A stretch of 40,921 nt of DNA from Candidatus Taylorbacteria bacterium RIFCSPLOWO2_01_FULL_48_100 (GCA_001821135.1 MHSA01000013.1:1-40921); one strand, 5' to 3'. Counted from the stretch's first letter, positions 1 to 40,921 are shown. Made by a program: numbers and translations. The notes: a model not told the origin generated them from the sequence alone.

Positions 1-401
1 TACAACTTGATAACGACGGATGCAAAAAGAGATGTGCCGCTCGCGTGCGCCGCGACACGGCTTTTCATAAGCGCGGCGGCATCGGCTTGTTTAAGTAGTT
101 GGTAGAGCGCGTCGTTGTGCCGATAGCGCGCGGTAATGAAAAACCTCTTTCCCACGATAAAGTCAATCTCATCGTCGGTGTCTTCCGTCTTTTCTTTTTT
201 ACGGCGTGGAATTGGGAAGTGTAGAGTTAGGTGTATCACTTCTCCGTGACGGTCGGCGCGCGGCTTCCACGATGGGCGCGTAAGCTCCTCGCCGACAGTG
301 GGAGACAAATTAAATTCGTCAACAAGCGCGCGAATTTCGTGCGCAGTCGGATGTTCCGCGTCTATCCACAATATGCCGCCCCATTCTCGCCTCGTGGTCA
401 T
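1..401 (-). CDS. corA: CorA-family Mg2+/Co2+ transporter, N-terminal part (runs off the window start)
   Basis: Not in the ORF track. Manual translation from ATG at 401: MTTRREWGGILWIDAEHPTAHEIRALVDEFNLSPTVGEEL...LTLHFP...EIDFIVGKRFFITARY, matching the CorA cytoplasmic-domain pattern (WIDxxxPT, FP, EIDFIxGxxFxIT). Confidence 0.75.
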   Translation of the reverse strand, partial: MTTRREWGGILWIDAEHPTAHEIRALVDEFNLSPTVGEELTRPSWKPRADRHGEVIHLTLHFPIPRRKKEKTEDTDDEIDFIVGKRFFITARYRHNDALYQLLKQADAAALMKSRVAAHASGTSLFASVVIKL

Positions 402-458
402 AGCAATAAACAGTATAGCATATGAAAATACGCCGTCAGTGTGTTATGCTGTGCATCT

Positions 459-1244
459 ATGCACAAGAAATTGTGGCTATTACTAGGAGGGGCGGCGATG
501 TTTGTCGCGCTTCTTTTTGTATTGAAATATTCCTCGTTAGGTGATGGGCTTGTGTCGCTTGCGAGCAATGGCGGCGCGTGGCTCTTGCCGATCGTAGCCA
601 TCGCCGCGCTTTTAGACAGCATCAATCCGTGCGCCTTCTCGGTTCTTCTAATTACAATCGCGTTTCTTTTTAACTTAGGCAAACCGCGCCGCGAAGTGCT
701 TGCGCTCGGAGCGTCATACATCGCAGGTCTCTTTGTTGTGTATCTTTTTATCGGTCTGGGTCTGCTTCAAGCGTTGAACTTATTCGGTGTTCCGAACTTT
801 ATGGGGCGGCTCGGCGCGGCGGCGATTATCGTGTTTGGGATATTAAACCTGCTTGGCTATTTCTTCCCGCACATAAAATGGCTCCCAGGCATTCCGCAAA
901 GCATGCATCAGAAAATGGCTACGCTGATGGAAAAAGTATCGCTTCCGGCGGTGTTTTTGGTGGGCGCGCTTGTCGCGCTTTGCGAGTTTCCCTGCACTGG
1001 CGGGCCGTACCTTCTGGTGCTCGGGCTTTTGCACGACACGGCGACATATTTCAAGGGGTTTTGGTATTTAATTTTTTACAATATACTATTCGTATCGCCG
1101 CTTGTACTTATTCTGCTGGTTGCGTCTCAACGCGAACTGCTTGAAAAGGTAAGTGCGTGGAAGCGCGACAATATTGGTAAGGCGAAGTTGTGGATCGGCG
1201 GGCTTATGGTTGCACTAGGTATAATTATTATGTTTTTTGTATAG
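459..1244 (+). CDS. CcdA/DsbD-like transmembrane electron transporter (cytochrome c biogenesis family)
   Basis: Multi-pass hydrophobic protein with paired Cys motifs DSINPCAF and CEFPCTGGPY. Start moved to ATG 459, just after TATGCT. Confidence 0.75.
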   Translation: MHKKLWLLLGGAAMFVALLFVLKYSSLGDGLVSLASNGGAWLLPIVAIAALLDSINPCAFSVLLITIAFLFNLGKPRREVLALGASYIAGLFVVYLFIGLGLLQALNLFGVPNFMGRLGAAAIIVFGILNLLGYFFPHIKWLPGIPQSMHQKMATLMEKVSLPAVFLVGALVALCEFPCTGGPYLLVLGLLHDTATYFKGFWYLIFYNILFVSPLVLILLVASQRELLEKVSAWKRDNIGKAKLWIGGLMVALGIIIMFFV

Positions 1245-1247
1245 CAT

Positions 1248-1769
1248 ATGGGACAAATTGAACAAATTGACAGTGGAAAAATCGCGGAGTTTCTGAAGAA
1301 AGTTGAGACCTTGAAAAAGGCGGGCAGGGTTGATTTGTCTGCTGCGGAGGACGCGAGCGTCGCCGTGATGAACCTAATTTCTCTTGAAGAGCATTTCTTT
1401 TTCACGGCGTCGAAGACGGGGGACGCGTCGTATCATGACATTTCCAAAGACATCCGCGCGATGCGCACGCGCGTTATGGAAGGGCTAGTGGACAAGCATG
1501 AAGGCGAAACATGGTGCGCGACGAAGCACCTCCTCTCTGCGTCAATGCGCCTGATTGAAGTGGGTAACCGTTACAATGCGGCGGGAGAAAAAGAAAAAAT
1601 GAAGCAATCGTTCGCGGACGCCTACCGATTGTATTCAATTTTTTGGGCGTTAAAAGCAAAACTTGTGTCTGTTGCAAAAACGGTTGAAGTGGGGAAGGAG
1701 AGCGTAGAAAAGAAGTGGTCATTGGAGGACTTGGTCGCAAAATTGGCGGATTGTTGTGACGAAAAATAA
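1248..1769 (+). CDS. Hypothetical helical protein with His/Cys residues (EEH, WCxxKH, terminal CC)
   Basis: 173-aa ORF tightly packed in the operon; no family recognised. Confidence 0.6.
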   Translation: MGQIEQIDSGKIAEFLKKVETLKKAGRVDLSAAEDASVAVMNLISLEEHFFFTASKTGDASYHDISKDIRAMRTRVMEGLVDKHEGETWCATKHLLSASMRLIEVGNRYNAAGEKEKMKQSFADAYRLYSIFWALKAKLVSVAKTVEVGKESVEKKWSLEDLVAKLADCCDEK

Positions 1770-1770
1770 T

Positions 1771-2148
1771 ATGGAAAATGCAAAAAATAATTATGTCGGT
1801 TGGATTGTCCTTGTCGTGCTGGTCGGCGCGGCGCTTCTAACGACGATGTTTCTCGTACGCCCGCGGCCTGTTGCCGCGGAACTGGACGGCTTCGCGCAGT
1901 GCCTCGCGGAAAAGAAAATAACAATGTACGGGGCGTATTGGTGCTCGCACTGCAAAAATGAAAAGGCGGCGTTCGGCGATTCGTTCCGCTTTGTGCCGTA
2001 TGTGGAATGCACGGCTGATGTGAAGAAATGCACGGATGCCGGAATTAACGGATACCCAACCTGGATTTTTCCCGATGGGCGCAAGTTTGAGGGCGAACAG
2101 GGCGTAAAAAGATTGTCGGAATTGTCGGGTTGTGCTCTACCAGAATAA
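1771..2148 (+). CDS. Membrane-anchored thioredoxin-like protein (VKOR-associated Trx type)
   Basis: N-terminal TM helix, YGAYWCSHC, YVEC, and cis-Pro motif GYPTW. Confidence 0.8.
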   Translation: MENAKNNYVGWIVLVVLVGAALLTTMFLVRPRPVAAELDGFAQCLAEKKITMYGAYWCSHCKNEKAAFGDSFRFVPYVECTADVKKCTDAGINGYPTWIFPDGRKFEGEQGVKRLSELSGCALPE

Positions 2149-2207
2149 GCGCGATAATAACGATTATTTATTACTTGTGCAAAGAACTTTTTTACACACA
2201 CATAAGT

Positions 2208-2969
2208 ATGTTTGAACTCACAGGAAAGGTTGCGGTCGTAACGGGCGCGAGGCGCGGGATGGGGAGAGCGCACGCGCTTGCGCTCGCGAAGCAGGGCGCA
2301 AAGGTTGCAGTAACCGACATTAACCTCGCGGAATGCGAGGCGGTTGTGGAAGAAATTAAAAAAGCGGGCGGCGCGGGCGCTGCGTGGAAGTTGGATGTGT
2401 CATCCGCAGCGGAGGTGAATGCCGTGTTCGGCGAAATTGTATCAAGGTTCGGACGGTTGGATATTCTTATCAACAACGCAGGTATTTATGAGCCGAAAGC
2501 GGCGATTGATTTATCGGAAGCGGAGTGGGAGCGGATGATTCATATCAATCTCAAAGGACAGTTTTTGTGCGCGCAGCGCGCGGCTAAGGAGATGATGAAA
2601 AACAAGTGGGGACGCATCGTGAATATCGCGTCGGTTGCGTCTGGGCAAGTCGGTGTGGGAATTGCAGGCGGAGTACACTATACGGCGTCAAAGGGCGGAA
2701 TTATAGGAATGACAGAAACGCTCGCGATTGAGTTTGCACCGCTCGGCATTACAGTGAATGTGATTGGTCCGGGCGCGATTGATACGCCAATGGTTTCCGC
2801 GGCGCAGATTCCGAAAGAAGCGTTTGAGGGGATGCTCGCGCGGATTCCATTGAAGCGAATGGGGCGACCGGAAGAGATAGCCGCCGCAGGCGTGTTCCTT
2901 GCGTCTGAAGAGGCGAGCTATGTGACCGGCGCAACCTTGTTTGTAGATGGTGGCTGGCTTGCGGCGTAG
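2208..2969 (+). CDS. SDR-family NAD(P)-dependent oxidoreductase (FabG-like)
   Basis: TGARRGMG, NNAG, YTASK catalytic motif, PG, C-terminal VDGG. Confidence 0.9.
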   Translation: MFELTGKVAVVTGARRGMGRAHALALAKQGAKVAVTDINLAECEAVVEEIKKAGGAGAAWKLDVSSAAEVNAVFGEIVSRFGRLDILINNAGIYEPKAAIDLSEAEWERMIHINLKGQFLCAQRAAKEMMKNKWGRIVNIASVASGQVGVGIAGGVHYTASKGGIIGMTETLAIEFAPLGITVNVIGPGAIDTPMVSAAQIPKEAFEGMLARIPLKRMGRPEEIAAAGVFLASEEASYVTGATLFVDGGWLAA

Positions 2970-2971
2970 AT

Positions 2972-4111
2972 ATGTTAGAAATATTAGCCGAAAAAGCGCG
3001 CGTATATGCAATGCCGGTAGGCGTAATTCTCGCGGCGCTGGTTTTCTTTTGGTGGTATGTATTTGCCGATTCTATTGTAAACGCGCTTTTTCGCGCTGTA
3101 ATTATTTTGATTTTTGCGTATCCGTATTTGTTGCGCTATGCAGTGCCGTCCGCGTTGCACGCGGGGCTCGCGCGTGCAGCGCGCACAGGTATTCAATTGA
3201 GAAACGCCTCTGTTTTCAAGAAATTAGAGCAGGTGAAGATTGTTGTGTTTAATAAAACCGGCGTGTTGACTACGGGTAATCCGGACATAACCGACTTCGT
3301 TGTTTTTGACGACGCGCTCCCGCTTGCGGACGCGCTCTACCTTGCCGCGTCTTTAGAGAGCGCGTGTACTCACCCCATAGGTCGCGCTATTGCGGAAAAA
3401 GGTTTGGCGCTCAAACGCTCACTCGCAACGCCATTTGAGTTTAAGGAAATTTCGGGTATGGGGGTGTCTGGGGTGGTAGAGGGCAAGCATATTGAGATTG
3501 GAAATTTGTCGTATCTGGAAGGGCTAGCGGCAAATGTACAAGGTAAGGATATGGGTTTTGGGCGGTTTCAAACGGAAGGGAAGACCGTCGTGTTTATGTT
3601 TATAGACAAAAAACTCACAGCGCTGATTGCGCTTGCCGATTCTCCGCGGCCATTTGCGAAAGAAATGGTTGCGGCTATCCGCGATGTCGGTAAAGAAATT
3701 GTTTTGTTGACGGGAGATAACAAAAAGACAGCGGAGGCGGCGGCGCACGCGCTCGGAATCACCGAAATGCGCGCGGAAGTGTTTCCGCGCGACCGAGCGC
3801 GCATTATTGAAGAATTACAAAAAGATGTAACTGGTAAAGCGCGCGCGGTCGCGCTCGTAGGCGACGGGAGCGCAGGTGATGCGGGTGCGCGCGCGCAGGC
3901 GGATGTGAATATCTGTTTTTGCGGAAATAGTCGAGGCAGTTATGATGTTGTATGCGCAAATGATGACATCCGAAATATCGCAACTCTTTTTGTGAACACC
4001 AAGAAAACAATGTTGACTGTGAAAATGTACATACTCTTACAATTCGCGTGGTACGCAATCGCGCTCCCCATCGCCTCTGCAATACCGCTTGATTTTATTT
4101 TTAATTGGTAG
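2972..4111 (+). CDS. Degenerate P1B-type (heavy-metal) ATPase-like protein, P/N domains only
   Basis: SxHP, GxGV, LTGD and GDG motifs present. The phosphorylation motif reads NKTGVLT instead of DKTGTLT; there is no TGE actuator domain and no CPC/CPH. Confidence 0.75.
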   Translation: MLEILAEKARVYAMPVGVILAALVFFWWYVFADSIVNALFRAVIILIFAYPYLLRYAVPSALHAGLARAARTGIQLRNASVFKKLEQVKIVVFNKTGVLTTGNPDITDFVVFDDALPLADALYLAASLESACTHPIGRAIAEKGLALKRSLATPFEFKEISGMGVSGVVEGKHIEIGNLSYLEGLAANVQGKDMGFGRFQTEGKTVVFMFIDKKLTALIALADSPRPFAKEMVAAIRDVGKEIVLLTGDNKKTAEAAAHALGITEMRAEVFPRDRARIIEELQKDVTGKARAVALVGDGSAGDAGARAQADVNICFCGNSRGSYDVVCANDDIRNIATLFVNTKKTMLTVKMYILLQFAWYAIALPIASAIPLDFIFNW

Positions 4112-4145
4112 ATACTATTCGTAGAAGTATAAAATAGGAATAAAA

Positions 4146-4355
4146 ATGAAAGCAAACGAAGTTGATGTTGCTGACGCCGTCAGAATTATAAGAGGTGATT
4201 GGACAAATCAAGTTGGAACGGTAACGCACAAAAGTGAGTTACTTTCAGTTTCTGGTGAGCAGCAAAAAGCCCTGCTTACAATTCGACTTGAGACATTTCC
4301 TAAATCAATTCAGAAAAACAATTTTGACATTGAAAAAATCGCCTCTGCTCAATAA
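4146..4355 (+). CDS. Small hypothetical protein, possibly KOW/SH3-like
   Basis: 69 aa; DAVRIIRGDWTNQVGTV resembles a KOW motif; followed by a terminator. Confidence 0.5.
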   Translation: MKANEVDVADAVRIIRGDWTNQVGTVTHKSELLSVSGEQQKALLTIRLETFPKSIQKNNFDIEKIASAQ

Positions 4356-4406
4356 CCCAGCACTTTTGATTTTCTAAGAAAATCAAAAGTGCTGGGTTCT
4401 TTTTTT
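4354..4406 (+). terminator. Long perfect inverted repeat / intrinsic terminator
   Basis: 22-bp arms AACCCAGCACTTTTGATTTTCT (4354-4375) and its reverse complement (4377-4398), followed by a T-run. Confidence 0.75.
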
Positions 4407-4437
4407 AACTAGTCCAACATCATGATAATATCTAACT

Positions 4438-5037
4438 ATGCCCGTCCAAAATAAAACTCTTTATGTAATTGGCGGTGTCGCGCTCCTCGCGCTTGGTATT
4501 TTTATCGGCGCGTCTTTTGGAAATAAAAAGGAAACATCGCCGCCGGCGCAAACAGCGGCGGTTGTTGAAAGCGTAATCTCCCCAACAGAGAATACCACCA
4601 CCCCCGAACCCATCCTTGGAAAAGGAGGGGAGGAAAAAGTGAGGGTCGTGCGTGTGGTAGATGGCGACACGATTAATGTGGAAATAAACAGCAAGGTAGA
4701 ACCCGTGCGGTATATCGGTATTGATACACCGGAAACAGTTGACCCGCGCAAGCCCGTGCAATGCTTCGGCATAGAAGCGTCAAAGAAAAACAAAGAATTG
4801 GTGGAAGGCAAGATGGTACGGCTTGAAAAGGACATTACTGACAGAGATAAATACAATCGCCTGCTTCGGTATGTATGGCTCGGTGACATTCTTATCAACA
4901 AAGCGCTTGTGGAGCAGGGCTTCGCCACATCATATTCCTATCCGCCAGATGTTAAATACCAAGACTTATTCGTTGCAGCCGAAAAGAAAGCTCGCGAGGA
5001 CAAACTTGGTCTTTGGACCGCTTGTGCTTCTGATTAA
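4438..5037 (+). CDS. Membrane-anchored thermonuclease (SNase family)
   Basis: N-terminal TM, VVDGDTI, VRYIGIDTPE, DKYNRLLRYV, C-terminal GLW. Confidence 0.9.
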   Translation: MPVQNKTLYVIGGVALLALGIFIGASFGNKKETSPPAQTAAVVESVISPTENTTTPEPILGKGGEEKVRVVRVVDGDTINVEINSKVEPVRYIGIDTPETVDPRKPVQCFGIEASKKNKELVEGKMVRLEKDITDRDKYNRLLRYVWLGDILINKALVEQGFATSYSYPPDVKYQDLFVAAEKKAREDKLGLWTACASD

Positions 5038-5115
5038 GTTGTAACCGTTGCTGGTTGTGCATAGTTAAGATTATCTGGATGCCTACTGCACGCGCATACC
5101 GCTTTTATGCTAGTA

Positions 5116-5445
5116 TTTTGCAAAACACTAGTATAGAGATTGGGCAAGGTGATATAATAAAGATAAGATGGTATGATAAAAATATGGCGCTTGAATACAG
5201 GAAAGTGGAGCGAATGGTGAAAGGTTTTGCGAATCATAACCGATTGAAAATATTAGAACTTTTGGAAGACGAACCGGAACTTTCTGTTGCTGACATTACC
5301 GAACGGCTCAAAATGGGTTATGAAAACGCTTCTGATCACATACGAAAAATTGCCATCGCAGGCCTCGTGATGAAACGCAATTCCGGTCCAAGCGTGCTTC
5401 ATCGGTTGACGCCTCGCGGCAGGTCTATACTAGTGTTTTGCAAAA
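5116..5445. repeat. 22-bp perfect inverted repeat pair flanking the ArsR-like gene
   Basis: TTTTGCAAAACACTAGTATAGA at 5116-5137 and TCTATACTAGTGTTTTGCAAAA at 5424-5445. Confidence 0.85.
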
Positions 5446-5456
5446 AACTGCAATAA
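5184..5456 (+). CDS. ArsR/SmtB-family winged HTH regulator
   Basis: KGFANHNRLKILELL...LSVADITERL...ASDHIRKIAIAGLV; ATG 5184 follows TGGTATGAT. Confidence 0.8.
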   Translation: MALEYRKVERMVKGFANHNRLKILELLEDEPELSVADITERLKMGYENASDHIRKIAIAGLVMKRNSGPSVLHRLTPRGRSILVFCKKLQ

Positions 5457-5483
5457 GAAATGCATTAAAAAAACAATATCAAT

Positions 5484-6296
5484 ATGAAGATAGGAATCGT
5501 AGGTTTGCCGAATGTGGGGAAGAGTACGCTGTTTAATGCGCTTACGAAACAGAGCGTGCCGGCTGAGAATTACCCGTTTTGCACTATTAACCCGAGCATT
5601 GGAATTGTGCCTGTGCCGGATGAGCGACTCCAAAAATTATCGGAACTTTCACATTCCAAAAAGACGATTCCTGCAATTGTGGAATTTGTAGACATTGCTG
5701 GGCTTGTAAAAGGTGCGAGTGAGGGCGAAGGACTAGGCAATAAGTTTTTGTCGCACATTCGTGAAGTAGATGCGGTTGCGGAAGTTGTGCGCGTCTTTGA
5801 GGACAAAGACATTATTCATGTGCACGAGAAAGTGGACCCGTTGTTTGATATTGAAATTATAAATTTGGAACTGGAGCGCGCGGGGCTTGTGAAGCCGATT
5901 TTGTATGTGCTGAATTCGTCTGAAGCCGCCGAGAATGTAACGGAAAAGATAAAAGATAAAATCCCGGGGCGGTTTGTCGTTGTGGACCCTGTATTCGGTA
6001 CGGGAATAGCTCAACTGATTGTAGAAGCGTATGCGCTTTTGGATTTAATCTCGTTTTTTACGACGGGCGAGGATGAAACGCGCGCATGGACGACGAGGCG
6101 CGGAAGCACCGCGCCCGAGGCGGGGAAGGCGCTACACACCGACTTCCGCGACAAATTCATTCGCGCCGAAGTTATACATTATAACAAACTTATGGAAGCG
6201 GGGAGCTACATTGCGGCGCGCGAGCGCGGGTGGGTGCGTACGGAAGGAAAAGAGTATATAGTACAAGATGGCGATATTATAGAATTTAAAATATAA
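5484..6296 (+). CDS. ychF: YchF/Ola1 ribosome-binding ATPase, shortened form
   Basis: GIVGLPNVGKSTLFNALT, NYPFCTI, DIAGLV, GEGLGNKFL, C-terminal TGS domain EGKEYIVQDGD. Confidence 0.92.
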   Translation: MKIGIVGLPNVGKSTLFNALTKQSVPAENYPFCTINPSIGIVPVPDERLQKLSELSHSKKTIPAIVEFVDIAGLVKGASEGEGLGNKFLSHIREVDAVAEVVRVFEDKDIIHVHEKVDPLFDIEIINLELERAGLVKPILYVLNSSEAAENVTEKIKDKIPGRFVVVDPVFGTGIAQLIVEAYALLDLISFFTTGEDETRAWTTRRGSTAPEAGKALHTDFRDKFIRAEVIHYNKLMEAGSYIAARERGWVRTEGKEYIVQDGDIIEFKI

Positions 6297-6298
6297 AT

Positions 6299-7228
6299 AT
6301 GGACAAACCAAAATTGACTCCGAAGGATTTCTTTTTGTATGTTGGCGCGCTTTTAACGCTATATGTTTCCGCGGGGAGCTTGATTGGGCTTTTGTTTTCT
6401 ACGATTGACCGCGTGTTTCGCGATGAACTCCAGTATTATTACGACCCGTATTCTGGCGGCATCCGTTTTGCAATAGCGTCGCTTATTGTCGTCTTTCCGC
6501 TTTCGCTCGTTTTGTTTTCGTTTATCAAAAAAGGAATTGCGCGCGAGCCCGCGAAGCTTGGGCTCGCGCTTCGCCGATGGGCACTTTGGGTTACTATTTT
6601 CATTACCGGCGCAATGCTCGCCGGAGACCTTATTGCCGTTCTTTCCGGTTTTCTCGGCGGGGAACTCACGGTGCGATTTGTGCTCAAGGCGCTCGTCGTG
6701 CTCGCGGTTTCCGCAGCAGTGTTTTGGTACGCAGTGCTGGAAATCCGCCTCACGCCGGAACGGCCCGTGTCGTTGCGGAAAGGGTTTATTATCAGTTCTT
6801 TGGTTGGCGTGCTCGCGGCGGTAGTGTGGGGGTTCTTCGTGATGGGCTCGCCGTTTACAGTGCGCAATCTCCGTATGGACGAGCGGCGCGTATCGGATTT
6901 GCAAAGCATTCAATGGCAGGTTGTGAATTATTGGCAACAGAAAGAAAGGTTTCCGAAATCGCTTGCTGAGATTGAAGACCCGCTTTCAGGATACAAAACA
7001 CCTACTGACCCAGTTACGAAAGCGCCGTACGAATTTACGCTTGGAGAAGGGTATGCCTTTTCGCTCTGCGCAACATTTGAATTGCCGAATAATGGACGCA
7101 ATCAAAACATCGCAAAATATCCAATCGCTGATATGTCTGCCGAGAATTGGGAACATACAGCAGGGCGCGTATGTTTTGAGCGCACGCTGGACCCCGAACG
7201 ATACCCGCCGTATGCGAAAACAAGATAA
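6299..7228 (+). CDS. Conserved multi-pass membrane protein (DUF5671-like)
   Basis: About five TM helices followed by an extracytoplasmic domain with DERRVSDL, DPVT..YEF, LCATF and CF, typical of a CPR family. Confidence 0.6.
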   Translation: MDKPKLTPKDFFLYVGALLTLYVSAGSLIGLLFSTIDRVFRDELQYYYDPYSGGIRFAIASLIVVFPLSLVLFSFIKKGIAREPAKLGLALRRWALWVTIFITGAMLAGDLIAVLSGFLGGELTVRFVLKALVVLAVSAAVFWYAVLEIRLTPERPVSLRKGFIISSLVGVLAAVVWGFFVMGSPFTVRNLRMDERRVSDLQSIQWQVVNYWQQKERFPKSLAEIEDPLSGYKTPTDPVTKAPYEFTLGEGYAFSLCATFELPNNGRNQNIAKYPIADMSAENWEHTAGRVCFERTLDPERYPPYAKTR

Positions 7229-7289
7229 ATTTGTTTTTTCTTGTATGTAGAGTATTCTAAACGCAGAATAGTCAATCGAAAGGAATAAA

Positions 7290-8216
7290 TTGAAAACAAA
7301 GACCTTGCTCCTTGACACCCTACCGTCGTGGTATCGGCTCTCTTGGAATGCCTCTCAAAATGCTCTGCAAATTCATATTGCTGAAGCGTACATAGCCGCA
7401 CTTCCGCCAATTCCAGACAATTCTCCTCTACGGATTTTCGCTGAGAAAAAAGTATCCGGCGATTTATTTGCTTCTTATAGTTTAGACCTAACTGCAAAAC
7501 AGTTTGGTTTTAACGGAAGTGTCCGCAGATTAGACGCCACGGATCCAAAAACTGGATTCGTATCTTTTTCGGTTGCTTTGCCGAGAGTTCATACTTCCAC
7601 AGGAATGGCTTGTCAGGAATGCGGCGGCACAGGCGAAAGCGACGATCATCGATGTTTCCACTGTAACGGGTTTAAGCTGGAAATGAAATACGACTGGTAC
7701 GGCGCGTATTCAATTACCGAGAGTTTACAGTTGCTATTCTGGCTCTTGGATATAAGGCTGGAAGCAGAAATGCATACTGAAGTTCCGCAACTGTTCACAC
7801 TTCATTTGTGCGCGGAGCGCAGTATGCATGGAAGTTCTATGGGCGGTCATTTAGGTAAGGATGCGCTGAAGATGTTAAGGTGTGTTATTGCTTCCGGCAA
7901 AGAGCGTTGCGTAAATGTAGAACGCCGAATTACAGAGGCACTTACCCAATCGTGGCAACATATGATGGCTAAATGCGACTACGATAACCATAATCTTCGT
8001 GTGGAAATTCGCGAAGATGCGAATCTTTTTATCACATGTCCTGGAGATGCCGCTGGAGTATATACCGTAAACGAAAATTGGAGGGCGAGCTACGATAAAG
8101 GTTGCGACATTAGTTGCCACAATATGGATAATCCGACACAGGCGCTTGCGTGTCTTGCGGGGCTTGCTGTTTTTTCCGAAGAGTTGGAAAAAGAATGGCT
8201 CTTGTGGAATGAATAA
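7290..8216 (+). CDS. Hypothetical protein with a DnaJ-type zinc finger
   Basis: 308-aa ORF with CQECGGTG and CFHCNG; TTG start after AAGGA; followed by a terminator. Confidence 0.6.
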   Translation: MKTKTLLLDTLPSWYRLSWNASQNALQIHIAEAYIAALPPIPDNSPLRIFAEKKVSGDLFASYSLDLTAKQFGFNGSVRRLDATDPKTGFVSFSVALPRVHTSTGMACQECGGTGESDDHRCFHCNGFKLEMKYDWYGAYSITESLQLLFWLLDIRLEAEMHTEVPQLFTLHLCAERSMHGSSMGGHLGKDALKMLRCVIASGKERCVNVERRITEALTQSWQHMMAKCDYDNHNLRVEIREDANLFITCPGDAAGVYTVNENWRASYDKGCDISCHNMDNPTQALACLAGLAVFSEELEKEWLLWNE

Positions 8217-8241
8217 AGACAAAAAGTGGATTTTTGAGCAC

Positions 8242-8283
8242 CCGCCCAGCATTTCGTAGTAAGTGTTGGGCGGTTTTCTTTTT
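8242..8283 (+). terminator. Intrinsic terminator
   Basis: CCGCCCAGCATTT/AAGTGTTGGGCGG stem followed by a T-rich tail. Confidence 0.7.
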
Positions 8284-8309
8284 GTCTTTTTTGCTGTAAA
8301 ATGAATACT

Positions 8310-10544
8310 ATGAAATCCTACAATCATTCTGCGATTGAAAAGAAATGGAAGAAAAAGTGGGGTAATAACCTATACAAAACGCCAGATAAGAAAAAAGGCG
8401 CAGAGAATTTTTATTTGCTGACCGAGTTTCCATACCCGTCGGGCAACCTTCATGTGGGGCATTGGTACGCGTTTGCCGTGCCCGACATACTCGCGCGGTA
8501 TTTGCGGATGAACGGCAAGAATGTTTTGTACCCAATCGGGTTTGATGCGTTTGGACTTCCTGCGGAAAACGCCGCGCTAAAGCGCGGTCTCAACCCACGA
8601 AAGTGGACAGATGGGAATATCGCCTATATGCGCAAGCAGTTGCGCTCTATGGGTGCGTCTTTTGACTGGTCGCGCGAAGTCGTTACCGCCGACCCAGCAT
8701 ACTACCGCTGGACGCAGTGGCTTTTTTTGCAACTTTTTAAGCGCGGGCTCATGTATCGCAAAAAGACGGAGGTGAATTGGTGTCCGAAAGACAAGACGGT
8801 ACTCGCCAACGAACAGGTGAAAGACGGGAAGTGCGAACGGTGTGATACGGAGGTTGAGAAAAAACAGATGGAGCAATGGAACATTAAAATTACCGATTAT
8901 GCAGAACGACTTCTGAAAGATCTTGACAGCGTTGACTTTCCGGAAGAAATAAAAGCGGCGCAGAGAAATTGGATAGGGAAGTCGGAAGGAGCAACGGTAA
9001 AGTTCCAAATCACAGAACACAAAACACAAACAAATCACGGAACACAAAACAAAAAGGAAGTAGAGGTATTTACTACTCGTCCAGACACTTTGTTTGGGGT
9101 TTCGTTTATTGCGCTCGCGCCGTCTCATTCGCTCGCGAAAGATGTAAAAAATCTGCGCGCTATAAATCCGGCAAACAACGATGAGGTGCCGGTGTTTGTT
9201 GCCGACTATGTGATGGACGATTACGGCACGGGCGCGGTGATGGGCGTACCTGCTCACGATGAACGCGACCGAGAGTTTGCATTAAAAAATAACATTCCAA
9301 TAAAGAATGCGGATTTTGCATCAACGGAAATAGTGGGGAAGTTCTCCACAAAAACAATTCAGTACAAACTTCACGACTGGACCGTTTCGCGCCAACGGTA
9401 CTGGGGCGTGCCCATTCCGCTTATTAAATGTGAGAAATGCAATTGGGTTGCCGTGCCGGAAAATAAACTACCGGTGAAGTTGCCGGAAATAAAGGACTAT
9501 GTACCGACTGGCGACGGCAAATCGCCGCTCGCAAAAGCGGATAAATGGAAAAGAGTGAAGTGCTCGTCGTGCGGAGCGAGCGCGGAGCGCGAAACCGACA
9601 CGCTGGACACCTTCGTGGATTCCTCGTGGTACTTCCTCCGCTACACCGACCCGAAAAACAAAAAAGAATTCGCTGGGCGCGCAAAAATGGACGCGTGGCT
9701 TCCCGTTGATTTTTATTTAGGCGGTGCGGAACACACCACGATGCATCTTTTGTATTCCCGATTTTGGCATAAGGCGCTCTTTGACTTAGGACTCGTTGCA
9801 GATAAAGAACCGTATGCGCGCCGTATGAACCGCGGGCTTATCCTCGGTCCCGACGGGCATAAGATGAGCAAATCGCGCGGCAATGTCGTGGACCCCGACG
9901 AAGAGGTGAAGCGGCTCGGCGCGGACACAGTGCGTATGTACTTAGCATTTATAGGACCGTATGGAGAGACGGGCTCATACCCGTGGGACAAGGGTGGAAT
10001 CGCTGGTATTCGCCGCTTTTTGGAGCGTGTGTGGCGACTGCAATCAAAACTGGAAATGTACGAAGCGAAACACACTGTTGTTTTACAAAGTGTCTTACAC
10101 CAAACCATAAAAAAAGTCGGGGAGGATATTTCCGCGCTTAAGTTTAATACGGCTATCAGCGCGCTTATGGTGCTCGCGAACGCACTGGAAAAAGAAACCT
10201 CTATCTCGCGCGAGGACTTCTCGGTTTTCGTACGCATGCTCGCGCCGTTCGCTCCGCATATGGCGGAAGAATTGTGGGGCACAGCGAAGTGTGGAAATGG
10301 GTCGGTGCATCGCGCGTCGTGGCCTGCGTATGACGCGCAAAAAACAGAGAGCGAATCGGTAACAATTGTCGTACAGGTGAACGGCAAAGTGCGCGGCTCA
10401 TTCTCCGCGGCGCGCGACATAAGCGAAGCGAACGCATTTTCACAAGCAGAAAAATTACCTGCCGTCTCCGTATGGCTTTCCGATAAAATCATTTCTAAAC
10501 GCTTTTTTGTGAAAAACAAATTGGTGAGTTTTGTGACAAGTTAA
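8310..10544 (+). CDS. leuS: Leucine--tRNA ligase
   Basis: FPYPSGNLHVGH, GFDAFGLPAEN, FTTRPDT and GTGAVMGVPAHD editing motifs, SRQRYWG, KMSKS, VVQVNGKVR. Confidence 0.97.
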   Translation: MKSYNHSAIEKKWKKKWGNNLYKTPDKKKGAENFYLLTEFPYPSGNLHVGHWYAFAVPDILARYLRMNGKNVLYPIGFDAFGLPAENAALKRGLNPRKWTDGNIAYMRKQLRSMGASFDWSREVVTADPAYYRWTQWLFLQLFKRGLMYRKKTEVNWCPKDKTVLANEQVKDGKCERCDTEVEKKQMEQWNIKITDYAERLLKDLDSVDFPEEIKAAQRNWIGKSEGATVKFQITEHKTQTNHGTQNKKEVEVFTTRPDTLFGVSFIALAPSHSLAKDVKNLRAINPANNDEVPVFVADYVMDDYGTGAVMGVPAHDERDREFALKNNIPIKNADFASTEIVGKFSTKTIQYKLHDWTVSRQRYWGVPIPLIKCEKCNWVAVPENKLPVKLPEIKDYVPTGDGKSPLAKADKWKRVKCSSCGASAERETDTLDTFVDSSWYFLRYTDPKNKKEFAGRAKMDAWLPVDFYLGGAEHTTMHLLYSRFWHKALFDLGLVADKEPYARRMNRGLILGPDGHKMSKSRGNVVDPDEEVKRLGADTVRMYLAFIGPYGETGSYPWDKGGIAGIRRFLERVWRLQSKLEMYEAKHTVVLQSVLHQTIKKVGEDISALKFNTAISALMVLANALEKETSISREDFSVFVRMLAPFAPHMAEELWGTAKCGNGSVHRASWPAYDAQKTESESVTIVVQVNGKVRGSFSAARDISEANAFSQAEKLPAVSVWLSDKIISKRFFVKNKLVSFVTS
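9006..9051 (+). repeat. In-frame direct repeat inside leuS
   Basis: CAAATCACAGAACACAAAACA (9006-9026) and CAAATCACGGAACACAAAACA (9031-9051), built from CACAxAA-like heptamers. Confidence 0.7.
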
Positions 10545-10602
10545 ATACAAAAAGGGGACTCGTAGAGAGGGTACGCAGGAAAAGATGTGGTATAATTCTT
10601 GC

Positions 10603-11730
10603 ATGAAAATCGTTTTTACTGGAGGTGGAACGGGCGGGCATTTCTACCCGATTATCGCCATTACAGAAGAAATCCGCACCCTCGTGCGCGAACAGCGCCT
10701 CGTCGCGCCACAACTCTTTTTCTTTGCTCCCGCTCCATACGATGCAGGGCTTCTCGCAAAAAACGAAGTACGGTTTGTAAAAATACCAGCAGGAAAACTT
10801 CGGCTCTACGCAGACAAAAGAAATCTCACCGATGCGCTCGCGACTGTGTGGGGCGTTGTTAGAGCACTTTGTATGCTTTTTGTGAATTACCCCGATGTCG
10901 TATTCGGCAAAGGCGGATATGGGAGCTTTCCGACCTTGCTCGCCGCGCGCATCTTGCGCATTCCAGTCGTCATTCACGAATCCGATTCTGTGCCTGGTAG
11001 GGTGAACAAATGGGCGGGAAGGTTTTCGTCGTGTATCGCGGTTTCCTTCGCACAAGCGGCATCTTTTTTCCCCGCGGAAAAAACCGCGTGGACGGGGCAT
11101 CCGATTCGGCGAGCGCTTCGCGGGCTGGAATCTGAAGGCGCCTATGAGTTTTTGAAATTAGAAAGAGATGTGCCCGTGCTTATCGTATTAGGCGGTTCGC
11201 AGGGCGCTCAATCAATAAACGATCTTATTCTCTCATCACTTCCAAAACTCACGGAACAATTTCAGATTATCCACCAGACAGGGAAAGAAAACCTTGTCGA
11301 CGCGGAAGCGCGCGGGCGCGTGATTCTTGAAGGAACAGGTCGTAATACTCGTTATCACCCATTTGCGTTTTTAGATGAACAGGCGCTACAAATGGCAGCA
11401 AGCGTTTCCTCACTCGTTGTCTCACGCGCAGGTTCAACTATTTTTGAAATTGCGGGGTGGGGAATTCCGGCAATCATTATTCCAATCGCCGAATCAAATG
11501 GCGCTCATCAGCGCAAAAACGCGTACGCCTATGCCGAATCCGGTGCGGCGGCAGTGCTTGAGGAAACTAATCTCTCTACTGCACTTTTTCTCGCTGAGAT
11601 TGCAAAGATTATGGGCGACGAAAGCCGCCGCGAACGAATGCTCCAGGCGGCTGGCGCATTCGCGCATCCGCTCGCCGCGCGCGTGATTGCGGAGAAATTA
11701 TTAGAAATAGGATTATCTCATGAACGCTAA
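10603..11730 (+). CDS. murG: Lipid I N-acetylglucosaminyltransferase MurG
   Basis: GGGTGGHFYP, KGGY, HESD, GGSQGA, SRAGS, HQxxNA. Confidence 0.95.
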   Translation: MKIVFTGGGTGGHFYPIIAITEEIRTLVREQRLVAPQLFFFAPAPYDAGLLAKNEVRFVKIPAGKLRLYADKRNLTDALATVWGVVRALCMLFVNYPDVVFGKGGYGSFPTLLAARILRIPVVIHESDSVPGRVNKWAGRFSSCIAVSFAQAASFFPAEKTAWTGHPIRRALRGLESEGAYEFLKLERDVPVLIVLGGSQGAQSINDLILSSLPKLTEQFQIIHQTGKENLVDAEARGRVILEGTGRNTRYHPFAFLDEQALQMAASVSSLVVSRAGSTIFEIAGWGIPAIIIPIAESNGAHQRKNAYAYAESGAAAVLEETNLSTALFLAEIAKIMGDESRRERMLQAAGAFAHPLAARVIAEKLLEIGLSHER

Positions 11731-12622
11731 CCAAAAAACTGTCGTTCGCTTTGCTCCAAGCCCTACAGGTCCGTTGCATATTGGCGGTGCGCGTACTGCG
11801 CTTTTCAATTATATTTTCGCCAAACAGCGCGGGGGGAAGTTTATTTTACGCATTGAAGACACCGACAAAGAACGGTCGGAGAAAAAATACGAAGAAGATA
11901 TTTTGTCTGGCATCAAGTGGCTCGGCATTATTCCCGACGAAATATATCGCCAATCGGAACGGACGGAGATTTACAAGAGACATCTTGATGCTCTCATAAA
12001 AAACGGCGCGGCGTATGTATCGCGAGAGGCGAAGAGAGATGGAGCGGAAGGGGAAATGGTAGAGGTTGTGCGATTTAAGAATCCGAACAAACGCGTTGCA
12101 TTTAGCGATATGGTTCGCGGCGAGGTGTCTTTTGACACCACCGAACTCAAGGACTTTGTCATCGCTAAATCAGTAACCGAACCATTATTTCATCTTGCCG
12201 TTGTTGTTGACGATTTTGAGATGGGAATCACGCATATCATTCGCGGCGAAGACCATATTTCCAACACGCCGAGGCAGATTTTAATTCAAGAAGTGCTTGG
12301 TTTTTCACGCCCAATATACGCGCACATTCCGCTTATATTAGCAAAAGACCGAAGCAAACTCTCAAAACGAAAACACGGCGAAGCCGTGTCGCTCGCGCAC
12401 TACCGTGCGCTCGGTTACACTCCGGAAGCAATTATAAATTTCCTCGCGTTACTCGGCTGGCACCCTTCTGCAAGCGATGCGAGCGAAGTGCTCTCGTTTG
12501 CAGACCTTGTGGCGCAATTTCAACTAGAACGAGTGCAAAAAGGCGGTGCAGTGCTGGATGCAAACAAGCTCAATTGGCTGAACAAGCATTACACAAAGAA
12601 AAAAGATATGATAGGGGAATGA
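11720..12622 (+). CDS. gltX: Glutamate--tRNA ligase family protein, catalytic domain only
   Basis: RFAPSPTG, HIGG, LRIEDTD, RGEDH, KLSKR. Ends shortly after KLNWLN, with no anticodon-binding domain. Confidence 0.75.
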   Translation: MNANQKTVVRFAPSPTGPLHIGGARTALFNYIFAKQRGGKFILRIEDTDKERSEKKYEEDILSGIKWLGIIPDEIYRQSERTEIYKRHLDALIKNGAAYVSREAKRDGAEGEMVEVVRFKNPNKRVAFSDMVRGEVSFDTTELKDFVIAKSVTEPLFHLAVVVDDFEMGITHIIRGEDHISNTPRQILIQEVLGFSRPIYAHIPLILAKDRSKLSKRKHGEAVSLAHYRALGYTPEAIINFLALLGWHPSASDASEVLSFADLVAQFQLERVQKGGAVLDANKLNWLNKHYTKKKDMIGE

Positions 12623-13875
12623 GACGGGTTTTTTCAATTACGCTTTTTCTCGCGCTCTTTATAGCAGTCGGCGTTGCCTCTGCAGACATTTCCGATTTGC
12701 AGTACAAAATTAGTGAGCGCAATCAGCAGATTGCCGCGCTGGAAAAAGAAATTGCTGCGTATCAGGGCGAGTTGGACAAGCTCGGCGGCGAAGCAAATTC
12801 CCTCAAAAATGCTATTTCCGAGCTGGATATAACGCGGCGAAAACTTCTTGCGGAAATTACAGCAACGGAAAGCAAAATTAGCGCCGCTACGCTGTCTATT
12901 GATTCACTCACCGAAAATATAGCCGTCCAGCAGGTAAGCATTGGGCGCGGAAGTGCGGGAATGGAAAAGACCCTGCGCATTCTTGCCGAAAACGGCCGCT
13001 CTAGTATGGCGGAGATTTTCTTGAACGAAAACGGATTTTCGGGCGCGTGGCGCGAGGCGGACGCGCTCCGCGTTGTGCAAGCGCGCCTCGCAGAGCGCGT
13101 TCGTTCAGTAAAAGAATTAAAAGCGGGGCTTGAGAGCGACCGAGAAAAACTTGACGCGAAGCGAAAAGAACTTACCGCGCTCAAGGGCGAGCTAGCGGAC
13201 CGCAAGCGCATTGCCGACGGCCAGCGCGCGGAACAACAGTCGTTTCTTAATCAAACCAAAAATAAAGAAGTTAATTATCAGAAACTCTTGGACGCGCGCC
13301 TCGCTCTGCGCGAGTCGTTCGCACAGGAGCTTCTGGAATATGAATTGCAGTTGAAATTTGAACTAGACCCGTCGCGGCTCCCGCAGTCCGGCTCAGGCGT
13401 TCTGAAATGGCCGTTGAACAATGTGAAGATTACGCAATATTTTGGCAACACTGCGTTTGCAAAAAGCGGCGCGTACAACGGAAGCGGACACAACGGAATT
13501 GATTTTCGCGCAAGCATAGGCACGCCCGTCAAATCCTCTTTGAGCGGCGTCGTTAAGGGAGTGGGGGACACAGACAAGACCTGCGCGGGCGCGTCGTACG
13601 GCAAATGGATTTTGATTGAACACGGCAACGGTCTCTCAACGCTCTACGCGCATCTATCGCTCATCCGTGTATCGGAAGGGCAGAGTGTTTCCACAGGCGA
13701 AGTTATCGGCTACAGCGGTGTAACTGGCTACGCGACAGGTCCGCATTTGCACCTCACCGTTTTTGCAACACAGGGCGTTTCCATCGCCACGCGCCCAAGC
13801 CGTGTGTGCGGGCGCAATTACATCCTCCCCGCCGCCAACCCAAACGCCTACCTCAACCCGCTTTCGTATTTATGA
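12619..13875 (+). CDS. Secreted coiled-coil M23-family metallopeptidase (murein hydrolase)
   Basis: Signal peptide, long coiled coil, intact zinc motifs HNGID and HLH, YAHLS, TGPHLH. Confidence 0.9.
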   Translation: MRRVFSITLFLALFIAVGVASADISDLQYKISERNQQIAALEKEIAAYQGELDKLGGEANSLKNAISELDITRRKLLAEITATESKISAATLSIDSLTENIAVQQVSIGRGSAGMEKTLRILAENGRSSMAEIFLNENGFSGAWREADALRVVQARLAERVRSVKELKAGLESDREKLDAKRKELTALKGELADRKRIADGQRAEQQSFLNQTKNKEVNYQKLLDARLALRESFAQELLEYELQLKFELDPSRLPQSGSGVLKWPLNNVKITQYFGNTAFAKSGAYNGSGHNGIDFRASIGTPVKSSLSGVVKGVGDTDKTCAGASYGKWILIEHGNGLSTLYAHLSLIRVSEGQSVSTGEVIGYSGVTGYATGPHLHLTVFATQGVSIATRPSRVCGRNYILPAANPNAYLNPLSYL

Positions 13876-13881
13876 TGGTGG

Positions 13882-13890
13882 TTATCCACA
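13882..13890 (+). promoter_or_regulatory. Perfect DnaA box upstream of the lexA-like promoter
   Basis: TTATCCACA, followed by TTGTCA-N17-TATGCT just before the lexA ATG. Confidence 0.45.
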
Positions 13891-13934
13891 GTTTTGATTT
13901 GTCATTGAATATATAGTCGGGTATGCTGTTTTAG

Positions 13935-14582
13935 ATGAAAGATGCAATAACAACAAGGCAAAAAGAGTTGTTGTTTATCATTTATGAGTACATTAAAAAT
14001 GAGGGGTATCCGCCTTCTGTCGCAGAAATGCGCGAGCGGCTCGGCGTGTCGTCTAACCAATCAATTCTTGACTTACTTGATAAATTAAAGAAGGGCGGTT
14101 TTGTGCGGCGCAATGAAGCAGGCGCACGAAATATAGCAATACTCCCGCTTGGCTATAAAGCACTTGGCGCGCCCGCGCTGACCCCTTTTATGGGGGTTAC
14201 TAGCGCTGGCGCACCGATTGAAGCGATTGAAGTTAGCGGCGAGTGGCGCACCGTTTCGCACGGCGATGAGAAAGTTGAGCGGCTACAAGAGGATATTTTT
14301 ATGTTACGCATATCCGGTGATTCTATGATAAACGCAGGCATAGACGACGGCGACACGGTGCTGGTGCAAACAAAAAAAGAGTTCGTGTCAGGTGAAATTG
14401 TATATGCTCAAATTGGCAGCGAAGGCACTATTAAGAGATTCGTTTCAGATGATAAGCCACCTTATGTATTTCTCAAACCGGAAAATCCAAAATACAAGAA
14501 TATTCTATGCACGGACGAAGTTGAGTTAAAAGGGAAAGTTATTTCTGTGTTAAAAAGCGATTATTGGAAAGCGATAAAATAA
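13935..14582 (+). CDS. lexA: LexA-family repressor (HTH + S24 peptidase)
   Basis: TTRQKELL, GYPPSVAEM, Ala-Gly cleavage site (SAGAP), catalytic GDSM and TIKRF. Confidence 0.85.
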   Translation: MKDAITTRQKELLFIIYEYIKNEGYPPSVAEMRERLGVSSNQSILDLLDKLKKGGFVRRNEAGARNIAILPLGYKALGAPALTPFMGVTSAGAPIEAIEVSGEWRTVSHGDEKVERLQEDIFMLRISGDSMINAGIDDGDTVLVQTKKEFVSGEIVYAQIGSEGTIKRFVSDDKPPYVFLKPENPKYKNILCTDEVELKGKVISVLKSDYWKAIK

Positions 14583-14583
14583 T

Positions 14584-16539
14584 ATGCCGACTAAAAAACA
14601 AAACAAAACAAAAGAAGTGATAGAAAAGATATTCGGAAGCGGCGAAACTGTTTACGGACTCAAGGGGTTTGATGGTATTGATGTTTATACTTCGCTAGAA
14701 ATTACAGAAGACGAGCCAAATCGTTTTTATATTAAGGACTTATCGGGCGGCAAAAATCGCTTTGTATGGGACGACAAAAAACAACACGGCAAACCGGAAG
14801 AAATAGTCCGCCAATTGTGGATATATAAGTTGATAAAGCAATATGGATATCCCATTACGCGCATACATATTGAACACTCGGTGCAATTCGGCCGTGAGAT
14901 ACACGATAAGGCGGTAGATATCGTGGTGAATAAGAAAGATAATGTTACACCCTATATTCTCATAGAAGTAAAAAGCCCAACCGAGAGTAAGGGTATTGAG
15001 CAATTAAAGAGTTATCTCAACGCTGAAGGTTCAGAAATCGGATTATGGTCAAACGGCGCAAAGCGCGTCATTTTGTACCGCCCTTATCCGAAAGAGTTTG
15101 ACGATACCTTGCCGGATTTGCCGCAAGCAAACCAAACCATTGACGACCTTTTTGAAACAAAACGCACCTATTTTGAATATACTTCCACAAAAGAAAATCT
15201 CAAAGATGTTGTTGATTCAATGGAAGAACTGGTGCTTGCAAATGCTGGTGTAGATGTTTTTACGGAAGTGTTCAAGCTTATTTATGCAAAGATGTACGAC
15301 GAACACGAAGCAAAATTAAGCCGTTCCGAACACGAAGTGCATTTTCGTAAATATCGCGACCCGTCCAAAACATACGCGGTCATCAACGATTTATTTAAGA
15401 GCGCGATTAAGAAATGGCCCGGCACTTTTTACGAGCAGGAAAATATAAATCTCTCGCAAGAACATCTCTCAATCGTCGTGGGCGAGCTGGAACGCACTCG
15501 TTTGTTCGGCTCCGACCTTTCTATTATTGACGAAGCGTTTGAGTATCTCATCCCCGAAGTGGCGAAGGGGAAAAAGGGGCAATACTTCACGCCGCGCCAT
15601 GTTATTAATATGGCGGTCAGAATGCTTAACCCGAAGCCGAAGGAATATATCATAGACCCGGCGGCGGGCTCCGGCGGATTTCTTATCAGCGCGATGTATT
15701 CCGTTAAAGACCGACATCTGAACGGTAGCGAGGAATCTATGCGCGAATATGCAAAAGAATATATCTGGGGCATTGACTTTGCGGAAGAAATATCAAAGGT
15801 CTCCCGCGCGCTTATGCTTATTGCAGGAGACGGCCGCTCGCACTTGTTTAAGCTCAACTCGCTTGACCCTAGAGAGTGGCAGGGCGATGAAAGCCAACTT
15901 TCAATTTCGCGAGGTGAGCTCCAAAAACGCCTGCACAATATGGGGAGCACCGCTGACAATACCGAAAATAGAAAAACATTTCACTGTATGGATTTTGATG
16001 TTTTGCTCACGAACCCCCCGTTTGCTGGAGAGATTAAAGACCAAGGGATGTTGCGCCAGTACTTTTTCGGCAAAAAGAAAGGGAAGTTGGTTAATAAAAT
16101 TGAACGGCACATTCTTTTTATAGAACGCACACTGGATATGCTCCGCCCCGGCGGGCGCATGGCGATTGTCTTGCCTCAGGGCGTGCTTAACAATACCAAT
16201 ATGGAGTATGTGCGCGAGTACTTGTTTGATAAAGCGCGGATTCTTGCGGTGGTTGGGCTTCACGGCAACACCTTTAAGCCGCACACAGGTACGAAAACAA
16301 GCGTCATTTTTTTGCAGAAATGGTGGGGAGAGGCGGGGGAGCCGCAAGCCGATTATCCTATTTTCATGGCTGTATCAAAAAAGGCGGGCAAGGACAACTC
16401 CGGCGACTATATGTACAAAAAGGACGCAAGCGGGAAGGCGGTGCACGACGCAAAGTTTCGCAAAGTCCTTGACCACGACCTAGACAACATCGCCGACGGG
16501 TTTATCAAGTTTGCAAAGGAGCAAAAATTAAACTTCTGA
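14584..16539 (+). CDS. Fused restriction endonuclease (HSDR_N-like PD-(D/E)xK) and N6-adenine methyltransferase
   Basis: N-terminal PEEIVRQ...VDIVV...IEVK; GQYFTPRHVI, DPAAGSGGFL and NPPF. Confidence 0.9.
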   Translation: MPTKKQNKTKEVIEKIFGSGETVYGLKGFDGIDVYTSLEITEDEPNRFYIKDLSGGKNRFVWDDKKQHGKPEEIVRQLWIYKLIKQYGYPITRIHIEHSVQFGREIHDKAVDIVVNKKDNVTPYILIEVKSPTESKGIEQLKSYLNAEGSEIGLWSNGAKRVILYRPYPKEFDDTLPDLPQANQTIDDLFETKRTYFEYTSTKENLKDVVDSMEELVLANAGVDVFTEVFKLIYAKMYDEHEAKLSRSEHEVHFRKYRDPSKTYAVINDLFKSAIKKWPGTFYEQENINLSQEHLSIVVGELERTRLFGSDLSIIDEAFEYLIPEVAKGKKGQYFTPRHVINMAVRMLNPKPKEYIIDPAAGSGGFLISAMYSVKDRHLNGSEESMREYAKEYIWGIDFAEEISKVSRALMLIAGDGRSHLFKLNSLDPREWQGDESQLSISRGELQKRLHNMGSTADNTENRKTFHCMDFDVLLTNPPFAGEIKDQGMLRQYFFGKKKGKLVNKIERHILFIERTLDMLRPGGRMAIVLPQGVLNNTNMEYVREYLFDKARILAVVGLHGNTFKPHTGTKTSVIFLQKWWGEAGEPQADYPIFMAVSKKAGKDNSGDYMYKKDASGKAVHDAKFRKVLDHDLDNIADGFIKFAKEQKLNF

Positions 16540-16543
16540 TTAT

Positions 16544-17350
16544 ATGATTACACAGCCAATTCTTCCACAAGAATCCATAAAATTATTTATTGACGAATCG
16601 GGTACTGGGAATCCGCTCGACCTAACTTCCGATATTTATATTTTATCAGGTTGCGTGATAAAGAAATCAGATTGTCAGGATGTAAAAATTCGCGCCGACC
16701 AAATTAAATTTAAGTACTGGAATAAGACCAATATCATGTTTCATTCGCGAGAAATAGGAAGGCGGGATGGAGCTTTTTCAATACTGAAAGACGAAACATT
16801 GTCTAAACAGTTTCTTGCCGACCTTGAGAGTTTTCTTGCAGACCAGAAATTTAAAATGTTATTCGTTGTTGTGGATAAAGCAAAAGCAAAAAATGCTGGA
16901 TGGAACGAAGTAAAAGTATATAAAGATACAACCCTGCATCTTGTCCGGAACTTTTTACTTGCCCTTTTAGCCACTAATTCGAAAGGAGAAATTATCATTG
17001 AATCAGCAACCGCTACAAAAGATATTTATCTTTTGCAAGCTGTTGGATATTTTCTCGCATCCGGTATTGAAAGCATAAAAATTGATTATCAAAAGATACA
17101 AACATTGCTCACATCAATTTCATTTGTCACAAAACACAATAATGATATTGAAGAACAAATCGCTGACTTGTTTTGTTATGCTGCACAGCTGAAATATCAA
17201 CAAAAAGCAAAACAAAAGATTTCCGGTGGTATATATGAACAGATGATACTGCGAGCGTTTAATAGGTCGATTTTTAAAGTGCCACAATATGCCGGACCTA
17301 AAAAGGCTCGGTTTTTTGCTGGTCTAGAACCATTTTTGGTGATTCCATAA
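16544..17350 (+). CDS. DUF3800-family protein (RNase H-like fold)
   Basis: N-terminal LFIDESG, central FH, C-terminal QIADL; AT-rich. Confidence 0.8.
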   Translation: MITQPILPQESIKLFIDESGTGNPLDLTSDIYILSGCVIKKSDCQDVKIRADQIKFKYWNKTNIMFHSREIGRRDGAFSILKDETLSKQFLADLESFLADQKFKMLFVVVDKAKAKNAGWNEVKVYKDTTLHLVRNFLLALLATNSKGEIIIESATATKDIYLLQAVGYFLASGIESIKIDYQKIQTLLTSISFVTKHNNDIEEQIADLFCYAAQLKYQQKAKQKISGGIYEQMILRAFNRSIFKVPQYAGPKKARFFAGLEPFLVIP

Positions 17351-17398
17351 AGGAGAAAAGCCGGATCGCGGCTTTCGCTCGCTCCCCGGCTTTTCATG
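17351..17398 (-). ncRNA. Candidate small structured RNA convergent with the DUF3800 gene
   Basis: Minus strand: GAAAAGCCGG/CCGGCTTTTC stem capped by a GCGAGC-GAAA-GCCGC hairpin. Upstream promoter-like TTGCTT-N18-TACACT with TGn extension (17433-17404). Confidence 0.5.
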
Positions 17399-17438
17399 TA
17401 AAAAGTGTAACATACGGACTTATAAAAAAGCAAGGGAG

Positions 17439-17447
17439 TGTGGATAA
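17439..17447 (-). promoter_or_regulatory. Perfect DnaA box upstream of the specificity subunit gene
   Basis: TGTGGATAA on the plus strand. Confidence 0.4.
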
Positions 17448-17457
17448 CAAAAAACAT

Positions 17458-18795
17458 ATGGCTGTTTTCTCAATAATCAAAAAATCGGAACTTGAGGGCG
17501 CGAAGCGACTGGATGCGGAATACTACCAGCCGGAGTATTTGGATATTACATCAAAACTTAAAAATGCACGCGCAATAAAAACCCTTGCGTCAGATATTCG
17601 TTACGGATTGTATGTTGAGCCCGACTATCTAGACGAAGGAATAAACTTTATTCGCGCAATGAATACAACTAATTTTTGGGTTGATGGCGAAGTGCTCAAA
17701 ATATCTAACAAAAAAGTTCCAAGTGATTATTTCTTACACGCTGGAGATTGTCTTATTGTAAGAAGTGGAGCAAACACTGGTTTAGTCAGTGTAATTTATC
17801 CACGACTGGAGGGGTCAACTTTTGGTTCATACACGATACGAATTCGTTTTGACAAAGTAAATCCTTTTTTCGCTTCGGTTTTCTTAAACACAAGATATGG
17901 ATTTTTACAGACATTAAGATCACAGACCGGCGCAGCACAGCCGAATCTGAACATCCCAAACATTAAAGAAATCAAAATACCGGTTATCTCGGAACATCAA
18001 CAAAAAGATATAGAAAAGCGATGCATTGAAATTGAACGAGCAAGAATACAAAGCGAAATCTTATATTCCCAAGCGGAAAATTTGCTTTTGGAAGAATTAG
18101 GATTAAAAGATTTCACAGAGGAGCAGAGTTTATACACTGCCGTGAATTTCTCGGAACTCAAAGAATCATGCCGAATGGATGCGGAATATTTTCAGCTGAA
18201 GTACCGGAAAATCTATTCTCTAATTCGTGAGAATAAAGGAATAACACTTGGCGAAATTGCCACGCTCAAAAAAGGTTTTGAACCTGGGAGCGAAGCGTAC
18301 CAAGAGGATGGTAAACTGTTTATTCGCGTGAGCTCCGTCTCAAAAGATGGTATTACCGAAAAAGACCAGAAATATCTCAAAAATGATCTGTATCAAAAAT
18401 TAAAAAAGAATTATCAACCAAAAGTCGGTGAGATTCTTCTTACAAAAGACGCAAGTCCCGGTATTGCATATGCGGTGAAAGAGTCAATTGAGGGAGTGAT
18501 TTCTGGTGGCGTGTTGCGAGTTAAAATAAACGAGGATGTTGAATCGGAATATCTTACACTATGTATAAACTCTAAAATTGGACAATCGCAAGTTGAACGG
18601 GATGCGGGTGGTTCTATAATTAAGCATTGGAAACCGGAGCAAGTAAAAAGTATGCTTATTCCGATTTTACCCAAACCAACCCAACAAGAAATTGCCAAGT
18701 TGGTGCGAAAATCGCACGAAGCGCGCAAAAAAGCAAAGGAACTCTTGGAAGAAGCAAAACGCGCTGTTGAAACACTTATAGAAAGACAGCAATAG
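17458..18795 (+). CDS. hsdS: Restriction-modification specificity (S) subunit with two TRDs
   Basis: Duplicated RLDAEYYQ/RMDAEYFQ, G(D/E)xLxxRxG-type TRD motifs, and two IPxxxxxxQxxI helical spacers. Confidence 0.85.
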   Translation: MAVFSIIKKSELEGAKRLDAEYYQPEYLDITSKLKNARAIKTLASDIRYGLYVEPDYLDEGINFIRAMNTTNFWVDGEVLKISNKKVPSDYFLHAGDCLIVRSGANTGLVSVIYPRLEGSTFGSYTIRIRFDKVNPFFASVFLNTRYGFLQTLRSQTGAAQPNLNIPNIKEIKIPVISEHQQKDIEKRCIEIERARIQSEILYSQAENLLLEELGLKDFTEEQSLYTAVNFSELKESCRMDAEYFQLKYRKIYSLIRENKGITLGEIATLKKGFEPGSEAYQEDGKLFIRVSSVSKDGITEKDQKYLKNDLYQKLKKNYQPKVGEILLTKDASPGIAYAVKESIEGVISGGVLRVKINEDVESEYLTLCINSKIGQSQVERDAGGSIIKHWKPEQVKSMLIPILPKPTQQEIAKLVRKSHEARKKAKELLEEAKRAVETLIERQQ

Positions 18796-18825
18796 CCGTA
18801 TTTATTTTGTGGTATAATCCTTGTT

Positions 18826-19023
18826 ATGAGAAAATTAAGTACCGATAGGGGATTGGTGAAGGCGGTTTTGCTTATTGTGGTGGCGCTAGTAATACTCGGA
18901 TACTTCGGGTACAACCTGCGCGACATTATTGCATCGCCTGCGGTGCGCGACAACCTCGCCTATGTTTGGGACATTGTCGTAAGGGCTTGGAACTGGTTGA
19001 AAGACCTCTTGCCATCAAAGTAG
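18826..19023 (+). CDS. Small membrane protein
   Basis: 65 aa with one TM helix; TGGTATAAT lies just upstream of the ATG. Confidence 0.65.
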   Translation: MRKLSTDRGLVKAVLLIVVALVILGYFGYNLRDIIASPAVRDNLAYVWDIVVRAWNWLKDLLPSK

Positions 19024-19081
19024 TTGGAACACGAAGTAGAAAGCAAATTTGCTTTCTGCGAAGTGTTTCTTCATATGCTAT

Positions 19082-19109
19082 ACTTCGTATAATGTATGTT
19101 AATCCACAT
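19082..19109 (+). other. Candidate dif-like recombination site
   Basis: ACTTCGTATAA-TGTATG-TTAATCCACAT (11-6-11 layout) immediately upstream of the xer gene. The left arm is XerC-box-like; the right arm is a poor match. Confidence 0.3.
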
Positions 19110-19114
19110 ATACT

Positions 19115-20068
19115 ATGCAAAAACCACTTACCCAACATTTGAACGATTTTCTGGAATACTGCGAAGTTGAAAAAGGGCTTTCCATAAACTCTGTGAAGAA
19201 TTATTCGCGGTTTGTACAAAAGTTTTTCGGGTGGCTCGCGGAACACAGATTAGAAAATCTATCGCCTGAAAAGCTCACTGAGGACCATATCTCCAAATAT
19301 CGCATTTGGCTATCGCGGCGCCCCAACAAGGTGCGTCACGCGTCGCCGAACCTCCACCAGTCCACCCAAATACGCTATCTGATAGCCCTGCGCTCGTTAC
19401 TCGCGTATTTCCACGAAAAGAACATCCCTACCCTCCCGACCGAAAAAATTAAGCTTCCGAAAGACCGGAGCGCGGAGCGGCATATAAAATTCTTAGACAT
19501 TGAAAACCTGCGGAAGTTCCTTGCCGCGCCCGATACTAAAATCAATGCGGGGCTCCGCGACCGCGCGCTAATTGAAACGCTTTTCAGCACCGGACTGCGC
19601 GTCGCGGAGCTTGTTGCGCTCAATGTGAAGCAGTTGCAGAGCGCTTTGCACAAGACCGACTTTGAATTGAGCGTCGTCGGTAAGGGCGGGCACCCACGCG
19701 TCGTCTATTTCTCCGACCGCGCGTTGTATTGGCTCAAGAAATATCTCGCAAGTCGCACCGACGATGATGAGGCGCTGTTTATAAACTTCAGGGGGCCAAA
19801 GAAGGACTCGCGGCGCATCTCTGTGCGCGGCGTAGAGCTCGTTGTAGAAAAATGCTCAAAAATTGCCGGCATTGGATTTTTGGCGACTCCGCACACTTTA
19901 CGGCACTCTTTCGCAACCGATTTGCTAAACAAGGGTGTGGATTTGCGTATGGTGCAGGAGTTTCTCGGACATCGTAATATCGCAACGACGCAAGTGTATA
20001 CACATGTGACTTCCAAGCGTCTGCGTGAAATACATAAAAAATTTCACGGAGTAGAGGAACTATCATAA
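19115..20068 (+). CDS. XerC/XerD-family tyrosine recombinase
   Basis: SAM-like N-domain (EKGLSINSVKNY), RDRA..TGLRVAEL, GKGG, HTLRHSFAT, LGH, TTQVYTHV. Confidence 0.93.
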   Translation: MQKPLTQHLNDFLEYCEVEKGLSINSVKNYSRFVQKFFGWLAEHRLENLSPEKLTEDHISKYRIWLSRRPNKVRHASPNLHQSTQIRYLIALRSLLAYFHEKNIPTLPTEKIKLPKDRSAERHIKFLDIENLRKFLAAPDTKINAGLRDRALIETLFSTGLRVAELVALNVKQLQSALHKTDFELSVVGKGGHPRVVYFSDRALYWLKKYLASRTDDDEALFINFRGPKKDSRRISVRGVELVVEKCSKIAGIGFLATPHTLRHSFATDLLNKGVDLRMVQEFLGHRNIATTQVYTHVTSKRLREIHKKFHGVEELS

Positions 20069-20071
20069 AGC

Positions 20072-20105
20072 AAACCCCCTCACTTGTCGGACAAGTGAGG
20101 GGGTT
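20072..20105. terminator. Bidirectional hairpin between convergent genes; near-copy at 33869-33901
   Basis: AACCCCCTCACTTGTC-G-GACAAGTGAGGGGGTT perfect inverted repeat. Confidence 0.7.
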
Positions 20106-20116
20106 GCTAATAACTT

Positions 20117-20569
20117 TTACTCTTTTACTTTCTGGCTTTGAGCGACTGCGAGCGTGGCGCCTGCTTTCCAGCATTTGCCGGACGAAGCCCACGGCTGAAG
20201 GCCTTCCTTTTCGTAAAGCCATTTGGCGTACGATAAGTTGCCTTCAAGTGTCTTAATGTCCAACCCAAGCTTCTTCGCGCGCTCTGCGTGATACCGTTCG
20301 TTGATTTGCATCACGCCGACATCATTATAGTCGTAGTCGCCGCGAAGCACTCCATTTCTGTCAAAGTGGCGGAAACGCGACTCGCACTTTGCAACCTCCG
20401 CAAGCGCCGGATTGTCCGCGAAATAATCGCGGACATACTCCTCAAGCGTTATCGGATTATTCGCGACCGGAACCATCGGGGCAACTTCAGTTGCGGCGAT
20501 GGCGGGTGCGGTGTTAAAGACAGAAAGAAAAAGTAAAAGTCCGTTCAATGTTTCAATCATAATGTTCAC
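20117..20569 (-). CDS. Secreted SLT/lysozyme-like lytic transglycosylase
   Basis: Signal-like N-terminus, catalytic CES motif, GVMQIN, GLQPW. Confidence 0.75.
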   Translation of the reverse strand: MNIMIETLNGLLLFLSVFNTAPAIAATEVAPMVPVANNPITLEEYVRDYFADNPALAEVAKCESRFRHFDRNGVLRGDYDYNDVGVMQINERYHAERAKKLGLDIKTLEGNLSYAKWLYEKEGLQPWASSGKCWKAGATLAVAQSQKVKE

Positions 20570-20663
20570 TCAAATCAGTTAAATCTAACGACCGTAGGCG
20601 CGGGCGCTTCCCGACCCCGGTACTATATATTATAGCATTGTCAATATGCACTTGTCAATGGTT

Positions 20664-21353
20664 TTATTTCCACCTCTTTGCTTCCAGCGCATTGGCGGCG
20701 GCGTCTTGCTCCGCTTCTTGTTTTGACTTACCTTCCCCTTCCGCCGCTTTTTCGCGCCCGAGAAATACCGCAACAGTGAAGTGTTTGTCGTGGTCGGGAC
20801 CCGTCTCGCGCACCGTTTCGTACGAAGGCGTGACGCTAGCGATTTCTTGCGCCTTTTCTTGAAACTTGCTTTTTGCATCCATCCACTTCCCTTCCGCCAC
20901 AATGCTGTCGGTCAAAGGGAGTACAAATCGCGACACGAAGTCGCCCACTTTCGCGTATCCGCCATCCAAGTACAGCGCGCCGATGAGTGCTTCAATCGCG
21001 TTTGCGAGGATAACCTCGCGCGCGCGACCCGTATCCTTCGCCTCGCCTTTGGAAAGGAGCATATAATCGTTCATACCAAGCCGTTCCGCAACGCCTGCAA
21101 GTGTTACTGCATTCACAAGCGCCGAGCGGTACAAGGTCATATCGCCCTCGTTTTTGTGCGGATATTTCTTAAACAAAAACTCCGTCGTCAAAAGCTCAAG
21201 CACCGCGTCTCCGAGAAATTCCAACCGCTCGTTGTGTTCGGTCTTGAGTTTCTTGTTTTCGTTTAGATACGAGCGGTGCGTGAAGGCGGTCTTAAGTAAG
21301 CCCTTATCTGCGAAATCTATGCCTATCTTTTTCTCAAAAGAATCAAAATTCAT
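20664..21353 (-). CDS. rnc: Ribonuclease III
   Basis: AFTHRSY, NERLEFLGDAVL, EALIGALYLD, C-terminal dsRBD. Confidence 0.97.
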   Translation of the reverse strand: MNFDSFEKKIGIDFADKGLLKTAFTHRSYLNENKKLKTEHNERLEFLGDAVLELLTTEFLFKKYPHKNEGDMTLYRSALVNAVTLAGVAERLGMNDYMLLSKGEAKDTGRAREVILANAIEALIGALYLDGGYAKVGDFVSRFVLPLTDSIVAEGKWMDAKSKFQEKAQEIASVTPSYETVRETGPDHDKHFTVAVFLGREKAAEGEGKSKQEAEQDAAANALEAKRWK

Positions 21354-22264
21354 TTCTTTAATAAAATATTTACGGCTTTTGTTACAATCGGCAAAGTGTC
21401 GGGGTAAAAATTAAGATTGACTATATCTTTTAGCTTAAACCACTGTGCATCGTCCAGCCCGCCCGAAGTGCCTAGCGTTAGCGGCGTGAACGCCGACTCG
21501 CCTAGGAAATAATGCACCTGTTTGCGAATCTTGCCCTTTTCGGGGTCGGACGCAATGTATTCGTTAAAACCGATCGGCTCTTTTATTGTAATATCCAAAC
21601 CGAGTTCTTCTTTAATTTCGCGAACAGTTCCCGTTTCAACGCTCTCGCTCGCGATGTCGGGAGTGTCTCCTATTTTGCCTTTGGAAAGCGTCCAGTGCCC
21701 GAAAATGTCGTGCACCAGAGCGATGTAAGTATCGCCTTCGGCTTTTGCGTACACTACCGCGCCACCCAATTTCTGAATAGGCATCTTTTCGTATGGCACA
21801 TCTGCGGGGCGCTTTTTGCGTTTCGGAGCGTCGGCTTTTCCCGGCTCGCCAAGCTCGCGGTACACGGAGCCGAGTACACCATTTACAAACCTGCCGCTAG
21901 CGTCCCCGCCGTATGTTTTCGCAAGTTCTATCGCTTCGTTAATCGCAACTTTTGCCGGCACTTCTTTGCGGTCTGCAAATAAAAGTTCGTAAAGCCCGAG
22001 CCGCAAGACATTGCGGTCTAAATATGATATTCGTTCAATCGGCCATTCAGGCGCCGCCTTGCCGATAATATTGTCAATTTCTTTGCGCTTTTTCAGCGCG
22101 CCGTTTATGAGTGTGTGTACAAAGGAGTTGTCTTCTATGCCCGGCGCAAACTCTGCGATGTTGCGCGCTTCTATCTCCGCAAGCGCCTTTTCTGGAAGCG
22201 TGCGGAAATCCCACTCAAAGAGGGATTGGAGCGCTATTGACCTGCCAAGGTGCCTGTTTGCCAT
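21350..22264 (-). CDS. nusB: Transcription antitermination factor NusB fused to a C-terminal Nudix domain
   Basis: DRNVLRLG, VAINEAIELAK, FVNGVLG; then WTLSKG...REIKEELGL Nudix box. Confidence 0.92.
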   Translation of the reverse strand: MANRHLGRSIALQSLFEWDFRTLPEKALAEIEARNIAEFAPGIEDNSFVHTLINGALKKRKEIDNIIGKAAPEWPIERISYLDRNVLRLGLYELLFADRKEVPAKVAINEAIELAKTYGGDASGRFVNGVLGSVYRELGEPGKADAPKRKKRPADVPYEKMPIQKLGGAVVYAKAEGDTYIALVHDIFGHWTLSKGKIGDTPDIASESVETGTVREIKEELGLDITIKEPIGFNEYIASDPEKGKIRKQVHYFLGESAFTPLTLGTSGGLDDAQWFKLKDIVNLNFYPDTLPIVTKAVNILLKK

Positions 22265-22279
22265 AATTATCAAGAAACT

Positions 22280-22480
22280 TTACTTTGCTTTTTGTTTTTT
22301 TGATTTTTCAACTACATTAACAACTGTTCTTCCCCTATACTTCCCGCAATTGGCGCATGCCGTATGCATCATTTTCAGTGCCTTGCATTCGGGACAGGGC
22401 GAAAGTGCTTGCGCACAAAGCTTGTGGTGCGCGCGCCTTTGGTCGCGACGGCCTTTTGTTGAACGCATTCGGACTACCAT
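22280..22480 (-). CDS. rpmF: 50S ribosomal protein L32 (zinc-ribbon type)
   Basis: MVVRMRSTKGRRDQRRAH, CPEC, CANCGKYRGR; start moved to ATG 22480. Confidence 0.93.
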   Translation of the reverse strand: MVVRMRSTKGRRDQRRAHHKLCAQALSPCPECKALKMMHTACANCGKYRGRTVVNVVEKSKKQKAK

Positions 22481-22507
22481 ATGTAAACAGTATAGCAAAT
22501 TATAAAA

Positions 22508-22549
22508 TAAAAGAAAAGGCGCGTCCCGACATACTGTCGTGGACGCGCC
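22508..22549 (-). terminator. Intrinsic terminator of the upstream minus-strand gene
   Basis: GGCGCGTCC.CGACA/TGTCG.GGACGCGCC stem followed by a T-run on the minus strand. Confidence 0.7.
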
Positions 22550-22566
22550 GTGACCAAACCAAATCC

Positions 22567-23172
22567 TCAATCTGAAAGGTATTGCTGATACCTGGCATCG
22601 GAAATGATACCCGCATACCGTTTGCACACCGCACTGTCTTTTGCAAGGACAGCAAGCGCCCGCAATAGAGCAATCCTATGGAAAAGCACACCGCGCTCTT
22701 CCATAAGTTCAAACAGTTCTGCGGCTTCGTACCAGCGCGGAGGACTCAGTGTCTCGTCTCCACGCCCGTGTTTACCCTTTTCAATTTTCGCAGTTTTTCG
22801 CAACTCGCCGCGGAGGTCAGAAAGCAGAAACACAATCTTCTCGTGAATTCCACCCCCTTTCTCCGGGTCGCCGTCGCATTTTTGCACATAAATCGGTTTT
22901 TCTTGTGCAAAACAAAAACCGAAATCACTTGGGTTTTCTGGAATTTCCTGATGTGCACCGCTGATGGCGGTTTGCTCTGGGGTCTCCCCCTCAATACCCG
23001 TCTCCGTTGGAAACTTGTAGGTTGTCCAAGGGTTACAGTTTTTTTGTATTGTATACTGAAATGCCAGAAAGCGGATTTCTCCCACCCCCATTGCTTCGTA
23101 GAAAACCAACACCGCGGAATGCGTAATCTTTACGCTATTCGCACTGTTTGGTCGTCCTTGTGTTGTATTCAT
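22567..23172 (-). CDS. Hypothetical protein with a degenerate Nudix-like box
   Basis: YKFPTETGIEGETPEQTAISGAHQEI resembles GX5EX7REUXEE but lacks the REUXEE residues. Confidence 0.55.
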   Translation of the reverse strand: MNTTQGRPNSANSVKITHSAVLVFYEAMGVGEIRFLAFQYTIQKNCNPWTTYKFPTETGIEGETPEQTAISGAHQEIPENPSDFGFCFAQEKPIYVQKCDGDPEKGGGIHEKIVFLLSDLRGELRKTAKIEKGKHGRGDETLSPPRWYEAAELFELMEERGVLFHRIALLRALAVLAKDSAVCKRYAGIISDARYQQYLSD

Positions 23173-23190
23173 TTTTCCCTCTCGGGTTGA

Positions 23191-23254
23191 ATCCCGTTAG
23201 AAGCAAGGAATCTTTGATTCCTGCCGCAACGAAGTTGCGGGCTTCTAACGGGAT
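23191..23254. repeat. Y-shaped palindromic REP/MITE-like element
   Basis: 14-bp terminal IR ATCCCGTTAGAAGC/GCTTCTAACGGGAT enclosing two 7-bp hairpins (AGGAATC-TTT-GATTCCT; CCGCAAC-GAA-GTTGCGG). Confidence 0.7.
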
Positions 23255-23352
23255 GAATGTTTTTGTGCGTCTCAAGGTGCCTCGTCCACACGGACGACCT
23301 TTCAACTCTGTTTTCTAGTATAACACAGGGTATACGAAATAGTCAAATCAAC

Positions 23353-23452
23353 AAAAAAGCGGCGGGTGATTTCTCACTCGCCGCTCCGTACATTACAACA
23401 CAGCACTTAATAGAACTGCAGATTACTATACAGTGCCCGATAGAATATAACT
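23353..23452 (-). ncRNA. Pentamer-periodic candidate guide RNA unit A
   Basis: AGT ta TAT tc TAT cg GGC ac TGT at AGT aa TCT gc AGT tc TAT ta AGT gc TGT gt TGT aa TGT ac, then GG + hairpin AGCGGCG...CGCCGCT + T-run. Confidence 0.75.
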
Positions 23453-25277
23453 ATCTCACCAACGCGAGCGCCTCCTTCACGCACTGGTCAAGCGTCAAGT
23501 CGCCTTTGTAGGCAACCTGAAGCGTTTTCGGCAGTGCGGAAAAGACAATGCGCCGGAACTGCTGGGAGATGAAGAAGACGACGCCCAAGTCGTCTACGCG
23601 CCGTATATTTCGCCCCCGCACTTGAAGCACGAAGAGCTGAACGCGCCAATTCCATATTGCCCATCGCCGCGAACCGTATCGCTGTTCTTCAAACATACTC
23701 CGCGGCTCGTACATAGGCATATATGGAGGTCGGAGAGCAAAGATTGCGGGTGCAATCTGCTTCGGCAAATCAATACCTTCGCTGAAGTTTGCCGATGTGC
23801 CGACTAGACAATCCCCCTCTCCTTCCCTGAAACGGAGCGCGGCTTCGCGCGCGGTAACGCCGTTGCCGTACGAAACCGCTTTCACTCCCTCTTCTTCCAT
23901 AAGAGCGACGAGTTTCTCCCGCTCTTTGTTTGCAACCACCACATGGAGTGAATGGATTCCCTGTCTCGCTAGTTTTTTCGTTGCCCGCGCCATCCTACGC
24001 ATCACATTCGTAACCGTACCATGCTTCTGTTCTTTGAACGCAAGGTTCGGCGTGTCGGTAGGCATATAGACGGCGGTATTCTCTGGCGGAAACGACGGCG
24101 GGAGCGACAAGAACGGAAATTGAATTCCCGATTCCTGCCCGAAGATTTCGCTGTCCCCTATCGTGGCGGATAGCGCAACCGTCGTCTTCCCAAGCAGGCA
24201 CTTCTTCACGAGCGCCGCGACATAATGCGAGCAGACCACAAGTTTGTTGATTACCCGCTTATCTTTCGTCTCTTCTTTCTCATGGTACGCGTATGTGTAC
24301 GCGAGCGCGCCGCGGTTCGCGAGCGGAAGTGAGAACTCAAGAGAGCGGATGTAGCGGCGCAAGTTAAGCGCCACACCTTCCACCTTCTTGAAAATCTCCA
24401 GATTATCTTCCGCTTCAATCGCATCGCTTTTAATCGCTTTTGCGATGGAGCGCGACAATGCGCCCCCGTCTATCGTTTCCAGTATCTTGATAAGCGCGCT
24501 TATTTCCTCAGCATCCAAAAGGATGCGGTGTTTCTTGCGGACAATCTCAATCATTCTCTTGCGAAAATGCTCAAGCGCCGCGGCAGTTTCATGCTCTTCC
24601 ACTTTTTCTAAAATGGAGATTGCCTGTTCCAAGTGCCAATCGGTAATGTCGTACGACAACGCCGAGCGCACGAGCTCCGGCACGCGATGCCCCTCGTCAA
24701 TGACGAGAAGGTCGGGCTCAGGAAAGTCCTTTGAGAATAGCCGTTTGAAGAGGTAGAACGCAAAGGTCGTCAAGACCGGCTTGCGTGATACCTTCGCTTG
24801 ATGATTTTGCAGATAGTAGGGGCACGCGAGCGCACCTTTCTCCTGCACTTTGCCGGTTTCCTGGTCCACGAAATGCGGACATACTCGGCAGATGGTGTGC
24901 GGAATCTCGTCCGCAGTGAACTTCGTTTTGGACTCGCGCGTCAGGTTTGTCTTATCCCGTTCATAGAGAAAGCACAGGAAGTCGCTTCGCCCAAACGCAA
25001 CTGTAAAGACATCGGGAAACCGTTCGCGGTACTGGTCGGCAATGGTCTTGGTTGGAACCGTTACCACGCACTTCTGAAAGTGCTTCGCCGCCGTCTTTGC
25101 AAGTGTTGTTGCAATTTCTGTCTTGCCGACCCCCGTCCAGAGTTCATGCACGGACGAACCGTGTCCCGCTATGAAGCGGAGTGATGATTCTTGTTCCGAA
25201 CGCATACCGCCACTATATATCCCGTCTTTCGGGAATTGGGACTTTAGCTCGTCCCAGCTGAGCCAATGATGTTGCAT
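23451..25277 (-). CDS. DinG/XPD-family SF2 helicase with putative Fe-S cluster
   Basis: Q-motif MRSEQ, Walker A TGVGKT, four Cys (CFLY, CRVC, CPYY), DEGH, LSAT, EGIDLP, QVRGRNIR. Confidence 0.85.
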   Translation of the reverse strand: MQHHWLSWDELKSQFPKDGIYSGGMRSEQESSLRFIAGHGSSVHELWTGVGKTEIATTLAKTAAKHFQKCVVTVPTKTIADQYRERFPDVFTVAFGRSDFLCFLYERDKTNLTRESKTKFTADEIPHTICRVCPHFVDQETGKVQEKGALACPYYLQNHQAKVSRKPVLTTFAFYLFKRLFSKDFPEPDLLVIDEGHRVPELVRSALSYDITDWHLEQAISILEKVEEHETAAALEHFRKRMIEIVRKKHRILLDAEEISALIKILETIDGGALSRSIAKAIKSDAIEAEDNLEIFKKVEGVALNLRRYIRSLEFSLPLANRGALAYTYAYHEKEETKDKRVINKLVVCSHYVAALVKKCLLGKTTVALSATIGDSEIFGQESGIQFPFLSLPPSFPPENTAVYMPTDTPNLAFKEQKHGTVTNVMRRMARATKKLARQGIHSLHVVVANKEREKLVALMEEEGVKAVSYGNGVTAREAALRFREGEGDCLVGTSANFSEGIDLPKQIAPAIFALRPPYMPMYEPRSMFEEQRYGSRRWAIWNWRVQLFVLQVRGRNIRRVDDLGVVFFISQQFRRIVFSALPKTLQVAYKGDLTLDQCVKEALALVR

Positions 25278-25353
25278 ATTAACCTTTCTTTTTGGTTGTC
25301 AAACAACCGATTTCCCAGTTACTATATAAGCATAATAGATAATTTAAGTCAAG

Positions 25354-25446
25354 AAAAAGCGGCTCAAGACGAATCAAGAGCCGCTCCAGACAGGACTGAA
25401 CCGGAACCGAGCGTGGCGACACTGAGCGTAAGCCCGCAGAACTACG
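25354..25446 (-). ncRNA. Pentamer-periodic candidate guide RNA unit B with its own promoter
   Basis: AGT tc TGC gg GCT ta CGC tc AGT gt CGC ca CGC tc GGT tcc GGT tc AGT cc TGT ct, then GG + AGCGGCTC...GAGCCGCT + T-run. Promoter TTGACA-N17-TTGAAT with TGn extension (25481-25453). Confidence 0.75.
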
Positions 25447-25517
25447 GAGTTCATTCAAGCATATATTAAATATGCTGTCAATCTTGCGCAGAAAAATCAG
25501 CCGTATATACTAAACAT

Positions 25518-25576
25518 ACACTTTGACTCCGAAAGGAGTTCCGAGGCACCCCGATGAAAATCGGGGTGCCGTTTTT
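25518..25576 (+). ncRNA. Candidate small RNA convergent with the MazF-like gene
   Basis: TTGCGC-N16-TATACT (25484-25511), ACTCC-GAAA-GGAGT hairpin, then GGCACCCCGAT-GAAA-ATCGGGGTGCC + T-run. Confidence 0.55.
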
Positions 25577-25985
25577 ATGCTATGTCACGATGTATTTCTC
25601 GCAACTGTGCGAAATCTATTGGCGGCATCAATCCAACAAAGCGCAAAAGCCGCTTACTGCTCAGGACGCGCATTTGCGATAGATTTGCGATAAATCGTTC
25701 CCCGTTGTTTTTAAATAAAAGTCGGTATGCTCCTTCTTTTGCTTTCGTTGAAATGGGAATCGCTAAAAATGTTTGCGGGTTAAACTTTTTGAAAATGATG
25801 ACAGGCCGTTCAAAATTACCGTGTTTTCCATTCTCCTCGCTTCCAATGTTGTGCCCGATACTCGCCCACCAAATCTGTCGCTCTCTGAAATATACTTCCG
25901 TCTCTGCAAAATGAATGCGTGGTTTGAGCGTTGCCCACTCCGAGAACCAGCTCAGTATCCTTTCTTTTGGGATGATCTTTTTCAC
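25575..25985 (-). CDS. Orphan PemK/MazF-family endoribonuclease toxin
   Basis: QIWWASIGHNIGSEENGK..FERPVII, AIPIST, LSQMRVLSSKRL; GTG start just after TGTTAAAAT. Confidence 0.85.
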   Translation of the reverse strand: MKKIIPKERILSWFSEWATLKPRIHFAETEVYFRERQIWWASIGHNIGSEENGKHGNFERPVIIFKKFNPQTFLAIPISTKAKEGAYRLLFKNNGERFIANLSQMRVLSSKRLLRFVGLMPPIDFAQLREIHRDIA

Positions 25986-26008
25986 AAAACTATTTTAACA
26001 CAGGTATG

Positions 26009-26124
26009 AAAAAAGCCGCCCCAATTTTAAACTGGGACGGCTCCGGACGCAACAACAGAAGACCAAACCTAACTACGCGCTGCGGAACTGGAGGTAACTG
26101 TGCGAAACCCCGCGAAGCCCGATA
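26009..26124 (-). ncRNA. Pentamer-periodic candidate guide RNA unit C
   Basis: TAT cg GGC tt CGC gg GGT tt CGC ac AGT ta CCT cc AGT tc CGC ag CGC gt AGT ta GGT tt GGT ct TCT gt TGT tg CGT cc, then GG + AGCCGTCCCA...TGGGGCGGCT + T-run. Confidence 0.8.
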
Positions 26125-26130
26125 AGTTAT

Positions 26131-26235
26131 AGCGGAGGATGAAAGAATCACCAGCCGCTCCGAACTCAACGCGACCGATGCCAACAATATTCTGAACAAG
26201 TCAGGTTTGCTCAACTCCGACGAGCGTGACCTGGA
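26131..26235 (-). ncRNA. Pentamer-periodic candidate guide RNA unit D (more degenerate)
   Basis: GGT ca CGC tc GTC gg AGT tg AGC aa ACC tg ACT tg TTC ag AAT at TGT tg GCA tc GGT cg CGT tg AGT tc, then GG + AGCGG...CCGCT hairpin without a T-run. Confidence 0.6.
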
Positions 26236-26240
26236 AGGTT

Positions 26241-26978
26241 TTACACCCCCGCGAGTTCGCGGAGGTCCGCGGGCGCGTCAGAGAGGTCGTACTCAACGAC
26301 CGAAATCTCCACCTTGGCGTCCTTCACCGGCAAAATTTCCATCTTGCTGATGACGAATCTGCCGAAGCGGCCGCGGTGAATTGGGTTCCAGTCGCAGAGA
26401 CCGATTTTCCTGCCGGCGGTCTCGACGAGTGCGACCACCGTGTCGCGGCCTATGCCTCGTTTCGTATCAAGCCGGACGGTGAACGAGGTCTCCCAATGTG
26501 GGATGCGCGGGCGCGTAATCGCCACAGCGACTTTCTTTCCGCCGGAGTCCAGATTGCCCTTTGCGAGGAGGCTGTAGAACGGAATGTTGCCGTCCTTGTC
26601 GGTGTCTTTGAAGACGCAGAAATCCTCGGGAAAGTCCAAAAACTCAAAAAGAGTAGTGGACTTCGCCGTAGAAATCTGATTCTTGCCGGATTTTACATAT
26701 CGTCCGGCTCCGACAAGGCACGCAATCATGTTTTGCATCGGGAAGCCCATTTTCGCCGGTGAGCCGTTCGTACCGCTTTCAGAGCGGTAGAGCTTGGTGC
26801 CGGATTCTTCCTGCACGCTCCAATCGGTGCGCTTCTGGCTCTGCTGTCTCTGCCTCAAGACCGTGTCCAAGAAGTCGGGGTCGTTGCCCGGATTCTGCAA
26901 CATTCCCGGAGAGAGATTCTTGAGATGGAATCTCAAAAACTCTGCCGAAACCGCTGTCGTGATAATCGTTTCTTTCAT
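26241..26978 (-). CDS. RAMP/Cas7-like protein (Vipr-like)
   Basis: N-terminal strand LRFHLKNLSPGMLQN; GFPMQNMIACLVGAG (compare RAMP IPxxxxKGxxR helix); RPRIPHW; C-terminal Gly-rich loop AGRKIGLCDWNPIHRGRFGRFVI. Confidence 0.65.
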   Translation of the reverse strand: MKETIITTAVSAEFLRFHLKNLSPGMLQNPGNDPDFLDTVLRQRQQSQKRTDWSVQEESGTKLYRSESGTNGSPAKMGFPMQNMIACLVGAGRYVKSGKNQISTAKSTTLFEFLDFPEDFCVFKDTDKDGNIPFYSLLAKGNLDSGGKKVAVAITRPRIPHWETSFTVRLDTKRGIGRDTVVALVETAGRKIGLCDWNPIHRGRFGRFVISKMEILPVKDAKVEISVVEYDLSDAPADLRELAGV

Positions 26979-27128
26979 ACCGTATCTTCTTTCTGCACTT
27001 TACCCCTCCATATTTCAGTTGGGATAGGCGTTTTTGCCTCTGTGGTTTAGTTGACGAAGAGCGTTGTTTAGCAATATAAAAATCGCCTCCAAACGCTAAA
27101 CAGCAACTCAAGTTGCCATCTATAAAAA

Positions 27129-27157
27129 AGGTTAGCATAGTGTTGATTTGGTGTCAA
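27129..27157 (-). promoter_or_regulatory. Sigma70-type promoter for the RAMP-like gene
   Basis: TTGACA-N17-TAACCT with TGn extension on the minus strand. Confidence 0.6.
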
Positions 27158-27186
27158 ATATGTGTAAGTGAGTCGTTGTGTTATAC

Positions 27187-27278
27187 AAAAAAGCCCCGAC
27201 AACTTGGTTGTCGGGGCTCCGCAGGATACCAAACTCGGCGTAAGAAAACTCGACTACACTTAACGGAACCAAAATCCA
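27187..27278 (-). ncRNA. Pentamer-periodic candidate guide RNA unit E with its own promoter
   Basis: GGT tc CGT ta AGT gt AGT cg AGT tt TCT ta CGC cg AGT tt GGT at CCT gc, then GG + AGCCCCGACAAC...GTTGTCGGGGCT + T-run. Promoter TAGACA-N17-TAAGAT with TGn extension (27313-27285). Confidence 0.75.
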
Positions 27279-27348
27279 AGAATCATCTTATCATAAATAC
27301 CTATTTCTGTCTATATTTTGTTATTAAGATACGATCGTATCTTAATTG

Positions 27349-27942
27349 CTAAATGTGAATAAACGACTGGCGGTGGATTGGAGAAAGACCGTGCAGGCGG
27401 AGCATTTCATAGTGCAATTTTGTGCCGTACCCTTTGTGAATATCAAAACCGTACTGAGGGAATTGTTTTGCAAGTCGTACCATTCTGCAGTCGCGGCATA
27501 CTTTTGCGGCAATGGAAGCGAGCGCAATCAGCAGTTCCTTTTCGTCTCCGCGAACTATTGTTTTTTGTTTTGTAAAGTGCGCCGGAGCTTTCAACCCGCC
27601 GTCTAGAAGCACGAGGCATGCATTCGGTTCTATGTTTAATTTTTTAAGCACTCTGTATATTCCAACGCGAAGCGCGCGCGCCATCCCTTTCTTGTCTATA
27701 GTCCGATGCCCCACGAACGCTGTCGCATATTGAACCATTCCCCCGCTTTCATTTTCTTGCATCACCGTAAACCATTCGTCGCGCTGTGTTGGTGAGAGTT
27801 GTTTACAGTCCTTCACACCCGCGAACGCGCAGCGACATACTCGCATCTTACCCGCTTCCACCGCACACGCTCCGATACACAAAGGTCCCGCCAACGGTCC
27901 GCGTCCGACTTCATCTATGCCGATGATGTACTCTGTGCGCAT
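27349..27942 (-). CDS. rnhB: Ribonuclease HII
   Basis: GIDEVGRGPLAGP, VKDCKQL, LLDG, KTIVRGD, ASIAAKVCRD, HKGYGT. Confidence 0.95.
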   Translation of the reverse strand: MRTEYIIGIDEVGRGPLAGPLCIGACAVEAGKMRVCRCAFAGVKDCKQLSPTQRDEWFTVMQENESGGMVQYATAFVGHRTIDKKGMARALRVGIYRVLKKLNIEPNACLVLLDGGLKAPAHFTKQKTIVRGDEKELLIALASIAAKVCRDCRMVRLAKQFPQYGFDIHKGYGTKLHYEMLRLHGLSPIHRQSFIHI

Positions 27943-27967
27943 TGAGGTATTTTAACATCCATTCAGA

Positions 27968-28109
27968 ACATCCTCCGTCTCCCTACGGGAGACACCTCCC
28001 TCAAGGGAGGATTTTCCGAAGCTCCACCTTTTAAGGGGGGTTGGGGGGATGTAAGAAACAACATCTCTCCCCCTCGCTCCGCTCGGGTACTCCCCTCAAG
28101 GGGAGATTT
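27968..28109. repeat. Cluster of REP-like palindromic units upstream of the DUF559 gene
   Basis: Three units of the form ACATC(C/T)...hairpin...CTCCCCTCAAGGGGAG or its inverse ...AAGGGGG...GGGGGATGT. Confidence 0.75.
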
Positions 28110-28135
28110 AATGAGGCGGATGTATAATTGTGTAT

Positions 28136-28489
28136 ATGCACTCTCGCCTACCCTACAATAAAAAACTGACACAAAGGGCGCGAGCGATGAGAACGGTAAG
28201 CACGCTGTCCGAAGTATTGCTGTGGAATCAACTTAAAAAGAAAAAATTAAATGGTTTACAATTCTATCGCCAATTTCCCATTCATAATTACATTGTTGAT
28301 TTTTACTGCAAAGAAATTAAGCTTGCAATAGAAATTGACGGCGCGATTCATCAAACAACACGAAAAGAAGACACATTCAGACAGCGCGAAATTGAGTCAT
28401 TGGGCGTTTCTTTTCTGCGTTTCCGAACATCTGAAGTTGAGAAAGATATTGGGAGTGTGCTCATTCGCATCAAAAACTTCTCCTCATAA
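28136..28489 (+). CDS. DUF559 / Vsr-like endonuclease domain protein
   Basis: RARAMR, EVLLWNQL, FYRQFPI..YIVDFYC, LAIEIDG..H, GVSFLRF. Confidence 0.9.
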   Translation: MHSRLPYNKKLTQRARAMRTVSTLSEVLLWNQLKKKKLNGLQFYRQFPIHNYIVDFYCKEIKLAIEIDGAIHQTTRKEDTFRQREIESLGVSFLRFRTSEVEKDIGSVLIRIKNFSS

Positions 28490-28593
28490 TTCCCCCCTTG
28501 AGGGGGGTGCCGAGGTTTGACGAGGCGGGGGATGTAGAGAAAAACATCCCTCCCTCCGCCTGCTGGCGGAGTACTCCCCTCAAGGGGAGATTT
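28489..28593. repeat. REP-like palindromic pair downstream of the DUF559 gene
   Basis: CCCCCCTTGAGGGGGG...GGGGGATGT followed by the inverted ACATCCC...CTCCCCTCAAGGGGAGATTT. Confidence 0.75.
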
Positions 28594-28735
28594 TGTACGG
28601 TAGATGTGTATGTTGGATTTATATTCTGCAAATGCTTGACAATATATGTGGATATGCTATACTGTACATAGACACTAGCACCTCAAAACGCTAGATGATC
28701 CTAACAAAAAGACAGAACTCTACAGAAAGAAGTGT

Positions 28736-29194
28736 ATGAAAAACACAATAAGCGAGTGGATGAAGAATGTTCAGATTGTTCGGAGTGTGAAAGCGCATCA
28801 AAAACATCTACAGGAGGTCGTGGACCATCTTGAATGGGAAAAGAAATCGGCCGAAAGCATGGTTGAATCCATGCAGAATGATGGTGTTGTAGTTTCCTAC
28901 GCCAAGTTGGTAAAGGATTTGGCTGAAGCCGGACAGATTGACGGCACCGACTACGAGGGATTACACATTCGCCTCCAACGGCAGATTTGCAGTTGCGACA
29001 TGCACAGCAGAGAGCAGTTTCGAGTCCTTACAGAATTTTTTCGGAATCGCGGTTTTGAACCCGAGAAACTGGTGGAGTTGTGGAACCAAGAGCATGCCGC
29101 GGCAAATAATGGACAGATTAGCCTACACACGGACGGGTTTTTGTTGATCGTTAATTGCGTTAAGATCCATGTGTTACTTGAGGCAACTTTGTAA
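28736..29194 (+). CDS. Hypothetical protein
   Basis: 152-aa ORF with an upstream TTGACA-N16-TATACT promoter and a downstream terminator. Confidence 0.6.
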   Translation: MKNTISEWMKNVQIVRSVKAHQKHLQEVVDHLEWEKKSAESMVESMQNDGVVVSYAKLVKDLAEAGQIDGTDYEGLHIRLQRQICSCDMHSREQFRVLTEFFRNRGFEPEKLVELWNQEHAAANNGQISLHTDGFLLIVNCVKIHVLLEATL

Positions 29195-29209
29195 GCTGTA
29201 CGCTTCACC

Positions 29210-29239
29210 AAAACCGCAGACAGCGATGTCTGCGGTTTT
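29210..29239 (+). terminator. Intrinsic terminator
   Basis: AAAACCGCAGACA-GCGA-TGTCTGCGGTTTT. Confidence 0.75.
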
Positions 29240-29250
29240 ACTTTTCTCAA

Positions 29251-29296
29251 TCCCCCTTTTAAGGGGGCACTCGCCGATGAGGCGAGGGGGGATGTA
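29251..29296. repeat. Solo copy of the DUF559-associated REP-like unit
   Basis: CCCCCTTTTAAGGGGG-CA-CTCGCC-GATGA-GGCGAG-GGGGGATGT. Confidence 0.65.
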
Positions 29297-29316
29297 AAAA
29301 TGCTACAATCTTATTT

Positions 29317-32300
29317 ATGCCCCCAAACTTTACCCTCCTCAACGCCCACTCGCACTACTCCCTCCTTTCTGCTCTGCCGAAAATACCAGAACTCGTGGCG
29401 AAGGCGAAAAAAGAAGGAATGAGCGCGCTCGCTCTGACCGACAACGGCAATCTCTACGGCGCAATTGAGTTTTACAAAGAATGTAAAAACGAGGGCATTA
29501 AGCCGATTCTCGGCATTGACTGTTATCTTGCAGCGCGGACGCGGCGCGACAAAGTCGGCGGTATAGACAACAAGCGTACGCGGCTTATTCTCCTTGCGAA
29601 AAATGAAAATGGGTACCGAAACCTTATAAAGATTTCTACCGCGTCGCACCTTGACGGGTTTTACTACAAGCCGCGCGTTGATTTAGAATTGCTTGAACAA
29701 TACAAAGGTGGGCTTATTGCAATCGTACCTTTTGGCGCGTCCGAGCTTGCACAGGCATTGCGTATGAAAGATTCAGCGCGCGCAAAAGCATTTTTAGAAA
29801 AACTTATAGGTATTTTCGGAAGCGATTTGCGACTTGGTATCGGAAGCGAAAAGACGACTAAAGACGCGAAAGAACTCTTGTCCGCCATACAAGAACTCTC
29901 GGAGTCGCTACATATTCCGCTCGTTGTAGTAGAGCCAGTGTTTTACCTTGAGCCGGATGAAAAGCCCGCGCGCGATACAATGCTCCTTGTGTCCGCAGGC
30001 GGAGCTCTCGGAGAGCGCGAAGAGCATAACGAGATGGAGTATCACTTCCCTTCTGTCAATGAGGTCGCGGCGCGATTTGCGAGATTTCCGGACGCGCTCG
30101 CGGAAACCTCGCGCGTTGCAGACGAATGTAATCTGGAACTCGCTCTCGGTAAGTGGGTGTTTCCGAAAATTGATACAGACGGCATTCCTCCCGACGAAGC
30201 GTTTCGTACGACCGTAGAAACTGGGTACGCGCGCCGAAATATTCCTAAAACACAGGAAGCGGAACAGCGCGTCGCGTATGAGCTAGATATTATTACAAAA
30301 AAAGGATACGCCCCATACTTTCTTGTGGTTGCGGACTTGCTCAATTTCGCACACGAGCGTGGAATTCTAACGACCATCCGCGGCTCGGTCGCCGGCTCGC
30401 TCGCGACCTTTCTCGCAGGCATTACCAATGTCAACCCGCTTGAATACAAATTACCGTTTGAACGATTCCTGAACCCAGAACGGCCGTCCGCACCCGATAT
30501 TGATATGGACTTTGCAGACAATCGGCGCGACGAAATGATTGAATATGTGAAGCAAAAATACGGCGCCGACAAAGTTGCGCAAATTGGAACTTTCGGAACG
30601 ATGATGGCGCGCGGGAGTGTGCGCGATGTCGCGCGCGCGATGGGGTTTGAATACACAGCCGGCGACCGTATTGCGAAGCTTATCCCTTTCGGCTCGCAGG
30701 GATTCCCGATGTCCATCGCGCGCGCGCTTGAGCTTGTACCTGAACTCGCCAAGTTATATGGGGGCGATGATGAAACAAAACAGATTATAGATATGGCGAA
30801 AAAGATTGAGGGGTGTGCGCGCCATATTTCGGTACATGCCGCAGGAGTTGTGATTTCACCGACTCCACTCACTGACTATGCGCCGCTTCAACTGGACCCA
30901 AAAGGTGGAAAACTTATTACTCAATACGATATGTATGCGGTTGAAGAAGCGGGGCTTCTTAAGTTTGATTTCCTCGGAATCAAAAACCTGTCCATCCTCG
31001 CAGACGCGGTGGCGCGCGCGAAGGAGTTGGAAGGCGTTACTGTTGATATAGAAAATATTCCAGTGGATGATAAGAAAACATTTGAGATGCTCGCGCGCGG
31101 AGAGACCGAAGGGCTTTTCCAACTGAACGGCGCGGGGATGACGCGGTATCTGAAAGAACTCAAACCGAGTAGGATTCAAGACATAAACGCAATGGTTGCG
31201 CTATACCGACCGGGCCCCATGGAAACAATTCCGCAATACATTGAGCGCAAACACAACCCGCGCCTCATTTCCTACCTTGACCCGCGGCTCCAAAGTATTT
31301 TGGCGGATTCGTACGGCGTGATTACCTATCAAGATGATGTGCTTCTTACCGCTATTCACCTCGCGGGCTATTCATGGCTTGAAGTAGACAAACTCCGAAA
31401 GGCGATGGGAAAGAAAATTCCTGCAGAAATGGAAGCGCAAAAAGAAAAGCTTTTGAAAGGTTTCATTACAAATGGCCTTTCCAAGGAGAAAGCCGACAAG
31501 CTCTGGAGCCTTATCGAACCGTTTGCCGCATATGGTTTCGGCAAGGCGCATGCCGCGAGTTACGGCAAAGTCGCCTATCAGACCGCGTATATGAAAGCGA
31601 ACTTCCCTGCAATTTATATGTCCGCAGTGCTCACTGCGGATTCGGGAGATGTGGAAAAAATCGGCGAGACGGTAACGGAATGCAAGCGAATGAATATTTC
31701 CGTACTGCCGCCGTCGGTGAATGAAAGCATGGGCGGGTTTACGGTAATAAAAAAAACAAGTGAACAAGACAAAATCCGTTTCGGACTTACGACCATTAAA
31801 AACTTTGGCGAGGGGGTTGCTCAGTCCATCATTGCAGAGCGCGCGGCGCGCGGTCAGTTCAAAAATCTTTCCGATTTTCTGGAGCGAATTAAAGACCGAA
31901 ATCTAAACAAAAAAGCACTTGAAGCGCTTATTAAAAGCGGAGCGATGGATGAATTCGGAGAGCGCGGGCAGATGTTTGCGAATATGGAACTTCTGTTACA
32001 ATACGGCAAAGAAAGTACGGAACATTCCGGCGCATCGCTTTTTAGCGCACTTCCCGCTTCTGCTGGAGTCCGACTGGCGGACTCGCCGCCGGCAATTCAA
32101 GAAGAAAAGCTCGCGTGGGAAAAAGAATTGCTCGGGCTCTACATCTCTGGGCACCCATTAGATAAGTTTCGCGCTGTATTGGAAAAGCGCGAGGTTAATA
32201 TTCGTCGGGCAAAAGAAGAATACAAAGAGGGAATGACGGTCGTAGTTGCCGGTATTTTACAGGAAGTGAAAACAATTATCACAAAGAAAAATGAAATTAT

Positions 32301-32481
32301 GGCGTTTCTCAAACTAGCCGACTTTTCCGGCTCTATTGAAGTGGTCGTTTTCCCGCGTGTGTGGAATGAACACAAAGCGCTCTTCTCGCCCGACGCGCTC
32401 GTCGCCATAAAAGGCCGCATCTCCAACCGCAACAACACAGTTAGTATGGTGGCGGAGAAAGCGAAAATGATGAGTGTTTAA
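29317..32481 (+). CDS. dnaE: DNA polymerase III alpha subunit
   Basis: PHP domain HSHYSLL/ALTD, RGSVAGS, FERFLNPER..PDIDMDF, HAAG, LLKFDFLG, KAHAASY, C-terminal OB fold. Confidence 0.97.
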   Translation: MPPNFTLLNAHSHYSLLSALPKIPELVAKAKKEGMSALALTDNGNLYGAIEFYKECKNEGIKPILGIDCYLAARTRRDKVGGIDNKRTRLILLAKNENGYRNLIKISTASHLDGFYYKPRVDLELLEQYKGGLIAIVPFGASELAQALRMKDSARAKAFLEKLIGIFGSDLRLGIGSEKTTKDAKELLSAIQELSESLHIPLVVVEPVFYLEPDEKPARDTMLLVSAGGALGEREEHNEMEYHFPSVNEVAARFARFPDALAETSRVADECNLELALGKWVFPKIDTDGIPPDEAFRTTVETGYARRNIPKTQEAEQRVAYELDIITKKGYAPYFLVVADLLNFAHERGILTTIRGSVAGSLATFLAGITNVNPLEYKLPFERFLNPERPSAPDIDMDFADNRRDEMIEYVKQKYGADKVAQIGTFGTMMARGSVRDVARAMGFEYTAGDRIAKLIPFGSQGFPMSIARALELVPELAKLYGGDDETKQIIDMAKKIEGCARHISVHAAGVVISPTPLTDYAPLQLDPKGGKLITQYDMYAVEEAGLLKFDFLGIKNLSILADAVARAKELEGVTVDIENIPVDDKKTFEMLARGETEGLFQLNGAGMTRYLKELKPSRIQDINAMVALYRPGPMETIPQYIERKHNPRLISYLDPRLQSILADSYGVITYQDDVLLTAIHLAGYSWLEVDKLRKAMGKKIPAEMEAQKEKLLKGFITNGLSKEKADKLWSLIEPFAAYGFGKAHAASYGKVAYQTAYMKANFPAIYMSAVLTADSGDVEKIGETVTECKRMNISVLPPSVNESMGGFTVIKKTSEQDKIRFGLTTIKNFGEGVAQSIIAERAARGQFKNLSDFLERIKDRNLNKKALEALIKSGAMDEFGERGQMFANMELLLQYGKESTEHSGASLFSALPASAGVRLADSPPAIQEEKLAWEKELLGLYISGHPLDKFRAVLEKREVNIRRAKEEYKEGMTVVVAGILQEVKTIITKKNEIMAFLKLADFSGSIEVVVFPRVWNEHKALFSPDALVAIKGRISNRNNTVSMVAEKAKMMSV

Positions 32482-32494
32482 TTTGTGTTATTTC

Positions 32495-32531
32495 CGGCAC
32501 CAGATGTCTGCAATTTAGACATCTGGTGCCG
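32495..32531. repeat. 15-bp perfect inverted repeat between dnaE and thrS
   Basis: CGGCACCAGATGTCT-N7-AGACATCTGGTGCCG; no T-tail. Confidence 0.65.
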
Positions 32532-32548
32532 TATGGTATGATAACAAT

Positions 32549-33805
32549 ATGAAAAAGAACGACAAAAAACCAGATGAAGACCTGTCTGCGCGAGACCATC
32601 GGGTTATTGGAAAAGAACTCGGACTTTTTTCGTTTTCCGACACAGTCGGCAAAGGGCTCCCATTATGGACGCCAAAGGGAACCGTACTGCGCCGCGAGCT
32701 TGAACGGTTTATCACCGACGAAGAAATACGGCGCGGATACAGCCATGTCGCAACGCCTGATATTGCAAAAATAGATTTATATAAAAAGTCGGGGCATTAC
32801 CCGTACTACAAAGAATCAATGTACGCTCCCATAGACATAGACGGCGAAGAGTTTATGCTCCGCCCGATGGCGTGTCCGCATCACTTTGAGTTGTATCTTT
32901 CTGAGCCGCGTTCCTATCGCGACCTACCAATGCGCATCGCAGAGTTTGCAAATATGTACCGTTACGAGCTTTCCGGCGTGTTGTCAGGACTTGTACGCGT
33001 GCGCGGCTTCTGCCTTTCCGATGCGCATATTATATGCGCGAACCGCGAGCAGGCGGAAAGCGAGGTTGCGAGCGTTCTTGACCTCATTGACTATTTTTCC
33101 GGCATATTTGGTCTGCGTAAAAGCGAGGACTATTGGTACCGTCTCTCGCTTGGAGACCGTGCGGACAGCAAAAAATATTACAAAGATGATGCCGCGTGGG
33201 ATGCGGCGGAGGAAGTGTTGCGAAGCGTCTTACAAAAACGCAAGGAAAAGTTTAGCGAAATGAAAAATGAAGCCGCGTTTTACGGACCAAAGATTGATGT
33301 GCAAATGAAAGATATACGCGGTTTGGAAAATACCGCTTTTACTGTTCAATACGACTTCGTGATGCCGAAGCGATTTAAGCTTGTGTATACAGACAAAGAC
33401 GGTATGGAAAAAGAATCTGTGGTGATTCATCGTTCCTCAGTCGGTGCGCTTGAGCGGCTTATTGCGTTTCTTATAGAAAAATACAACGGCGCGTTCCCTC
33501 TCTGGCTCTCGCCGGTACAGATGAAGGTGCTCCCAGTTGGCGAAAAGTTTCTGCAGTATGCAGAGAAAGTGCACAAAGAACTTGTTGTAAACGATATTCG
33601 CTCTGAACTTGACGAGTCAAATGAAACGCTCGGAAAGAAAGTGCGCTCTGTAAAATTGGAAAAAGTCCCCTATTGGATTGTGGTTGGTGAGCAAGAAGAA
33701 AAAGCCGACTCTGTAACTCTTGAATCACGCGAGGGTAACAAACAGTCGCTCTCGGTTGCGGATGCGGTTATGCTACTTAAAAAACAAATTGCAGAGAAGA
33801 AATAA
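32549..33805 (+). CDS. thrS: Threonine--tRNA ligase lacking the N-terminal TGS/editing domains
   Basis: Begins near RDHRVIG; RPMACPHH, YRYELSG.L.GL.RVR, AAFYGPKID, IHRS..G..ER, PLWLSPVQ. Confidence 0.95.
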   Translation: MKKNDKKPDEDLSARDHRVIGKELGLFSFSDTVGKGLPLWTPKGTVLRRELERFITDEEIRRGYSHVATPDIAKIDLYKKSGHYPYYKESMYAPIDIDGEEFMLRPMACPHHFELYLSEPRSYRDLPMRIAEFANMYRYELSGVLSGLVRVRGFCLSDAHIICANREQAESEVASVLDLIDYFSGIFGLRKSEDYWYRLSLGDRADSKKYYKDDAAWDAAEEVLRSVLQKRKEKFSEMKNEAAFYGPKIDVQMKDIRGLENTAFTVQYDFVMPKRFKLVYTDKDGMEKESVVIHRSSVGALERLIAFLIEKYNGAFPLWLSPVQMKVLPVGEKFLQYAEKVHKELVVNDIRSELDESNETLGKKVRSVKLEKVPYWIVVGEQEEKADSVTLESREGNKQSLSVADAVMLLKKQIAEKK

Positions 33806-33868
33806 ACCACCCCATCGCCTCGCGGACTCGGCACTCCCCCTTAAATAAGGGCGAGATTAAGAAAATGA

Positions 33869-33901
33869 AAACCCCCACACTTGTCTGACAAGTGTGGGGG
33901 T
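33869..33901. terminator. Hairpin between convergent units; near-copy of 20072-20105
   Basis: ACCCCCACACTTGTC-T-GACAAGTGTGGGGGT. Confidence 0.65.
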
Positions 33902-33944
33902 GCGGGATGTCTCTTATGGCACATCTCCCGCGAAGCCATTCCGG

Positions 33945-34028
33945 TTACTCGGTAGCCGGAAGATGGGCGGCGATTATCTGGACCCACTCGGACCAAGATA
34001 TTTTCTGCCCATTTGGTAGAGTAATCAT
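33945..34028 (-). CDS. Putative 27-aa peptide MITLPNGQKISWSEWVQIIAAHLPATE
   Basis: GGAGGAG immediately upstream of ATG 34028; lies downstream of a consensus promoter and a structured leader. Confidence 0.35.
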   Translation of the reverse strand: MITLPNGQKISWSEWVQIIAAHLPATE

Positions 34029-34187
34029 AACTCCTCCAAAAATAGGAGTCTGTCCTATTTCAGATTGCTGATTGGAACAAGGACAGCAACAAACCTGTAG
34101 TCTCCCGAAGGGAGACAACTGACAGCGCAAATGTTGGCGATGCGTCTCCGACAATGCCTTTTTGCCCACCAGCGTTTTCTACCTTAC

Positions 34188-34216
34188 AGTATAGCACCTC
34201 TCTACTCACCTGTCAA
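34188..34216 (-). promoter_or_regulatory. Near-consensus sigma70 promoter
   Basis: TTGACA-N17-TATACT with TGn extension on the minus strand. Confidence 0.7.
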
Positions 34217-34376
34217 GCACCTTCTCGTTCAACTCCCAGAAAACGGCTCAACAGCAACACAGAGTGGTGCTTGCTTGGACTTAATGGCGTAACGGCTTGA
34301 CGGAGTATCTATCCTATGCTAACCTTAATGGCGACAGTTCTTTGGTAAAACAATCAACAATGAAAGGAATGCGGTT

Positions 34377-34970
34377 ATGACAGAAACGGAATTCGAAGCA
34401 AAAACTTCTGATGTTGAGTTGTCAGAGGTGGAAATATATATCCTACGAAAGGATATTGGTCTGCCTGTCGGCGAATGTCCGTCACGCCTAGCAATATGTG
34501 GCACCGACGAAATGAGTCATGCTCGCCTCCGGTCAATCCAGATGAGAGCATGGGCAAAGTTCGGTAGCAAAGAGAACGAAGCCAAGGAGAAATCTCGGAA
34601 GAAGGAGCTGAACGAGAATCCTTCCGTGCTTAAAGCAGTTGAGCTCGTTCAAGAAGTCGGGCTCAATCATTCAGTGGTCATGGGTGGCAGTTTAATCCTC
34701 GAGGGGGGCATCTCTGACCCAATGAAAGCAATCCGAGTGCCAGCGTTTCGTACTGCAATCAGTGACGAGCATGGATTTACGAGTCGTCCTCTTGCGCAAG
34801 CAAACATGCTTCCTGCTCGCCGAGCGCTTGTTGCTCATGTGATTAACAAACTCAAAGAGTTGGGCGCAACGCTCAAGAAAAGCCACATCTGTCACTCCGA
34901 CACCGTTGATGAAGTGTATGAATTCATCTTTGACGGCCGCGAAGTCGGATTGATCCTCATGCCACATTAG
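34377..34970 (+). CDS. Hypothetical protein
   Basis: 197-aa ORF with an upstream TTGACG-N17-TAACCT promoter, AAGGA RBS, and a terminator at about 34992-35032. Confidence 0.6.
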   Translation: MTETEFEAKTSDVELSEVEIYILRKDIGLPVGECPSRLAICGTDEMSHARLRSIQMRAWAKFGSKENEAKEKSRKKELNENPSVLKAVELVQEVGLNHSVVMGGSLILEGGISDPMKAIRVPAFRTAISDEHGFTSRPLAQANMLPARRALVAHVINKLKELGATLKKSHICHSDTVDEVYEFIFDGREVGLILMPH

Positions 34971-35038
34971 GTGTAGGTGATTGAGCCACCTAAAGCCCGC
35001 GATCTGAAATATGGTCGTGGGTTTTTCTTTTTGTTACT

Positions 35039-35060
35039 TTCTAATTCGCGCGAATTAGAA
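35039..35060. repeat. 22-bp perfect palindrome
   Basis: TTCTAATTCGCGCGAATTAGAA. Confidence 0.6.
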
Positions 35061-35092
35061 GATAAAAGAACCCTTCCGTGGGGATAAAAAGG

Positions 35093-37138
35093 TTAGATAT
35101 CCAGTGTCGCCTTCTTTGCATTCGCCTGAATGAATGCCTTGCGCGCGGGAACATCCTCACCCATCAGAGTATCAAACACCTTGTCGGCTTCTTGTCCGTC
35201 TTCTACGGAAACCTTTTTGAGCGTGCGGCGATTAGGGTCCATCGTCGTCTCCCACAGTTCTTCCGGGTTCATTTCGCCCAACCCTTTGTAGCGTTGAACT
35301 GATATTTTTTGCGTTTTCTTTTCTTCTGTTATTTCTTCTTCTGTTTCTATATCTTGGATTTTTCCAGCATCTTTGCCTAAGATTCTTGCCTTCTCCTCAT
35401 CAGAGAACGCATAAAAAAACTCTTTGCCTTTTTTGATTTTATACAATGGCGGCTGTGCGATATAAATATACCCGTCGTCTATCAGCGCGCGGAAGTAGCG
35501 AAAAAAGAGCGTCAAAAGCAAAGTGCGGATGTGCGCGCCGTCTACATCCGCATCTGTCGCAATAATAATTTTGTGATAACGGAGCTTGCTCACATCAAAA
35601 CTGTCCGATATGCCAGTGCCGAGCGCGATGACAAGCGCCTTTATTTCCGCAAATCCAAGAATTTTGTCCAACCGAGCGCGTTCTACATTTAAAATCTTTC
35701 CTTTAAGCGGAAGTATGGCTTGTGTGCGCCGGTCACGCCCTTGTTTGCCCGAGCCGCCCGCGCTGTCGCCCTCTACAATAAATATCTCCGCTTCCTCCGC
35801 GCTTTTTGTTTCGCAGTCGGCAAGCTTACCAGGAAGTGTCATACCTTCTAATGCACCCTTACGCAACACCGAATCCTTAGCCGCTTTTGCCGCTTTGCGC
35901 GCGCGGAGCGCGAGGAGTACCTTGCCGATAATCGCGCGCGCGTCTTCTGGGTGTTCTTCTAGAAATGCGCCGAACGCCTCGCCAAACACAGTTGCGACCG
36001 CACTCTGCGCTTCCACGCTACCAAGCTTCGCTTTTGTCTGACCTTCAAATTGAATCTCGCGGAGCTTCACGGACACGACAGCGGTAAGCCCTTCCAGCAC
36101 ATCATCCCCGGTAAAATTGTCGTCGTTTTCCTTTACTATGCCCGCCTTGCGCGCGTACGAGTTGAGCGTGCGCGTGAGCGCTGTCTTAAAGCCGGTAATG
36201 TGGGTGCCGCCTTCCGGGTTTGAGATATTATTTGCAAAGGCAATGATGCGCGAAGAAATGTCGTCTGCATACTGGAGCGCCACGGCAACTTCTTCCACCC
36301 CATCTCCCGCCTTCTCTACTGAAAAGATATTCTTGTGTACGGGTTTTTGGTTTTCGTTGTAAAATCGCACAAGCGATATTAACCCACCCTCAAAGTAGAA
36401 CGACTGGGACGGAACATTCAGCTTAAGTTCGCGTAAGTAAAACACATCCGCGAGGTCAATTGGCTTAGGAAATGCACTGGCATCAATAACGCCAATCTGA
36501 AGACCCTTCACGAGGTACGCTTGTTCGCGCATATGCGCGACAATCTTCTCCCAATTGAACGAAATCTCAGGGAATATCTTTGTGTCTGGTTCAAAAACAA
36601 CAATTGTGCCGTGCCGCTTGCTTGCGTCAATCTTTTTTACGCGCGCCTTTGCATCGCCGCGCTCATATTCCTGCCTGTATACTCCGCCGTCGCGATGCAC
36701 TACGACTTCCATAAACACAGAGAGAGCGTTTACGACTGATGCTCCTACTCCATGCAAGCCGCCGGAGATTTTGTATCCTTCCCCGCCGAACTTTCCGCCA
36801 GAGTGGAGAGTCGTCATAATTGTTTCCAGCGCGGACACTTTTGTTTGCTTGTGCGTATCTACCGGAATACCGCGGCCGTTGTCCACAACGCGCACGCGGT
36901 TGTTCGGTAGAAGCGCGACTTCAATATCATCTGCAAACCCGCCCATCGCCTCATCGCGCGAATTGTCAAAAATTTCGGTAATCAGGTGGTGCAAGCCCTC
37001 CAGGCCTGTCGTACCGATGTACATACCCGGGCGCTTGCGCACGGGCTCCAACCCCTCTAATACGGTAATAGAAGAGGCATCGTACAGATGCCCAGAACCG
37101 TTATTTTTCGCGTCTTTACCCGTCTTGTTTTTAGCCAT
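35093..37138 (-). CDS. gyrB: DNA gyrase subunit B
   Basis: LEGLEPVRKRPGMYIG, DNGRGIP, GGLHGVGASVVNALS, EGDSAGG, PLKGKILN, TDADVDGAHI, QRYKGLGEMN; start moved to ATG 37138. Confidence 0.95.
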   Translation of the reverse strand: MAKNKTGKDAKNNGSGHLYDASSITVLEGLEPVRKRPGMYIGTTGLEGLHHLITEIFDNSRDEAMGGFADDIEVALLPNNRVRVVDNGRGIPVDTHKQTKVSALETIMTTLHSGGKFGGEGYKISGGLHGVGASVVNALSVFMEVVVHRDGGVYRQEYERGDAKARVKKIDASKRHGTIVVFEPDTKIFPEISFNWEKIVAHMREQAYLVKGLQIGVIDASAFPKPIDLADVFYLRELKLNVPSQSFYFEGGLISLVRFYNENQKPVHKNIFSVEKAGDGVEEVAVALQYADDISSRIIAFANNISNPEGGTHITGFKTALTRTLNSYARKAGIVKENDDNFTGDDVLEGLTAVVSVKLREIQFEGQTKAKLGSVEAQSAVATVFGEAFGAFLEEHPEDARAIIGKVLLALRARKAAKAAKDSVLRKGALEGMTLPGKLADCETKSAEEAEIFIVEGDSAGGSGKQGRDRRTQAILPLKGKILNVERARLDKILGFAEIKALVIALGTGISDSFDVSKLRYHKIIIATDADVDGAHIRTLLLTLFFRYFRALIDDGYIYIAQPPLYKIKKGKEFFYAFSDEEKARILGKDAGKIQDIETEEEITEEKKTQKISVQRYKGLGEMNPEELWETTMDPNRRTLKKVSVEDGQEADKVFDTLMGEDVPARKAFIQANAKKATLDI

Positions 37139-37232
37139 TTTAGTACTCTTATTATACCAAAAACCAGAACAAAAAGAAAGCGTTTGTGGATAGGAGATTA
37201 CAAAAAAAGATGCTATCTTAAATACCATCATT

Positions 37233-38252
37233 ATGGATAAAATTCTTAAAAATGTTTTATTGTTCTTATTTTTTGTTTTTATAATAAGCATACCAACCAT
37301 AACTTATGCGTATGCTTTTGAGAAAGTGTTTTATCTTTCTGGTGGTAAAAGCGGAATAGAGAGCTTAAAAAATAATGCCGATAAAATAGACATACTTGCC
37401 CCACAATCTTATTCAATCTCTGCAAAATTGTTGCCATCTGGTTCTGTAAGTGCAGAGATTAAAAACTTTGCTTCAAAAAATCATATAAAAGTTATGCCGC
37501 TTATAGTAAATGCTGGATTTAGCCAGAGCGTCATTCATAATCTGCTCACTTCAACAACCGCACAAGATAACATCATACAGTACATGATAAAAGAAGCCGC
37601 ATCTAATAACTATGTGGGGTGGCAACTTGATCTAGAGCATATTTATTTCAGAGATAAAGATCTATATTCTAATTTTGTTGAAAAAACAGCGAGTGCATTC
37701 AGAGAAAAAAATCTTATCTTAAGCATTGCCGCAGTTGCAAGAAAAAGTGACTACGAGGATTCTGATTTTTATATGAATTGGAGCGGGGCGTTTGATTATA
37801 AGCGACTTGCAGAATCCCTTGATTTCATAAGCATTATGACTTATGACGACCCGAACTCAAAAAGTTCTCCCGCAACAATCCCATTTGTAGAAGAAATCCT
37901 GGCGTATCTAATAGACAAAATTCCGCCACAAAAACTTTCGCTAGGAATCCCACTTTATTACTGGGGATGGAGTATGGAGCCATTTAAACGAGTGCGCACA
38001 GGTGGAACATACGAAAGAATAAAATTCATAAAAACTACATATCCTATTTGGTGGCAAGGTTTTGATAACACTAAGGGTGTCCCGTGGTTGTTTTATGTGG
38101 ATAGTGGAAAGAGATATATTATTTGGTTTGAAAATGAAAAGAGTTTTACAAACAGAATTGAAATAATAAAAAACGATCAATTGCGCGGGTTTTCAGCGTG
38201 GGTTTTAGGTATGGAAGATCCTAAAATCTGGAATGTGCTTGATAACAACTAA
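37233..38252 (+). CDS. Secreted glycoside hydrolase family 18 (YaaH/chitinase-like)
   Basis: Signal peptide, GWQLDLE catalytic motif, IMTYD, LGIPLY, IWFEN, GFSAWVLG.ED; AT-rich. Confidence 0.85.
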   Translation: MDKILKNVLLFLFFVFIISIPTITYAYAFEKVFYLSGGKSGIESLKNNADKIDILAPQSYSISAKLLPSGSVSAEIKNFASKNHIKVMPLIVNAGFSQSVIHNLLTSTTAQDNIIQYMIKEAASNNYVGWQLDLEHIYFRDKDLYSNFVEKTASAFREKNLILSIAAVARKSDYEDSDFYMNWSGAFDYKRLAESLDFISIMTYDDPNSKSSPATIPFVEEILAYLIDKIPPQKLSLGIPLYYWGWSMEPFKRVRTGGTYERIKFIKTTYPIWWQGFDNTKGVPWLFYVDSGKRYIIWFENEKSFTNRIEIIKNDQLRGFSAWVLGMEDPKIWNVLDNN

Positions 38253-38259
38253 CAGATAT

Positions 38260-39204
38260 TTATTGAAGATATTTTTCCTTGTTAACGACATGTTCGTCGT
38301 GTGTAATTGCATAATGCATGATTCCATTTTTATCAACAAGAAAATACAAGTATTTTGACTTAATGGGCGTAACGGCGGCTAAAATAGTTTCTAAACCAGG
38401 ATTATTGATTGGTGTAGGAGGTAATCCTTTATGAATATAGGTGTTATATGGAGAATCTATTTTTAGGTCGTCAAGACTTAATGCTGTATTCTTATCATTT
38501 TTTATATAATGAATTGTAACATCAACTTGAAGCGGCATACCAATTGATAACCGTTTCCATAAAATCCCAGAAATAATTCGTCTAGTTTCCATAATACGAC
38601 CTTCCGCTTCAAGTATTGATGCCATAATTACGACATCTTTCAGCGGTTTTTTAAACATCTGTACAAGTGATTCAATCTCGGAAATCTTTTTATTAAAATT
38701 CCTTTCCAGCACGGCAATCACGGTTTCTGCCGACACATTCGGCAGAAAATGATAGGTGTCGGGAAACAGATACCCTTCTTTCTGTGCGGCAAGAGTAAGA
38801 AATTCGCGCGCGCTGAACTTCGGCAGCGCGCGCGCAAAGATTGCCGCCATTTCTTTGTTTGTTAATCCTTCTGGAATCGCTACACGTGTCTCTTCCAACC
38901 CATATTCCCCACTCACCAAACGCTCGGCGATGCGCAAAGCCGAGGCGCGTTCTTTGAAGAAATAATCGCCAGCAATAGCGCCTGCAGAGCCGCCGCGAAG
39001 CGTTACGAATGCTTTAAGCCAAAATGCGGAGCGCACGAGGTGTCGCTTTTCAAAGTCGCTTGCAATCGCTTGAAGCGGCGTTCCTTTTTCAATTGTTAAA
39101 AATGTTTCGCGTGGAAAATCCAGCGGCGAGCGATTGTACAGCGCTTGCACAAACGCAAACAAAAAAAGTGCGATACTTATGAATATCAAAAAATATCTCC
39201 TCAT
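38260..39204 (-). CDS. mltG: Endolytic transglycosylase MltG (YceG)
   Basis: IPEG, EGYLFPDTY, MASILEAE, MPLQVD, DSPYNTY..GLPPTPINNPG, YLYF. Confidence 0.92.
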   Translation of the reverse strand: MRRYFLIFISIALFLFAFVQALYNRSPLDFPRETFLTIEKGTPLQAIASDFEKRHLVRSAFWLKAFVTLRGGSAGAIAGDYFFKERASALRIAERLVSGEYGLEETRVAIPEGLTNKEMAAIFARALPKFSAREFLTLAAQKEGYLFPDTYHFLPNVSAETVIAVLERNFNKKISEIESLVQMFKKPLKDVVIMASILEAEGRIMETRRIISGILWKRLSIGMPLQVDVTIHYIKNDKNTALSLDDLKIDSPYNTYIHKGLPPTPINNPGLETILAAVTPIKSKYLYFLVDKNGIMHYAITHDEHVVNKEKYLQ

Positions 39205-40616
39205 ACGGGAAGGTTTGGAGGCGGCTCACCCTTTCGCGACGGCGCACGGCCGATGGTCGGAGTCGCGGCGACCTTGCCCGGGAAGTGGTATATGGTTGCA
39301 AGTTCTTCCGCAGTCAAAATAAACGGTTTATTCATGTGGAAAAAGCGGTATGGGTAGTGGAAAAAGGAGCGCCTGCGATATGCGTCGTACATTTGCTTTC
39401 CGTATATTTTTTGGAAAATTGCCACCATTTTTTCCCGAAACCCCGTAAACCACAATACATCTTTTGTCTCATCTGCAAGATCGCTGTACCAACCTAATTT
39501 AAATCCGTTGAAATTATCTGCGCTGTATTGCCGAAATGCTCCCACAAGCGCTGGAATTGACTTTTGAATTTCCGACTGTGCATCTCCTTCGGCAAAGTAA
39601 AGGGCGCGAATCATACATTCGTATGCGGGCTTATTTAAACTCCGTTCTATTGCGGAAACCTGTTCTTTTTCCCCTTCAGTAAGAGTTGGCATTATAGGAA
39701 AACCTGTTGCGCTCTCTTTTCTTGTGGACTTTGTTTTTGGGTCGCGCATCAAAATATCGTTCACCAAGTCCTTTGCCTCGTCCTTCCAATCAGGTTTTTT
39801 AAACAAGTGTCCGTGAACCCAACTGCGGTCTTGATGTGCCTGCGCGAGAATTTGTATCCAGCACTGCTCGCCTTTTTTAAGCCCGCCTAAAAACTCAAGC
39901 GTAGGTGTAATCGGATCAACTTTTATTTCCTCCTCTTCTTCCTTATCCAATCCATAGTCAATGTAGGTTTTAATTGGGTATGGGTCGGGCTTTGCAAGTT
40001 TAATATGCGTTCCCCACATAAAGCGGCCTTCCGGTCCGTAGGGGTAGCGTGCCGCATAGTCAGGCGCCTCGCTTATTTCCACAGTCGGATATTGCGCGTA
40101 AATTTGCGTTTCTATAATTTTGCGGAGTTTCGGCCATACCCATACAAAAAAATGGACATCCCCTCCGAAAGAAGCGATTTCAAACGAATACCAAGGTCCA
40201 ACTTTTCCGTCCCAAAAAGTATCTACGAAGGTTACCGAACCCCTGCTCCACACGGCAGACGAAAAGAAAAGCTCCATCGCCTTCGGCGACCGTTCAATCT
40301 CGCGCGGTAGTTTTATTTCCAAAAGGACATAGCCGGTCTTTTCAAAAAACCCTGCGCGCACATATCTTAGCCACAGAGGGACAAACACAAAAATCAAAAG
40401 AATAGGAACCCATAGCGGCGCGAGCTCACGCGCCCACGCGCTGGAAATCAAAAAAATCTGCGCGAGCATATCGGGAATCCACAACGCATACACAAAAAGC
40501 CCGACCGCGCTCGCGCGAAAAAAGTACGCACGCCACGGGTTCTCTTTGTCTTTTTTAAAAAGATAGGTTACGAGCGTTCCAAACGCATTGAAAATATCTC
40601 CTAGTATCGCTCCCAT
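39201..40616 (-). CDS. Conserved hypothetical membrane-anchored protein
   Basis: 471 aa; N-terminal TMs, LLEIKLPRE..SPKAME, YSFEIAS, YPIKTY, EELATIYHFP. Resembles CPR proteins linked to VirD4/TraD-like ATPases, but has no Walker motif itself. Confidence 0.6.
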   Translation of the reverse strand: MGAILGDIFNAFGTLVTYLFKKDKENPWRAYFFRASAVGLFVYALWIPDMLAQIFLISSAWARELAPLWVPILLIFVFVPLWLRYVRAGFFEKTGYVLLEIKLPREIERSPKAMELFFSSAVWSRGSVTFVDTFWDGKVGPWYSFEIASFGGDVHFFVWVWPKLRKIIETQIYAQYPTVEISEAPDYAARYPYGPEGRFMWGTHIKLAKPDPYPIKTYIDYGLDKEEEEEIKVDPITPTLEFLGGLKKGEQCWIQILAQAHQDRSWVHGHLFKKPDWKDEAKDLVNDILMRDPKTKSTRKESATGFPIMPTLTEGEKEQVSAIERSLNKPAYECMIRALYFAEGDAQSEIQKSIPALVGAFRQYSADNFNGFKLGWYSDLADETKDVLWFTGFREKMVAIFQKIYGKQMYDAYRRRSFFHYPYRFFHMNKPFILTAEELATIYHFPGKVAATPTIGRAPSRKGEPPPNLPV

Positions 40617-40657
40617 ACAAACAGTATAGCACGCGAATCATATGGTAAAATACTGTT

Positions 40658-40921
40658 ATGCACAAAGATTTTGACGGGTGGAATACAAGCAAAAAGCGTA
40701 TTCACAAGAAAGAGGAAAATAAACTCTATCATGCGCGAGAAATTTGGTGGTGTTATTTGGGTGTTAATATTGGTTTTGAACAAGACGGTTCTGAAATTGA
40801 ACATCGCCGCCCAGTACTCATTCTTGCCGGTTTGAGCGCGCACACTTGCTTTGCACTTCCCCTCACAACGGCACCTACTAATCATCCCATGCGTCCATCA
40901 ATTGGGAACATTAACGGAAAG
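40658..40921 (+). CDS. Second PemK/MazF-family toxin, partial (runs off the window end)
   Basis: Manual translation MHKDFDGWNTSKKRIH...REIWWCYLGVNIGFEQDG..EHRRPVLIL...ALPLTT; same motifs as 25575-25985. Confidence 0.8.
   Translation, partial: MHKDFDGWNTSKKRIHKKEENKLYHAREIWWCYLGVNIGFEQDGSEIEHRRPVLILAGLSAHTCFALPLTTAPTNHPMRPSIGNINGK

Follow-up and report, generated by a model that had tools for sequence, protein, structure and literature searches.

The 40,921-nt window analyzed here (MHSA01000013.1:1-40921, GCA_001821135.1) comes from Candidatus Taylorbacteria bacterium RIFCSPLOWO2_01_FULL_48_100, a tiny groundwater bacterium of the Patescibacteria (CPR) with a genome of 644,823 bp in 25 contigs. 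The features of interest lie between the genes for ribosomal protein L32 and rnhB.

~22280-22480: L32 = rpmF (flank)
23350-27348: inserted island, whole; three genes and five non-coding tracts, all on the minus strand
23353-23442, minus: vr4, 11 pentamers (23388-23442, 8/11 NGY), tail, T6
23451-25277, minus: XPD/DinG-type SF2 helicase, 608 aa, conserved accessory (vap-like) gene (Pfam, PADLOC, PDB profile)
25354-25443, minus: vr3, 8 pentamers, one extra base and 3 pentamers (25388-25443), all NGY; tail, T5
25575-25985, minus: PemK/MazF-like RNase gene, 136 aa (Pfam PemK_toxin)
26009-26119, minus: vr2b, 15 pentamers (26045-26119, 13/15 NGY), GGAGC-hairpin tail, T6
26131-26186, minus: vr2a, 5 pentamers (26162-26186, 4/5 NGY), internal-type tail
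26241-26978, minus: vipr, predicted 245-aa Vipr-family RAMP protein (profile, fold model, residue alignment)
27187-27270, minus: vr1, 10 pentamers (27221-27270, 8/10 NGY), GGAGC-hairpin tail, T-run
27285-27313, minus: vr1 promoter-like site, TAGACA-17 nt-TAAGAT with TG before the second hexamer (consensus match only)
27349-27942: rnhB (flank)

The initial annotation had placed an island of minus-strand genes and tracts between rpmF and rnhB, and both the gene calls and the neighbor genomes agree. In three related genomes (G413, G409 and G401) rnhB and L32 are adjacent, and G418 has rnhB, p201 and L32 in an uninterrupted row; the window and G418 can be aligned over the p201 promoter and leader from ~23345 downwards. 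By these comparisons, rnhB and rpmF have been separated by the insertion of a ~4-kb island, all three ORFs of which are open and full length. G418 has a VIPR island of its own beyond dnaE, a different insertion site from that in the window. Vipr was found in 3 of the 19 genus genomes, the island being absent from the other 16; outside the genus but within the order, none of 12 genomes had it. Because of this distribution and the difference in site, the island is, judged from genome comparison, accessory, mobile and patchily distributed.

The 245-aa protein had no match in Pfam. A single-sequence search of the PDB returned the SUSP1 Vipr chain 36pp_D as its sole sequence match (E 0.022), and a profile built from 45 homologues again gave this chain as the sole significant match (E 8.9e-11, over an alignment spanning only profile residues 130–195; next match E 0.74). 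The protein also matched phrog_4652 over its full length (E 1.2e-10). The AF2 model (pLDDT 87.5, pTM 0.79) shows a β-hairpin thumb at residues 135–159 and a G-loop at 189–208, and its C-terminal motif, AGRKIGLCDWNPIHRGRFGRF, is as first annotated. In a Foldseek search of the PDB, a check set beforehand for 26241-26978, the model gave 43 matches at E ≤ 0.001; all 33 of the matches listed were CRISPR effector chains, mostly Csm3/Cas7, with 7uzw_A as the best (E 3.3e-5) and 6ifn_F and 6ifn_E also present (TM-scores 0.40–0.50). Chain E of 6IFN is the query that the discoverers of VIPR used. Identity to the Csm3/Cas7 matches was 8–15% and rmsd 6–15 Å, the latter high enough to confine the likeness to the RRM-thumb-G-loop core. 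In the residue alignment, R156, D196 and W197 correspond to SUSP1 R138, D177 and W178, which according to the SUSP1 structure paper hold G1 and G2, two of them being essential for silencing. The residue aligned with SUSP1 R179, which contacts Y3, is N198 in the window protein and R in most of the family, and an equivalent of SUSP1 H17 was not alignable. Since its sole significant solved relative is SUSP1 Vipr, the G2-holding residues are kept and the model is Csm3/Cas7-like, the protein is by homology and modeling a Vipr-family RAMP; the RAMP/Cas7-like character first attributed to it is thus seen in the predicted fold, and the profile adds the family.

The 608-aa protein had been read as a DinG/XPD-type helicase, on which Pfam, PADLOC and the PDB profile concur. 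Helicase_C_2 scored above cut-off, ResIII was also matched and DEAD_2 fell below cut-off. The PADLOC typeIV_DinG model PDLC01439 matched over the full length (E 4.5e-39), with NCBIfam cas_csf4 reaching 34 bits for a cut-off of 400. Best profile matches in the PDB were XPD, FANCJ, CHL1, Rad3 and DinG, and the solved CasDinG proteins were not among the matches at E ≤ 0.01, so that the analogy with type IV systems concerns function rather than demonstrated kinship. Walker A GxGKT (G49, G51, K52, T53), DExH (D194, E195, H197), QxRGRxxR (Q552, R554, G555, R556) and four cysteines are kept in 21/21 homologues, C102, C133 and C152 being invariant and the fourth cysteine lying at 127 (17/21) or 130 (4/21); the cluster sits between motifs Ia and II, as in the XPD/Rad3/DinG family. 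The gene adjoins vipr in 9 of 33 fetched loci, which are the nine closest (L001–L009), and also in G414. Within the CPR/DPANN clade this neighborhood check found the helicase beside vipr in 11/12 loci, the clade member L022 having none within 6 kb of vipr. The helicase may therefore be called a conserved neighbor of the Vipr gene, and a functional coupling is proposed here from gene adjacency only.

The third gene carries a PemK_toxin domain (32.6 bits, cut-off 23.1, E 9.9e-8) and also matches phrog_9567. The initial annotation had called it an orphan MazF, and no antitoxin-like ORF lies beside it, the small adjacent ORFs belonging to no Pfam family. A type II MazEF toxin-antitoxin module was considered and rejected, the toxin domain being present and an adjacent antitoxin gene absent. 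Homologues occur in L001 (42% identical) and L002 (34%), with none found in L003–L009. Of 11 helicase-type loci only 3 have mazF, which makes the gene probable cargo rather than part of the system.

The five non-coding tracts follow one plan, in-phase (N-G-Y-N-N)n, GGAGC and a hairpin, with a T-run in four of them. Judged from the sequence, four of the five RNAs would have a promoter-like site, own or shared, and four would end at an intrinsic-terminator hairpin. The terminator-like site of vr1 (27220-27190) has a 14-bp stem, and the hairpin energies of vr2b and vr4 are −22.4 and −20.5 kcal/mol, vr4 starting 8 nt past the helicase stop codon. A TTGACA-17-TTGAAT promoter-like site lies just upstream of vr3, whose one-base slip is a post-hoc reading. 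The first unit of a two-unit array, vr2a, has an imperfect hairpin ending in GCUA and no T-run. In a strain variant represented by one contig (depth 2.8), 26098-26241 is missing, which takes away vr2a and the first part of vr2b. At the background GY frequency of this genome (0.129 over 644,823 bp), chance would give a tract like vr2b, or one like vr3, ~2–3e-4 times per genome; vr1 and vr4 as tracts alone are not significant (3 and 11 expected per genome), and vr2a is not significant at all, its recognition depending solely on the tail and on its position in the two-unit array. Only four of the 1187 GGAGC sites genome-wide have at least 6/8 in-phase NGY units upstream, namely those of vr2b, vr4 and vr1 and one further site, C12:663, that lacks a hairpin. 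The shared grammar of five tracts, (NGY-NN)n-GG-hairpin, as originally described, is therefore borne out, although vr1, vr2a and vr4 are not significant as tracts on their own.

The analysis was extended to 67 tracts extracted with our filter from the window and six related loci (L001–L006), together with two window tracts added by hand. Extracted tracts had 8–16 units (median 11). Across the seven loci no purine occurs at pentamer position 3, units failing the filter included, and base use at position 1 is close to even (A.33, C.24, G.24, T.19). The tail consists of GG and a hairpin of 11 bp, and in 69 sequences 10 of its 11 pairs show compensatory changes. Period-5 tracts thus recur, as the initial reading had required, in the homologous loci, where they lie on the strand of the genes and share a covarying tail; by the same filter the relatives have 5–14 RNAs, and L001, like the window, has five. 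Between the window and L001, whose Vipr proteins are 84% identical, the vr3 promoter, its tail/terminator and the next promoter are conserved, whereas the guide tract is not. In the distant homologues from Caldilineaceae (L018–L033) canonical GGY-NN arrays adjoin the gene.

Searches for CRISPR components agreed with the proposed lack of cas1 and of a repeat-spacer array. Cas1 (PF01867) gave no match in the window's own genome, with control matches in 7 of 14 named genomes; TRF detected no CRISPR array in the window, and the only spaced repeat genome-wide was a 96-bp coding repeat. Apart from the helicase, three island proteins were scanned against PADLOC and matched no family, Cas models included. 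In the search for targets, the best own-genome guide matches with a 1-nt skip (15/20, 21/30 and 16/22) equaled the skip-0 and skip-2 controls, giving no self-target above controls in the 25 contigs, although one in unassembled DNA would be missed, and scans for exact matches in 401 class genomes, IMG/VR seeds and JGI metagenome contigs returned no guide target.

Taken together, the 4-kb mobile island very probably encodes a VIPR (Viral Interference Programmable Repeat) system of the helicase type, located in the chromosome of a CPR bacterium. The VIPR-like reading first put forward is upheld by the Vipr homology, the NGY-NN tracts, the covarying tail and the lack of Cas1 or an array; the accompanying claim that the configuration had not been described is not. 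One of the 2026 preprints (10.64898/2026.04.26.720920) reports 25.5% of VIPR loci in prokaryotic chromosomes, accessory genes including helicases in types III–V and, in its methods, the alternative repeats NNNGG, YNNNG and NNNNG, and a second VIPR preprint gives WGT/NN and TGH/NN variants. Since NGY-NN is the same as the published YNNNG, and cellular loci and helicases are published too, the configuration is already described. VIPR is a known, barely characterized kind of system, and within it the locus most likely belongs to the helicase-bearing class, which by elimination among the types would be type IV.

Like published VIPR loci (10.64898/2026.04.26.720920, 10.64898/2026.04.26.720927), the island has a single small RAMP homologous to SUSP1 Vipr, tandem-pentamer RNAs with two variable bases and a constant structured 3′ tail, several such RNAs in intergenic regions around the genes, an accessory gene adjoining vipr, no CRISPR array or Cas1, and a patchy, mobile distribution. 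It differs in its repeat (N-G-Y-N-N, not GGY-NN), in a tail that is a plain 11-bp hairpin, often also a terminator, where the SUSP1 clade has a pseudoknot, in an XPD/DinG-type accessory helicase, which the preprints mention and assign no role, and in its chromosomal location in a CPR bacterium. With type IV-A CRISPR-Cas it would share a guide RNA covered by a filament of a Cas7-like RAMP, a DinG-family 5′-3′ helicase with no nuclease, and interference by binding rather than cutting, as is reported for type IV-A (PMC10450177, PMC12714560, PMC11519345); the helicase matches PADLOC PDLC01439 full length. Unlike type IV-A, the window is without a CRISPR array, the guide would by homology be read gapped, and the helicase scores low on cas_csf4 (34 vs 400 bits) and keeps its four cysteines, where CasDinG is reported to have a vestigial FeS domain (PMC10450177). 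Type III-A Csm3/Cas7 provides the best fold matches of the Vipr model, but Cas10/Csm partners are missing here and a protomer would cover 5 nt, not 6.

Alternative explanations bear on what the RNAs do and on whether the system still works. That the repeat RNAs serve not as guides but to control the neighboring RNase genes (MazF, NYN), as RNA antitoxins or regulators, appears extremely improbable. In type III toxin-antitoxin loci the toxin gene lies behind a repeat RNA and a terminator, a layout that the island resembles: mazF is without an adjacent gene for a protein antitoxin and, in the window as in L001 and L002, comes immediately after the terminator of a vrRNA, and NYN RNase genes come after vrRNA blocks in L001 and L002. 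The same blocks, however, also precede vipr, helicase and DUF3800 genes and a second vipr paralogue, and the RNA-rich loci L004 and L006 are without mazF (tblastn), so that the RNAs track Vipr and not RNases, with a grammar of the published Vipr-binding type.

An improbable reading is that of a decaying or idle remnant with intact genes and a reduced, partly damaged guide set. The five RNAs, against 5–14 in relatives, the short vr2a, the extra base in vr3, N198 in place of the family's R and the low-depth variant lacking 26098-26241 could all be taken this way, but the ORFs are open and full length, no damage is seen in the helicase motifs and cysteines or in the G-loop and thumb residues of Vipr, the promoter-like and terminator elements are present, and L001 likewise has five RNAs. 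Host gene regulation, with Vipr guided by the vrRNAs to promoters or genes on the bacterium's own chromosome, is highly improbable: the island does lie among housekeeping genes and PMC11551745 reports a type IV-A1 system with a natural chromosomal target, yet 16 of 19 genus genomes do without the island and G418 carries its own at another site.

For the helicase-type VIPR system, a working model can be proposed. Five small RNAs of ~55–110 nt would be transcribed, each consisting of 5–15 N-G-Y-N-N pentamers and a constant GG-A-G-C hairpin handle, as is evident in the sequence. One Vipr protomer would occupy each pentamer with G2 and Y3 in protein pockets, as R156, W197 and D196 and the SUSP1 structures suggest. 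The two variable bases of each pentamer would, by homology, pair with a DNA strand skipping every third base, and each RNA would then specify 10–30 bases over 14–44 bp. By analogy with CasDinG of type IV-A, the helicase, with its intact ATPase motifs and four-cysteine cluster, might be recruited to the bound filament and translocate 5′-3′, which could extend silencing or strip and expose the target, the island containing no nuclease. The system is most likely aimed at foreign elements, namely CPR phages or plasmids, and not at the host genome.

It is also conceivable, if doubtful, that RAMP filaments were coupled to helicases of the XPD/DinG family before CRISPR arrays arose and that helicase-type VIPR was the source of the type IV Cas7 backbone and CasDinG. 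Pentamer position 1 may be a third guide base, since it is compositionally free in the window's clade, and if so the code would be denser than the published NN code. On the first of these readings, the helicase would turn a static gapped RNA-DNA contact into long-range target clearing.

The locus was identified as a VIPR system from the homology of its 245-aa protein to Vipr and from the anatomy of the RNA tracts among its genes, which resembles that of vrRNAs, the guide RNAs of VIPR. The window is one contig of a source genome of 644,823 bp in 25 contigs; its DNA is present in groundwater and soil metagenome runs, with no RNA run listed for it, and homologues carry the names Parcubacteria or Patescibacteria. 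The genes of the region are as follows:

27349-27942, minus: rnhB
26241-26978, minus: vipr, 245-aa ORF without a Pfam family
25575-25985, minus: PemK/MazF-like ORF
23451-25277, minus: helicase of 608 aa
22567-23172, minus: p201, 201-aa ORF without a family
beyond the 201-aa ORF in gene order, minus: rpmF (L32), then a NusB-NUDIX fusion, then RNase III

A PDB sequence search with the 245-aa protein gave a single match, to the SUSP1 Vipr protein (36pp_D, E 0.022), and a profile search with 45 homologues matched the same chain at E 8.9e-11, the runner-up being at E 0.74. The aligned stretch comprises the thumb and the glycine-rich loop, with R156, D196 and W197 of the window protein aligning with SUSP1 R138, D177 and W178, residues that, in the available text of 10.64898/2026.04.26.720927, contact G1 and G2 and of which D177 or R138 abolishes silencing when mutated. 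SUSP1 R179, which contacts the pyrimidine, corresponds to N198 in the window Vipr and is an arginine in most family members. An AlphaFold model (pLDDT 87.5) gave PDB fold matches to Csm3 and other Cas7 chains, including 6ifn_E, the chain that the discoverers of VIPR took as query (10.64898/2026.04.26.720920, available text); the fold library extended to 8 April 2026 and had no Vipr chain among its entries listed. The RAMP-like nature first read from the sequence was thus borne out by the profile and by the predicted structure. The family comprises 501 cluster representatives at E <= 0.001 and matches phrog_4652, a phage family of unassigned function, along the whole length of Vipr. Weak matches only were obtained by tblastn against phage records (best E 4e-4, Pseudomonas phage LESphi2), and the ten homologues looked up, among them KKU58617.1, OHA24553.1 and MBI2124869.1, were annotated solely as "hypothetical protein", none with an accession named in the preprint. 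Between the terminator of the tract vr1 and the vipr start codon, ~200 nt at 26979-27186 (minus) contain the inverted repeats GGCAACTTGAGTTGCTG and AGCGTT...AACGCT and may constitute a regulatory leader of vipr.

Five one-phase N-G-Y-N-N tracts (vr1, vr2a, vr2b, vr3 and vr4) occur within four intergenic stretches of 23173-27348 (minus strand), every one leading into GG-A-GC and a hairpin, with a T-run after four of the five. Given a GY frequency of 0.129 of positions in the source genome, the chance expectation is ~2-3e-4 per genome both for vr2b (13/15 units NGY) and for vr3 (11/11, one extra base allowed); vr1 (8/10) and vr4 (8/11) are unremarkable as bare tracts, and vr2a (4/5) altogether. 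The GGAGC tail provides stronger evidence against chance than these counts: the genome has 1187 GGAGC sites, counting both strands, and at least 6/8 in-phase NGY units precede four of them, three being vr2b, vr4 and vr1. The fourth (contig C12 of the source genome, ~663-703, minus; 6/8 units), the only one outside the island, lies near a contig end and shows no hairpin and no T-run. Contigs from four DNA runs were aligned to the window. A run X12 contig at depth 2.8 has 20 other letters in place of 26098-26241, which holds vr2a plus the 5' portion of vr2b; this hints weakly that the RNA regions turn over.

The analysis was extended to 33 homologous vipr loci (L001-L033) by a scan of species-representative genomes. 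Using an author-set filter (at least seven NGY units; a tail that begins with GGA and folds at <= -9 kcal/mol; gene strand), 67 tracts were retained, three from the window and 5, 14, 12, 13, 9 and 11 from L001-L006, respectively; opposite-strand rows, all at the lowest score (5/8), did not pass it. In the 741 units, base use at pentamer position 1 is near uniform, position 2 is G (.86) or C (.11) and position 3 is T (.71) or C (.28) and never a purine, filter-failing units included, the frequencies at positions 2 and 3 being partly set by the filter and the missing purines in the failing units not so. The tails of the 67 tracts, together with those of vr2a and vr3, align as GG followed by an 11-bp hairpin handle in which the first three pairs (A-U, G-C and C-G) are nearly fixed and the others covary, with compensatory changes at 10 of the 11 pairs. 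Array-internal tails finish in GCUA; terminal tails double as terminators, since a T-run comes after them. The (NGY-NN)n-GG-hairpin grammar proposed for the window is therefore conserved among its relatives, covarying tail included. The same anatomy, a hypervariable tandem-repeat tract with an invariable structured tail, is described for the vrRNAs of VIPR in the available text of 10.64898/2026.04.26.720920. In L001, whose Vipr shares 84% identity with that of the window, the vr3 promoter and tail, like the helicase promoter, are near-identical to their window counterparts and the tract between them differs, with one RNA unit more in the vr3 region. Distant homologues from Caldilineaceae have canonical GGY-NN arrays adjoining the gene.

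Vipr was found in 3 of the 19 genomes of the genus, the source genome counted, and in none of 12 belonging to other genera in the order. In the related genomes G413, G409 and G401, dnaE, rnhB, L32, nusB and rnc follow in order without the island, and in a further one, G418, rnhB is directly followed by the 201-aa gene and L32, with the VIPR island beyond dnaE. Alignment with G418 extends through the leader and promoter of the 201-aa gene up to the vr4 terminator, which, with these neighbour orders, delimits the island as an insertion at ~23350-27348, close to the 23353-27313 of the initial annotation. The 201-aa ORF is placed outside the island because it also adjoins rnhB in G418, where the gene at the equivalent place shares 52% identity; no copy was found in the rnhB-L32 interval of G413, G409 or G401. 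Lying outside the island and giving no family match in Pfam, NCBIfam, PADLOC or PHROG, this ORF (22567-23172) was ruled out as a VIPR component.

The stretch 23173-23345 (minus), ahead of the 201-aa gene and rpmF, comprises a promoter-like TTGACT-18-TATACT and a leader of ~150 nt, of which the first 90 nt, including the hairpin GGTCGTCCGTGTGGACGAGGCACC, are almost the same in G418 and to which the window adds ~65 nt with an inverted repeat of its own. Rfam gave no match beyond chance-level rows over 22000-28500, which covers this leader. Adjoining the flanks of the island are the NusB-NUDIX fusion (21350-22273) and a DUF559 (Vsr-like endonuclease) gene at 28130-28489 that is beside rnhB in G418 too. 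A check of the source genome for CRISPR showed no Cas1, and its only spaced repeat was a 96-bp repeat in three copies on contig C3 (2420-2700), which lies inside an open frame and encodes the peptide repeat LTAQQIVDLAKAAGD...

The 608-aa helicase contains Helicase_C_2 and ResIII (Pfam), and the nearest solved proteins to its profile in the PDB are XPD, FANCJ, CHL1, Rad3 and DinG, in agreement with the DinG/XPD type first assigned. Its motifs are intact, with Walker A, DExH and motif VI invariant in 21 homologues; all 21 also have four cysteines (C102, C133, C152 and one at 127 or 130, never both), which would represent an XPD-type metal cluster. The PADLOC typeIV_DinG model matches the protein end to end (E 4.5e-39). 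It was not assigned as CasDinG (Csf4), the helicase of type IV-A CRISPR, because its score with the NCBIfam Csf4 model is far under the cut-off and solved CasDinG was not found among the PDB matches of its profile. The helicase start (25206-25277) differs between the public record (584 aa) and the 608-aa reading, whose start, MQHHWL, is kept in L002-L006 and is for that reason probably the true one. The points at which relatives' contigs diverge from the window, 23452 and 25278, coincide exactly with the two limits of the helicase gene.

By tblastn, vipr is followed by the helicase in L001-L009, the nine closest of the 33 loci, and the helicase was not found in any of L010-L033. It is also present in G414, a divergent locus in the same genus with at least 16 tracts, and the helicase and period-5 tracts thus recur beside vipr, a conserved neighbourhood consistent with the pairing initially proposed. 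In L022 (Parcubacteria, 36% identity), no helicase occurs inside 6 kb, and Pfam analysis of ten chosen neighbour ORFs from L022 and eight more distant loci gave no helicase, the matches being to a prophage tail protein, a PD-(D/E)XK nuclease, a GNAT acetyltransferase and a tRNA synthetase. The contig of a DPANN archaeon (L007:1596-5811, Woesearchaeota by record) has two vipr paralogues and the same helicase family at 40% identity, so that the module crosses the line between bacteria and archaea; its 7 tracts have a tail unlike the others (GGAACAGGGGC...).

The MazF of the window was described at first as an orphan, and no antitoxin-like ORF indeed adjoins it. MazF-like genes with 42% and 34% identity to it occur in L001 and L002, respectively, and other genes are found among the RNA blocks of relatives:

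L001:5976-6452: NYN RNase gene
L002:8768-9256: NYN RNase gene
L003:2588-3214: DUF3800 gene
L003:5824-6237: DUF3800 gene

After an RNA block of its own, L003 also has a second, very divergent vipr paralogue (7311-7928; hhalign probability 87.5%, E 3.6e-6) with the G-loop AGKQ-GIGLFHPPKK-QFGQF; a similar ORF follows its own RNA block inside the helicase-type island of L005 (10867-11502), the hhalign comparison covering the L003 copy only. In the islands of these relatives, an RNA block with a terminator and a promoter-like TGTGATAAAAT box lies ahead of every gene, an arrangement resembling a cassette of "RNA block + gene". MazF is read as island cargo, not as part of the system.

Targets were sought under rules differing in the skip, the number of DNA bases left unpaired between NN pairs. 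With skips 0-3, full matches in the source genome were to the RNA genes alone, at skip 3, and no self-target was found there at the published threshold. Four exact 8-unit seeds gave 3, 20, 7 and 12 stretches in IMG/VR, 11 of the 20 stemming from a single set of related records; none extended into the remaining guide units above chance. With as many as 3 mismatches allowed, no match to the full vr2b pattern occurred in 401 genomes from the class, and exact patterns of vr2b (11 units) and vr1 (10 units) each gave 0 stretches in JGI metagenome contigs. When the 67 guides from seven loci were matched to 1.41 Mb of DNA, six rules being applied (NN or NNN, skip 0-2), nothing exceeded chance; both values of 0.9 are those of seeded loci. 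These blank searches say little, since the scans need exact runs and CPR phages are poorly sampled.

As presented in the available text of 10.64898/2026.04.26.720920, VIPR consists of Vipr and vrRNAs of 9-16 YNNGG repeats, whose NN bases are read at a one-base skip, and is divided into seven types, with 25.5% of loci in prokaryotic chromosomes, "DNA nucleases or helicases" encoded by types III-V and NNNGG, YNNNG and NNNNG as alternative repeats. The available parts of two further preprints describe the role of helicase or nuclease accessory genes as unclear (10.64898/2026.04.26.720927) and 21 of 99 period-5 clusters as non-canonical, including WGT/NN and TGH/NN (10.64898/2026.10.21.760802); the words helicase and nuclease are absent from the main text of 10.64898/2026.10.15.759431. 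Beyond these four preprints, no literature on a helicase-type VIPR was found. The initial observation and its identification as VIPR-like hold, but the initial view of the configuration as undescribed does not stand, as helicase accessories, cellular loci and alternative repeats already figure in the available text of 10.64898/2026.04.26.720920. The locus is of a kind already described, and its combination of helicase accessory, relaxed first base and cellular location is a variant that the preprints, in their available text, mention and leave uncharacterised. By elimination from the main text of 10.64898/2026.04.26.720920, a helicase-only locus would fit type IV, and its clade and type may already be listed in data S4 and figures S16-S22 of that preprint.

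By homology, one Vipr protomer would be present per pentamer, and the NN bases would pair with DNA at a one-base skip; by analogy with type IV-A, the helicase would be recruited to the bound filament. In type IV-A, CasDinG is described, in the available text, as a 5'-3' translocase required for nuclease-free interference.

The first descriptions of VIPR appeared only in 2026, and studies to date deal with type II systems borne by phages, in which silencing is by binding. As a natural example of the uncharacterised helicase type, the locus is compact, with a 245-aa Vipr, a 608-aa helicase, five predicted RNAs and a simple hairpin handle, and relatives in which guides vary and handles are fixed are an aid to the design of reprogrammed guides. 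With it, an RNA-guided system is located in a CPR genome of 0.64 Mb showing no Cas1, and the vipr-helicase module of the DPANN archaeon bears on the spread of such systems between small-celled lineages.
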